Shown: positions 1 to 64,000 of the stretch, piece by piece | Numbering within the stretch: position 1 is the first letter of the stretch | Layout of the letters: the number at the start of each line of letters is the position of its first letter | NCBI GenBank assembly: GCA_002373935.1 | Contig: DFKW01000004.1 | Span: forward strand, 27,704-91,703 | Reading direction: 5' to 3' | Source of the DNA: Alphaproteobacteria bacterium UBA3635 | Lineage (GTDB): Bacteria > Pseudomonadota > Alphaproteobacteria > Rs-D84 | DNA: 64,000 bases | Program-made: the position numbers and the translations under genes | The notes under the pieces: generated by a model | What the model was told of the DNA's origin: nothing | Database searches by the model: none | The model's input: only the letters and a program-made list of their open reading frames with translations

Positions 1-800
1 TGGGGTCAGACGTCTGAATTTAGAGCATGCGGATTTAACCGATGTTCATGATATTAAATTTAATCCAAATGCAGATTATATAAATTTACGCGGCACCAAA
101 ACCAAATTACACGGTGATTTGGATTTTTCTGGTGTAATACTGCTGAATTTAGAGCGTGCAGATTTAACCGATGTTCATGATATAAAATTTAACCCAAATG
201 CAGATGAAATAAATTTGATCAACACCAAATTACATGGCGATTTGGATTTTTCTGGGGTTCAGTCATTAAATATAGAGTATGCAGATTTAACCGATGTTCG
301 CGATATTAAATTTAACCCAGAACGATTTCACAAAAATGCCGGTTTAATCGGCACAAAATTATCGGGCGATTGGGATTTTGGTAATGCTGCAGATTTGTAT
401 TTGCGCGACACCGATTTAACCCGTGTTCGCCGCATTAAATTTAATCCAAATGCCCACACCATAGATTTGGCCGGCGCGACATTGGGTGGCGATTTGGATT
501 TTTCTGGTGTTAGACGTCTGAATTTGATGCATGCGGATTTAACCGGCGTTCGCAGTATAAAATTAAAATCAAACGAATATGTGAATCTAAAGGTCGCAAA
601 ATTATCCGGCGATTGGGATTTCAGCACTGTGAAAGCCGTAGATTTGAATGACGCCGATTTAACAGATGTTCACGAGATTAAATTTAATCCGAATACAGAT
701 ATAGATTTGCGCGGGGCAAAATTATCGGGTGATTTGGATTTTAGTGATAGGGAATATATAGATATTCGCAATGCCGATTTAACCCGTGTCCGCAGTATTA
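1..800. repeat. Tandem ~123-bp coding repeats (>=6 units), near-identical at the DNA level
   Basis: e.g. nt 8-70 vs nt 503-565 (gacgtctgaatttagagcatgcggatttaaccg...) and the recurring gatttggatttttctggtgt. Confidence 0.8.
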
Positions 801-1021
801 AACTAAACCCGCAATTATACAAAAAAATAAAAAAACACTATGTGACCATAAAATACGATAATACGGTTGTTGAAATGCCTTTGTTTGCGGTGCAAAAACA
901 CGGTATTACCCTGGAAAACAAAAACGCGTTCAAAATTGCAACAAACAAAATCAAGGAATTGGGAATACGAAAAACATTATCAAATATGATGGGCAAAATC
1001 GCGAACAAGACAAATAATTAG
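2..1021 (+). CDS. Pentapeptide-repeat (A[DN]LxX-type) protein, 5' truncated at window edge; built from ~41-aa super-repeats
   Basis: Frame 2 is open from nt 2 with no upstream stop. The unit ADLTDVHDIKFNPNA..GDLDFSGV recurs at least 6 times. The C-terminal ~80 aa are unique. Confidence 0.6.
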   Translation, partial: GVRRLNLEHADLTDVHDIKFNPNADYINLRGTKTKLHGDLDFSGVILLNLERADLTDVHDIKFNPNADEINLINTKLHGDLDFSGVQSLNIEYADLTDVRDIKFNPERFHKNAGLIGTKLSGDWDFGNAADLYLRDTDLTRVRRIKFNPNAHTIDLAGATLGGDLDFSGVRRLNLMHADLTGVRSIKLKSNEYVNLKVAKLSGDWDFSTVKAVDLNDADLTDVHEIKFNPNTDIDLRGAKLSGDLDFSDREYIDIRNADLTRVRSIKLNPQLYKKIKKHYVTIKYDNTVVEMPLFAVQKHGITLENKNAFKIATNKIKELGIRKTLSNMMGKIANKTNN

Positions 1022-1076
1022 GTTGAAAATTCGCTTTTTATCGTGTATTTTTCATCTGTCACTAAAAGGATTTGTT

Positions 1077-1280
1077 ATGGCAGACGAAATGGATAAAAAA
1101 TTGACTTTTGAAGAGGCGTATAAACAGTTGACCGAATTGGTTAAAAAAATGGAATCGGGGGAATTGCCGTTGGCGGATTCTGTTGCGGCATACGAACAAG
1201 GAATCAAGTTAAAGGCATACTGTGAACAATTATTAAAAGAAGCCGAATTGAAAATCGAAACATTAAAGGTTTCTGCATAA
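1077..1280 (+). CDS. xseB: Exodeoxyribonuclease VII small subunit
   Basis: 68 aa, MADEMDKKLTFEEAYKQLTELVKKMESGELPL matches the XseB family. RBS aaaagga 8 bp upstream. The ORF-track start at 1023 is an in-frame N-extension. Confidence 0.8.
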   Translation: MADEMDKKLTFEEAYKQLTELVKKMESGELPLADSVAAYEQGIKLKAYCEQLLKEAELKIETLKVSA

Positions 1281-1293
1281 AGCGGGGCAAATC

Positions 1294-3828
1294 GTGGCGG
1301 CAAAAGAAAAACTTTCACCGGTAATGCAGCAATATTTGGATATGAAATCCGAAAATCCGGATGCGTTGTTGTTGTTTCGATTGGGCGATTTTTACGAGGC
1401 ATTTTTTGACGATGCAAAAACTATTAGCAATGCACTGAGTTTGGTTTTAACCCATCGTGGGACGGATGGTGCGGGCACCGATATTCCAATGTGTGGTATT
1501 CCATGGCATGCGGCGGACAATTATTTTGGGCGACTGGTAAAATCGGGTTTTAATGTCGCGTTGGTTGAACAAATGGAAACCCCGGCCCAGGCAAAACAAC
1601 GCGGGCATAAATTTATAGAACGCAAAATTGTGCGTGTTTTGACGCCTGGAACATTGACCGATGAAAATTTGTTAAATCCAAAAAACTCTAATTTTTTAAT
1701 TGCGGTTGTGCCGATTCAAAATGGCGATTTTGATGTTGCAGGTTGCGATATTTCAACCGGTGAATTTTTCATTGGAAAAACTCATGATATTATCGATGAT
1801 TTGGTGCGGTTAAACCCGGCCGAGGTTATTTACCCCGCATCATATGCAGAAAACGATACTGTATTCCACATGCGCACAATTTTCAAAACAACACCGGTAT
1901 ATGAAAAATTATATATTCGGTCCGATATAACACAAATTGTGTCGCGTGTGTTTGGTGGTGCGGTGGATGTAGTGCAATCTGAAAACATGGACAATGCAAC
2001 ATATTTGTTGGCGGGCTATTTATTTAACACCGGACGCGGGGCAACAACAACATTTCGTGCGCCGCGGCAATTAAAATCCGGCGCACAATTATTGATTGAT
2101 TCGGCAACATGGAAAAGTTTGGAAATAGATGCGCCGATAAATCCGGGTGGCACATGTTTGATTGATGTGTTGGATAAAACAAAAACCGCGGCGGGGGCGC
2201 GAAAATTGCGCGCTTATTTGCGGACGCTGTCGGGCGATATTGATGAAATAAATTTGCGCCAAACACATATTGCATATTTTTTATCTAATCGGGCAACAAT
2301 GTTAAGCGTTGTTCACGAATTATCATCTATGCCGGATGCCGGACGGTCACTGGCACGATTGATATCGGGACGCGGAACGCCGCGCGACATGGCGCATATA
2401 CGCGATTTTATTTTGAATTTGCCACGGCTAAAAATAATGGCGGCGGCATTTGATTCTGATTTTTCTGCACGCATTGGTGCGATTGATACGCATGATACAT
2501 TGGGCGCAAAATTAAAATCCGCATTGGCCGATAACCTGCCGACATTTTTCCGCGATTTTAATGTAATACGCGATGGATACGATGTCGCATTGGACCGCAT
2601 GCGCGAATTGTCGCATGGTGCAAAAAACACTATTGCCGGACTCCAGGCGCAATATATTGAACAAACAGGTATTCACACATTAAAAATTAAATTTAACAAT
2701 ATATTGGGTTATTTTATCGAGGTTCCATCCACCCGCGCCGATGACATGATGCGCCCTGATTCTGGATTTATACATCGTCAGACATTGGCGGGGAACATGC
2801 GTTTTACAACCGCACAATTGATTGATTTGGACAATGATGTTCGCAGCGCGGTTGAAAAATCTAATGCAATCGAAGAAGAAATCGTCAATGGTTTTATCGA
2901 CAACATTCGTGAAATCGCCGACGATTTATTGGCAACGGCGGATTTGTTGGCTGATTTAGATGTATGGGTGGCATTGGCAATGGTTGCCGATGAATATAAC
3001 TGGGTGCGACCAAAACTGACCCGTGGGTTTGAATTTGATGTTATTGGCGCGCGTCACCCGGTAATTGAATATGTGTTGCGTGCGCATGGCGATAACTTTG
3101 TTAAAAACGATTGTAATTTATCGACAAAAAAAATTGCGTTGTTGACCGGGCCAAACATGGCGGGAAAATCAACATACCTGCGTCAAAATGCGATAATTGT
3201 TGTGTTGGCACATTTGGGGGCTTTTGTTCCGGCGGAAACCGCAACGATTGGCGTTTGTGACCAATTATTCAGTCGCGTTGGTGCGTCAGATAACCTGGCG
3301 GCGGGACAATCAACATTTATGGTGGAAATGAGTGAGACCGCCAATATTTTGCGTCGCGCAACAAATCGTTCGTTTATTATTTTCGATGAAATCGGGCGTG
3401 GAACCGCGACATATGACGGGATGGCGATTGCACAATCTGTACTGGAATTTTTGAACGAACTGGCGCCACGGACTTTGTTTGCAACGCATTATCATGAATT
3501 GACCGCGTTGACCGGTGATAACAATGGCGCGTTGCAAAATGTGTCGTGTTTAACGATTGATGTGCGCGAATACAATAATGAAATTATATTTATGCATAAA
3601 ATCATCCCCGGGGTTGCAAATCGTTCGTATGGTATTCATGTGGCAAAAATGGCGGGTATGCCGGAATCTGTGGTTGCGCGTGCCGCGGTTGTGTTGGCCG
3701 AATTGGAAAACGGCGCAAAATCCAAAACCACAACACCCACAGATGTGAAAAAGCCCGCGCATACCGGTAAAACAAATATGCATATGCATGATGATACACC
3801 GCAATTATCGCTGTTTGGTGAAAAATAA
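1294..3828 (+). CDS. mutS: DNA mismatch repair protein MutS (GTG start)
   Basis: 844 aa. N-terminal mismatch-binding motif GDFYE.F, Walker A GPNMAGKST, MutS domain V TFMVEMSETA...FDEIGRGT. Confidence 0.95.
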   Translation: MAAKEKLSPVMQQYLDMKSENPDALLLFRLGDFYEAFFDDAKTISNALSLVLTHRGTDGAGTDIPMCGIPWHAADNYFGRLVKSGFNVALVEQMETPAQAKQRGHKFIERKIVRVLTPGTLTDENLLNPKNSNFLIAVVPIQNGDFDVAGCDISTGEFFIGKTHDIIDDLVRLNPAEVIYPASYAENDTVFHMRTIFKTTPVYEKLYIRSDITQIVSRVFGGAVDVVQSENMDNATYLLAGYLFNTGRGATTTFRAPRQLKSGAQLLIDSATWKSLEIDAPINPGGTCLIDVLDKTKTAAGARKLRAYLRTLSGDIDEINLRQTHIAYFLSNRATMLSVVHELSSMPDAGRSLARLISGRGTPRDMAHIRDFILNLPRLKIMAAAFDSDFSARIGAIDTHDTLGAKLKSALADNLPTFFRDFNVIRDGYDVALDRMRELSHGAKNTIAGLQAQYIEQTGIHTLKIKFNNILGYFIEVPSTRADDMMRPDSGFIHRQTLAGNMRFTTAQLIDLDNDVRSAVEKSNAIEEEIVNGFIDNIREIADDLLATADLLADLDVWVALAMVADEYNWVRPKLTRGFEFDVIGARHPVIEYVLRAHGDNFVKNDCNLSTKKIALLTGPNMAGKSTYLRQNAIIVVLAHLGAFVPAETATIGVCDQLFSRVGASDNLAAGQSTFMVEMSETANILRRATNRSFIIFDEIGRGTATYDGMAIAQSVLEFLNELAPRTLFATHYHELTALTGDNNGALQNVSCLTIDVREYNNEIIFMHKIIPGVANRSYGIHVAKMAGMPESVVARAAVVLAELENGAKSKTTTPTDVKKPAHTGKTNMHMHDDTPQLSLFGEK

Positions 3829-4700
3829 TGTCGTCTGGATGGATTATTTTGGATAAATTGTCGGGCGTATTCAGCCGAACCGCCGGCGCACGCATCGCGC
3901 GTTTATTTGACACAAAAAAATTCGGACACATTGGAACACTGGACCCGATGGCGACCGGTGTTTTGCCGATTGCGTTGGGAAATGCTACAAAAATGATTCC
4001 GTTTGTGACGGACGCAAATGGCGATGAAAAAGAATACCTGTTTTCATTAAAATTTGGAATTGATACAGATACGCTGGATGTGACCGGAAATATTATTTCG
4101 CGCAACGATATTGTGCCAACGGACGATAAAATCCGTGCGGCAACCCATGAATTGATTGGCGATATTATGCAAATTCCACCGAAATACAGTGCGGTTCACA
4201 TCGATGGTGCGCGTGCGTATAAAATGGCGCGCAATGGTGCGGATATTGAATTACCACCCCGCCCGGTACATATTTATGACATACAATACAACGGTTTTAA
4301 TGGCACATCGTGGACTTTTTCGGTTCGATGCAGCAGTGGGACATATGTGCGTTCTTTGGCGTGTGACATCGCAAAAAAATGCGGTGCAATTGCATCAGTC
4401 GATATGATTCGCCGAACACGGACAACGGGTTTTGATATAAAAAATGCCGTCACACTTGATTTTTTGGAAAATCTGTATAATAATGGGGCGGACATCGGGA
4501 AATTTCTGATGCCGATTGATTTGGGACTGGGGGACATTCCGGTTTTGAATCTGGGTGATAAAGACACCGAATTATACAAACACGGTGGATTTATCAAAAC
4601 CGCAATATCAAACGGTTTGGTGCGTGTGTATAACAACGACACTTTTATCGGAATTGGTGTTGCAGAAAATAAACAACTGCGTCCAAAACGCACAATATAA
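3828..4700 (+). CDS. truB: tRNA pseudouridine(55) synthase TruB
   Basis: HIGTLDPMATGVLPIALGNATK catalytic motif. Start overlaps the mutS stop (TAATG). Confidence 0.9.
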   Translation: MSSGWIILDKLSGVFSRTAGARIARLFDTKKFGHIGTLDPMATGVLPIALGNATKMIPFVTDANGDEKEYLFSLKFGIDTDTLDVTGNIISRNDIVPTDDKIRAATHELIGDIMQIPPKYSAVHIDGARAYKMARNGADIELPPRPVHIYDIQYNGFNGTSWTFSVRCSSGTYVRSLACDIAKKCGAIASVDMIRRTRTTGFDIKNAVTLDFLENLYNNGADIGKFLMPIDLGLGDIPVLNLGDKDTELYKHGGFIKTAISNGLVRVYNNDTFIGIGVAENKQLRPKRTI

Positions 4701-4712
4701 AGGAAAAATGTA

Positions 4713-4985
4713 ATGTCCATTACAAAAGCAAAAAAAACAGAATTGATTTCTGCGTTCAAAACATCTGATGCCGACAACGGCGGCAGTGCCGCATCCCAGG
4801 TTGCGGTTTTAACAGAACGTATTCGCAATTTAACAGAACACATGAAAAACAACCACAAAGACGAACACAGCAAACGCGGTTTGTTATTGATGGTTAATCG
4901 TCGTAAAAAATTGTTGGCATATATCAAACGCCGCAATGAAAAAGATTACGAAGAACTGATTAAAAAATTAGGTTTGCGTAAATAA
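4713..4985 (+). CDS. rpsO: 30S ribosomal protein S15
   Basis: 90 aa, GSAASQVAVLTERIRNLTEHMKNNHKDEHSKRGLL is typical S15. Confidence 0.95.
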   Translation: MSITKAKKTELISAFKTSDADNGGSAASQVAVLTERIRNLTEHMKNNHKDEHSKRGLLLMVNRRKKLLAYIKRRNEKDYEELIKKLGLRK

Positions 4986-4993
4986 TAATTTTT

Positions 4994-5022
4994 CACCGTC
5001 CAATTTTGGACGGTGTTTTTTC
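4994..5022 (+). terminator. Rho-independent terminator after rpsO
   Basis: caccgtccaattttggacggtg followed by a T6 tract. Confidence 0.7.
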
Positions 5023-5026
5023 GCAT

Positions 5027-5057
5027 AAAAAACGCACCAAAATTTGGTGCGTTTTTA
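5027..5057. terminator. Bidirectional terminator hairpin between convergent rpsO and the TPR gene
   Basis: aaaaaacgcaccaaaatttggtgcgttttta: A-tract, stem, T-tract. Confidence 0.6.
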
Positions 5058-5078
5058 TTGTGTGTTGGGGACGCGGGG

Positions 5079-6140
5079 TTATTGCGAAACCGTTTCGTCC
5101 GATGTGGATACCGCGTTTTCATCCGACAATTCGGTCGCAGGCATCGCATCCGGTGTTGCCATGGTGACCTGGTCCATGGTGACGGTTTTGCCGCGTTCGG
5201 AATCGATACTGCGTTGCAAATCTGAAACCAATTTTTCCAAACGTTCAACAGAATCCGTATCGTTCAATGCCGTCGCGATTTGTAATGCGCCCTGTAAATT
5301 GGTCAGTGCCGCATCTTTGTTATCCAATTTCAAATATAACGCCGCACTTTTTTCCGTGTACAACATTACATCGTGGGATAATTTTTCACCCAAATCTATG
5401 TCGGTCACGCCGTTTAATTGTTCTTTGATAACCTGCATAGCGGATGCATAATCATTTATCGCATCGGCATAATCGCCACGGGCGGTGTATGCCTCGGCCC
5501 GTTCGGCATAAACATCCGCCGACACCGTGCCATCAGGATGTGACAAAGAATTTGTATAATCGGCAATCGCACCATCCCAATTTTTTTGCCACAAATTCAA
5601 CTGACCACGTTTGGCGTATAAATCACGCAACGCAACCGGGGAATTTTCAGATGTCGCCGCCACAACCAGCGCATTGTTGATATCAACCATGGCCGCGTCG
5701 TAATCTTCCAAACGCATTTCCAACAATGCCTTGTCATAAAATGCCAGGGCACTGGTCGAATCGTGTTCAATCGCAGAATTGAAATCAGCCATCGCCTTTT
5801 TATAATCGCCGATTAACATATATGCCTCGCCCCGGGCCAGGTATGCCGTGTTCGACACCGCGCCAGAATCAACAACCGCGGTTAAATCGGCAATTGCACC
5901 CTCGATATCGCCAGACGCCAATTTTTCACGACCGGAATTAAAATAATCATTTGCCTGCATCAAAATTTCTTCGTTCAATGTCGCCGGATTGTGAATCATA
6001 CCGTGACTGCGTCCCAAGATATAAAATGTTGCCGCAATGAAAAATAAAATTATAAACCAATAAACATATATTGGCGCAGACCACCCGGTTCCCGCCGGTT
6101 TGGTTGTAATTGGTTTTGTTTTTGGTGATGATTTACGCAT
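5079..6140 (-). CDS. Membrane-anchored TPR-repeat protein
   Basis: N-terminal TM helix, then repeated A..Y.....G.Y..A TPR-like units. Acidic C-terminal tail. Confidence 0.6.
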   Translation of the reverse strand: MRKSSPKTKPITTKPAGTGWSAPIYVYWFIILFFIAATFYILGRSHGMIHNPATLNEEILMQANDYFNSGREKLASGDIEGAIADLTAVVDSGAVSNTAYLARGEAYMLIGDYKKAMADFNSAIEHDSTSALAFYDKALLEMRLEDYDAAMVDINNALVVAATSENSPVALRDLYAKRGQLNLWQKNWDGAIADYTNSLSHPDGTVSADVYAERAEAYTARGDYADAINDYASAMQVIKEQLNGVTDIDLGEKLSHDVMLYTEKSAALYLKLDNKDAALTNLQGALQIATALNDTDSVERLEKLVSDLQRSIDSERGKTVTMDQVTMATPDAMPATELSDENAVSTSDETVSQ

Positions 6141-6179
6141 CGACGCCCCCCTTTTGTGTGTTCTCTTACACTAGCAATA

Positions 6180-6881
6180 TTAAAGAGTTTTCAAAAGCAG
6201 GTCAACATCTTTCTGAGGCACTTTTTTAATTTTTCCCGATTCCAAATTTCCAATGTGTAAATTACCAAAAGATTCGCGATGTAATTTTTGAACCGGCGCA
6301 CCACATGCACGCAGAACAATACGGATTTCGTTCTTTTTACCCTCGGTCACGGTTATACGCAATTTGTTTTTTCCAATTTCGGTAATTTCCATTGGACGAT
6401 ATTTTATACCATCAATTGTCGCACCATGACGCGCAATATCAAACTGATGCTTTTCACCACCGACGCGCGCAACATAAGTTCGCGGAATTTTATTTGACGG
6501 TAATGATAATTTTTGCACCAAATCACCATCATTGGTCAGCAATAATAATCCAGTTGTTTTATAATCCAATCGCCCAACATATCGCAAATGTTTATATTCG
6601 TTTGGCAAAATATCATAAATTGTTGTGCGGCCCTCTGGGTCACGCGCAGTTGTCATAACATTTAACGGTTTGTTGAAAATATATAATGCTAAATTTGATT
6701 GTGGTTGTATTTTTTTCCCATTTAATGTCACAACATCCACCGCATCATCGACGATTGTTGCCGGTGTTGTGACAACAACATCGTTTATCGCAACCGCGCC
6801 AGACGCAATTATTTTCTCGGCATCCCGTCGGGATGCAACACCGGATGCCGCAATAAATTTTGCAATTCGTTGTTTTGTCAT
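6180..6881 (-). CDS. RluB/RsuA-family rRNA pseudouridine synthase (S4 domain plus catalytic domain)
   Basis: N-terminal S4 motif RIAKFIAASGVASRRDAEKII. RsuA-family motif RLDYKTTGLLLLTNDG. Confidence 0.8.
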   Translation of the reverse strand: MTKQRIAKFIAASGVASRRDAEKIIASGAVAINDVVVTTPATIVDDAVDVVTLNGKKIQPQSNLALYIFNKPLNVMTTARDPEGRTTIYDILPNEYKHLRYVGRLDYKTTGLLLLTNDGDLVQKLSLPSNKIPRTYVARVGGEKHQFDIARHGATIDGIKYRPMEITEIGKNKLRITVTEGKKNEIRIVLRACGAPVQKLHRESFGNLHIGNLESGKIKKVPQKDVDLLLKTL

Positions 6882-7534
6882 TTTACCACCCGCGATATTG
6901 CAATTGCCGCCGCCAATTCGGCACGCAAAATTGTTTTTCCCAATGACATGCCACGCGCACCATTTTTATCCAGCGCATTAAATTCATCATCGGAAAAACC
7001 GCCCTCGGGTCCAACCAGGATATTTTTCGCACCAATAAATTCGTGTGGCAAATCCGCACCGTATGCCGCACGCTCGTCGGCAAATACTAAATCCGCAAAC
7101 GGTAAATCGGCAAATTTAATTGGTGTCGCAATTTCCGGCACAGAATTACGATTGGATTGTTCGGCGGCCTCGGTTACTATTTTTTTCATACGGTCCCAAT
7201 TTATGTGATGTGCAACGGTGCGTTCGGTAATAACCGGGACAAACCGCATGACCCCCATCTGGGTTGCCATGTTTAACATATCGTCCGTCTTTTTTATTGG
7301 GGCAAAATACAAACACACATCATTTGATGGGTCGGCGTGTGGCGTTTGATTGCCAATCGTCAAAAAATTCCCGTCGCCCGATAAATTCGCCGTGTATTCA
7401 TGTCCGTCGCCAAACACCAAACAATTATCGCGCCGCATGACGTGTACCAAATAGTGCGATACAGATTTATCAATCGCAACTTTGTCGCCCGGGGTAATAT
7501 TTTTGCCAATAAAAATTCGCGGTATGTTTTTCAT
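6878..7534 (-). CDS. rsmE: 16S rRNA (uracil1498-N3)-methyltransferase RsmE
   Basis: N-terminus RIFIGKNI...HYLVHVMR and C-terminal GPEGGFSDDE..LGKTILRAELAAAIA are typical RsmE. Confidence 0.8.
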   Translation of the reverse strand: MKNIPRIFIGKNITPGDKVAIDKSVSHYLVHVMRRDNCLVFGDGHEYTANLSGDGNFLTIGNQTPHADPSNDVCLYFAPIKKTDDMLNMATQMGVMRFVPVITERTVAHHINWDRMKKIVTEAAEQSNRNSVPEIATPIKFADLPFADLVFADERAAYGADLPHEFIGAKNILVGPEGGFSDDEFNALDKNGARGMSLGKTILRAELAAAIAISRVVK

Positions 7535-7590
7535 ATATTTTTTTATTTCTGATTTATTTTGTTGGTTTTTTCTGGTATAATAATAACACC

Positions 7591-9864
7591 ATGGCTGAGA
7601 AATTCAATATTTTATCTGCGGGCGGGTCGTCCAAAGGACTGAACATTTTCAAATCGACGGCGTATAAAGAACACGAAGCCGGCCCGATGGCGCAAATGTT
7701 TTGGGTTTTTCGTTGGAACGCGGCGATGTGGATTATTTGCGCCGTGGCATTTGCATTGGCGTTTATTTTAGAACACATGTTTCGATATGGTTGGTCGCCG
7801 GCAACCGCACAATGGGCAAAATTATTTCTGCAAAACGCATTACATTCGGGTGGTATGTCGGTTATCGCGGCGGTGCCAGGGTGGTTTTTTGGTGCAATTG
7901 TCAGGCCGGATTTTGCGGCGATTATGCCTCTGTTGCCAATTATCGCGTTTTATTTTGTGTCGGACGATACATTAACCAAAGAATTTAATCCGCATGGTGA
8001 TAAAATTTATGATGAAAAATCTTCGCGCAAGGCAACCGCCGACGATATTCGCAAAATGAAACAAAATTTCAAAAACAAAGATGGTTTGTTCAACGGATTT
8101 ATGATGGTGTTGGGCTATTTCAAAGATGGTAAAAAAACAAAACCATTGATGTTGGATGAAACATTGTCTGTATTGTGTGTTGCGCCCCCGGGGGCCGGTA
8201 AAACCGCCGGCGTTGTTATTCCAACAATCGTTGATTGCGATAATGTTTCAATGATTATCAATGACCCAAAACCTGAATTAAAGCAAAAAACATCCGGGTA
8301 TCGTGCGACGATTGGGCCGGTGTTTATTATGAATTGGGCGGGTCAAGATGACCCGGAACGCGGTATATTTTACCCGTCATGGAATCCATTGTCACCGGAA
8401 CATGTGCCGTTCGAAACCGAACAACGCGATTTGTATGTTGATACGATTTGCAAGGTTTTGGTCCCGGATGCCACAGGCACATCGGCGGACCCGCATTGGT
8501 CGATTTCTGGGCGCGCGGGATTGTCCGGATTTATTCAATATATTATTTCCAAGGTTGAACGCGCCAAGGCCGATGATTATTTTTATTCGCGTCTGCAATC
8601 GGGTGAATTTAACCAGGAAGATTCCAATGTGTTGTTGGAATATTACCTGAATATGTCCAGTAATCCAAACGCATATGCGGCGATGGGGTTATTGCAACGC
8701 GGTGAATTAAATACGATGAATTATGTCCATGTCGGGACATGGAAAAATATTCCTGATGCATGGGTCGGGCACGAGGCATCGTTATCCATGATTTTGGATT
8801 GGTTAAATTCGGCACAACTGGCAAACGCCGCCGAAATGGAAGAACGCCGCAGACAAGGCGACCAAATGGTTGCATTGGCCGACCCAATGAAGGATGTGTT
8901 AGAGGCCGCCGTGAACGAGGCCGTAGAATTCGCATATTCACACCGTGCGGTGTTGGAATTGACGCAATTGGCAAACACACCGGACAAAGAACGCGGGTCA
9001 ATATTGTCCACAATTATGGCGGGATTGGGCGTGTTCCGTAATGCGGCGGTGCGCAATCGGACATCACATTCTGATTTCCATTTCGAAGATTTGCGCGGAC
9101 TGCGTGATCCAAGGGACGGAAAAATCAAACCGGTCACCGTATATTTATCAATCAACATGGTTGATGCCCAGGCATTAAACCCAATCACCGGAATATTTAT
9201 CGAATTGATGTCGAATTATTTATTGGTAAATACCCCCGATGGCATTACATCGAACGGCAAACAGTTGGGGCCATATCCGGTGTTGTTCGTATTGGACGAA
9301 ATGCCAAAAATGCAAAAATTGGATGCCGTTATCCAAGGGCCTGATTTGGGACGCGGACAAAAAATTTCTTATTTAATTATCGGTCAAGATTTACACCAGA
9401 TTCAGGAAAAATACGGTGCGGATGCCGCCGCCACAATTATTTCAACAACGGCGGCAAAAATTGTTATGCGTCAAAACGACCCAGAAACCGCAAAACGTTT
9501 TTCCGAAATGATTGGTAATGAAATCAAAAAAGAAAAAAAGAAAAATAAAGATACCGGCGAAGAAACCGAAGAAACCAAGGCACCAAAACCGTTGTATTCG
9601 GAAATGGATATTATGACATTGGGCGAAGGCAAACAAATCGTTATATACCAAGGTTGGTATCACAGACCTATTGAAGCAACCCAAGAAAGATACTTTTTGG
9701 GCAAATCTGATATTGAAAAGAAATTATTGGCCAAGGTTGAAATGGGCGAATCTGCGCCGATGCCGGAATTTTTGGTTGCAAATCATTGTCGTGCGATGGG
9801 TTATACCGGGCAAATTCGATTTATGGACCCAACAACAAAAACTATCCGTGTTTTATCTGAATAA
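7591..9864 (+). CDS. TraG/VirD4/TrwB-family type IV secretion coupling protein (T4CP), orphan
   Basis: N-terminal TM helices. VLCVAPPGAGKTAGVVIPTIV Walker A and IINDPKPEL. Walker B VLFVLDEM. GQDLHQIQEKYG...RQNDPETAKRFSEMIG matches the TraG/VirD4 C-terminal signature. Lys/Glu-rich tail. Confidence 0.75.
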   Translation: MAEKFNILSAGGSSKGLNIFKSTAYKEHEAGPMAQMFWVFRWNAAMWIICAVAFALAFILEHMFRYGWSPATAQWAKLFLQNALHSGGMSVIAAVPGWFFGAIVRPDFAAIMPLLPIIAFYFVSDDTLTKEFNPHGDKIYDEKSSRKATADDIRKMKQNFKNKDGLFNGFMMVLGYFKDGKKTKPLMLDETLSVLCVAPPGAGKTAGVVIPTIVDCDNVSMIINDPKPELKQKTSGYRATIGPVFIMNWAGQDDPERGIFYPSWNPLSPEHVPFETEQRDLYVDTICKVLVPDATGTSADPHWSISGRAGLSGFIQYIISKVERAKADDYFYSRLQSGEFNQEDSNVLLEYYLNMSSNPNAYAAMGLLQRGELNTMNYVHVGTWKNIPDAWVGHEASLSMILDWLNSAQLANAAEMEERRRQGDQMVALADPMKDVLEAAVNEAVEFAYSHRAVLELTQLANTPDKERGSILSTIMAGLGVFRNAAVRNRTSHSDFHFEDLRGLRDPRDGKIKPVTVYLSINMVDAQALNPITGIFIELMSNYLLVNTPDGITSNGKQLGPYPVLFVLDEMPKMQKLDAVIQGPDLGRGQKISYLIIGQDLHQIQEKYGADAAATIISTTAAKIVMRQNDPETAKRFSEMIGNEIKKEKKKNKDTGEETEETKAPKPLYSEMDIMTLGEGKQIVIYQGWYHRPIEATQERYFLGKSDIEKKLLAKVEMGESAPMPEFLVANHCRAMGYTGQIRFMDPTTKTIRVLSE

Positions 9865-9867
9865 AAT

Positions 9868-11127
9868 TTGATGAAAAAATTTGCATTTATTTTTGCGTGT
9901 TTGTTTATGCTGGCGGGGTGTGCGGGCGTCACATCCACGCGATTGGACAATGTGCGCGCGTCATTTGCAAATAATAATTTCACGGCATCTGCACAACAAT
10001 TTTCATCATCGAACAACATCGCCGAACAAACAGATTTGGAATTGTTGATAACGGGATATGCTCAATTTTTAGACGGCGATTACGCATCCAGTGATGAAAC
10101 ATTTGAAGAATTTAACAAACGAAATATTGATACCACATCGGGCAGTTTTGTGCGTGAGGCAACAAACATAATTGCGGGTCGTATGTCAACACCGTATCGA
10201 CCATATATGATGGATTCTTTGTTTGTGTCGTATTATCAGATTTGGGATGCAATCGGTGAAAACCGGCGCGATGATGTGCGGGTGATTATAAATCAATCAT
10301 ATGCGCGGCAACAAAAAATGTCACGCGAGTATGCCGATTTAGTGCAAAAAAATTCTGCACGCGGGGCGGATGAAAATAATTCTGAATTGATGTCCGAACT
10401 GGACCGGGCGAAATCAACATGGGGCGCGTATCGCGATATTATGAATCCGGCATTGATGTATTTGTCGGGCATTTGGTTTTTGAATGCGGGTGATTTTAGT
10501 GACGCCGAAACTTATTTGAAACGCGCCGCGGGCATGGTGCAAAACAATTCGTTTATCGCATTGGATTTAGATTTGGCGCAAAAAAATACTCGTCCCAAAG
10601 ACACAACATGGATATTTATTGAATCGGGGTTTGCACCACGTTTACGTGAACAAACAATTTCTTTGCCGGTGATAACGGGTGGTGGCATTATTTGGTCATC
10701 AATCGCGATTGCGGTTCCGGAATTTGGACGCAGCAATATTTCTATCCGTGGGGCAAAACCGTTGGCGGATGTGAATGCGATGTTTATGACCGAATTTAAC
10801 GAATACAATGTAAATGACGCACTGCGCGCGTGGGGTGCGGCATCCGCCCGCACGATTGCCCAGGCCGCCGCCTATAATTCAAACAGCAAATATTCCGGTT
10901 TAATCGGGTTGACATCAACAATATTTTCAATCGCCACAACCGATGCCGAGGTTCGTTCGTGGGCAACATTACCCGAAAATATCAGTGTTCTGCGCATGAA
11001 TACAGGCGACTTGATTACCGGTGGTTTTGGTGATATGTTAAATACAGAATTACCAAAATCTGGAAATTATTTGATATATGTGCGATTGACGGGCGGCACC
11101 CCGGTTGTGCATGTGTTCAAAATTTAA
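9868..11127 (+). CDS. Lipoprotein of unknown function
   Basis: Lipobox MLAGCAG. 419 aa, no motif recognised. Confidence 0.55.
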   Translation: MMKKFAFIFACLFMLAGCAGVTSTRLDNVRASFANNNFTASAQQFSSSNNIAEQTDLELLITGYAQFLDGDYASSDETFEEFNKRNIDTTSGSFVREATNIIAGRMSTPYRPYMMDSLFVSYYQIWDAIGENRRDDVRVIINQSYARQQKMSREYADLVQKNSARGADENNSELMSELDRAKSTWGAYRDIMNPALMYLSGIWFLNAGDFSDAETYLKRAAGMVQNNSFIALDLDLAQKNTRPKDTTWIFIESGFAPRLREQTISLPVITGGGIIWSSIAIAVPEFGRSNISIRGAKPLADVNAMFMTEFNEYNVNDALRAWGAASARTIAQAAAYNSNSKYSGLIGLTSTIFSIATTDAEVRSWATLPENISVLRMNTGDLITGGFGDMLNTELPKSGNYLIYVRLTGGTPVVHVFKI

Positions 11128-11146
11128 TTAAACCAAAGGAGAAAAC

Positions 11147-11752
11147 ATGAAAAAATTATTACCGATTGCACTGTGTGCGGTATTGGCCGGGTGCGGTGGG
11201 ACTCGCGTTGTTGATTTGGACAATGCCCGCGATGTTGCAACCATGCAAGATGTTATGGAATTAGAATATCGCGATTGGGAAAAAACCGCGGCAAATATGA
11301 CCGATTCTATGTTGAAAAGTAATGCGTTGACCGGGGTAAAAAAACCGGTGATTGCGGTGGCGAACATTAAAAACGATACTATGCAACGGTTTGATACGGA
11401 TATTTTAATTAAAAAAATCCGCACGACAATTTTGAAATCGGGTCGCGCCCAGATTGCAACAAACTTTACCGGCGAAGACACCACATCAAACAAAATGCGC
11501 AATTTGCGTGGCAATGACGAATATGATGCGGCAACATTTGCGGCAAAAGGAACATTGGTTGCACCAAACATGTCACTGTCGGGAAAAATGTTGCAACGCA
11601 ATTTGAAATTGGAATCCGGGTGGTTTTCATCGGTTGACACACGCGTAGAATATTATCTGCAACTGACATTGACTGATTTGAAAACAGGCCTTGCCGTATG
11701 GGAAGACGAACAGCCGATTGTCAAAGAAGGCACACATGCCCCAACATGGTAA
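11147..11752 (+). CDS. Lipoprotein, LpoB-like (COG3417, penicillin-binding-protein activator family)
   Basis: Lipobox LAGCGG. VIAVANIKNDT...GRAQIA and YYLQLTLTDLKTGLAVWEDEQ parallel the E. coli LpoB C-domain as I remember it. Confidence 0.45.
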   Translation: MKKLLPIALCAVLAGCGGTRVVDLDNARDVATMQDVMELEYRDWEKTAANMTDSMLKSNALTGVKKPVIAVANIKNDTMQRFDTDILIKKIRTTILKSGRAQIATNFTGEDTTSNKMRNLRGNDEYDAATFAAKGTLVAPNMSLSGKMLQRNLKLESGWFSSVDTRVEYYLQLTLTDLKTGLAVWEDEQPIVKEGTHAPTW

Positions 11753-11790
11753 TCCGTCTCTGCGTCCCGCAGAGCCGCGATATATCAAAC

Positions 11791-11826
11791 AAAAAACACC
11801 GGCAAACACCGGTGTATTTTTTTTTA
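11791..11826. terminator. Bidirectional terminator, CACCGGTG-family hairpin
   Basis: aaaaaacaccggcaaacaccggtgtattttttttt. Confidence 0.7.
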
Positions 11827-12420
11827 CAGCAAGCACGCTAGCGTTGCGCCGGCGTTTTTCAACATAAACCATCCCGGTCTGTAATCACTGATATAAATAG
11901 TCATAATAAATACAGCCAAGATTCCAATTACAATCATAACATTTATGCGGTTGCCGCGCATGCAATAAACCGATATACAATACAGCATATACAACACCCA
12001 CGCATCGACAAAGATACTAATCACCCATATTGACCAACAATTAAATGCGCAAGAATTTAACAGCAATATCGCCGGATACATGAAAAACACGGATGCCAGA
12101 CCCTTAATCGCGATTTCCCAATCGCGTTCACCACCCGTGATTTCGGATATCAACATCAACAATCCACCCATCACAAACAGCAACGCCACCGCCAACACCG
12201 GCACAATTATCAACGCGGTAAACACCGATGTAATTGTCACCGTCGCGCCACCAATCAATCGAAATGCCAATACCAGCACCCCACCAATCAAACCATAGAT
12301 AAACGCGCGCAACATGGATTCTTCCAAATCACCATCGGCAACGATTTTTTTGAAAAAACTTTTGGGGTTTAATACCGCATCGCGAATATTTGTGAAAAAT
12401 TTTTTTGTTTTGTAATGCAT
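11824..12420 (-). CDS. Yip1-like integral membrane protein
   Basis: 198 aa, about 5 TM helices, N-terminal cytosolic segment. Fold call by topology only. Confidence 0.45.
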   Translation of the reverse strand: MHYKTKKFFTNIRDAVLNPKSFFKKIVADGDLEESMLRAFIYGLIGGVLVLAFRLIGGATVTITSVFTALIIVPVLAVALLFVMGGLLMLISEITGGERDWEIAIKGLASVFFMYPAILLLNSCAFNCWSIWVISIFVDAWVLYMLYCISVYCMRGNRINVMIVIGILAVFIMTIYISDYRPGWFMLKNAGATLACLL

Positions 12421-12490
12421 ATTTACCTCCCCTGGGATTTGCTTATTTATATTTTTGCTTTATAATTATAAAAAATCAATGGAAAAAAAC

Positions 12491-13828
12491 ATGATGAAAG
12501 TTATAATCACGGGTCGTCCAAACACGGGCAAATCAACATTATTTAACGCGCTGACAGGGTCGCGCGACGCGATTGTGCATGACCGTCCGGGTGTCACGCG
12601 CGATGTTGTTGGTGGACGCTTTCATGACCGACCGTATGAATTATTTGATACCGCCGGATTGGAAAATGCAAAAAATGGTATTGCATTGGATTCGACAAAT
12701 ATGGCGTTAAATGCCATCGCGACGGCGGACGCGGTTTTGTTCATGGTTGATGGACGCGTGGGTTTGACCGCCGCGGATATTAGTTGGGCAAAATTGATTC
12801 ATCGCAAAACAAAATCGCCAATATTGTTGTTGGTGAATAAATCTGAATCTGCAAAAAGATTGGGCGATGTGAACGAATTTTATAAACTGGGGTGTGGCGC
12901 GCCACACATGATTTCGGCGGAACATAAACGCGGAATTGATGATATTTATGAATTTTTGGATAAAATCGCCGCGGACAAAAATATCAATATCGATGCAGAT
13001 GTGACGGATTTGGACCCACGCATTAAAATCGCGGTTTTGGGTCAACCAAATGTTGGAAAATCTACATTTGTAAATCGCGTGTTGGGGGAACGGCGTCAAA
13101 TTGTGATGGATGCGCCCGGCATTACGCGCGACACGGTTAAAATACCAACGCATTTTTATGGTCGCGACATTGTGTTGATGGACACCGCCGGTTTGCGGCG
13201 AAAATCGGGCGTGACCGACGATGTTGAAACATTGTCTGCATTAAAGGCATTGGACGCGATTGAAAAATCGGATGTTGTGATATTGGTTGTGGACGCAACA
13301 AAAAATATCGAGAACCAGGCACTGGGTATCGCGGCGCGTGTGTATGACGCGGGAAAAATTTTATGTGTTGCGTTGAATAAATGGGATTTAATTGAACCAG
13401 AGATTCGGGACGAAAAATTACTGAAATTAAAACATCAGTTTTCAAATTCTTTTCATCAAATTATCAAACCGTTAATTTTGGCGATGTCGGCGGAACGCGG
13501 CACGGGTGTTCAAAATATGTTCAAACGAATTTATGAACAATACGATATTGCATCCGCCCCGGTCCCAACCAGTTTGTTAAACCGGATTGTTGAAAAATTG
13601 GTAGAACAACGCCAGCCACCCATGTCGCGATTAAAACGCGCGATGAAAATCAAATTTGCGCGCCAGGTTGGTCGTTATCCAATGCGTGTGCGCATAAATG
13701 TTGGTGGCGCGTCCGATATACCGGAATCTTATACACGGTATTTGCGGCGCGGGATTGCGACGGCGTTGCACTGGGAACACTTACCGATTGTGATTGAATA
13801 TGAAAAGGCGGAAAATCCGTTTGATTGA
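12491..13828 (+). CDS. der: Ribosome-associated GTPase Der (EngA), tandem GTPase domains
   Basis: Two G1 motifs GRPNTGKSTLFN and GQPNVGKSTFVN, DTAG twice, KH-like C-terminus. Start taken at MMKVIITG; the ORF track has a 12-aa extension. Confidence 0.9.
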   Translation: MMKVIITGRPNTGKSTLFNALTGSRDAIVHDRPGVTRDVVGGRFHDRPYELFDTAGLENAKNGIALDSTNMALNAIATADAVLFMVDGRVGLTAADISWAKLIHRKTKSPILLLVNKSESAKRLGDVNEFYKLGCGAPHMISAEHKRGIDDIYEFLDKIAADKNINIDADVTDLDPRIKIAVLGQPNVGKSTFVNRVLGERRQIVMDAPGITRDTVKIPTHFYGRDIVLMDTAGLRRKSGVTDDVETLSALKALDAIEKSDVVILVVDATKNIENQALGIAARVYDAGKILCVALNKWDLIEPEIRDEKLLKLKHQFSNSFHQIIKPLILAMSAERGTGVQNMFKRIYEQYDIASAPVPTSLLNRIVEKLVEQRQPPMSRLKRAMKIKFARQVGRYPMRVRINVGGASDIPESYTRYLRRGIATALHWEHLPIVIEYEKAENPFD

Positions 13829-13863
13829 TATAGAAAAATCTATATCAATTCGTCTATCCGTCT

Positions 13864-13898
13864 AAAAAAAACACCGGTGTTTATCGGTGTTTTTTTTG
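13864..13898. terminator. Bidirectional terminator, CACCGGTG-family hairpin
   Basis: aaaaaaaacaccggtgtttatcggtgtttttttt. Confidence 0.7.
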
Positions 13899-13934
13899 AC
13901 CCCCGCAAAATTCAAACAGAATTTTGTATAAAAC

Positions 13935-14234
13935 CTAGAACGGTAAATTGACGCCATTTGTTGCGTCAGCCATCGTTTTGTCGATTATGGTATCTGCCTT
14001 GGCCTTGGCATCAATAAACGCGTCACGGACGATTTTTGACAGGTTTTCAGCCCCATTTTTCATCGCCGCATCCGATATAATAACATCCACCACATCATAT
14101 TTCGCCGTCATATCGATGATAACCGCACCATTTCCGGCGATACCTTTGACATTTATTTTGCCTAAATTATCCTGGGCGGCGGCAACACGCGATTGCAGTT
14201 CGCGCGCCTGGGCCATCATTGCATCTAAATCCAT
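13935..14234 (-). CDS. ybaB: Nucleoid-associated protein YbaB/EbfC
   Basis: 99 aa, MDLDAMMAQARELQSRVAAAQDNL...GNGAVIIDMTAKYDV is the YbaB family. Confidence 0.85.
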   Translation of the reverse strand: MDLDAMMAQARELQSRVAAAQDNLGKINVKGIAGNGAVIIDMTAKYDVVDVIISDAAMKNGAENLSKIVRDAFIDAKAKADTIIDKTMADATNGVNLPF

Positions 14235-14280
14235 TATTTTGTCCTTTGTTTTTTTATATATGTTTTTTTATATAAAACTC

Positions 14281-14308
14281 CAAAAACAAAGCCCACCGGG
14301 GTGGGCTT
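14281..14308 (-). terminator. pnp terminator
   Basis: agcccaccccggtgggct followed by ttgtttttgg on the minus strand. Confidence 0.6.
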
Positions 14309-14316
14309 AGGTTTCT

Positions 14317-16524
14317 TTATTTTGCCGGCTTTTTGATTTCTTCACCTGTTTCTTGGTCAATGCCCTTCATACTCAGGTGAGTTTTGCCGCGTTCGTCCGT
14401 ACCGTCAAACCGGACCCAAACGCTATCGCCCTCTTTCAAATTGGCATCTTCAATTTTTTTCAGATGCTTTCCGGTAATATCGGAAATATGCACCATCGAT
14501 TCATTATTACCCATGAATTTCACGAAAATACCAAAGTTTTTCACACCACTGACAACACCGCGGTATATTTTGCCGGCCTCGGGTTCGGCGACAATTTCCT
14601 TGATACGCGCCATTGCGGCATCGGCATCTTCGGATGTTGTTGCCAAAATTTTGACCGTGCCGTCATCATCCAAATCGATGGTTGTGTTTGTATCACGAAC
14701 CAATGCCTGGATAACAACACCGCCCTTGCCAATAACATCGCGGATTTTTTCAGGATTGATTTGCATTGTGTAAACCTGGGGTGCGAATTCAGACACATTT
14801 TCACGTGGCGCCGCAATCGCATTTTCGATTTTACCCAAAATGTGCATACGACCGTCGCGTGCCTGGGCCAATGCATGTTTCATAATATCAAAAGTAATTG
14901 ATGTAATTTTGATATCCATTTGCAACGCGGTGATACCGTCCTTGGTTCCGGTGACCTTGAAATCCATATCGCCCAAGTGGTCTTCGTCGCCCAAAATATC
15001 GGTCAAAATGGCGTAATCATCACCCTCTTTGATTAAACCCATGGCGATACCGGCAACCGGGCGGGTAAGAGGCACACCACCATCCATCATCGCCAATGTT
15101 GCACCACATGTTGTCGCCATAGATGACGAACCATTTGATTCCAAAATATCGGAACATACGCGCACAACATAATCAAACTTTTCGCGCGATGGCATCATTG
15201 GGTGCAACGCACGCCATGCCAAATTACCATGTCCCAATTCACGACGACCGGGGGATTTCAGACCCTTGGCCTCGCCCACGGAATAACCCGGGAAATTATA
15301 GTTCAAAATGAAATCGCGTTCATCGGAACCATCCAAAGATTCAATTGGCAATGCGTCTTTGCCGCCACCCAATGTCATGGACACCAATGCCTGGGTTTCA
15401 CCACGTGTGAATAATGCAGACCCGTGTGCACGCGGTAATACACCCAATTCAATTTCAATCGGACGCACGGTTTTTGTATCGCGGCCATCAATACGCGGTT
15501 TGCCCGCCAAAATGTTGCCACGCATAATGCGCGCCGTCAAAGATTCCACAATTTCATCCGCCCATGATTCCAATGTTGATGTTGCGGTTGTGGTTTCCGG
15601 AAACAATTCCGGTATGCGCGATTTTGCCGCACTGTGAATTTCCGCCAATGTTTCCAAACGATGCAGTTTTTCTTTAATCAATAACGCATCCGTGATTTGT
15701 TTTTCAAATGACGCAAAATCTTTTTCCATGGCGATATATTCGTCAGAATGTGTCGGTATTTCCCAACGTTCTTTGCCGGCTTTTTTCACCAATTCATTGA
15801 TTGCATCAATAACCGTTTGTTGCGCGTCAAAACCAAATTTAACCGCGCCCAGGGTTGTTTCTTCGTCCAATTCACCGATTTCAGATTCAACCATCAATAC
15901 GCCGTCTTTGGTCGCAGCCACAACCAAATCCATTTCAGAACGCATATCAACATCGCGACGCGATGGATTCAAAACATATTGCCCATCAATGTATCCGACA
16001 CGTGCCGCACCAATTGGGCCGGCAAACGGAACACCCGACAACGCCAACGCCGCAGATGACGCAATCATCGCCAAAATATCAGGTTGGTTTTTACGGTCAT
16101 ATGAAAATACCTGGGCAATAATTTGCACTTTGTTTTTGAAAGTATCCGGGAATAACGGACGAATTGGGCGGTCAATCAAACGCGCGGTCAATGTCTCGGC
16201 GGTTGATGGTTTGCCCTCGCGACGGTCACGGGAACCCGGGATACGGCCAGACGACGCGAATTTTTCCTGGTAATCAACGGTCAATGGAAAGAAATCTTGA
16301 CCTTCGACCGCACTTTTTTCCGCGCATACGGTTGCCAAAACCATTGTGCCACCCATTGTCGCCAAAACCGCACCGTTGGCCTGTTTTGCCATACGACCGG
16401 TTTCCAGGCGCAATGTTTCATCACCATATTTAATTTCAACGGCAACCGGGTGATTTAACGGATGTGCCGCCACATTTTCTTTGTCATTTTTGTCAAATAA
16501 ACCAAATAACATATTTTTCTCCAT
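14317..16524 (-). CDS. pnp: Polyribonucleotide nucleotidyltransferase (PNPase)
   Basis: 735 aa, two RNase PH domains, KH (GKGGVVIQAL) and S1 (GKIYRGVVSGVKNFGIFV) at the C-terminus. Confidence 0.95.
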   Translation of the reverse strand: MEKNMLFGLFDKNDKENVAAHPLNHPVAVEIKYGDETLRLETGRMAKQANGAVLATMGGTMVLATVCAEKSAVEGQDFFPLTVDYQEKFASSGRIPGSRDRREGKPSTAETLTARLIDRPIRPLFPDTFKNKVQIIAQVFSYDRKNQPDILAMIASSAALALSGVPFAGPIGAARVGYIDGQYVLNPSRRDVDMRSEMDLVVAATKDGVLMVESEIGELDEETTLGAVKFGFDAQQTVIDAINELVKKAGKERWEIPTHSDEYIAMEKDFASFEKQITDALLIKEKLHRLETLAEIHSAAKSRIPELFPETTTATSTLESWADEIVESLTARIMRGNILAGKPRIDGRDTKTVRPIEIELGVLPRAHGSALFTRGETQALVSMTLGGGKDALPIESLDGSDERDFILNYNFPGYSVGEAKGLKSPGRRELGHGNLAWRALHPMMPSREKFDYVVRVCSDILESNGSSSMATTCGATLAMMDGGVPLTRPVAGIAMGLIKEGDDYAILTDILGDEDHLGDMDFKVTGTKDGITALQMDIKITSITFDIMKHALAQARDGRMHILGKIENAIAAPRENVSEFAPQVYTMQINPEKIRDVIGKGGVVIQALVRDTNTTIDLDDDGTVKILATTSEDADAAMARIKEIVAEPEAGKIYRGVVSGVKNFGIFVKFMGNNESMVHISDITGKHLKKIEDANLKEGDSVWVRFDGTDERGKTHLSMKGIDQETGEEIKKPAK

Positions 16525-16840
16525 TTTTAGTTTTTTTTCAGATTTTGCGGAGAAAAATCATTCGTTTTTACACTCTGGGAATACGCATTTTTGTGAATAA
16601 AAGTGCAAAAATGAATAATTACCCTCCGCGGTTGGGAATATTATAAATACAAAAATCCCCATTTGCAAATTTTTATTGAATTCTGGATGTTTTTTTAATA
16701 AAATTGCTGTGCATTGGTGTGTTGCCAGTGTGGGTCAAGAAAACCCTTAAAGATATAACTCCGCCACCATGTGGTTGGAGGGTTGCGAATATATTGAATA
16801 AGCGACACTACTTTATATCTTTGTAGTTTTCTTGCCTCCA

Positions 16841-16870
16841 ACCGCGCTTTTTCCGCGGTATTTTTTATTT
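16841..16870 (+). terminator. Plus-strand intrinsic terminator ending a candidate small RNA (about 16740-16870)
   Basis: accgcgctttttccgcggt plus a T7 tract. Upstream, ggttggagg (16773) pairs with cctccaacc (16841). Confidence 0.4.
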
Positions 16871-16883
16871 CAAAGGAGGAGAG

Positions 16884-17102
16884 ATGTCTATTGTTTTAAT
16901 TGATGCGCGTGCCTATGGACAACAGTTGCGCCGGGCGCGCAAATCATTGCATATGAATAAATCGACCGTGGCGGAAATTTTGAAAATATCGTCGCATGAT
17001 TTGTACTTGTATGAAATTGGGCGATTACCAATTCCGCCGGATTTGCTGTGTGCGTTGCTGCATCGTGGATTGGCGTTGACCGCCGTCAAAACACGCAAAT
17101 GA
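16884..17102 (+). CDS. Small XRE-family HTH protein
   Basis: 72 aa. QQLRRARKSLHMNKSTVAEIL is HTH-like. Strong RBS aaggagga. Confidence 0.5.
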   Translation: MSIVLIDARAYGQQLRRARKSLHMNKSTVAEILKISSHDLYLYEIGRLPIPPDLLCALLHRGLALTAVKTRK

Positions 17103-17253
17103 ACACCCCGATTATATTCCCGGCATTTTTGATTTAATTTTTGCCGGGAAATTTATTTTTTCCCGGCTTTTTTAATTTCTTTTTTGCCGGCATTTTTTAT
17201 AAAAAACATTAAAAAAAGCCGGCAAATGCCGGCAAAAATATATTTTTTCAATT

Positions 17254-18132
17254 TTATTTAGTTAATTTATCAACCAATTCTTGCATTTCAATACGCGTTG
17301 CAAATTTTAACACAATCTGCCCTGCCCCGCCACGGCGTTCCACCAATTTTGCCGGAACATGTAATGATTTTTGAATATCTGATTCAATCTTTTTTACATC
17401 CGCCGCCGCAATCGTTTTTGACACATATTCACGGGATTTGCCGGCACGACGAACATTTTTTACGGCAACCGCAGCATCCGCCACCGACATTTTTTTCGCA
17501 ACAATTTCGTTTGCCAATTCGGTTGGGTTTTCCGCCACCGCAATTGTGCGCGCGTGAGATGCCGATATTTCACCACGCGACACCATTTCACGCACGGCAT
17601 CCGGCAAATCAATCAGGCGCATAGAGTTGCGAATATAACTGTCCGATTTGCCGATTAAACGCGATACATCCGCCATATCATAACCGCATTTATCAATCAG
17701 ATTTTTGTACGCGGCGGCCTCTTCAATCGGGTCCAAATTTTCGCGTTGCACGTTTTCAATCAACGCAATTTCCATCGCGTTATTATCATCTAGTTTTTTT
17801 ACAACCGCCGGAATTTCCGTCAGTCCCGCCAATTTAGACGCACGAAAACGGCGTTCGCCCGCCACAATCTCATAATTGTATGGCCGCCCCATTACCGCAC
17901 GCAATAAAATCGGTTGCAAAACACCCTTTTCACGAATAGATGCCGCCAAATCGTTCAATTCGGCGTCTTTGAAAGTTTTGCGCGGCTGGTCCGGGTTGGC
18001 ACCAATTTGCGCCAATGGAATTTGTTTGATAACCACGCGTTCGCCACCGGTTAAAATCGATATATCCGGTATCGCACCCATACCCGCCTGGATATCCGCC
18101 AGACCACGTCCCAATCCAAATTTTGATGCCAT
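17254..18132 (-). CDS. parB: Chromosome partitioning protein ParB
   Basis: ParB box LQPILLR...YEIVAGERRFRASKLAGL, HTH, C-terminal dimerisation domain. Confidence 0.9.
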   Translation of the reverse strand: MASKFGLGRGLADIQAGMGAIPDISILTGGERVVIKQIPLAQIGANPDQPRKTFKDAELNDLAASIREKGVLQPILLRAVMGRPYNYEIVAGERRFRASKLAGLTEIPAVVKKLDDNNAMEIALIENVQRENLDPIEEAAAYKNLIDKCGYDMADVSRLIGKSDSYIRNSMRLIDLPDAVREMVSRGEISASHARTIAVAENPTELANEIVAKKMSVADAAVAVKNVRRAGKSREYVSKTIAAADVKKIESDIQKSLHVPAKLVERRGGAGQIVLKFATRIEMQELVDKLTK

Positions 18133-18137
18133 TTTTG

Positions 18138-18911
18138 TTATTCCCCCTGCTCTAGTTTATTAACAATTTCGGTCGCAACGCGCAAATAACTCTGTGCGCC
18201 GGCCGAATTAAAATCATAAAACAACGCCGGTTTGCCATGGCTGGGTGCCTCGGCCACACGGACATTACGCGGAATCACCGTTTTGAATACCGCATCACCA
18301 AAAGTTTTGCGCACATCGTTTTCAACATCACGCGTCATAGAATACCGTTTATCATACATCGTCAACAACACACCTAAAATATGCAGTTTTGGATTCCATT
18401 TCTGTTGTACAATATTGATAGTACTGACCAATTGACGAATACCCTCCAGTGCAAAAAATTCGCACTGTAGTGGGATTATAACACTGTCGGCGGCATTTAA
18501 CGCATTTAATGTCAAATGTCCCAATGCCGGCGGACAATCCAGTAAAATAAAATCATAATAATCCAATACCGGTGTCAATGCGTCGCGCAAACGATACTCG
18601 CGATTTTCCACATCCAACAAATCAACCTCGGCCCCGGCAAGTTCAATACCGGATGGCAACAAGTGTAAATTTGGCACCGCCGTTGTTAAAATATTATCGG
18701 CGATATTGTCCGTTCCCATAATAACACCGTAAACACTTTGCGAATGCTGGGCCCGAACAAAACCCAACCCCGTCCCGGCATTACCCTGTTGATCCAAATC
18801 AACCAACAGCACACGTTTTTTAATTGCCGCCAATGACGCACCAATATTTATTGCCGTTGTGGTTTTACCCACCCCGCCCTTTTGATTTGCAAATGCGATT
18901 ATTTTAGCCAT
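18138..18911 (-). CDS. parA: Chromosome partitioning ATPase ParA/Soj
   Basis: Deviant Walker A KGGVGKTTTAINIGASLA, LVDLDQQGN. Confidence 0.9.
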   Translation of the reverse strand: MAKIIAFANQKGGVGKTTTAINIGASLAAIKKRVLLVDLDQQGNAGTGLGFVRAQHSQSVYGVIMGTDNIADNILTTAVPNLHLLPSGIELAGAEVDLLDVENREYRLRDALTPVLDYYDFILLDCPPALGHLTLNALNAADSVIIPLQCEFFALEGIRQLVSTINIVQQKWNPKLHILGVLLTMYDKRYSMTRDVENDVRKTFGDAVFKTVIPRNVRVAEAPSHGKPALFYDFNSAGAQSYLRVATEIVNKLEQGE

Positions 18912-19019
18912 AAAATTTCACTTCCTTTTTTCGGTTTTGATGATTGGCAATTTTCCCGATTCGGTCAAGCAATATAAAAATTAAATATAAATTACGCGTA
19001 AATTCAACAAATTAAAACC

Positions 19020-19035
19020 AATTTCACATGAAACA
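19020..19035. promoter_or_regulatory. parS-like centromere site, 14/16 match to TGTTTCACGTGAAACA
   Basis: aatttcacatgaaaca, 110 bp upstream of parA. Confidence 0.45.
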
Positions 19036-19138
19036 AACATATTTTATAAAAAATCACTCTGCCCGGCTTTTTTGTTATTTTTTATCAAAAAGACCGGTAA
19101 AGCCGGTCTTTTTGAATATTTTTATCGTTTTTGCCGGG

Positions 19139-19154
19139 AATTTCATATGAAATT
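19139..19154. promoter_or_regulatory. Perfect 16-bp palindrome AATTTCATATGAAATT, a second parS-like or operator site
   Basis: Seen directly. Shares AATTTCA/TGAAA half-sites with the site at 19020. Confidence 0.4.
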
Positions 19155-19229
19155 ACACACAATCATTTGATTATATTGTGTTTTTTGATTTTTTGTAAAA
19201 AAAATTCCCGGCATTTTTGATAAAAAACA

Positions 19230-19793
19230 TTAAATTGGCCGGTAATTTTTAACATTTATTATAAAACCATCGCCGGTTTTCGAACGATATAATTCAAAAT
19301 CAAAGTTATATTTTTGTTTAGCCGCGTTGATCTCTTCCCGAACATGCGCGCCCTTTAATAAAAACAATTCGTTTTTGCGGCCGCGAACATAATCCAAAAT
19401 TCGCAACAGTGGCGCAAACGCACGCGCGGTAAAAACCGTTTTTTTGCCCCGCCCCATTGTTGCAATATAATCTTCGACACGGCCATGATATATCGTTAAA
19501 TTATCCAAATTTAATTGGGTTTTAACCGCGGTCAAGAAAGATACTTTTTTTGCAATTGATTCAATACATGTGACGCGCCGCCCCAATATTGCCAAAACAA
19601 CGCCCGGAAATCCCGCCCCAGACCCCAAATCGATTATATCCGCATCGTCGGGCAAATATTCCAACAATTGCGCCGAATCGGCAAAATGACGATTTTCAAT
19701 ATCGGCCAAAGTGCTGGGCGCGACCAAATTCATACGCGTTGACCAATCGCACAATAAAATTTTATATGTTTCAAATTTGTCTTTGTTTTCCAT
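19230..19793 (-). CDS. rsmG: 16S rRNA (guanine527-N7)-methyltransferase RsmG (GidB)
   Basis: IIDLGSGAGFPGVVLAI SAM motif, 187 aa, located next to parAB. Confidence 0.85.
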   Translation of the reverse strand: MENKDKFETYKILLCDWSTRMNLVAPSTLADIENRHFADSAQLLEYLPDDADIIDLGSGAGFPGVVLAILGRRVTCIESIAKKVSFLTAVKTQLNLDNLTIYHGRVEDYIATMGRGKKTVFTARAFAPLLRILDYVRGRKNELFLLKGAHVREEINAAKQKYNFDFELYRSKTGDGFIINVKNYRPI

Positions 19794-19819
19794 AAAAATT
19801 ATTTTATCATATAAAAATC

Positions 19820-21439
19820 ATGAAACCAATAAAAACATTTTTATTTGTGTCGGGTGGATTGGCCGCCGGTTTGGTGGCGATTCATTTAATGCGCACAACG
19901 CCCCCAACCACGAATACGGTCGGGAAAATACCAACAACAAATTATGGTGCTTTCTTGGCGGCACAACACGCGTTATACACCAATAATTTTGACCGGGCCG
20001 AGGAATTTTTAGACCAAATCGATACCGCATCCCGCGATTATAAATCTGTCGCAGAAATGCGCGTTTTAACCGATTTTTTGAACGGCAAAATACCCGACGA
20101 TATTTCGAATTTGAAAAAACAAAAAACCATCGCATCACGGATTATTGTTGATGCAAACCTGGTACAAAATGGCAAATGGGTTGATGTTTATGCACGACAC
20201 AAAAATGACACCATGCGATTGATGGCACCTTTTCGTATTTGGGGTGGGGTCGCAAATAATTACATAACAAAAAGTTTCAAATTTATTGATTCTTTGGGAA
20301 CAAATCCGTCGTGGCAGGCGTTTCTGCGCGGGCAGATTTATGCCGAACAAGGCAGGGCGGAAAAGGCCGCCGCCGCATTTGATGGGGTGAAACCTGAATT
20401 TTTGAATATAAATGATTATTTGTATTTGATGTCTTTTTATAAACATCACAATATGGATGCGCGCGCAAACAGTTTGCGAACAAAATTCACAACCAAACCC
20501 GGCAGTATGTTTATGATTGGATATAATAATATTCCCGATTGGTCGGTGTTTTCGGGGTATAAAAACCAATTGGCATTTAATCTGGTTCAAACGGTTGCAC
20601 ACACGCAATCTTTGGCACATTCTGATTTGTCTTTGATTTTGCTGCGGTTTGCGGAAAATGTTGCCGATAAAAACCAAATCCAAAGCGACGCAATAAATTA
20701 TCATTCGGGTTTGTATATGATGGCAAATATGGGTAATTATGATAAATATTTTTCTACCATAACCGAGGCCAGCCCGTATTATCCGTTTGTAAAATTGCGT
20801 TTGGCGGAATTAAACCATAATGAATCTGATGTGCGGCATGCCGTACGCGCGCAACCGTTGTTTATACCGGCGATAAATTTATTGGTTGGATGGGAAACTC
20901 AGCGCGGAAACAAAAACGCCGCATTGCGCGTAATTGACGACACATTGAAAAACCCGGATATTTCAACCGCGGCACGTGCGTATATGTACAAAATGCGGGC
21001 CGAGGTGAATTTTATATTCCAAGATATCCCCGCATCACAACACGATATTGATGCCGCATTAAGATTGATTGAAAAACCGGACCCTGATATTTTCAGTATC
21101 CAGGCACGCATTTGGGCGGCACAAAACACCAATTTGGACCGCGCATACGCGTACAGTTTGGCATTGGTGCAATTTGCGCCCGGTGACATGTGTTCGTGGG
21201 ATACATTGGGATATGTTATCCACGCCCGTGAAGGAGTGGTTGCCGCATTGGATGTAATGGAACGCGTTGGCGAAATTTCTAATTCTTGTTCGGCATTATT
21301 CGAACATTTGGGTGATTTGTATGTCGAAAACGGCGACGAAAAATTGGCCCGTGATGCGTATAGTCGCGCGATTGAATTGTCTGATGACGGGTTGGTTGTA
21401 AAACCTGTTTTGGAAAAGAAATTAAAAAAGGTTCAATAA
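19820..21439 (+). CDS. Exported or membrane-anchored TPR-like helical-repeat protein of unknown function
   Basis: N-terminal hydrophobic segment, then helical repeats (e.g. GDLYVENGDEKLARDAYSRAIEL). Confidence 0.5.
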   Translation: MKPIKTFLFVSGGLAAGLVAIHLMRTTPPTTNTVGKIPTTNYGAFLAAQHALYTNNFDRAEEFLDQIDTASRDYKSVAEMRVLTDFLNGKIPDDISNLKKQKTIASRIIVDANLVQNGKWVDVYARHKNDTMRLMAPFRIWGGVANNYITKSFKFIDSLGTNPSWQAFLRGQIYAEQGRAEKAAAAFDGVKPEFLNINDYLYLMSFYKHHNMDARANSLRTKFTTKPGSMFMIGYNNIPDWSVFSGYKNQLAFNLVQTVAHTQSLAHSDLSLILLRFAENVADKNQIQSDAINYHSGLYMMANMGNYDKYFSTITEASPYYPFVKLRLAELNHNESDVRHAVRAQPLFIPAINLLVGWETQRGNKNAALRVIDDTLKNPDISTAARAYMYKMRAEVNFIFQDIPASQHDIDAALRLIEKPDPDIFSIQARIWAAQNTNLDRAYAYSLALVQFAPGDMCSWDTLGYVIHAREGVVAALDVMERVGEISNSCSALFEHLGDLYVENGDEKLARDAYSRAIELSDDGLVVKPVLEKKLKKVQ

Positions 21440-22312
21440 ATGGTATTTCAAACGGTTGGTATTATCGGCGCAGGCGCGTGGGGAACGGCGTTGGCGATAA
21501 ATATTGCACGGGGCGGCAAAAAAGTCGTCCTGTGGTCGTTTGATGGCGAATACAAGCATTTTGACGGGGTTGATACACCCGCAAATTTAACCGTGGTTCA
21601 AAAATCGTATGATATTGCAAATACGGATGTGTGGCTGTGCGTGACACCGGCGGCGTTTTTCAAAGACACATTGAAAAAATTTGCACCGATTTATAACAAC
21701 CAACCGATTATTATCTGTACCAAGGGCGCAGACAGCAAAACGCATGAATTTATGGGCGAAATTTTGGCATATGTATTACCGCAATGCATGGATTTCGGCG
21801 TTTTATCGGGTCCACAATTCGCCGCCGAGGTGGCGTGCGGCGTTCCCACCGGTTCGACTTTGGCGGGAACGAAACGCGTGTTGGACGCGGGCAGGGCGGT
21901 TTTGAATTTGGCACACCTGGACGAAACAGATGATGTTATTGGCGCACAAATTTGTGGTGTTGGAAAAAATGTTATGGCGTTGATTGCCGGGTTTTTATCA
22001 ATCAAAACGGCCGGCGAAAATGAACGCGCGATGATATTTACGCGGTGCTGTAATGAAATTATAAACATCGGTATTGCCATGGGGGCAAAATTACAAACAT
22101 TTACCGGTCTGTGTGGGTTGGGTGATTTGTTTTTATCGGCAACATCCACAACCTCTCGTAATTTTTCGGGTGGTGTTGCAATTGCAAACGGGACACAATT
22201 GGTTGGCACGGTCGAAGGCATTTTTGCATTTGACACGATATTAAATCGTGCCGAAAGATTGGGTATAAAAACACCGGCACTGACCCAAATAAAGAGCAAA
22301 ATGAAAATATAA
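21440..22312 (+). CDS. gpsA: NAD(P)H-dependent glycerol-3-phosphate dehydrogenase
   Basis: GIIGAGAWGTALA Rossmann motif; GpsA-type central and C-terminal regions. Confidence 0.85.
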   Translation: MVFQTVGIIGAGAWGTALAINIARGGKKVVLWSFDGEYKHFDGVDTPANLTVVQKSYDIANTDVWLCVTPAAFFKDTLKKFAPIYNNQPIIICTKGADSKTHEFMGEILAYVLPQCMDFGVLSGPQFAAEVACGVPTGSTLAGTKRVLDAGRAVLNLAHLDETDDVIGAQICGVGKNVMALIAGFLSIKTAGENERAMIFTRCCNEIINIGIAMGAKLQTFTGLCGLGDLFLSATSTTSRNFSGGVAIANGTQLVGTVEGIFAFDTILNRAERLGIKTPALTQIKSKMKI

Positions 22313-22345
22313 AAAAACGCCGGTCAATACCGGTGTTTTTTTTTA
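22312..22345. terminator. Bidirectional terminator, CACCGGTG-family variant
   Basis: aaaaaaacgccggtcaataccggtgttttttttt. Confidence 0.65.
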
Positions 22346-22363
22346 ACTTTTTTATTATTTATA

Positions 22364-23293
22364 TCAAAACAAATAGGCAATATAAAACCCATATACACAT
22401 AAAAACAATGCGCCCATCCAACGCGGAATTTTACCCGCCAAGCCACACAAAATCATCGCAATTGTTGCGGCAACCATAACCCAAAAACTGTCCCATAATG
22501 GTGGGATTGGGGTAGGGCGTATCAATCCAATAGCACCCATAATTAAAAATATGTTGGCGATATTACTGCCGATGATATTGCCGTACGCAACTGACGCGTG
22601 TTTATGTATTGCCGCAATGATTGATACCGTCAATTCAGGCAGAGATGTTCCAAACGCAATCAATGTCAATCCCACAACAGATTCTTTTACCCCCCAAATG
22701 CGCGCCAATTTTGATGCAGACGCCACCAACAAATCGGCACCATATACGATTGCCGCAATTGATAAAATCGACAATGTGCTATATATCAAAACCGATATTT
22801 CTTTGCGTCGTGTTAAATGCAGGTCTTCGGGTTCGGGTTCTTTGTCATAACAAATAACAAAATACCCCAATATAAACAGAATAAAAAATATGCCGATAAT
22901 TGTGTCCAGATACCCAAACCACATAGTTAAACCCAACAAAAATACCGACATTATTAAAAACAGCCCATCACGACGAAAACCGGCGCGTTCAATGCGTACA
23001 GGCGACAACAATGCCGACAGACCTAATATAAGTAAAATATTTGAAATGTTTGACCCAATGATATTACCAAACGCAATCCCCGGCACCGGTGGCGTTGCCG
23101 ATAACGCGGTCAATGATGCGGACAATTCCGGCAGAGATGTTCCGCATCCCATTAAAACAATGCCAATTACCAATGGTGACAGGTGTAATTTTTTTGCCAG
23201 TTTTACACCAGAGTGGACCAAGACCTCGCCACCACCAACCAATAATGCCAAACCAACAATAAACAACAAATATATCATTTTTTCACCCATCAT
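22364..23293 (-). CDS. CaCA-family cation/Ca2+ antiporter (YrbG-like)
   Basis: Two alpha-repeat motifs GNIIGSNI.N. Ten predicted TM helices. Confidence 0.75.
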   Translation of the reverse strand: MMGEKMIYLLFIVGLALLVGGGEVLVHSGVKLAKKLHLSPLVIGIVLMGCGTSLPELSASLTALSATPPVPGIAFGNIIGSNISNILLILGLSALLSPVRIERAGFRRDGLFLIMSVFLLGLTMWFGYLDTIIGIFFILFILGYFVICYDKEPEPEDLHLTRRKEISVLIYSTLSILSIAAIVYGADLLVASASKLARIWGVKESVVGLTLIAFGTSLPELTVSIIAAIHKHASVAYGNIIGSNIANIFLIMGAIGLIRPTPIPPLWDSFWVMVAATIAMILCGLAGKIPRWMGALFLCVYGFYIAYLF

Positions 23294-23328
23294 ATTTGCA
23301 ATATTTTGCCATCGTGACGCGCGTTTTT

Positions 23329-24546
23329 TTATTCATAACGCAAACTATCAATCGGGTTTAATTTCGCCGCCTTGATTGCCGGAAAAACGCCAGACGCCAA
23401 ACCAACAACGATAGCGACCGTCACCGACAACACAACCGGCCAAATACTTAACGGGACATTATAACCCAACCACAAACGACCGACACCTTGGGCCAATAAC
23501 TCGCCCAATAACAACCCGGTCATAGAACCAATAAACGAAATCAAAACAGATTCCGACAGGAATTGTATAATAATATGTTTTTCGCGCGCACCAATGGCCT
23601 TGCGCACACCAATTTCGCGCGTTCTTTCCGCGACAGACACCAACATCATATTCATAATACCAATCGAACCCACCAACAAAGACACCGCCGCAATCGCCAC
23701 CAGTAATAATTTGATATAACCCGTCACCGTTGACATTGTTTCCATAACCTGTTTCATGTCGGTAATTTGAAAATCGTCTTCATCGGTGTCTTTTAACCGG
23801 TGACGCGAACGGAGCAGGGCGGTTATTTGTTCGGTTGCGATATTGTTATCGGCATCTTGGTATAATTTCAAAACAATTGATTGAACGGCGTTGGGAAAAC
23901 GACTGCCCGACAGGCGTTTTTTTAATGTTGTAATTGGAATTAAAACCAAATCATCGGCACTGCCCATTACGGAATCACCTTTGGCTTTTGTGATGCCGAT
24001 AACAACAAATGGCGTGTTTTGTATTCTGATTATTTCACCAACCGGATTTGCCCCCATACCCAATTCAGACGCCGTTTCCGGCCCAATCACCGCGTATGTC
24101 GCCGCGTTTTTTACCGCATCCATATCAAAAAATGTGCCGTGTTCTATTTCGACATTTTGGACGGTTTGATAATCCGGATACACACCAATCATTGATGTGG
24201 ACCAATTTTTATTACCAAAAACAACCTGGGCACCGGACATCTGCATAGGAGTCACGGCGGCAACATCAGGTAATTTTGCCAAAAATTCTGCGTCATCGGT
24301 GGTCAATGTTTGTTTATTTCCGGTTCGCACGCCCGCAACACGCGCCGCACCCGCACGAATAACAATTGTGTTTGTCCCCAGTGACGAAAATTGGTCGTTG
24401 ATTGATTGTTGCACGGTTTCGCCAACCGCAACCATTATCACCACCGCCATAACACCAATAATAATACCCAACACGGTCAAAAAAGAACGCAATTTATTAC
24501 CACTGATTGACAGCCAAGATTCTTTCATAATATCGTTAAAGGTCAT
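23329..24546 (-). CDS. ABC transporter permease, MacB/FtsX-family
   Basis: N-terminal TM helix, large periplasmic domain, C-terminal FtsX 3-TM module ending AAKLNPIDSLRYE. Confidence 0.8.
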   Translation of the reverse strand: MTFNDIMKESWLSISGNKLRSFLTVLGIIIGVMAVVIMVAVGETVQQSINDQFSSLGTNTIVIRAGAARVAGVRTGNKQTLTTDDAEFLAKLPDVAAVTPMQMSGAQVVFGNKNWSTSMIGVYPDYQTVQNVEIEHGTFFDMDAVKNAATYAVIGPETASELGMGANPVGEIIRIQNTPFVVIGITKAKGDSVMGSADDLVLIPITTLKKRLSGSRFPNAVQSIVLKLYQDADNNIATEQITALLRSRHRLKDTDEDDFQITDMKQVMETMSTVTGYIKLLLVAIAAVSLLVGSIGIMNMMLVSVAERTREIGVRKAIGAREKHIIIQFLSESVLISFIGSMTGLLLGELLAQGVGRLWLGYNVPLSIWPVVLSVTVAIVVGLASGVFPAIKAAKLNPIDSLRYE

Positions 24547-25304
24547 TTTGATTCCCTTTTGTGTTTTGGCATTAAATCAGATTCAGAGCGTGGGATTTTT
24601 CCGTCGTATGTGACACGCCCGTCGTAAATGTGAATCAGGCGGTCCGAATATTTTGCAATATCAAATTCGTGGGTAATCATCACGATTGTTATTCCCATAT
24701 CACGATTTAATTTTTTGAAAAACTGTAAAATTTCATTTCCCATTTTGGAATCTAACGCGCCGGTCGGTTCGTCCGCCAAAATCAACTTTGGTGTTCCCGC
24801 CAGTGCGCGCGCAATCGCAACGCGTTGTTTCATACCGCCCGATAATTGCGTCGGCAAATATGTTTCAAATTCAGACAACCCCACCAATTTCAGCATTTCG
24901 CGCGATTTTGATACGCGTTCAGACATCGGCAATCCACGATACATCAATGGCAACATTACATTATCCAAAATGTTTCTTTTGGGTAATAAATTAAAGTTTT
25001 GAAAAACAAATCCTATATATTCATTACGCACGATAGCCAATTCATCCGCCGTCATGGTTGATATGTCGCGGCCATATAATTCGTATGTTCCCGATGTCGC
25101 AGAATCCAGCGCACCAATTATATTCATACATGTTGATTTTCCGGACCCCGATGGCCCCATAATTGATACAAATTCCCCGGATTTAATGTTGATATCAATA
25201 TCAAACAACACCTGTTGAGTGCCACCAATTTCCAACGGAAAACTTTTGCAAATTTTATGTAATGATATGATGTCGGTCTGAGTTGCCATCTGATTTTTTC
25301 CCAT
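24543..25304 (-). CDS. ABC transporter ATP-binding protein (MacB/LolD-like)
   Basis: Walker A GPSGSGKST, signature LSGGMKQRVAIARAL, Walker B ILADEPTGALD. Confidence 0.9.
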   Translation of the reverse strand: MGKNQMATQTDIISLHKICKSFPLEIGGTQQVLFDIDINIKSGEFVSIMGPSGSGKSTCMNIIGALDSATSGTYELYGRDISTMTADELAIVRNEYIGFVFQNFNLLPKRNILDNVMLPLMYRGLPMSERVSKSREMLKLVGLSEFETYLPTQLSGGMKQRVAIARALAGTPKLILADEPTGALDSKMGNEILQFFKKLNRDMGITIVMITHEFDIAKYSDRLIHIYDGRVTYDGKIPRSESDLMPKHKRESK

Positions 25305-26533
25305 TACATTGGACCGCCACCCATTGGACGCCCACGCATTGTTGATTTTTTACCGGACGATACCTGGCCAACACGACCCACGATGATTTTATCACCAAAT
25401 TGAATTTCGTCTGACACAATCTGGGTTTCGGTTGCAGTCACCAGGCCTTTTTCAAACGGAATAATTACAACCTGTTTATCACGCAACACCGCCAGATGAT
25501 TTTCCGGTGACACATTGGCGGCCGCCGGGTCGATATTTGCAAACGATTTTACCAAAAACGCCGAATTTGGCGCATACCACGCGTCTTCGGCACGATTGAC
25601 AACAATTGTGACAAATGCGGTCATGCCCGGCATCAATAATAATTGTTCATTATCAACATCTATCACCACGGTATATACCACAACATTAGATGTCGTTGTT
25701 GGCGACAGGCGAATTTGACGAACAACACCAACAAATGTATTACCCGGATATGCATCAACCGTAAAATGCACAGATTGTCCTTGCTGAATCATGCCGATAT
25801 CGGCCTCGGATACCGCGGTTTCAATTTGCATTTTGGTTAAATCTTCGGCAATTTCGAATAAATCAGGGGTTTGGAAAGATGCCGCAACCGTTTGACCTTT
25901 ATCAACCTTGCGCGATATAACCGTACCATCAACCGGGGATGTAATTGTTGCATACCCAAGGTTTGTCACGGCCTTGTCATATTGGGATTGCGCACGAGTC
26001 ACGGCGGCGACAGATTGTTCGTATTGTGATTGCGATTGTTCCATTTCGGCGCGCGCAATAAAACCGTCGGCGTATAAAGATTTGTTGCGAACATAATCAG
26101 ATTTCGCCAAATTCATTTGTGATTTCGCAGAATCCAATGCGGCCTGGGCCTCGGTCACAGATGATTGCAAAACCGACGGTTCAATTTTCAATAAAATATC
26201 ACCTTGTTTTACACGGGAATTAAAATCAACAAATATATCCTCGATTGTGCCGGAAACCTGGGAACCAACACTGACAGTGTTGACGGGACTGATTTCGCCG
26301 GTGGCACTGACGACCTGTTCCATGTCACCACGCGATACATCAATCGTCACAAATGCGCCGCGTGCACCCGATTTTTTTGCACCACCCAAAAATATAAAAC
26401 CCAAAACAACAACAACGATTATTATAATCGTCCACCATTTGTGGCGCCACATCCACGAAAAAAATCCCTTGATTTTATTCCACATCAGAACCCCCATCCA
26501 ATTTTGATTGTATATCACCAATCGCCAGCGCAA
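25304..26533 (-). CDS. HlyD/MacA-family periplasmic adaptor (membrane-fusion protein)
   Basis: TM anchor, coiled-coil with lipoyl and beta-barrel domains, C-terminal GGGPM. The true start is probably an internal Met near 26485-26497, because the ORF overlaps the upstream gene by 59 bp. Confidence 0.75.
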   Translation of the reverse strand: MRWRLVIYNQNWMGVLMWNKIKGFFSWMWRHKWWTIIIIVVVVLGFIFLGGAKKSGARGAFVTIDVSRGDMEQVVSATGEISPVNTVSVGSQVSGTIEDIFVDFNSRVKQGDILLKIEPSVLQSSVTEAQAALDSAKSQMNLAKSDYVRNKSLYADGFIARAEMEQSQSQYEQSVAAVTRAQSQYDKAVTNLGYATITSPVDGTVISRKVDKGQTVAASFQTPDLFEIAEDLTKMQIETAVSEADIGMIQQGQSVHFTVDAYPGNTFVGVVRQIRLSPTTTSNVVVYTVVIDVDNEQLLLMPGMTAFVTIVVNRAEDAWYAPNSAFLVKSFANIDPAAANVSPENHLAVLRDKQVVIIPFEKGLVTATETQIVSDEIQFGDKIIVGRVGQVSSGKKSTMRGRPMGGGPM

Positions 26534-27800
26534 CCGCCGCGCGTTTTATATATAAATCATATTTTGCCGCATTGTGTTGGTTGCGTGCATCAACCAATTC
26601 AGATTGCGCCGTTTGCCAATCCAACATTGTTGCGCGTCCAACCCGATACATCCCCGATGTCACGCGTTCTGATTCCGTTGCAGATTTTAACAATGCCGCC
26701 GTTTGTTCCAATACTGTTTTTGCGGTTTTATAATTTTGATACGCCGTGAACACATCCATCATCGCGTTGTTTGACACCGCACGTTCATTGTCAGACGCCG
26801 CATCATATTGCGCAACCGCCGCACGCGCGTTATACATATTGGCAAAACCCGCAAATATCGGCATTGATACAGATATACCAATCCGACCATCGGCACGGGA
26901 ACGCACATCATCAAACAACCCACCAACATTTTGCGCATTGGTGCCAATACTGGCCGATGCAGAAATCGATGGCAAATTTTTCAAAAACGCGATATTACGG
27001 CGATGCCACGCGGCGTCTTTATTCGCCGTCGCACGCAGCAAATCAGGCCGCTGTTTACGCGCAATTTCAATCAATTTATCAATATTTTCACTTTCCGCAT
27101 CACTGCCAAAAGATGCCGGCATATCGGCGATTGTAATTTCGTTATCCGCCGGGAAAGATAATTTTGTCAGCAAGTTGCCCTTGGTAATTTCACGATTGTT
27201 TTTTGCGCGTTCTAATTTTAATTCGGCGGATGCAAGCGTCGTGTCGGCTTTATACACATCGGCCTTGGCCACGGCACCGGCCTTGAACTTTTTATCGGCG
27301 GTATCTTTGGCGGTTTGCGCAACCGTCAATGCCATTTTCGCAGATTCAACATTTGCATTTGCGTTTAACAATTCATAATACGCACCAATCACAGAATATA
27401 TATAATTTTGCACCGTTTCATCATAATCAAAACCCGCCGCACGATATGTCGCCAATGCCGCCGCAACATCAGATGTCCGCCGCCCAAAATCAAATATCAA
27501 ATATCGGGCGGATAAAGACGCCCCATATTCCCAATCTTTGTGCGATTTAATACTGGCACGCGATGCAGAAACACCCGCATCCACCGTCGGTAAATACGAT
27601 GCATACGCCGCGTTTTTTGTAAAATGTGATGCACGATATGATGCATACGCCGCGGATGTTTGTGGATTGCGACATAAACCATAATCAATAACTTGTTGTA
27701 ATGTTAAAACCATATCGGGGACCGTGCGCAATTTTGCACAATCGTCGGCACCATATACCGCACATGGAAACACCGCAAAAAACAGCAAAAATTTCCTCAT
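26475..27800 (-). CDS. TolC-family outer-membrane efflux channel
   Basis: Signal peptide, two OEP repeats with coiled-coil segments. First gene of the efflux operon. Confidence 0.8.
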   Translation of the reverse strand: MRKFLLFFAVFPCAVYGADDCAKLRTVPDMVLTLQQVIDYGLCRNPQTSAAYASYRASHFTKNAAYASYLPTVDAGVSASRASIKSHKDWEYGASLSARYLIFDFGRRTSDVAAALATYRAAGFDYDETVQNYIYSVIGAYYELLNANANVESAKMALTVAQTAKDTADKKFKAGAVAKADVYKADTTLASAELKLERAKNNREITKGNLLTKLSFPADNEITIADMPASFGSDAESENIDKLIEIARKQRPDLLRATANKDAAWHRRNIAFLKNLPSISASASIGTNAQNVGGLFDDVRSRADGRIGISVSMPIFAGFANMYNARAAVAQYDAASDNERAVSNNAMMDVFTAYQNYKTAKTVLEQTAALLKSATESERVTSGMYRVGRATMLDWQTAQSELVDARNQHNAAKYDLYIKRAAVALAIGDIQSKLDGGSDVE

Positions 27801-27951
27801 AAAACATTCTCTCTATTTTAATAAAATATATCAAAAATCATAATGTTGCGCAATAAAAAACGACGGGCAAAAACCCGCATTTATTCAGGCAAAATTTTAT
27901 GTTGCAAACACGGCTTTTTTTGTTTAACATGCAAGCACACAACGCATCAAA

Positions 27952-28025
27952 GGCCAGGTGGCAGAGTGGTTATGCAGAGGACTGCAAATCCTTGTATGCC
28001 GGTTCGATTCCGACCCTGGCCTCCA
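27952..28025 (+). tRNA. tRNA-Cys (GCA)
   Basis: GGCCAGGTGGCAGAGTGGTTATGCAGAGGACTGCAAATCCTTGTATGCCGGTTCGATTCCGACCCTGGCCTCCA. Cloverleaf with anticodon GCA and an encoded CCA end. Confidence 0.9.
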
Positions 28026-28037
28026 ATTTTTTTCAAA

Positions 28038-29120
28038 ATGATTGATTGTTTAACTCTGACCGATTTTAGAAACCACAAAACATCGCGCATAAATACACAT
28101 GGCGCAAAAAACATTGTTATCATTGGCGAAAATGGTGCCGGCAAAACCGCCGTACTGGAGGCGATATCCATGTTATCCGGGGACCGTGGTATGCGCGGGG
28201 CGGACATGTCTGATATTGCGCGATTTGGTGGCACGGGTGGTTTTTCGGTGTTTTGTGAAACCACGGGCGACGATTTAATATCTGTATATTTTAACCCGGG
28301 CGAAAATAATCGGCACGCAAAAATAAATGACGAAAATGCCGCATTGGGGGAATTGGGAAAAATATTGCGCATTGTGTGGATTTCCCCACGCGAAGACCGT
28401 TTGTTTGTGGATAATGTCGCCGACCGGCGCGCATTTTTTGACCGCATGGCATCTAACTTTGACCCGGCACACATTGGGCGCACCGCACGATTTTCAAAAC
28501 TGTTATCGGAACGGGCGGCGGCATTAAAATCGGGCGCAGATGCACATTGGTTGGACGCATTGGATGACCAATTGGCGGGTGTTGCGGTTGCGGTGGCGAC
28601 GGGGCGCGTGCAATATGCGGGCGAATTAAATTTCTTTTTGGAAAAATTTAGTGTGTCGGTTGACGGCATTATCGAAAAAATGATAATTGCGGGCACGCCT
28701 GCGGCGGCGGCAGAACGCGAATATCGTAATTATTTGGCACAAAATCGCGAGTTGATATATGACAAAATGGTTTTGGATGGGCCACATAAATCTGATTTCG
28801 GGATGTTTAACAACGAATTAAATTTGCCGGTAAAAACCACCAGTACCGGTCAACAAAAAAACGCGTTATTTGATTTGGTTTTGGCACACACAGATTTATT
28901 ACACACAAAAACAAAACAAAACAGTATTGTATTGCTGGACGAGGCCGCCGCCCACCTGGACGCGGGGACGCGCGCAAAAATTTTCAAAAAATTAAACGAT
29001 ACACATACCCAGGTTTGGGCAACCGGATTGGATGCCGGGGCGTTTGTTGATGTGCCGGACGCCGTATTTGTCACTTGCGCGGACGGCGAAATTAGTTCTA
29101 TAATCCATCCGGAGATTTAA
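28038..29120 (+). CDS. recF: DNA replication and repair protein RecF
   Basis: LTLTDFRNHK followed by Walker A GENGAGKTAVLEAI. C-terminal signature and Walker B LLDE. Start set at MIDCLTL, downstream of the tRNA. Confidence 0.85.
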   Translation: MIDCLTLTDFRNHKTSRINTHGAKNIVIIGENGAGKTAVLEAISMLSGDRGMRGADMSDIARFGGTGGFSVFCETTGDDLISVYFNPGENNRHAKINDENAALGELGKILRIVWISPREDRLFVDNVADRRAFFDRMASNFDPAHIGRTARFSKLLSERAAALKSGADAHWLDALDDQLAGVAVAVATGRVQYAGELNFFLEKFSVSVDGIIEKMIIAGTPAAAAEREYRNYLAQNRELIYDKMVLDGPHKSDFGMFNNELNLPVKTTSTGQQKNALFDLVLAHTDLLHTKTKQNSIVLLDEAAAHLDAGTRAKIFKKLNDTHTQVWATGLDAGAFVDVPDAVFVTCADGEISSIIHPEI

Positions 29121-29121
29121 C

Positions 29122-29589
29122 ATGGCAAAAATTGATTATCAATTATTACTGGATGGGGCGTTAAAATCTGTGGTCAAAGACGCGTTGATTTATGCCCAAA
29201 TAAACGGTCTGGGCGACGGGGCGCATTTTTTCATTACTTTCAAAACCCGTGACCCGGGGGTCCAGTTGCCTGATTTTTTACGCATGCGGTATCCCGACAT
29301 TATGACGATTGTATTACAGTATTCTTATACAAACCTGCATGTGTCGGACAAAGAATTTGGTGTGCAGTTGACATTTGATGGGCGGCCGTTTTTTATTCGC
29401 GTGCCATTTTCCGCATTGGTTGAATTCAAAGACCCGTCGGTTGATTTTATTTTAACATTTCAACACAAATCTATGCCGGAATCTGCGGATAACGATATGG
29501 AATTGCCGTTGGATGAAAATAAAAATTCTGTGCCGGACGATAAACGCGTCGTGTCATTGGATGAATTTAGAAAGAAAAAAATGCAATAA
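29122..29589 (+). CDS. sspB: ClpXP adaptor SspB (stringent starvation protein B)
   Basis: 155 aa. HFFITF...PGVQLP...MTIVLQ...FGVQLTFDGRPFFIRVPFSALV parallels the SspB substrate-binding fold. Disordered acidic tail ends in a hydrophobic ClpX-binding-like segment. Confidence 0.6.
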   Translation: MAKIDYQLLLDGALKSVVKDALIYAQINGLGDGAHFFITFKTRDPGVQLPDFLRMRYPDIMTIVLQYSYTNLHVSDKEFGVQLTFDGRPFFIRVPFSALVEFKDPSVDFILTFQHKSMPESADNDMELPLDENKNSVPDDKRVVSLDEFRKKKMQ

Positions 29590-29618
29590 AAATCGTCCAA
29601 ATGGACGTTTTTTATTTT
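29590..29618. terminator. Bidirectional terminator
   Basis: aaaatcgtccaaatggacgttttttatttt. Confidence 0.6.
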
Positions 29619-29624
29619 AACATG

Positions 29625-30125
29625 TTATTTATTGAAAATTTCGCCGCGAAAGTCCGGGTCACCCAAAAAATTATATGAACAACGATATGTGCACAGGTTT
29701 GCACATTCGGCGGTATTGCGGAACTCACCACGATATGCCCATTTTGTCGGTGTTGTTTTATGTATATCGGATGTAGTCGCAATTATTTTACACCAACAAT
29801 GCGGACCGCGTTTTTCCGCCGCAATAAACATCCCATCGGTGTTTTTGTCGTTGCATGTACTGGTCCCCAGGACATTTGTTTCATCATAAAACGCGCGCCA
29901 ATCACCCGGATTTAATCCCGTTGCATGATTTTTCGCACTTTCGTCCAATTGGTAATAGCCCGAACCAAATCGAAACCAATCGATATTCGTGTCATCAACA
30001 TATTGCGGAATATTTTCCGCCACCGCATCGGCAAAATCGTTCGTGACATTTCCATATTCGTCGTATTCAGCAAACGCCGGTACGCATACAAACATCAATA
30101 AAAACGCGATAATTTTATTTTTCAT
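29625..30125 (-). CDS. Secreted cysteine-rich protein with the CWCK/CxxxCxYxCxY/PDFR C-terminal module
   Basis: Signal peptide MKNKIIAFLLMFVCVPAFA. C-terminus ..HCWCKIIA..KWAYRGEFRNTAECANLCTYRCSYNFLGDPDFRGEIFNK. Confidence 0.6.
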   Translation of the reverse strand: MKNKIIAFLLMFVCVPAFAEYDEYGNVTNDFADAVAENIPQYVDDTNIDWFRFGSGYYQLDESAKNHATGLNPGDWRAFYDETNVLGTSTCNDKNTDGMFIAAEKRGPHCWCKIIATTSDIHKTTPTKWAYRGEFRNTAECANLCTYRCSYNFLGDPDFRGEIFNK

Positions 30126-30195
30126 AATTCATATTATATCACAAAAAATATAATAAAAAAAGGGGGGCATGCCCCCAATTTTTATTTTTTTATTT

Positions 30196-32610
30196 TTACA
30201 GTTCTGCACGAACCTCGGTCACCTCGTAACATTCGACACGGTCGCCTTCTTTGATATCGTTATATTTATCAAAACTCATACCAAATTCGACACCACCGGA
30301 CACTTCTTTGACCTCGTTCTTTTCACGACGCAATTCACCGATTTTACCATCGTAAATCACGACATTGTCGCGCAACAGGCGCACAAACGCATCTTTTTTA
30401 ATTGTGCCCTCGGTCATGCGGCAACCGGCAACACGCGTACCTTTGCCAACCGTGAACAATGCGATAACATCGGCGTATCCGATAAAGTTTTCACGATGTT
30501 CCGGCGCCAATTTACCAGACAAAATTTCTTTGATTTCGTCGGTAATGCGGTAAACAACACTGTGATAGCGAATATCAACGCCACACGCACGCGCCATATC
30601 ACGCACCACGCTGTCGGCACGAACATTAAACGCGATAATAACCGCACCCGATGCCGTCGCCAGGCGGATGTCGCCTTCGGTAATTTGACCAACCCCGGAC
30701 GATATAATATCAACGGCGGCTTTATCAGAATTGATGCCACGCAACATATCGGTAATCGCCTCGACAGAACCTTGGACATCGGCACGCAAAATAACCGGCA
30801 AAGTCAATTTTTTCGTTTCGTCGCGCGCCGCAAATAAATCTTGCAGTGACGAACGTTTAACCGCGTTGGCCTTGTCACGCGCCAATTGAGTGCGATATGC
30901 GGCAACCTCGCGCGTTTGGGATTCTGTTTCCATAACGCGCAATTCATCACCGGCGTTTGGCACCGCATCCAGCCCCAAAACCATAACCGGTTGACCGGGG
31001 TGGACCGATTTTACGCGTTCACCAAATGAATTTATCAGCCCGCGCACGCGGCCAAATGTTTCACCAACAACAAATACATCACCGATTTTCAATGTACCTT
31101 GGCGAATAATCATGGTTGCAACCGCGCCCAGGCCACGTTCTTGTTTGGCCTCGACCACGTTGGCAACCGCCGGCATATCATAATCGGCACGCAAATCCAT
31201 CATGGCGGCCTGTAATAAAATGGCCTCTTCTAATTTATCCAGATTTATTTTTTTCTTGGCAGAAATTTCAACACATTGAACATCACCACCCATGGATTCA
31301 ACCTGGACCTCTTGTTGAAGTAAGTCAATTTTAACCTTTTCCGGATTTGCCTCGGGCAGGTCGCATTTATTGATTGCAACAATAAACGGAACATGTGCCG
31401 CACGGATGTGGTTTATCGCCTCGATAGTTTGGGGCATGATTGAATCGTTTGCCGCAACAACCAACACAACGATATCCGCCATTTGCGCACCACGCGCACG
31501 CATCGCGGTAAATGTTTCATGACCGGGTGTATCCAAAAATGTAATCATTTGACCCGACGATGATTTAACCTCGTACGAAGAAATGTGTTGGGTGATACCG
31601 CCCGCCTCGCCGGCGACAACATTGGCATTACGAAACGCGTCCAACAGTGATGTTTTACCGTGGTCAACATGTCCCACAACCGTCACAATTGGCGCACGCG
31701 GTTTCAAATTTTCCGGATTTGGTTCGCGTTCTAATTGGTCGGCATAGGGTTTAACAACAACGCGTTTTACCGTTGCACCAAATTCACCCGCAATCAATTC
31801 TGCGGTATCGGCATCAATCGATTGGTTGATTGATACCATCATACCCATTTCCATCAATTTTTTGACAACATTACCAACCTTTTCCGCCATGGCATTTGCC
31901 AAATCTTTGACAACGATGGTTTCGCCCAAATTCACAACACGTTCAACCTTTTGCGGGGCAGAAAACACCGCACGCGCCTTTTCACGGAAACGTTTTAACG
32001 ATGCCTCGGACCGACGGCGATTTGCACCACGCAATTCGATTTCGTCGTCGTCATCGTCGTCACCACCGCCGATAATAATATCGTTGATAGAAATTTTCCC
32101 AGATTTTTTGAAATCTTTTTTGAACGATTTGTTTGACGGTTTGCGGGACATATCTTCGTCATCATTGCCCGCACGCGCCGGTTTTGTGTAATTGGCAAAT
32201 TGCTGTGATTTTTTCGCATTATTGTTGCGTTCCGGCATTGGTACACTCGGCACATCCACAACATCTGTTTCGCCACCCGCGTTTTCGGCACCGCGTGCGT
32301 TTAATTGGTTTTTAACCTGTTCATATTCGGCGGCCTCGCGCGCAATTTCGGCCTCGCGTGCGGCGGCGGCCTCGGCCTCGGCGGCCTGGCGGCGTTTTTG
32401 TTCTTCTTCGCGGGCACGCGCCGCCTCTAGGACGGCACGCAATTTTTCGTCCGCCGCATTATGTGGCTGTGCGGGCTTTGCCGGTTCGTCACGCAATTCG
32501 CGACTGCCGGGGGCGACAATACGGCGACGGCGTTCAACGAATACCGCATCGCCTTTCTTGCTGTGCACTGCATCCAATGTAACAGATTTTCCAAGTGTCA
32601 ATGTTGCCAT
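30196..32610 (-). CDS. infB: Translation initiation factor IF-2
   Basis: [13 protein letters not shown]-domain. Charged, Ala/Glu-rich N-terminal region. 804 aa. Confidence 0.95.
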
Positions 32611-32633
32611 TAAATTTGTCCCTTTGGTAATTA

Positions 32634-34184
32634 TTATTCGTTGTCTGGGGTTTCATCATCACTAATGCCGTATGCCAATTCGCGTGCCTTCATAATTATG
32701 CGGCCCGCCAAATGCGTGGACATTGTGTCTTCGCCCAAAATTTCCACCAATTCATCGGACGCCAAATCCGCCAAATCAGACAATGTCTTGATTCCGTTTT
32801 CACCCAATTTAATCAATATCGGGCGTTGAACAAATGTAAAGTTCAACAAATCGTCCGTCATACCCATCGCATGACCCGTATCGATATAGTTTTGTTCTTG
32901 TTTGTCCAAATAATCTTTGGCACGTTTTTGCAATTCAGCCGCCAATTCCGGATTGAAACTGTCGATTGATTCTAATTCAGATATATCAACAAACGCGATT
33001 TCTTCGATTGTGCGGAAACCTTCGTTTATCAAAATTTGTGCAATCATTTCATCAACATCCAAACCATTGATAAACAATTCTGTTTTTTCTTTGGCCTCTT
33101 TGGCACGACGTTCTTGTTCTTCTTCCTCGCTTAACACATCGATTTCCCATCCGGTCAATTGAGATGCCAGACGCACATTTTGACCGCGACGACCAATCGC
33201 CAAAGATTGTTGATCAGGGTTCACAACAACCGCGGCCTTGTGATTATCTTCGTCGATGATGATTTTGGCAACCTTGGCCGGTTGCATTGCGTTCACGATA
33301 AACACCGCCGGGTCTTCGGAATACAAAATAACATCGATTTTTTCACCGTGGCATTCGTTGATAACCGGTTGAATACGCGTTCCCTTGATACCAACAGTCA
33401 TACCAACCGCATCAATCGACGGGTCGGATGTTTCAACCGCAACCTTGGCATGAGAGCCCGGTGCACGCGACACAGAACGAATTTTAATGATGCCTTCGTA
33501 AATTTCAGGCACTTCTTGGAAAAACAATTTTTCCATAAACATCGGGTGCGTGCGGGTTAAAAATATTTGTGGACCGGAATTAGACCGTTCAACATCCATA
33601 ATCAACGCACGAACACGGTCACCAACCACCAACCGTTCGCCCGGAATCATTTCGGTACTTTTAATATAACCTTCGGCCTTGCCATTGATGTCAACATAAA
33701 CATTACCAAATTCAATGCGTTTAATAATACCATTGATAATTGTGCCAACATCATCTTTGAATTCTTCGTATTGATGACCGCGTTCGGCATCACGAACACG
33801 CCCCATCATAATTTGACGCGCCATTTGGAACGCAACACGACCAAATTCGGGTTCCGGCAATGTATCAACAACCGTATCACCAACAACCGGGTTTTCGGCA
33901 TATTTTTTTGCCTGGGCCACCGTCAGCATTGTGTTCGGGTCATATTCTTCACCCACAGATTCCGGGGATTCAATAACACTGAACAAACGCATTGTGTGAA
34001 TTGCGCCATTTTTACGGTCAATAGATGCACTGATATTAAATTCTTCGCCATATTTGTGTTTTGCGATTTTTGCGATTGCGGCCTCTAACGCTTCGAATAC
34101 GATTTCTTGATCAATATTTTTTTCTTCGGCCAAAGATTTGATACCTTCTAATAAATCCTGACGCGGCATAGATACAAACGCCAT
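32634..34184 (-). CDS. nusA: Transcription termination/antitermination factor NusA
   Basis: N-terminal domain, S1, two KH domains, two C-terminal HhH acidic repeats. 516 aa. Confidence 0.95.
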   Translation of the reverse strand: MAFVSMPRQDLLEGIKSLAEEKNIDQEIVFEALEAAIAKIAKHKYGEEFNISASIDRKNGAIHTMRLFSVIESPESVGEEYDPNTMLTVAQAKKYAENPVVGDTVVDTLPEPEFGRVAFQMARQIMMGRVRDAERGHQYEEFKDDVGTIINGIIKRIEFGNVYVDINGKAEGYIKSTEMIPGERLVVGDRVRALIMDVERSNSGPQIFLTRTHPMFMEKLFFQEVPEIYEGIIKIRSVSRAPGSHAKVAVETSDPSIDAVGMTVGIKGTRIQPVINECHGEKIDVILYSEDPAVFIVNAMQPAKVAKIIIDEDNHKAAVVVNPDQQSLAIGRRGQNVRLASQLTGWEIDVLSEEEEQERRAKEAKEKTELFINGLDVDEMIAQILINEGFRTIEEIAFVDISELESIDSFNPELAAELQKRAKDYLDKQEQNYIDTGHAMGMTDDLLNFTFVQRPILIKLGENGIKTLSDLADLASDELVEILGEDTMSTHLAGRIIMKARELAYGISDDETPDNE

Positions 34185-34230
34185 TTTTAATACTCCTGTG
34201 GTTGGTTTTGTTAAATCCGTTCGGTTTACT

Positions 34231-34277
34231 AAAAGGGCGGGGCTTTTGGCCCCGCCCTTAAAAAAACTTTTTTTAAG
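34231..34277. promoter_or_regulatory. GC-rich hairpin flanked by A- and T-tracts in the nusA leader region; candidate attenuator or bidirectional terminator
   Basis: aaaagggcggggcttttggccccgcccttaaaaaaactttttttaa. Confidence 0.45.
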
Positions 34278-34368
34278 AACATTTGTATTATGACATTAAA
34301 TTTTACGATTGCAAGAAAAATTATAAATAATTTGACGGTTTGACTTTTGGACTCTATACTTATTTATT

Positions 34369-35430
34369 ATGAAGATTATAGACAGGTATTTTTCCCGGCA
34401 ATTGGTTGCAATATTTGTGATGCTGTTGCTGATTTTAACGGGGCTGGCGTGGACAATGCAAATTATGTCCATGATGAAGTTTTTGTTAAATTATGGCATC
34501 AATTTTGCAAGTTTTATCGGACTGGTTGCGTTGTTGATACCGTTTATTATTTCAATAATTATTCCGTTTGTGACATTTATCGCAATTATTTTTGTGTATA
34601 ACAAAACCATTTCTGATAACGAGGCATCGGTTATGATGGCGTCTGGCCTGTCGCCGGCGCAACTGGCGCGGCCGGCATTGTGGTTTGCCGGAATATTGAC
34701 GGCATTAAATTTGGTTTTGAATTTATGGTTGGTCCCTATCAGCCAGAATTATTTTTATGATACACAATGGAATCTGCGGTATGGATTGGCGCATTTAAAG
34801 GTTCAAGAATCTGCATTTACAAATATTACCGATGGTTTGGTTGTGTATGTTGATAAGGTTTCGGGCCATGACATGTCCCAGGTTATGTTGTCTGATACAC
34901 GCAACCCAAATACCGAAATGGTGATTTTTGCCGAAACCGGAAAATTGGTGACAACACCGCGAGGGCTGTCGATTGTTATGGAAAATGGGTCTTTACAGGC
35001 GCGCAATAATTCCATGATAACCGGAACATTTGACACATTTGATATGGATTTAAATGTTGCAACACGCGAGAATTCGTCTTCGTTCCGCGTGCGTCGTCAT
35101 TCAACGCGTGAATTGATAGAATTTTTAGATACGCCGGGGTTGCCTGAAAAAAATACAAAAATGATTTTCAACGAATTGGCAAATCGGATTTGCATGCCGT
35201 TTATGAATTTGATATTGGCGATTGTTTGCACCGCGGTTTTATTAAAAACTTCGCTGTTGCGGCGACGCGCCAGTTTTTCACCCGCGTTGGCGGTATTATT
35301 GATGGCGGTTTTGATGACTTTGTTTATGACATCGGCGAATATGTTGGCATCTTGGCATGATTTTTATATGTTTGCGGCGGGAATTGTTGTGGTGTTGGTG
35401 ATATCTGGGGTAATATTATATAAAAAATGA
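34369..35430 (+). CDS. lptF: LPS export ABC permease, LptF/LptG (YjgP/YjgQ) family
   Basis: MKIIDRYFSRQ N-terminus, six TM helices with a central periplasmic domain. Overlaps lptD start. Confidence 0.75.
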   Translation: MKIIDRYFSRQLVAIFVMLLLILTGLAWTMQIMSMMKFLLNYGINFASFIGLVALLIPFIISIIIPFVTFIAIIFVYNKTISDNEASVMMASGLSPAQLARPALWFAGILTALNLVLNLWLVPISQNYFYDTQWNLRYGLAHLKVQESAFTNITDGLVVYVDKVSGHDMSQVMLSDTRNPNTEMVIFAETGKLVTTPRGLSIVMENGSLQARNNSMITGTFDTFDMDLNVATRENSSSFRVRRHSTRELIEFLDTPGLPEKNTKMIFNELANRICMPFMNLILAIVCTAVLLKTSLLRRRASFSPALAVLLMAVLMTLFMTSANMLASWHDFYMFAAGIVVVLVISGVILYKK

Positions 35431-37433
35431 AGAAATTAAATTGGTGGATTTTTTGTGTGTTTTGTTGTGCGAACGCATTTGCGTTGCCGGGCACGGTTGA
35501 TGTTGACGGGCCAAAAAACATTACCGCCGATAAAATTGAATACGATGTAAAAAATGCCCAGATTAAAACCGTTGGAAAAACAACAATCACAAATCAATCG
35601 GGTCAAACATTAAAATTAAACAATTCTGATTTTTCAGAACGCGGCGAAAAAATCGCCGGGTCTGACATTGAATTATGGTTGGGCGACCATATTTATATCA
35701 CGGCGGAAACAATATCTCGCGATGGCAATATAACGGTTGCAGATGATGCAATGTTCACCGCGTGTGAGGGGTGTGATTCATACGGCAACGCATGGGAAAT
35801 TTTTGCAACAACAATTAAACACGATAAACAAGAACGCAATTTATATTTTCATAATCCTATATTGTGGATGTATGATTTGCCGGTGTTTTGGTTTCCGTAC
35901 TATTACATGCCGGACCCGGGTGTTAAATATCGCAGTGGTTTATTGATGCCGGATTTTAATTCCACTAATAATATGGGAACACAAATAAATTTACCAATTT
36001 ATATTTCGTTTTCCGAATATCACGACGCAACCGTCACGATGTCTTATTTAACAGATGAAAATCCGTTGGTGCAAATCGAACATCGGTTAAATATGGAACA
36101 TTCTAAATTCAGAACAAACGGTTCATACACCCATAACAAGGCCGGCAAAGACCGTTGGAGTATTTTTAACAATGATGTTATCGAATTGGGCGAATATGCA
36201 CGCGCGGAAATTTCATTGGAGCGCGTATCTGATAAAACATATTTGCAAAAATACGGATTTTATAATTATCAACCTTATTTGGATTCGGGCGCACAAATTG
36301 AATTGTTTGGGCAATCGGGATATGTCGTGGCGGACACTCATTTTTTCCAAGAATTACGCACCGCCGGCCGCACAGAATCATCCATGGATGGAAATATTTT
36401 GCCAAATGTGCGTGGTGTGTATCAAACCGCACCAATTTATCGTGAAACATATGTTTTGTTAAACAGTGATATTTTGGGTGTTGATGGGCATAACAATACC
36501 GGCATGCAACGCGTGATTGGTGATGCGCGAATTGTGTCACCATGGACGATATGGGGTGGAAATCGTATAACTTTGTCAATGGACACGCGTTATGATGTGT
36601 ATAATTTTCAAAATTATGATTTGGTCGATAATCCCGATTTTACCGGTGTTAAAAATCGATTTTTACCCAGTGGATATGTCGAGTGGGGTCTGCCACTGTT
36701 CCGGCCGGGCGAAAATTGGACACATGTGTTAGAACCGCGCGCACGGATAACAATGATGCGACACACAAAATCGGACGAGGTTTTTGCCACCACAAATGAT
36801 TCTGCGGGTGCGTTGTTGTCAGACATGACATTGTTTTCAAACAACCGATTTGCCGGATACGATTTGTGGGAAAACGGCACATTTGCAGATTATGGTCTGC
36901 GTTGGGCAACATATGGCGCGAACGCGGAATCGGCGGAAATATTTTTCGGACAAAGTTATGATTTATCGGGTCGTTCGGACACCGATGCCAACAGTGGATT
37001 TCACAAGGGCGCATCTGATTGGGTTGGACGCGTTGGGTTAAACAATGGGTCTTGGTTGGGATTAAATTCTCGATTCCGTTTTGACCGCGACACATTTGCA
37101 CTGCGCCACATTGAAACAGATGTAAATTTGGGAACTTCGCGCAATTATGTATCGGTTGGACACATTTGGTCCGAACAATTAGACGAGGCATTTTTAGGTC
37201 AAGACATAAACGAAACCACCACCGGGGTCAGAATCCAATTGACAGAACGCTTGTCATTGAACTTTAATGCAGTTTATAACAATACATATCATCAATTCCA
37301 AAATCATTCTGGATTGTTGTTTTATCAACATCCGTGTTATTTCTTGTCTTTGGGATATCGAACCGATAACGCAATTCGACAAGAATATGCCGGAAACACA
37401 ACATTTCAATTTAGATTTGGTTTGAATTATTAA
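35427..37433 (+). CDS. lptD: LPS-assembly outer membrane protein LptD (OstA)
   Basis: Signal peptide, N-terminal OstA domain (ITADKIEYDVKNAQIKTVG), large C-terminal beta-barrel region. Confidence 0.8.
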   Translation: MKKLNWWIFCVFCCANAFALPGTVDVDGPKNITADKIEYDVKNAQIKTVGKTTITNQSGQTLKLNNSDFSERGEKIAGSDIELWLGDHIYITAETISRDGNITVADDAMFTACEGCDSYGNAWEIFATTIKHDKQERNLYFHNPILWMYDLPVFWFPYYYMPDPGVKYRSGLLMPDFNSTNNMGTQINLPIYISFSEYHDATVTMSYLTDENPLVQIEHRLNMEHSKFRTNGSYTHNKAGKDRWSIFNNDVIELGEYARAEISLERVSDKTYLQKYGFYNYQPYLDSGAQIELFGQSGYVVADTHFFQELRTAGRTESSMDGNILPNVRGVYQTAPIYRETYVLLNSDILGVDGHNNTGMQRVIGDARIVSPWTIWGGNRITLSMDTRYDVYNFQNYDLVDNPDFTGVKNRFLPSGYVEWGLPLFRPGENWTHVLEPRARITMMRHTKSDEVFATTNDSAGALLSDMTLFSNNRFAGYDLWENGTFADYGLRWATYGANAESAEIFFGQSYDLSGRSDTDANSGFHKGASDWVGRVGLNNGSWLGLNSRFRFDRDTFALRHIETDVNLGTSRNYVSVGHIWSEQLDEAFLGQDINETTTGVRIQLTERLSLNFNAVYNNTYHQFQNHSGLLFYQHPCYFLSLGYRTDNAIRQEYAGNTTFQFRFGLNY

Positions 37434-37451
37434 AGGAAAAGGTCGGGAAAA

Positions 37452-38270
37452 ATGAAAAAATATTTTATTGCAATTTTATGTTTATTGGTACTGCCGGCGC
37501 ATGCCACAACGGTTGTCGCAACCGTCAATGGTAATGCCATCACCGATGCCGATATTACCGCGCGAACAAAATTGATGTCATACCAAGGGAAAACATCAAC
37601 CGACAATCGGCGTGTCGCATTACAAAACATAATTGATGATGCGGTCAAATTAAACTATGCGGCAAATTTTGGTATTAAACCCAGTGATACAGATGTCGAT
37701 AATGAATTAAAGCGCATGGGGCTGCCGGAACTGACACAAAACGAAAAACAAATGGCGCGTGATGCGGTGCGTGCAAATATTGCGTGGCAAATTGTTGTTG
37801 GTCGAACCGTGTTACCAATGGTCGATGTGACGGATTCAGATATCGCCGCCGAACGGGCGGATTTGGTGCGCGGGCGCGGTTTGCCAATTGATATGACAAT
37901 TGTGCGATTGGTTGATGTGCCGGATGATGTGCGCGCAAAACTGACCCGTCCCGCCGATTGTGACGACGCGATACGTATGGCGGAAAATTTTGGTGGTGCA
38001 CCGCAAAAGTTCACGGCGAAACAATATGAATTGGCGGCGGATGTGCGCGACGCGATTGCAGAATTACCAAAACTGACCTGGTCACGCCCGGTGAACAATT
38101 CTGTATTTTTGGTTTGCGACACAAAAAAGACCCCAGAATACGGAAAATTGGATAAAATCATTAAACAAAATGCCGAATATAAACAGGCGATGTTTATGGC
38201 CGAACAACAATTAAAACAACTGCGCCGGCGGGCGGTTGTTGTTATCAAGGACGACAGATATAAATTATGA
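37452..38270 (+). CDS. SurA-like periplasmic chaperone (N-terminal domain only, no obvious PPIase domain)
   Basis: Signal peptide. ATVNGNAITDADI...LQNIIDDAVKLNYA resembles the SurA N-domain. Position after lptD matches the usual lptD-surA order. Confidence 0.55.
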   Translation: MKKYFIAILCLLVLPAHATTVVATVNGNAITDADITARTKLMSYQGKTSTDNRRVALQNIIDDAVKLNYAANFGIKPSDTDVDNELKRMGLPELTQNEKQMARDAVRANIAWQIVVGRTVLPMVDVTDSDIAAERADLVRGRGLPIDMTIVRLVDVPDDVRAKLTRPADCDDAIRMAENFGGAPQKFTAKQYELAADVRDAIAELPKLTWSRPVNNSVFLVCDTKKTPEYGKLDKIIKQNAEYKQAMFMAEQQLKQLRRRAVVVIKDDRYKL

Positions 38271-39358
38271 AAACTATTTTATTTTCTTTGAGCGACGCCG
38301 AATTACAAAAATTCGTGATGGATTTAGGCCAACCAAAATTTCGCGCCGCACAAATTCGTGATTGGTTAAATTGTGGTGCGCCTGATTTTGGCGCGATGAA
38401 AAATTTGCCGGAATCACTGCGTACACAACTGGATGCGATGGCGCAAACATTGCCTCTAAAAATTGTAAAAAAATTGCAATCGGCGGATGGGGAAACAACT
38501 AAATTTTTATTAGAATTAAACGACACTGAACAAATCGAGTGTGTTTTAATGCGCACAACATACGGAAATTCCGTATGTGTATCCAGCCAGGCCGGATGCG
38601 CCATGGGTTGTAAATTCTGTGCCAGTACACTACTCGGGTTAAAACGCAATTTGACGGTTGATGAAATTTATTCGCAAATCTTGGTTGCACAATGGGAACT
38701 GCGCCATGGGGATGTAAAAATCCACGCGAACGGCGACCCTAATAATAATGATGTATCGCATATTGTTGTTATGGGAACCGGCGAACCATTACAGAATACC
38801 GAAAATGTTATCGGGTTTTTGGAACGCGCAAATCGCGATATGAACATTTCTTGGCGGCGAATGACGGTGTCAACATGTGGAATTGTTCCGGGAATTTATG
38901 ATTTGATTAAATGGGGGCGGCCAATAAATTTGGCGATATCTTTGCATGCACCAGACGATGCGTTGCGTTCAACGATTATGCCAATAAATAATAAATATAA
39001 AATTGCAGAGGTATTGGCGGCGGCGGACGAATTTACAAAACTGCATAATCGCCAGTTGATGATTGAATATATTTTGTTGGGCAAACGCGGTGAAAATGGC
39101 GAAACGGTTTTATATAACTGCACACCGGAATACGCGGAACAATTATCAAAATTATTGGCGGGTAAAAACGCAATGGTGAATTTAATTCCGTGGAACGCGG
39201 TTGACGAACGCGATTTTGCATCGCCGTCTGGAAACGCCGTGCATCGTTTCCAGGATATTTTAATTAAAAACGGAATACACACACGCATACGGCGCGAACG
39301 CGGCACAGATATTGGTTCGGCGTGTGGGCAACTGCGATTGAATAATAAAAAGGATTAA
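38267..39358 (+). CDS. rlmN: 23S rRNA/tRNA m2A methyltransferase RlmN (radical SAM)
   Basis: CxxxCxxC radical-SAM cluster motif QAGCAMGCKFCAST; GTGEPL; C-terminal conserved Cys (GSACGQL). Confidence 0.9.
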   Translation: MKTILFSLSDAELQKFVMDLGQPKFRAAQIRDWLNCGAPDFGAMKNLPESLRTQLDAMAQTLPLKIVKKLQSADGETTKFLLELNDTEQIECVLMRTTYGNSVCVSSQAGCAMGCKFCASTLLGLKRNLTVDEIYSQILVAQWELRHGDVKIHANGDPNNNDVSHIVVMGTGEPLQNTENVIGFLERANRDMNISWRRMTVSTCGIVPGIYDLIKWGRPINLAISLHAPDDALRSTIMPINNKYKIAEVLAAADEFTKLHNRQLMIEYILLGKRGENGETVLYNCTPEYAEQLSKLLAGKNAMVNLIPWNAVDERDFASPSGNAVHRFQDILIKNGIHTRIRRERGTDIGSACGQLRLNNKKD

Positions 39359-39360
39359 AT

Positions 39361-40104
39361 ATGGATATACGGTATATTACTTGTTCTGACCCACGCAATT
39401 ATAACAAAATCTCAAATTTATACGATTTGTGGGATATTGACCCCCGCGTTGAAATCGCGGTTCAAATGCACCCAGGCAAAGTTTCACCCGATACCGAACG
39501 GTATAAATGGATTAGGGCATTGGTTGATAGTTTATACATCCGTAAACCAGAATATAATTTGGCGATTCATGTGAATAACGATTGGTGCGATGATATTTGT
39601 AATGGCATAATTCCCAATGCTTTGGAACCATTGTTTAATGCGTCGTCATATTATAAATCTCGCCCGCTGGTACAACGCATACAATTAAACATGCCACAAA
39701 AAACCGCTGAAAATTTTAATCCACAAAAATTGAACAAAGTGATTGAATATTATAACGATAAAGAATTTATTATTCAATACAAACCGACAACCGTCGCCGC
39801 GGTTGATGCGTTGCATAAATCGGGCGCAAGATTTAGTTTGCTGTTTGATGAATCGGGCGGCACGGGGCGTGACGCGGGTGTATGGCGTGCGCCGGTATAT
39901 CCATATTTTCACCTCCAGGGTTATTCGGGCGGTATGTCACCGGAAAATGTTGCCGAAAATTTAACAAAAATATCGCGGGTTGCCGGTGCGCATGATATTT
40001 GGATTGATGCCGAGGGTAAATTAAAACGCGATGATAAATTTGATGTAAATCGCGCGAAACAATATATTCAAAATGCTTTGCGTTGGGATGAAAAACAACG
40101 ATAA
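39361..40104 (+). CDS. Hypothetical protein, TrpF (PRAI)-like TIM-barrel C-terminal region
   Basis: LLFDESGGTGRDAGVW...LQGYSGGMSPENV parallels TrpF's L.D..GGSG..FDW...LAGGL...NV. There are no other trp genes nearby. Confidence 0.35.
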   Translation: MDIRYITCSDPRNYNKISNLYDLWDIDPRVEIAVQMHPGKVSPDTERYKWIRALVDSLYIRKPEYNLAIHVNNDWCDDICNGIIPNALEPLFNASSYYKSRPLVQRIQLNMPQKTAENFNPQKLNKVIEYYNDKEFIIQYKPTTVAAVDALHKSGARFSLLFDESGGTGRDAGVWRAPVYPYFHLQGYSGGMSPENVAENLTKISRVAGAHDIWIDAEGKLKRDDKFDVNRAKQYIQNALRWDEKQR

Positions 40105-40174
40105 AAAACATCTGGATTTAATTTTTGTTTTGCACCACAATTAGGCCGATAAAAAAAATAAAGGAGAGAAATCG

Positions 40175-40891
40175 ATGAAAAAAATATCACTGTGGTATGT
40201 TGGTATAATTGCGATTGGGTTATTGTTTGTGGGATTTTTCCCGGGGTATTATTATTATAAATCTAAATTTAATTACAATGCCGTAACGGTCAAGGGCCTG
40301 GCTGAACAAGATGTCGAGGCAAATTTGGCAATTTGGGAAATTAAATTTGTCGCCACAGATAATGATTTAATGCGGGCAAAAAACGATTTGGAAAAACAAA
40401 CCGATGCAATCATTACTTTCTTGCACGATAATAATTTCAGCGATAACGAAATTGAAATGGGTGGCACCGATACAAACGATTTAATGGCAAATCCATATCG
40501 TGGAAATGAAGATATCAAATCGCGCTTTATTTTGACACGCACATTGACGGTGCGTTCGGCCCAGGTGCACAATGTCGCGGAAACATATACAAAAACCGGC
40601 GATTTAATAAGCGCGGGCGTTGTGTTTGAAAATCGGTACGATTCACCGGTGTCGTATATATTTACGAATTTAAATGAAATCAAACCGCAAATGTTGGAAA
40701 CGGCGACGAAAAATGCGCGCCAGGCGGCATTGGAATTTGCAAAATCATCAGACAGCCGCGTTGGCAAAATACATTCTGCAAACCAAGGTGTGTTTTCAAT
40801 TTTACCACGCGATAACGCCAACGCCCCCGAGGCACAACAGATAAATAAAAAGGTTCGTGTTGTTGCAACGGTTGAATATTTCTTGGAATAA
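40175..40891 (+). CDS. SIMPL-domain periplasmic protein (BP26/Omp28-like)
   Basis: N-terminal TM/signal segment. VTVKGLAEQDVEANLAIWEIKFVATDNDL...LTRTLTVRS matches the SIMPL (DUF541) pattern. Confidence 0.65.
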   Translation: MKKISLWYVGIIAIGLLFVGFFPGYYYYKSKFNYNAVTVKGLAEQDVEANLAIWEIKFVATDNDLMRAKNDLEKQTDAIITFLHDNNFSDNEIEMGGTDTNDLMANPYRGNEDIKSRFILTRTLTVRSAQVHNVAETYTKTGDLISAGVVFENRYDSPVSYIFTNLNEIKPQMLETATKNARQAALEFAKSSDSRVGKIHSANQGVFSILPRDNANAPEAQQINKKVRVVATVEYFLE

Positions 40892-40919
40892 AAAAAACGG
40901 CGAAAGCCGTTTTTTTATT
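40890..40919 (+). terminator. Intrinsic terminator
   Basis: aaaaaaaacggcgaaagccgttttttt. Confidence 0.7.
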
Positions 40920-40920
40920 C

Positions 40921-40944
40921 CAAAGTTCAAAGTTCAGAGTTCAC
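40921..40944. repeat. AGTTCAAAGTTCA-family dispersed repeat, copy 1
   Basis: caaagttcaaagttcagagttcac. A partial copy (gagttcagttg) lies at about 40975. Confidence 0.7.
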
Positions 40945-41195
40945 CCCGTCGCCCGTTAGGCTATGGGGCGCAGGCAGAGTTCAGTTGTTGTAACATTTAT
41001 TTCGTTCTCGGATATTCCCCGTCTTTTCTGTCGCAACGGAGCGCAAGCGCAGACAGACAAAAAGAAGGGGTGGCACGAAACCGCAACGCGGTTGAGTGAC
41101 GGGGCAGTTAATATTATTTTCACAAATACTACATCCAATGATAAATTAAAACTAGACAACGCAAAATTTTTTTCTATAATCAAAATACCTTTGTT

Positions 41196-41272
41196 GGATG
41201 TTTAGCTCAGTTGGCTAGAGCATCTGCTTTACACGCAGAGGGTCAGGGGTTCGAGTCCCTTAACATCCACCA
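41196..41272 (+). tRNA. tRNA-Val (TAC)
   Basis: GGATGTTTAGCTCAGTTGGCTAGAGCATCTGCTTTACACGCAGAGGGTCAGGGGTTCGAGTCCCTTAACATCCACCA. Anticodon loop TT-TAC-AC. Confidence 0.9.
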
Positions 41273-41291
41273 TCGTTTGGTTGTTTGTATT

Positions 41292-41323
41292 CCGCCCGGG
41301 TATCGCCTGGGCGGTTTTTTTTA
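41292..41323 (+). terminator. Intrinsic terminator after tRNA-Val
   Basis: ccgcccgggtatcgcctgggcgg plus a T8 tract. Confidence 0.75.
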
Positions 41324-41330
41324 CAGAGTG

Positions 41331-41357
41331 CAGTTTTCAGAGTTCAGAGTTCAGTTG
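41331..41357. repeat. AGTTCAAAGTTCA-family dispersed repeat, copy 2
   Basis: cagttttcagagttcagagttcagttg. Confidence 0.7.
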
Positions 41358-41371
41358 TGGCGTAATCAAAC

Positions 41372-41606
41372 AAAAACGCGGATGCGTTTTTGTCATCCTG
41401 AGCGGAGTGAGTCCAACTTGGCGGAACGCCAAAGCCGGACGAACGCAGTCGAAAGTGAGTCACCAATGGTGACGAACGCGGATCCAGGCATATTTGATGT
41501 CGGGCGTATACGCGCCAACAAATTTGTCTTTGCCAAACCTTAGATCCACGCGGTCTAACGACCGCTTTCGACTGGCGCTCAGGATGACAAAATGCTGGCG
41601 CATTTT
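41372..41606. repeat. About 200-bp multi-hairpin palindromic element with 13-bp terminal inverted repeats (MITE-like or structured ncRNA)
   Basis: TIR gtcatcctgagcg (41392-41404) pairs with cgctcaggatgac (41576-41588). Inner pairing cgcagtcgaaag with ctttcgactggcg. Internal hairpins gtcaccaatggtgac and ggcgtatacgcgcc. Flanking hairpins aaaaacgcggatgcgttttt and aaaatgctggcgcatttt. Confidence 0.5.
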
Positions 41607-41627
41607 GTCGGTTTGGCAAAAATATTC

Positions 41628-41657
41628 TTGCAATAAATAAATTCCATTTTCTATAAT
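41628..41657 (+). promoter_or_regulatory. Consensus-like sigma70 promoter (TTGCAA, 18-bp spacer, TATAAT)
   Basis: ttgcaa at 41628-41633, tataat at 41652-41657. The downstream leader carries the gggag/ctccc long-range pair and a cccgc...gcggg hairpin. Confidence 0.5.
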
Positions 41658-42108
41658 GACATCAGAAATCACCAGGGAGTTGATTTCGGAAAGGCACTTC
41701 AAAAGCCTGAACATAACCGGTGCAAAGTTTGCATCGTGACTCTCCCGCACTCGTCCGATTCGATTCGGCGGGGCTGTGTTTGTTGCATACATATTTTGCA
41801 CCGACATTTATTTGTCGATTTTTTTGATTTATAAATGTAAATTTTTATTCCCACTATGTGAACCCCATCGTTGTATTTGGCGGGGGTGCTGCATACAGTA
41901 ATGTATGTGGGATCATTGTTATGTTTGGTTTTTGAACACCCTAGCCGCGCTCTTCCTGATGATGGCGGTGTTTTTTTTGTGTTTTGTTTTACTGCGGGAT
42001 TTTTTCAAACCGAATCCAATTCCCAGTAAAAAAACTAAGGCCATAAAAAGTTCCGATAAAACAAAACACATCCACCGCACTAATAAAACAACGAACGGGG
42101 AGAAAGAA

Positions 42109-43644
42109 ATGAAAAAAATTTTATGTGCGATGTTGGGAATAATCGGGATGTTCATAACACCGGCTTACGCATTACCGGCGGGGTATACAGAGTTAGAGTA
42201 TATCAAATCCACCGGGACACAGTATATTGACGATATAATAAAACCTAATCAAAGATATTCATTTGAAATTAAATACAAGCATACTGTATCAGAAGGTTAT
42301 CAACCATTGTTTGCATTATACGATGGTACTTCAGGTTATTCGTATGGTTTTATGGAAGGTAGTGCAGAAAAAGGAAATTATGCCTATAGCGGCAATAGCG
42401 AAACTTTTACATTAGCATATGATACCAGCACTATATATACATTATATTACGATGGAATAAATAAAAAGGTGTTTCGTAATGGAACAGAAATTGTAGATTT
42501 TAGTGATACAACAGGTTTTTCTGGAACAACAGGTGTTGCACCAAGACTTTTCCAAATAAGAAACGGAGAACATTATAGTAGTACTTTTAGTTATTCGTTT
42601 AAAGGTTACGCATACAGTTTTAAGGTATACGATGATAATAATAATTTAGTTCGCAATATGATTCCTGCTAAACGCAACAGCGATAATGCGATTGGTATGT
42701 ACGATACGGTTGGCGGGCGGTTTTATGAAAATGCAGGTTCGGGTTCTTTCATTGCCGGCCCGGTTGCAGAAATCAAAGTTGCAACCACAAAGTATGTGGA
42801 AACGCAGTTTAGTGATTTGGGCACGCGGTTGGCGGCGGCGGTGGCGACAGTGAATACGGTCGTGACCCAGACGATTGCCCAGGCGGGGAGTATTGCAACT
42901 TTGCAGAGTGGCAAGCAAACCCGCCCAGATGAAACCTGTCCCGCCGGTAAAAAGTGCCTGCTGGTTGAGGGGACCGACGGCCAACCCCATTGGTATGAAA
43001 TATTTGACCCGATAAACCGCTGGTTAGAGGCATTTTTCAAAACAAACCCGAACGGACAACTTGTCGATGGTGGCGCAGATTTCCGCCGGTGGCAGGGTAA
43101 CCCAGATTTCCGCGAAACATATATTGATGGTTCAACATCGGTCTATGCCCGTCAATGGACGGCGGCATCGCCCGCACGCTCGATTGGTGGCTTGTATCAA
43201 ACATTGCCTGCGGGCGACATTGAAAACGCCGGCACATGGGCGGTTGAATTTGATGGCACCGAGGGCGACGGCGTAAACGCGGGCGCGGTGTATGGTATTG
43301 CAAAATGCACGTCTGTGGTGGGGACAATTGCCACAAAATTGACATCGGCGCAAGAGAGTGCGTTCTATACATTACCGGCACCGGTGGGTCAAACGGACAA
43401 TGCAAATTATCCGCGGGAAAACTTTAAAAACTGCTGGTGCAAGATGACGGCGGTGGGTGTGCCTGGTGCGGATGGAACGGCTGCAAACGGTTCTGTGTAC
43501 CCTGTAAATGCGTCGTCCTCTGCGTGGGTCTTCAGCCCCACGTTCGGTTCGGCCGCCGCTTGTGCGGGCAACTGTGCGTACGACTGCGCGTACCGCGTCC
43601 GTGCTAACGCAGATTTTAGAACCGCAGTTTTTGGTTTGGATTGA
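42109..43644 (+). CDS. Secreted protein: signal peptide, AT-rich lectin/ConA-like N-domain, GC-rich C-terminal region ending in the CWCK/CxxxCxYxCxY/DFR module
   Basis: RBS ggggagaaagaa then ATG; MKKILCAMLGIIGMFITPAYA. C-terminus ..NCWCKMTA..AWVF..AAACAGNCAYDCAYRVRANADFRTAVFGLD. ORF-track start 41905 is an upstream in-frame extension. Confidence 0.65.
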   Translation: MKKILCAMLGIIGMFITPAYALPAGYTELEYIKSTGTQYIDDIIKPNQRYSFEIKYKHTVSEGYQPLFALYDGTSGYSYGFMEGSAEKGNYAYSGNSETFTLAYDTSTIYTLYYDGINKKVFRNGTEIVDFSDTTGFSGTTGVAPRLFQIRNGEHYSSTFSYSFKGYAYSFKVYDDNNNLVRNMIPAKRNSDNAIGMYDTVGGRFYENAGSGSFIAGPVAEIKVATTKYVETQFSDLGTRLAAAVATVNTVVTQTIAQAGSIATLQSGKQTRPDETCPAGKKCLLVEGTDGQPHWYEIFDPINRWLEAFFKTNPNGQLVDGGADFRRWQGNPDFRETYIDGSTSVYARQWTAASPARSIGGLYQTLPAGDIENAGTWAVEFDGTEGDGVNAGAVYGIAKCTSVVGTIATKLTSAQESAFYTLPAPVGQTDNANYPRENFKNCWCKMTAVGVPGADGTAANGSVYPVNASSSAWVFSPTFGSAAACAGNCAYDCAYRVRANADFRTAVFGLD

Positions 43645-43709
43645 TGAAACTTGCATATTAGAAATATTTGGCTATAATCAAATCTGAACTGTAAAAAGGA
43701 TTTGGTATA

Positions 43710-45701
43710 ATGGCACAGAAATATTTAATTACATCGGCGTTGCCCTATGTGAACAATGTGTTACATATTGGGCATTTGATTGGATGTTTATTGCCAAGTG
43801 ATGTTTATGCGCGTTTCTGTCGCGCGTTGGGTCGCGATGTGTTATATATTGGTGGTTCTGATGAACATGGAACCCCGTCCGAGGTTGGTGCCCAAAAAGA
43901 AAATATGCCGGTCGAAGATTATGTCGAAAAATACCGCGCAAAACATCTGGACGCGGTGCGGGATTTTAATTTGTCTTTTGATTTATATGGTCGCACGCAT
44001 ACAAAATTGCACGAAAAATTAATTCATGAATTGTTTGAACGGTTGGACTCGATGGGTATGGTTTATGAAAAATCGTCAATGCAGCCGTATTCAATAAATG
44101 AAAAAAAATTCTTGGCGGACCGGTATGTTATTGGGACTTGCCCGCGGTGCGGATATGATGGCGCGTATGGGAACGAGTGCGATAAATGTGGCGCGTCACT
44201 GGACCCGGATCAATTGATAAATCCGCACAGTGCCGTTGACCCGTCGTCCCCGGTTGAAATGCGTGAAACAAAGCATTTGTATTTTAGATTAAGTGCCATG
44301 CAGGATAAATTACGCGCATGGATAAATTCACGCCAGGGGTGGCCAAAAACCGCAATCGCAATCGCAAATAAATGGTTGGACGAAGGACTGCGCGATAATC
44401 CAATTACTCGTGATTTGAAATGGGGAATTCCGGTTAATAAACCCGGTTTCGAAGACAAAGTTTTCTATGTTTGGTTTGATGCGCCGTGGGGTTATGTTTC
44501 AATTTCCCAGGCGGCAACGGACAATTGGGCCGATTGGTGGAAAAACCCGGATTGTAAATATGTGGAATTTATGGGCAAAGATAATGTATCTTTCCATTCT
44601 GTATTTTTCCCGGCCCAAGAATTGGCAATGGATGATGGATGGAAAACCGTCGATGTGTTAAAAGCGTTCAATTTTATGAATTTTAATGGTGAAAAAATTT
44701 CTAAATCACGCGGCAACGGTATATTTTTAGACAATGCGTTATCAATCGCGCCAAGTGATTGCTGGCGGTATGCGTTGCTGGCATCGGCACCGGAAACAGA
44801 CGATACCGATTTCACCGTGCAAAAATTTGCAGAAATCGTGAATAAAGATTTGAACGGTATGTTGGGGAACTTTGTTTCACGCGTTTGCAAACTGACCGAG
44901 AAAAATTTTGGATTGGTGGTCCCAAATCAAAGTTCAAAGTTCAAAGTTCAAAGTTCAGTTATAGCAGATAAAATAAACAAAAAATTAAACGATTTAACCA
45001 CTGCATTGGATCAATGCGAATTTCGTGCGGCGATTTTTGCGCTGCGTTCGCTGTATGCGATTGGTAATGAATATATGACGGAAACGGCACCTTGGGCATT
45101 GGTCAAAGACGGTAAAATGGACGATGCCGGTTCTGTGTTGAATAACTGTTTTCAAATGATTGATTTATTTGCACGCGTGTCGGCACCGTTTATGCCAACT
45201 ACCGCCGCAAAGATGCAAAATATTTTTGGCGCGACGCATGATTTGTCGTGGCCGACATGTTTTGAACACAGAATCGCAAACGGTGAAAAATTTGCCGTGC
45301 CGGAAAATCTGTTCGAAAGAATTGACGATGCGCGTGTCGCAGAAATCAACGAAAAATATTCGGCAAAGCCAAAAACAGCCGCCCCGGTTGTCGCAAAAAT
45401 TTTGGATATTAAATCACATCCCCGGCGCGATGATTTACACATTTTGACGGTGGACAGTGGCAACGACAAATTACAAATCGTTTGTGGTGCGCCAAATGTG
45501 CGCGTGGGGATGGTTGGGGTTTTGGCACCGGTTGGGTGCGTTTTACCGGGCATGACAAAACCATTGGCGGCGCGTAATGTCGGCGGGGTAAAATCCAATG
45601 GCATGATGTGCAGTGCGCAAGAATTAGGTGTTGGGGGGGATGCCACAAAAATTATTGAATTGGATGATACATATAAAATTGGTTCGGAATATAAAGGATA
45701 A
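43710..45701 (+). CDS. metG: Methionyl-tRNA synthetase with C-terminal tRNA-binding (EMAP/Trbp111-like) domain
   Basis: HIGH as NVLHIGHLIG, zinc knuckle CPRCGY..CDKCG, KMSKS as KISKSRGN, C-terminal tRNA-binding domain. Confidence 0.9.
   Translation: MAQKYLITSALPYVNNVLHIGHLIGCLLPSDVYARFCRALGRDVLYIGGSDEHGTPSEVGAQKENMPVEDYVEKYRAKHLDAVRDFNLSFDLYGRTHTKLHEKLIHELFERLDSMGMVYEKSSMQPYSINEKKFLADRYVIGTCPRCGYDGAYGNECDKCGASLDPDQLINPHSAVDPSSPVEMRETKHLYFRLSAMQDKLRAWINSRQGWPKTAIAIANKWLDEGLRDNPITRDLKWGIPVNKPGFEDKVFYVWFDAPWGYVSISQAATDNWADWWKNPDCKYVEFMGKDNVSFHSVFFPAQELAMDDGWKTVDVLKAFNFMNFNGEKISKSRGNGIFLDNALSIAPSDCWRYALLASAPETDDTDFTVQKFAEIVNKDLNGMLGNFVSRVCKLTEKNFGLVVPNQSSKFKVQSSVIADKINKKLNDLTTALDQCEFRAAIFALRSLYAIGNEYMTETAPWALVKDGKMDDAGSVLNNCFQMIDLFARVSAPFMPTTAAKMQNIFGATHDLSWPTCFEHRIANGEKFAVPENLFERIDDARVAEINEKYSAKPKTAAPVVAKILDIKSHPRRDDLHILTVDSGNDKLQIVCGAPNVRVGMVGVLAPVGCVLPGMTKPLAARNVGGVKSNGMMCSAQELGVGGDATKIIELDDTYKIGSEYKG
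44927..44959. repeat. AGTTCAAAGTTCA repeat (4 tandem units) inserted in frame within metG
   Basis: caaagttcaaagttcaaagttcaaagttcagtt encodes ..NQSSKFKVQSSVIADK.. in the anticodon-binding region. The reading frame is preserved. Confidence 0.75.
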
Positions 45702-45704
45702 AAT

Positions 45705-46058
45705 ATGGTTAAGAAAAATGTAAGACATCGTGAGGAAAATTATTATTCTGTGCGTGTGGTTGGCGAAAACAATCGTGATTTGTTTATTGTGCCATGGCAT
45801 GGAAATGTTGAATCTTTGGCGCGTGATGTAAATGAAATAACAAACAAAAAATGGACCCGGATTAAAGTTTTGAAATATACTCAATATGTCGATTTATATA
45901 AAAAATCCGGTTCGCCTATCGTTTGTCAGCGGCGCGCAATGTTAAAAATTGACCGTATGGGCAGTGGTTCTTTGTGTACCAAGGTTGATGAAAATTTAAT
46001 GCGAAATGGCGCGATACCGCAAAATATTTTGGCTTTCTTTGGCGAACATCAAAAATAA
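45705..46058 (+). CDS. Hypothetical protein (117 aa), low-GC
   Basis: RBS aaagga 7 bp upstream. No recognisable motif. Confidence 0.5.
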   Translation: MVKKNVRHREENYYSVRVVGENNRDLFIVPWHGNVESLARDVNEITNKKWTRIKVLKYTQYVDLYKKSGSPIVCQRRAMLKIDRMGSGSLCTKVDENLMRNGAIPQNILAFFGEHQK

Positions 46059-46074
46059 AAAAAAGGATACACCC

Positions 46075-46632
46075 ATGCCCAGACATAAAATCGTTTATAA
46101 ATATTCTTGTAAAATTTATTCGGTAAATTCACGCGATGCAAAAAATATAGATTTGCCGGAAAATATGTCCGGGGATGAATTTGCAAAAATTATCGAACGA
46201 CAAAATTTAATTGATGTCACAAAAATATCACTGGTGCGGACAAAGTGTGTTTATGATTTGCGCGCAAAAACACATAATAATTTTGTTGGGAAAAATACGG
46301 TATTAAATATCTATGTCGATGATACGGTGAGAACAGAACGCGATATTCGCAATATGCTGGAACGAAAATACAAATCAAATATATATGGCGTTCCAAACAC
46401 AAATACAAATTTACCGTTTGTTTTGACGCGGGTTATACCACAAACCAAATATGGGGTTGTTTATGGAACAGACTGTGAAAAATCATGGACAGAAAATCAC
46501 GCAACCGTTGAAAAACCAAATCCAAAACGCGATGTGATTATAAATCGGTCGGGGAAACAAATTTGGCCACGCAACACCGACGCGTTGCCTCGCGTTGTCC
46601 AAGAATTTTTTATCAAACGACAAAAGGACTAA
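46075..46632 (+). CDS. Hypothetical protein (185 aa), low-GC
   Basis: RBS aaaagga then ATG at 46075. The ORF-track start at 46006 is an extension overlapping the previous gene. Confidence 0.5.
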   Translation: MPRHKIVYKYSCKIYSVNSRDAKNIDLPENMSGDEFAKIIERQNLIDVTKISLVRTKCVYDLRAKTHNNFVGKNTVLNIYVDDTVRTERDIRNMLERKYKSNIYGVPNTNTNLPFVLTRVIPQTKYGVVYGTDCEKSWTENHATVEKPNPKRDVIINRSGKQIWPRNTDALPRVVQEFFIKRQKD

Positions 46633-46639
46633 TTTTAAC

Positions 46640-47347
46640 ATGGCAACAAAATATAAACTGTTTGGGGTTTTGCAAAATGGCGATAAACGTGCGTTGTTTA
46701 ACGGCGCAACTTTTTCACAAAAACAAAATGCGATAAAAAGATTAGAGACGGCGGCAAACAAAAATAAACTGTCCGAGTTTACAAAAATTATTTTCCAAGA
46801 AATTAAATTTTTTGAACGCGGACCAAATGTGGCAAAGTGGCCCGATGGTCAAACAACAGATATAACTTTTGATGTTATGGATGGAAAAATACCGTTGGAA
46901 AAAAATAAATCTGTGTTGATAAAACCACGGGTGGTGGTAAAAAAATCTGAAAAATTTGTGCGCTATTCTTATATTGAAAAATACGCAATTGCACATCGGT
47001 CGTCGATCAAATATTTGCCCAAAAATGTCGATGTGGTCGATTTTATTAAACGATTGCAAAAATTGGATTTCAAATATCTGAATTGCGTTTTGTTGGTGCG
47101 CGAGGTTTTTGATACAGATACAAACGATGCTATATTTTACGAACAAATGTTATATAACCCGGTGTATTTATTACATGACATGTCGGGAATTACAATCGGG
47201 GCGTTGAATACTAAACAAAATACAACCATACGCTATATCAACAAACGCGATTTGCCAATCACAAAAACTATTTTAAAACATTGGATAGATAATAGTGATA
47301 AAATCAATCCAAAACTGATAAAATTTTTGGGACAAAATGAACGATAA
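46640..47347 (+). CDS. Hypothetical protein (235 aa), low-GC, lysine-rich
   Basis: RBS aaaagga then ATG at 46640. Overlaps the queH start by 11 bp. Confidence 0.5.
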   Translation: MATKYKLFGVLQNGDKRALFNGATFSQKQNAIKRLETAANKNKLSEFTKIIFQEIKFFERGPNVAKWPDGQTTDITFDVMDGKIPLEKNKSVLIKPRVVVKKSEKFVRYSYIEKYAIAHRSSIKYLPKNVDVVDFIKRLQKLDFKYLNCVLLVREVFDTDTNDAIFYEQMLYNPVYLLHDMSGITIGALNTKQNTTIRYINKRDLPITKTILKHWIDNSDKINPKLIKFLGQNER

Positions 47348-47876
47348 ACGCCGCTTGGTTTTGATGTCTTGTTGTGCGCCGTGTTCTGCGGGCGCAATTC
47401 GTCAGTTGGCAGACGGCGCGGTGTCGGGCGTTGGTGATTTTATCGTTTTGTTTTATAATCCAAATATATATCCCGATTTCGAATACCAAAAACGATTGAC
47501 CGAACAAATTAAATACTGTGAAAAATTGGGTGTGAAATATGCGGTCGGCGATTATAATCACGACGCATGGCGGGAATGTGTGCGTGGGTTGGAGGATGCA
47601 CCCGAACGCGGCGCGCGATGCAGTAAATGTTTTGCATTTCGGTTTGCGTATGCACGCGAATTTGCCGCGCAACACGGATACGATGCCGTTGGGTCTGTGT
47701 TTGGTGTGTCGCGATTCAAAGACCAATCCCAGGTTGATGCCGCCGGGCGGGATGCGTGTGGCGAAATTATTTATATGCCAATCGATTGGGACGAAAGTTT
47801 GCGCCAAAAAATCAACCATGAATCCGATTTTTACCGGCAAAAATATTGCGGTTGCGAATTTTCCATGCGCAAATAA
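47337..47876 (+). CDS. queH: Epoxyqueuosine reductase QueH (DUF208)
   Basis: Hallmark CCAPCS N-motif, conserved CSKC, and C-terminal YCGCEFS. Confidence 0.8.
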   Translation: MNDKRRLVLMSCCAPCSAGAIRQLADGAVSGVGDFIVLFYNPNIYPDFEYQKRLTEQIKYCEKLGVKYAVGDYNHDAWRECVRGLEDAPERGARCSKCFAFRFAYAREFAAQHGYDAVGSVFGVSRFKDQSQVDAAGRDACGEIIYMPIDWDESLRQKINHESDFYRQKYCGCEFSMRK

Positions 47877-47941
47877 TAAAAATTTGATTTTTCGCGGATT
47901 TTTTCTATAATTTTTATAAATTTTAACAAAGGTAGAAAATT

Positions 47942-48817
47942 ATGTCATCGATATTTGTTTTTCCGGGTCAGGGCGCACAAATCGTTGGTATGGGTGCGGA
48001 ACTGTATAAAAACAACGCCGCGGCGCGTGCCGTGTTTGATGCGGTTGATGATGCTCTGTCGGAAAAATTGACCGATATTATTTTTAATGGTCCAATGGAA
48101 GATTTAACATTGACGCGCAATGTGCAACCGGCGATTATGGCGACATCGGTGGCGATGTTCCGGGCATCTGGATTGGATTTGCCTGAATTTGTTGCGGGGC
48201 ATTCTTTGGGTGAATATACCGCGTTATGTGTCGCCGGCGCGATTGATGTGGCGGATGCGGCACGATTGCTGCGCGCACGCGGGGATGCAATGCAAACGGC
48301 GGTGCCGGTGGGTGCAGGTTTGACATCGGTTGTGTTGGGATTGGATACGGATGTTGTTCGTAAAATTTGTGATGAATCCGGTTGTGATATTGCAAATGAT
48401 AACTGTCCTGGTCAGGTTGTGATTTCTGGATTAAAAGAAAATGTTGATGCCGCAAGTGAAAAATTAAAATCGGCGGGCGCACGGCGCGTTATGCCGCTTG
48501 CGCTTTCTGCGCCGGTGCATTGTCGGGTCCAAGAACCGGCGGCGGCGGCAATGCGTGATGCGTTTGCGCATGTGCAAATAAAACAACCAAATGCAAAATG
48601 GATTTCTAATAAAACATGTTCGGTAATTGATGACCCGGATGAAATAAAAAATGCGTTGATTTATCAAATGACGCATACTGTGCGGTGGCGCGAAAGTGTT
48701 TTGGAAATGGTGAATTTGGGTATTACCGATGCCGTGGAAATCGGGCCGGGAAATGTGTTGGGGGGACTGATTTCGCGCACCACAGATAAAATCAATGTTC
48801 AAAAGTTAGAGGTTTAA
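47942..48817 (+). CDS. fabD: Malonyl-CoA:ACP transacylase
   Basis: FVFPGQGAQ, active-site GHSLGEY, 291 aa. Confidence 0.9.
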   Translation: MSSIFVFPGQGAQIVGMGAELYKNNAAARAVFDAVDDALSEKLTDIIFNGPMEDLTLTRNVQPAIMATSVAMFRASGLDLPEFVAGHSLGEYTALCVAGAIDVADAARLLRARGDAMQTAVPVGAGLTSVVLGLDTDVVRKICDESGCDIANDNCPGQVVISGLKENVDAASEKLKSAGARRVMPLALSAPVHCRVQEPAAAAMRDAFAHVQIKQPNAKWISNKTCSVIDDPDEIKNALIYQMTHTVRWRESVLEMVNLGITDAVEIGPGNVLGGLISRTTDKINVQKLEV

Positions 48818-48821
48818 TTTC

Positions 48822-58466: not shown

Positions 58467-59559
58467 ATTAAAAGAAGTAACTATTCGTGAACTTGCCAAA
58501 GGTTATGTTGATAATATGGAAGACGGTGTTGTCGCGTATTCTGGGCGATTGGATGTTCGCCCGGCATATCAACGGGAATTTGTATATAAAGACAAACAAC
58601 GCGATAATGTTATTGATTCTGTTCGTAAAAATTATCCGTTAAATGTTATGTATTGGGTTGATAATGGAAATGACCAATATGAAATTTTAGACGGTCAACA
58701 ACGCACAGTTTCTATATGCCAGTATGTTAACGGGTATTTTTCAATAAACGACAGACAATTTGATTCTTTGGAACAAGACGAACAAGATAAAATTTTAGAT
58801 TATCAATTACAAGTTTATGTTTGTTCAAATGGAACAGATTCTGAAAAATTAGAATGGTTCAGGACTATAAATATTGCTGGCGAAAAATTATCTGACCAAG
58901 AATTACGTAATGCCACATATCGTGGGCCATGGTTGACCGAGGCAAAAAAACATTTCTCTAAAACCAATAATCCTGCCCAGGCAATCGGCGATAAATACAT
59001 TTCTGCAAAATGGAACAGACAAGAAGGTTTAGAAACGGTTTTATCTTGGATATCAGATGATAAAATAGAAAGGTATATGAACGAACACCAAAAAGATTCT
59101 AACGATAATGAATTATGGTTATATTTTCAATCTGTAATTGCTTGGGTAAAAACATTATTTCCAAATTACCGAAAAGAAATGAAATCTGTTAATTGGGGAT
59201 TGTTATATAATACATATCATACAAAATCGTTTGATGCCACAGAATTGGAAAAACAAATCTCTGTTTTGATGCAAGATAGCGAAGTTGAAAATAAACGTGG
59301 TATTTATGAGTATATATTTGATAACAACCAAAAACACCTTAATTTACGACAATTTGATGATAATATAAAACGCACTGTTTATGAAAAACATGGCGGTATT
59401 TGCCCAATGTGTCGTGGAACCGTAAATGAAAATAAAAAATGGGAAATCAGCGAAATGGAAGCTGATCATAATATTCCTTGGTCAAAGGGTGGAAAAACAG
59501 TAGAAGAAAATTGTGTAATGTTATGCAGACAACACAATCGTGAAAAAAGCGACAAGTAA
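58456..59559 (+). CDS. DUF262 (ParB/Srx-like, DGQQR motif) protein fused to a C-terminal HNH nuclease; GmrSD-like putative restriction endonuclease
   Basis: ILDGQQRTVSI. C-terminal CPMCRG...ADHNIPWSKGG...CVMLCRQHN (CxxC...H-N-H...CxxH). Overlaps the MTase gene by 11 bp. Confidence 0.65.
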   Translation: MEIKLKEVTIRELAKGYVDNMEDGVVAYSGRLDVRPAYQREFVYKDKQRDNVIDSVRKNYPLNVMYWVDNGNDQYEILDGQQRTVSICQYVNGYFSINDRQFDSLEQDEQDKILDYQLQVYVCSNGTDSEKLEWFRTINIAGEKLSDQELRNATYRGPWLTEAKKHFSKTNNPAQAIGDKYISAKWNRQEGLETVLSWISDDKIERYMNEHQKDSNDNELWLYFQSVIAWVKTLFPNYRKEMKSVNWGLLYNTYHTKSFDATELEKQISVLMQDSEVENKRGIYEYIFDNNQKHLNLRQFDDNIKRTVYEKHGGICPMCRGTVNENKKWEISEMEADHNIPWSKGGKTVEENCVMLCRQHNREKSDK

Positions 59560-59594
59560 AAAAAACACCGGTAAACACCGGTGTTTTTTTAATA
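59560..59594. terminator. Bidirectional terminator, CACCGGTG-family hairpin
   Basis: aaaaaaaacaccggtaaacaccggtgttttttt. Confidence 0.7.
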
Positions 59595-59606
59595 TTTTGA
59601 TTTATT

Positions 59607-61925
59607 TTATGCGCGCAAGGTTGCGTGGCATTTTGTTGTCACCGCAGTAATTACTTTATTTTGCAATTCTGTCAATTCGGCGTCGCCCATATTTGATGTT
59701 GGATAAATCGTGATTGTAAATGCCACAGATTTATTTCCGCTACCCATATCAAACGAGTCAAAAATCACAACATCGCCAATGCGATTATCCGCACCGCGCG
59801 CCGTCGCAACCAATTTTTCCGCGGGGAATTTTGCGTCCGTCACAAATGCAAAATCACGCGTGATTGGTTGAAATTCTGTGATTGGTGTTTTTGCATGTTT
59901 TGGCGCATCCGGCAGATTTTTTATATCATCAATAATCGCGATGACCGTTGGTGATTTTATATGCAACGCGTGCGCAATATTGGGATGCAATTCGCCAAAT
60001 TCTGCAATCCGTTTTGGACCCTGGGTTATGCGACCATATTTATATGGGTGCGCCCATTTTGGTGCATCGGTTGTGTCTATTGTATATTTTTGATTTCCAA
60101 TCAATGACAAAATATCAGATTTTACATCAAATACATCAACCGTGCGATTGCGTTTCATCCAATGTTTCGGTGATGTTGCGCCCGAACGCACGATACAAAT
60201 TTGTGTATGTTCGTCACCCGGCATATCACCATCAAATACCGTTCCCAATTCGAACATTGCGACATTTGGATAGCCGCGTTTGATATTGCCCGTCAACGCA
60301 ATCAATAAATTCCCCAATAAATTATTCCGCATGCAATCAAATTCAACCGTGATTGGATTTGATACCGGAATAATTGGTTTGTCGGTCAACATACCATCTA
60401 TTTTAGAATTACCAAAACCAAACGATATATTTTCGTTCAATCCCATATTCGCCAGGCGGCGTTTTAATCCAACACACCCGCGTGATTCTATTTTATCAGC
60501 GTTTTCTGATTTGGTTTCAACAACACCCGACAATCCCACACGGTCATAACCATAAATCCTGATTAGGTCAGACACAATGTTTTCCGGTGCGGTCATATCA
60601 ACACGCGCACTGCGTGGGGTGACGGTCCAAATTCCACCTTTGCCTTCGCTGACACTAAATTGCAAAGATTCCAAAATTTCGCGTTGTGTTGAAATCGGCA
60701 TATCAACACCCGTCCGTTGCAGGCAAAACGCCGGATTGTATGCAATTTTGTTCGGTGTAAATTCTGTGCGCCCGGCATTTACAACCGATACAATTTCACC
60801 GCCACACGCATCCATTATAATTTCCGCCGCCGCCGCCAATGCAGGTCCCGATACATTTGGGTCAATGCCGCGTTCATATCGATATGACGCGTCCGTTGAC
60901 AATCCCAACCGTTTTGCAGTTTTACGGATGCCCACCGGTTCAAAATACGCGGATTCTAAAATAATGTTTTTTGTGTCGTCCGTTGTCATTGCACGCGCAC
61001 CACCGATAATCCCCGCCAGTGCCAAAACACCCGACATATCGGCGATAACCAAATCTTTATCGGTCAATTCGTGTATGGCACCAAACAGGTCGGTAAACTT
61101 CTCGCCGTTTTGTGCCGTGCGAACGATAATTGGGCCGTCAACTTTGTCTGCATCAAAACAATGCAGGGGCTGCGACATATCATAACAGATATAATTTGTT
61201 GCATCCACACACGCGTTTTTCGGGTTTATGCCTGCCGCAGACAGACGACATGCAATCTTGTCAGATGACGGCGCATTTTTAATACCATGAATTTCCGCCA
61301 TGCGGTATGTCGGGCAACGGTCAGACATTATTTGCACACCGCGCGCACCCGGTTTTTCCGCCAAAATTTTTGGTGCTTTTGCGATATAACGCCCCACACC
61401 GCACGCCGCCAAATCCAGTGCAATCCCACGCACCGCCAAATAATCCGGACGGTTTGGTGTAATGCCGGTATCAAAAATTTCCGATGCATAAACACCCGCA
61501 ATCGGTGTTCCGGGATTGGTGTCAGAATCCAATTCCATAATACCGTCGTCATCTGGCCCAATGCCCAATTCTTGTTCACTGCACATCATGCCGTTTGATA
61601 CAACACCGCGCAATTTTCCAACCTCGATTTTATGCCCGTCGATTATGCAACCCGGGCGCGCCAATGCAGACACCATACCCACACGCACATTTGGCGCACC
61701 ACATACAACCTGGCGTAATTTACCAGACCCGTCGTCAACCATCAACACATGCAAATGGTCAGAATTTTCATGCGGGCGACACTCAACAATTTTTGCCGCA
61801 ATCGGTGGCGTGGGCGACACGAAATCTTCGACCTCGAGTCCGGTACGATTTAATGTTTCACAAATTTGTTCGGCGGAATAATCCGTATCCAGATATTCGC
61901 GCAACCATTCATATGTCCATTTCAT
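59607..61925 (-). CDS. pheT: Phenylalanyl-tRNA synthetase beta subunit
   Basis: 772 aa, N-terminal tRNA-binding domain, B3/B4, B5, FDX-ACB C-terminal domain. Confidence 0.9.
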   Translation of the reverse strand: MKWTYEWLREYLDTDYSAEQICETLNRTGLEVEDFVSPTPPIAAKIVECRPHENSDHLHVLMVDDGSGKLRQVVCGAPNVRVGMVSALARPGCIIDGHKIEVGKLRGVVSNGMMCSEQELGIGPDDDGIMELDSDTNPGTPIAGVYASEIFDTGITPNRPDYLAVRGIALDLAACGVGRYIAKAPKILAEKPGARGVQIMSDRCPTYRMAEIHGIKNAPSSDKIACRLSAAGINPKNACVDATNYICYDMSQPLHCFDADKVDGPIIVRTAQNGEKFTDLFGAIHELTDKDLVIADMSGVLALAGIIGGARAMTTDDTKNIILESAYFEPVGIRKTAKRLGLSTDASYRYERGIDPNVSGPALAAAAEIIMDACGGEIVSVVNAGRTEFTPNKIAYNPAFCLQRTGVDMPISTQREILESLQFSVSEGKGGIWTVTPRSARVDMTAPENIVSDLIRIYGYDRVGLSGVVETKSENADKIESRGCVGLKRRLANMGLNENISFGFGNSKIDGMLTDKPIIPVSNPITVEFDCMRNNLLGNLLIALTGNIKRGYPNVAMFELGTVFDGDMPGDEHTQICIVRSGATSPKHWMKRNRTVDVFDVKSDILSLIGNQKYTIDTTDAPKWAHPYKYGRITQGPKRIAEFGELHPNIAHALHIKSPTVIAIIDDIKNLPDAPKHAKTPITEFQPITRDFAFVTDAKFPAEKLVATARGADNRIGDVVIFDSFDMGSGNKSVAFTITIYPTSNMGDAELTELQNKVITAVTTKCHATLRA

Positions 61926-61937
61926 TTCTGTGTTCCT

Positions 61938-62894
61938 TTAAGCATCAAAACCACTATTTTTTAACCAGCGCACATCGCCATCGTAAAATTGCCGTATGTC
62001 GTTCAGGCCAAATTTCAACATCGCCAATCTGTCCCAACCAAAGCCAAATGCAAAACCCTGAAATTCATCCGGGTTCACACCACAATTACGCAATACATTT
62101 GGATGCACCATACCCGCACCCATAATTTCCAACCATTTATCGCCCCATTTAATATCAACCTCGATAGATGGTTCGGTGAACGGGAAATATGATGGACGGA
62201 TGCGCATTTCCAATTTTCTTTCAAAAAACCGTTCCAACAACACACGAATTGTCGCAACCAAATCAGACATTGTTATATGAGTGTCGATTTTATCAACATA
62301 TAACCCCTCAATCTGACCGAACATCGGGCTGTGTGTTGCGTCCATTTCTTTGCGATATGTGCGCCCGACACCAAACATTTTAATTGGCACACCATGTGTT
62401 TCCATCGCGCGAATTTGAATTGCCGATGTTTGTGTGCGCAATACATTGCCATTGTCCAAAAAGAAACTGTCCTGCATGTCACGCGCCGGATGATATGACG
62501 GAGTATTTAATGCGGTAAAGTTATGCCAGTCATCTTCAATCTCGGGTCCGGTCCACATTTCAAAACCCAACGATTCCAAAATTGTTCCAACCTGTAATAA
62601 TGTTTCGGTCAATGGATGAATTGTGCCACGATTTTTGGGTTCCGTATCCAATGTCACATCAACATATTCGGTTTTTAATTTTTGATTCAATGCCGCGGTT
62701 TCTAATTCAGATTGACGGATTTTGAACGCATCACGCAAAGCCGCATTTTCTTTATTTAATTTGGCACGCGCATCCGGCGCCATTTTCGACATTTCTTTTA
62801 ATTTTGCCGTCATGGTTCCGTTTTTACCGAATACGGATGTGTATAATTCCTGTAATTCTTCCAAAGTATTGATGTTTTTAATCTGTTCCTGCAT
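61938..62894 (-). CDS. pheS: Phenylalanyl-tRNA synthetase alpha subunit
   Basis: Class II motifs (FRPSYFPFTEPS, GFAFGFGWDRLAML). Start taken at MQEQIKN with RBS aaagg; the ORF-track start is 16 aa further upstream. Confidence 0.9.
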   Translation of the reverse strand: MQEQIKNINTLEELQELYTSVFGKNGTMTAKLKEMSKMAPDARAKLNKENAALRDAFKIRQSELETAALNQKLKTEYVDVTLDTEPKNRGTIHPLTETLLQVGTILESLGFEMWTGPEIEDDWHNFTALNTPSYHPARDMQDSFFLDNGNVLRTQTSAIQIRAMETHGVPIKMFGVGRTYRKEMDATHSPMFGQIEGLYVDKIDTHITMSDLVATIRVLLERFFERKLEMRIRPSYFPFTEPSIEVDIKWGDKWLEIMGAGMVHPNVLRNCGVNPDEFQGFAFGFGWDRLAMLKFGLNDIRQFYDGDVRWLKNSGFDA

Positions 62895-62976
62895 AACATA
62901 ACCTTTTATTATATATAAAAGCCGCCAAACACTTGACGGCATTTATTATTACAAAACAAACGACCACCGCCAAGGA

Positions 62977-63345
62977 TTATTTTGCATCCCCACCGTTAAA
63001 TCGTTTTGCAGTATCAATCAATTTTGTGAAGTTTTCATCACCCGCAAATGCCATTTCGGCCAAAACCTTGCGGTCCAGGGCGACGCCCGCCTTGCGCAGG
63101 CCGTTCATAAATTGAGAGTATGTCATACCGTTATTACGCACCGCGGCGTTGATACGGACAATCCACAAACCACGAAATTCGCGTTTTTTGACACGACGGT
63201 CGCGATATGCATATTGGCCCGCCTTTTCTGTTTTTTCGCGTGCCGCACGGTATGTTGAATGATGACGGCCCAAATAACCCTTGGCGCGCGCCAAAATTTT
63301 ATTATGTTTTTGTTTAACTGTTGTTCCACGTTTTACTCTTGCCAT
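62977..63345 (-). CDS. rplT: 50S ribosomal protein L20
   Basis: MARVKRGTTVKQKHNKILARAKGY is typical L20. Confidence 0.95.
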   Translation of the reverse strand: MARVKRGTTVKQKHNKILARAKGYLGRHHSTYRAAREKTEKAGQYAYRDRRVKKREFRGLWIVRINAAVRNNGMTYSQFMNGLRKAGVALDRKVLAEMAFAGDENFTKLIDTAKRFNGGDAK

Positions 63346-63357
63346 AATTGCCCCCTA

Positions 63358-63561
63358 TTATTTCAAACCGTATGGCGCCAAGATTTTCGCCTGGCCCATC
63401 ATGTTTTCGTTCAAATACTGTGGCTTGGACCCCGCGTTATTCGCGCGTTTGGATTTATGACGCAGTAATTTTTTGTGAGCATTTCTGGCAACACGGATTT
63501 TCCCAGTTGCAGTCATAGATGCACGTTTTTTCAAATATGACTTTGTTTTTAATTTTGGCAT
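63358..63561 (-). CDS. rpmI: 50S ribosomal protein L35
   Basis: MPKLKTKSYLKKRASMTATGKIRVARN, 67 aa, RBS aaagga. The ORF-track start at 63627 is an extension. Confidence 0.85.
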   Translation of the reverse strand: MPKLKTKSYLKKRASMTATGKIRVARNAHKKLLRHKSKRANNAGSKPQYLNENMMGQAKILAPYGLK

Positions 63562-63701
63562 TTTTAATCCTTTTGTTTTATGTCCTGATGGCAATGCCTC
63601 GATGCCATTTTGGACGGTTATGCCCATATTTTGGCATATAAAAAAGAAAAATCAAGTTTTTATTGAATATTGGGTTTTTAGACATTAAACTTACGGTGAA
63701 A

Positions 63702-64000
63702 ATGAACAAAAACACATTATCTTTGCGGACCGGAAAATTATTAAAGTCGGTTGCGGCCGCCGCCGCCGTGCCGTTGGTATTTATTTATGTGTTGGTTGCA
63801 AAACCGGATTTTTACCTGATAAATTGGGCGGGACATGTTATTTTGCCGGTGGCGCATTTTGTCGGTGATGTAATTACTTGGCCGGTGCGGGCGTTGGGTG
63901 AATCGTTTGAAAATATTTACGATTTGGCAAACTTACGCGCGGAAAATGAAAAATTACGCATGGAATTGGACGCATTGCGCGAAAATCAAAACTCTTGCGC
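63702..64000 (+). CDS. Partial CDS (3' truncated by window): N-terminal TM helix then coiled-coil; MreC-like or septation-type membrane protein
   Basis: MNKNTLSLRTGKLLKSVAAAAAVPLVFIYVL...LANLRAENEKLRMELDALREN. No stop codon before the window end. Confidence 0.35.
   Translation, partial: MNKNTLSLRTGKLLKSVAAAAAVPLVFIYVLVAKPDFYLINWAGHVILPVAHFVGDVITWPVRALGESFENIYDLANLRAENEKLRMELDALRENQNSC

Follow-up and report, generated by a model that had tools for sequence, protein, structure and literature searches.

The three small genes that lie between metG and queH in Candidatus Enterousia are best explained, with a probability of roughly 60%, as real and vertically inherited families that occur solely in this lineage and have diversified in place, and whose products are non-catalytic binding proteins with a possible role in biological conflict. 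The genes, here denoted orf1, orf2 and orf3, are located in the window, the stretch of 64,000 nucleotides that was analyzed. The host, a gut bacterium, belongs to Candidatus Enterousia in the order Rs-D84 of the Alphaproteobacteria, and the related loci carry Candidatus Enterousia names. Genomes in this group are <1 Mb (PMC12306168). The product of orf2 belongs to a protein family that had not been described. The trio is not a recent import and is not a recognizable defense system.

All features described here are on the forward strand. The metG gene (43710–45701) specifies methionyl-tRNA synthetase with a C-terminal tRNA-binding domain (Pfam tRNA-synt_1g, 8e-140; Anticodon_3; tRNA_bind) and forms the upstream border of slot S1, the metG-queH junction. 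The orf1 gene (45705–46058; 117 amino acids) starts 3 nt past the metG stop codon, and its AAAGGA ribosome binding site (45693–45698) is within the last metG codons, 6 nt before the ATG at 45705. After a gap of 16 bp, orf2 (46075–46632; 185 amino acids) begins with an ATG at 46075 that is preceded at a distance of 7 nt by a second AAAGGA site (46062–46067). The third gene, orf3 (46640–47347; 235 amino acids), follows 7 bp downstream with an ATG at 46640; its AAAGGA site (46623–46628) lies within the last orf2 codons, 11 nt before the start. The 3′ end of orf3 overlaps by 11 bp with queH (47337–47876; Pfam QueH, 1.6e-44), the epoxyqueuosine reductase gene, which borders S1 on the downstream side of that slot and slot S2 on its upstream side. 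The ribosome binding sites, gaps and overlap reported in the initial sequence-only reading were thus read again from the sequence, and its description of the genes as a co-oriented, tightly packed and lineage-specific trio within a housekeeping gene string was confirmed. The claim that the trio is AT- and Lys-rich was borne out by measurement: GC contents were 0.37, 0.36 and 0.33 for orf1, orf2 and orf3, respectively, compared to 0.44–0.49 for metG, queH, fabD and fabG, with GC3 values of 0.32–0.33 vs. 0.42–0.50 for the same genes and Lys contents of 9–13% vs. 4–7% in neighboring genes.

Absence or frameshifting of the ORFs in other material was assessed as a check on their reality. All three were intact and 100% identical across three independent assemblies (SRR5322898, SRR873603 and JGI 3300002641), and the reading frames were unbroken in relatives as distant as 36–53% amino acid identity. 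Compared with the closest relative (dS ~0.15), dN/dS ratios were 0.26 for orf1, 0.34 for orf2 and 0.46 for orf3, whereas neighboring genes gave values of 0.06–0.13. Amino acid identities between the window and the related locus L005 were 42, 72 and 53% for the three products vs. 87% for QueH and 89% for FabD. It is largely established that orf1, orf2 and orf3 are genuine protein-coding genes under purifying selection, and that they evolve several-fold faster than their neighbors.

The three proteins are strongly basic (pI 9.7–9.8; orf1, 9.8) and are predicted to be soluble with maximum hydropathy values <1; the orf1 product lacks a transmembrane segment or signal peptide. Both the basic charge and the low GC content may be no more than the result of drift toward AT in genes that evolve fast. 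Scanning for promoters and terminators produced counts near to the shuffled expectation, with no convincing internal promoter or terminator, and Rfam and tRNA scans detected no tRNA or other RNA between 43.7 and 48 kb. The trio probably is expressed as passengers of the housekeeping transcript because the genes possess their own AAAGGA sites, abut or overlap their neighbors, and lack a convincing internal promoter or terminator.

The orf2-like family was defined by alignments A4 and A6, the latter comprising 96 sequences, with membership requiring a full-length profile match (~185–200 amino acids) that includes the C-terminal signature. The orf2 protein, which A6 includes among its 96 sequences, matched the corresponding HMM at 1.2e-37 over hmm positions 5–187. 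Exhaustive profile searching of 1.84 billion proteins identified 135 family clusters (50% identity), whose representatives all scored E ≤ 1e-3; for 41 of them, E was ≤ 1e-10. The signature in orf2 (46531–46614; residues 153–180, DVIINRSGKQIWPRNTDALPRVVQEFFI) corresponds to the family consensus D[IV][IV]V[ND]xxLxQIWPxxTGxxPxxLxx[FL][FL]. Asp-153, Gln-162, Trp-164, Pro-165 and Pro-172, which are conserved in 88, 90, 85, 95, and 97% of the 96 aligned members, respectively, are all present in orf2. The conserved columns mostly are hydrophobic or Pro/Trp and do not include a catalytic-type residue set. Variants of the family include tandem orf2-like pairs and one two-domain member of 367 amino acids. 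A Phage_int_SAM-like domain was noted below threshold among the longer family matches (P0094), and Peptidase_S74 was noted in a marginal match (P0177); both are weak or probably spurious.

In agreement with the initial view that the trio has no motif that can be placed, sequence searches with the three proteins against Pfam, PHROGs, PADLOC, NCBIfam and PDB were all empty, and the orf2 family as a whole had no Pfam, NCBIfam, PHROGs or PADLOC match. Signatures of GIY-YIG, HNH, LAGLIDADG and PD-(D/E)XK nucleases produced no Pfam match in orf1–orf3 or in the 96 family members. AlphaFold2 modeling of orf2 with an alignment of 19 sequences was unusable (pLDDT 39), whereas the 96-sequence alignment yielded a confident model (pLDDT 92.5, pTM 0.86). 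The predicted fold is α/β, with strands at residues 4–16, 22–27, 48–61, 72–81, 114–128, 135–146, 154–156 and 162–164, and helices at 33–41, 88–99, and 173–178. Foldseek searches of PDB and BFVD with this model retrieved nothing at E ≤ 1e-3. An internal sequence repeat across the three β-β-α units of orf2 was sought, without signal.

Comparisons with hhalign and jackhmmer, on marginal statistics, point to orf1 and orf3 as remote paralogues of orf2 and not to three unrelated proteins. The orf1 N-terminus aligned with the N-terminus of the orf2 group at E = 1.5e-4 across 78 columns, and orf1 matched the A6 profile at E = 0.006. For orf3, the similarity was between the C-termini of both partners (E = 1.5e-4 against A6; 41 columns, probability 51%). 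The family HMM applied to a database of 7,212 ORFs scored orf1 homologues at E = 0.012–0.026 and orf3 at E = 0.28, which is not significant. Searching with jackhmmer from orf2 recruited orf3 after iteration, a procedure in which profiles can drift, and a KRD[VL] match between the C-terminal tail of orf3 and orf2 is in codon register. BLASTP of the trio against all ORFs in the window revealed no paralogues at that sensitivity. An origin of orf1 or orf2 by duplication and divergence of the C-terminal tRNA-binding domain of MetG was rejected (hhalign E > 0.2). The three proteins most likely share one build, in which a variable middle separates an N-terminal β-β-α module from a C-terminal tail that is conserved.

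The orf1 family is specific to Enterousia, with homologues placed directly after metG in 11 loci and a C-terminal tail of the form "...IPxNIxxFFxxxQK." The relationship with orf2 has been recast in one strain, L006, in which the 328 bp between two copies of the sequence GCGCGCAA are deleted. The first copy (45932–45939) spans codons 76–79 of orf1 and the second (46260–46267) spans codons 62–65 of orf2. The product is an in-frame fusion of orf1 residues 1–78 with orf2 residues 65–185, a protein of 198 amino acids in which the orf1 N-module replaces that of orf2. Microhomology-mediated deletion is largely established as the origin of this fusion.

The orf3 gene is a mosaic. It comprises an N-terminal domain (46640–46921; codons 1–94), a variable C-domain (46922–47230; codons 95–197), and a conserved C-terminal tail with the stop codon (47231–47347; codons 198–235, RYINKRDLPITKTILKHWIDNSDKINPKLIKFLGQNER) that includes the 11 bp shared with the start of queH. 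Only six related clusters were found among 5.8 billion proteins, and a metagenome scan with orf3 detected two loci only. The N-terminal domain also occurs as a stand-alone gene of ~90 amino acids in other species (L018, 2516–2797; L024, 5105–5377), to which orf3 aligned at E = 3.5e-17 in hhalign. The C-domain falls into at least two allele classes that have been exchanged between lineages. Nucleotide identity between the window and L006 is 95–99% in the flanks vs. 40–59% in the C-domain, in which L006 instead is 84–94% identical to L005. The dS value for the L005-L006 pair is 0.26 in this domain vs. 0.64 in queH. Similarly, dS between the window and L001 is 0.47 in orf3 codons 155–197 vs. 0.05–0.08 in the rest of the gene. 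The dN/dS ratio was <1 in every segment of orf3. As an alternative to balancing selection, ordinary recombination in a gene under weak constraint could have produced the mosaic alleles.

The distribution of the families was assessed with 80 related loci that were gathered with queH as anchor; metG and queH adjacency was scored in ~74 species. The string metG-queH-fabD-fabG is kept in ~80 species, but the junctions between its genes act as slots of variable content. In 25 of the 74 species S1 is empty, with metG and queH separated by ≤21 bp, which upholds the description of the trio as inserted between these genes; otherwise the slot accommodates one to three small orphan genes. Pfam searches on the other slot-filling families recognized one known domain only, that of a NUDIX hydrolase, which one clade carries downstream of queH. 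All orf2-family members in the 80 species loci sit between metG and fabD, as do five further members with readable context (P0053, P0101, P0040, P0116 and P0072), and every member whose context can be read adjoins queH, either upstream or downstream; this locus-bound pattern rests on loci of ~12 kb and short contigs. Restriction of the orf1–orf3 families to Candidatus Enterousia and to the junctions of the metG-queH-fabD-fabG string is largely established.

Slot contents track a tree of MetG, QueH, FabD and FabG and are mostly clade-structured, with the c3 family patchy within its own clade. Vertical inheritance of the trio is largely shown. The three genes are found together only in one narrow subclade; elsewhere, orf1, orf2-like and orf3-like genes are single or in other combinations on either side of queH. 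This limited co-occurrence, along with the fusion of orf1 and orf2 in one strain, argues against the trio as a three-part system. It also is largely shown that the genes diversify in place: they are duplicated in tandem, deleted and fused at microhomologies, and exchanged as divergent alleles by homologous recombination.

The proteins may be non-enzymatic binding or adaptor proteins, since they are soluble and match no enzyme family, and since the orf2 family has a confidently predicted α/β fold and lacks a conserved catalytic-looking residue set. Neither the fold, the family searches nor the gene context indicated a particular activity. In this scheme the invariant C-terminal tail (D-I-V-V-N/D..L.QIWP..TG..P..L..FF) would contact a partner that stays constant, whereas the recognition target would be determined by the hairpin domains, which vary. 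A conflict-type role is tentatively the most likely class of function because orf3 allele classes are kept and swapped, copy number turns over between species, and the host, with a genome of <1 Mb, is presumed to be partner-dependent. For example, the proteins might neutralize or sense a variable foreign protein from a phage, partner cell or competitor. The shuffling of orf3 alleles is the only positive hint of such an immunity or defense role. A more elaborate proposal is unlikely: that the orf2-like family, together with orf1 and orf3 as paralogues derived from it, forms a new recognition or immunity system with a new fold in ultra-small, partner-dependent gut Alphaproteobacteria, in which the constant C-terminal tail would be coupled to a host factor and hypervariable hairpin domains, held as exchangeable allele classes at one protected site, would neutralize or sense foreign proteins.

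The proteins alternatively might be accessory factors of tRNA enzymes that bind tRNA, QueH or MetG and aid queuosine formation or Met-tRNA charging. This role would explain why the orf2 family is never found away from queH, and it fits with the strongly basic charge of the trio, the overlap of orf3 with the start of queH that suggests translational coupling, and the abundance of tRNA-related genes in the operon (metG, queH, mnmG and ileS). However, QueH and MetG are universal, with both genes present in all of the loci, whereas S1 is empty in one-third of species and many species are without any orf2-family member, such that the expected co-occurrence was not observed. Moreover, rapid evolution and allele swapping are atypical of a protein that assists a conserved enzyme, orf2-family members are not uniformly basic (pI 5.0–9.8), and the proteins bear no likeness to the tRNA-binding domain of MetG. 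The accessory role is unlikely.

It is improbable that the genes represent a selfish, locus-specific element, either a degenerate homing-type gene or an "operon parasite," which persists not by benefit to the cell but by being lodged among essential genes whose start and stop signals overlap with its own. Starts and stops that overlap or abut the flanking genes would mean that only precise deletions are tolerated, and the strict confinement of the orf2 family to one locus and its patchy occurrence there, as well as the exchange of divergent segments between lineages, are in keeping with this proposal. In one relative, a DUF559 endonuclease domain is inserted in-frame in queH, and selfish DNA therefore does target the locus. 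Nevertheless, the orf2 family lacks a nuclease motif or nuclease family match, purifying selection acts in all lineages compared, presence mostly follows clades instead of being sporadic, and distant hosts yielded no near-identical copies.

The proposal in the sequence-only reading that the trio is a horizontally acquired cassette with a defense, toxin-immunity or effector function is very improbable. The lower GC and GC3 values, the tight operon-like packing and the direct adjacency of metG and queH in many relatives favor this interpretation, and a low-GC methyltransferase and GmrSD/HNH pair elsewhere in the window indicates that acquisition does occur in this genome. Yet all other clade-specific orphan genes examined in the window are equally GC-poor (h304, 0.37; h152, 0.29), and the genes are present at this locus throughout a clade, in a pattern that follows the core-gene tree. 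No homologues of the trio emerged from three scans of viral contigs or from a tblastn search of phage sequences, and the borders of the trio include no flanking repeats other than short chance repeats, no integrase, and no tRNA target. PADLOC-DB v2 (5,027 models) produced no family at E ≤ 1 for orf1, orf2, orf3, h304 or h579, no toxin or immunity domain was matched in the trio in Pfam or NCBIfam, and PHROGs likewise was without matches. Furthermore, the genes are not obligately paired, but are single or in varying combinations, with the trio complete in one subclade only and orf1 and orf2 fusible by deletion. Finally, the ORFs might be spurious or without function, the product of an AT-rich spacer that has expanded. 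Such an origin would account for low GC content, a lack of homologues beyond the lineage and absence from many relatives, but is effectively refuted by dN/dS ratios well under 1, unbroken frames in distant relatives, a canonical ribosome binding site before each gene, and a confident orf2 structure prediction driven by the family alignment.

Under the preferred interpretation of in-place diversification of lineage-restricted binding proteins, the locus resembles taxonomically restricted (orphan) gene families in variable slots between core genes, known as integration or variability hotspots, with which it shares conserved core flanks, interval content that varies between relatives, and small, low-GC, fast-evolving, domainless genes. 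Here, however, each slot is the junction of two neighboring genes in a co-oriented housekeeping string, the genome is <1 Mb, and the content is not mobile-element cargo. The orf2-like family is confined to the locus and diversifies there as its genes are duplicated, fused and exchanged as alleles. Orphan immunity genes for polymorphic toxins form arrays, exemplified by the acquired interbacterial defense clusters of gut Bacteroidales, that similarly comprise tandem, small, soluble paralogues without signal peptides that display rapid turnover and divergent alleles in a gut habitat. In contrast to these arrays, the Enterousia trio has no match to a known immunity or toxin family, adjacent toxin, mobile-element context or integrase, and membership is not supported. 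The seg and mob genes of T4-like phages are free-standing homing endonuclease genes that, like the trio, are small, co-oriented genes of variable presence between conserved genes at one fixed locus with flanking recombination. The trio differs in possessing no GIY-YIG, HNH, LAGLIDADG or PD-(D/E)XK signature, in its bacterial chromosomal location, and in its mostly vertical inheritance. The multi-gene, co-oriented, low-GC cluster of uncharacterized proteins also resembles defense systems cataloged in PADLOC-DB v2, but its components match 0 of 5,027 models and are not a fixed set.

The orf2-like family is new and is first defined here. Loss of dispensable genes is expected in bacteria with genomes of <1 Mb, yet the Enterousia lineage retains orphan proteins within a string of essential genes and duplicates and reshuffles them. 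Low GC content coupled with a pattern of insertion between core genes does not imply recent horizontal transfer in such genomes, and the locus illustrates cleanly, in a natural setting, how new genes diversify at the junctions of an operon. With 135 clusters, one locus, one lineage and a confidently predicted fold without match in PDB or BFVD, the orf2-like family thus is a well-defined target for addressing the role of fast-evolving genes in partner-dependent gut bacteria.

Three plus-strand ORFs separate metG from queH, flanking genes that were identified with Pfam: orf1 (45705-46058, 117 aa), orf2 (46075-46632, 185 aa) and orf3 (46640-47347, 235 aa). Each is preceded by an AAAGGA motif (45693-45698, 46062-46067 and 46623-46628) positioned 6, 7 and 11 nt 5' of the respective ATG codons. 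The first ORF starts 3 nt after the metG stop codon, the spacings are 16 bp (orf1-orf2) and 7 bp (orf2-orf3), and the reading frames of orf3 and queH share 11 bp. GC content is 0.33-0.37 in the three ORFs versus 0.44-0.49 in metG, queH, fabD and fabG, with GC3 values of 0.32-0.33 versus 0.42-0.50. The products contain 9-13% Lys, are basic (pI 9.7-9.8), lack hydrophobic segments and are predicted to be soluble. The positions, signals, gaps and overlap match exactly those described in the sequence-only reading, and the composition values agree with its description of the ORFs as AT- and Lys-rich relative to the flanking genes. As the ORFs possess their own ribosome-binding sites, have abutting or overlapping stops and starts, and a promoter and terminator scan of the locus gave no informative signal, they probably are expressed as passengers of the housekeeping transcript.

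The ORFs are present in independently sequenced material, being 100% identical across three assemblies, and the exact proteins are recorded from uncultured Alphaproteobacteria MAGs. In comparison with the closest relative (MAG GCA_046881955.1, dS ~0.15), dN/dS values were 0.26, 0.34 and 0.46 for orf1, orf2 and orf3, respectively, versus 0.06-0.13 for neighboring genes, which shows that the three ORFs are constrained, less strongly than their neighbors. Thus, orf1-orf3 are genuine and not artefacts. They also are fast-evolving: amino acid identities between the window and the related locus L005 are 42% (orf1), 72% (orf2) and 53% (orf3), compared to 87% for QueH.

QueH relatives from species-representative genomes were used to fetch 80 related loci, many of which bear the name Candidatus Enterousia. 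This genus of the order Rs-D84 has genomes of ~0.75-1.0 Mb without the TCA cycle or respiratory chains, and its lifestyle is suspected to involve dependence on a partner (PMC12306168). The gene order metG-queH-fabD-fabG is kept in essentially all Enterousia species compared, and the junctions within this string act as variable slots. The metG|queH gap is ≤21 bp in 25 of 74 species, roughly 280-450 bp with one ORF of 86-145 aa in ~30, and 0.5-1.7 kb with one to three ORFs in the remainder. As the queH|fabD and fabD|fabG junctions show the same variability among relatives, the trio in the window is one configuration of a variable site that has long persisted. The fabD|fabG junction of the window is occupied by a basic orphan gene of 304 aa (48822-49736, +; GC 0.37) whose family is found throughout the window's clade and is absent elsewhere; species without it have fabD-fabG spacings of 4-14 bp. 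This gene behaves in its slot like orf1-orf3, but belongs to an unrelated family. In ~16 Enterousia species (L028, L030, L035, L049 and ~12 further loci) the MetG alignment spans residues 1-539 only and the C-terminal tRNA-binding domain that is present in the window's MetG is absent. In one metagenomic relative (L095, 2852-4042) QueH has an in-frame insertion of ~215 aa that holds a DUF559 (Vsr-like endonuclease) domain, with PP(P)AGAVG repeats on both sides, which looks like a selfish endonuclease inside queH itself.

When mapped on a MetG+QueH+FabD+FabG tree, slot contents were distributed mostly clade-wise. In the window's clade orf1 follows metG, several clades carry orf2-like genes upstream or downstream of queH, and unrelated orphan genes of 90-130 aa occupy the metG|queH position in other clades. 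The trio is limited to a narrow subclade (the window, L001 and L005 in the tree), and L010 and L011 have the same arrangement. The absence of viral or phage homologues of orf1-orf3, and of flanking repeats or RNA genes at the locus, argues against recent horizontal acquisition. The sequence-only reading therefore holds in part: the set is lineage-specific, unrecognizable and operon-embedded. Its suggestion of a horizontally acquired cassette is not supported for a recent acquisition, and the genes are not a fixed three-gene system, as they do not co-occur outside the window's subclade and are found elsewhere in other combinations, including a fusion.

Low GC content also characterizes the 304-aa orphan, a 152-aa ORF and a methyltransferase-GmrSD/HNH pair in the window; AT-biased mutation acting on weakly constrained genes is its probable cause. 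The 152-aa ORF (52237-52695, +; GC 0.29, GC3 0.18) adjoins tRNA-Thr (52741-52816) and is 29% identical to its positional counterpart in L001, the closest relative, where flanking genes are ~97% identical, a pattern that resembles allelic replacement at a further junction. The pair (57444-59559, +; GC 0.31-0.33, GC3 ~0.25) comprises an EcoRI-like adenine methyltransferase (Pfam 5e-121) followed by a GmrSD_N and HNH protein; horizontal acquisition as a restriction or defense pair is more plausible for these genes than for orf1-orf3. Elsewhere, GC content in a 579-aa ORF (41905-43644, +) shifts abruptly from ~0.33 in the first third to ~0.55 thereafter; the ORF has no family matches, its exact sequence is absent from the protein collection, and its C-terminus weakly resembles the ORF at 29625-30125 (-). 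As tRNA-Cys (27952-28025, +) lies within the longest ORF at 27843-29120, the gene there must start downstream of the tRNA.

No motif had been placed in orf1-orf3 from sequence inspection, and searches of Pfam, PHROGs, PADLOC, NCBIfam and PDB sequences likewise were empty. Iterative searches run over every ORF in the fetched loci identified ~25 full-length orf2 relatives, which sit in metG|queH or queH|fabD slots in several clades. An exhaustive HMMER profile search of 1.84 billion proteins expanded the family to 135 representatives (50% identity clusters), typically of 180-200 aa. Among members with returned annotation, none has a functional name or Pfam domain, and 96 aligned members gave no consistent match to Pfam or PHROGs. 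The family has the C-terminal signature D[IV][IV]V[ND]xxLxQIWPxxTGxxPxxLxx[FL][FL], in which P165 and P172 are conserved in ≥95% of the 96 members, Q162 in 90%, D153 in 88% and W164 in 85%. All five additional members with neighboring genes on the contig adjoin queH or fabD; within the available data, the family is confined to one chromosomal site of one lineage. AlphaFold2 confidence for orf2 was low with 19 sequences (pLDDT 39) and high with the 96 members (pLDDT 92.5, pTM 0.86); in the latter model, long beta-hairpins and three helices follow the order beta-beta-alpha/beta-beta-alpha/beta-beta...alpha. Only six clusters (90%) related to orf3 were found among 5.8 billion proteins, all with the same synteny.

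Paralogy among orf1, orf2 and orf3 was not seen with BLAST, and is suggested marginally by profile methods. The orf1 and orf2 N-termini align over 78 columns (hhalign E=1.5e-4; E=0.006 for orf1 against the 96-sequence profile), and the last 41 residues of orf3 match the family signature, both being C-terminal (E=1.5e-4). Jackhmmer seeded with orf2 recruited orf3; the family HMM alone gave E=0.01-0.03 for orf1 homologues and E=0.28 for orf3. Kinship of orf1 and orf2 is supported by L006 (2153-2749, equivalent to window 45705-46632), from a strain whose core genes are 96-97% identical to those of the window. There, the loss of 328 bp between two copies of GCGCGCAA (window 45932 and 46260) produced an in-frame orf1(1-78)::orf2(65-185) fusion of 198 aa that exchanges the orf2 N-module for that of orf1.

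The N-domain of orf3 (codons 1-94) is a stand-alone gene in other loci. The window and L006 are 95-99% identical at the nucleotide level in metG, orf1, the end of orf2 and the orf3 N-domain, versus 40-59% at 46903-47287, where L006 and L005 are 84-94% identical. In this segment L005-L006 dS is 0.26, compared to 0.64 in queH. Between the window and L001, a patch at orf3 codons 155-197 has dS of 0.47 versus 0.05-0.08 in the rest of the gene. As identities are mosaic, dS differs locally and dN/dS is <1 in every orf3 segment, divergent allele classes of the C-domain are kept and swapped between lineages, rather than arising by positive selection in place. Duplication, fusion and allele exchange at the locus itself are the routes by which orf1-orf3 diversify. 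Their families are confined to Enterousia and, as far as the sampling extends, to this position.

Among known kinds of system, the nearest is a gene family of narrow taxonomic range that fills a variable slot flanked by core genes. Orphan immunity arrays and free-standing homing endonuclease genes are similar by analogy. The immunity or toxin domains of the former, the nuclease motifs of the latter and the mobile context that defines such systems were searched for at orf1-orf3 and were not found. As conserved orf2-family positions are mostly hydrophobic or Pro/Trp, plus an Asp that is nearly invariant, and matches to enzyme families are lacking, the products may be binding proteins without catalytic activity, in which a constant C-terminal tail is combined with variable domains for recognition. 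A conflict-type role (probability about 35-40%) is favored tentatively because allele classes persist and copy number turns over. The strict linkage to queH would suit tRNA or QueH accessory factors, but the genes are missing in many species and evolve rapidly, which makes this role unlikely and less probable than one in conflict. Less likely still are a selfish 'operon-junction' element, which is doubtful, and the acquired defense cassette envisaged initially, which is very improbable, there being no defense or toxin signature in Pfam, PHROGs, PADLOC or NCBIfam. The orf2 family is new and well delimited, and its endemism at one locus of a minimal genome is unusual, which makes it of interest to specialists in genome evolution.
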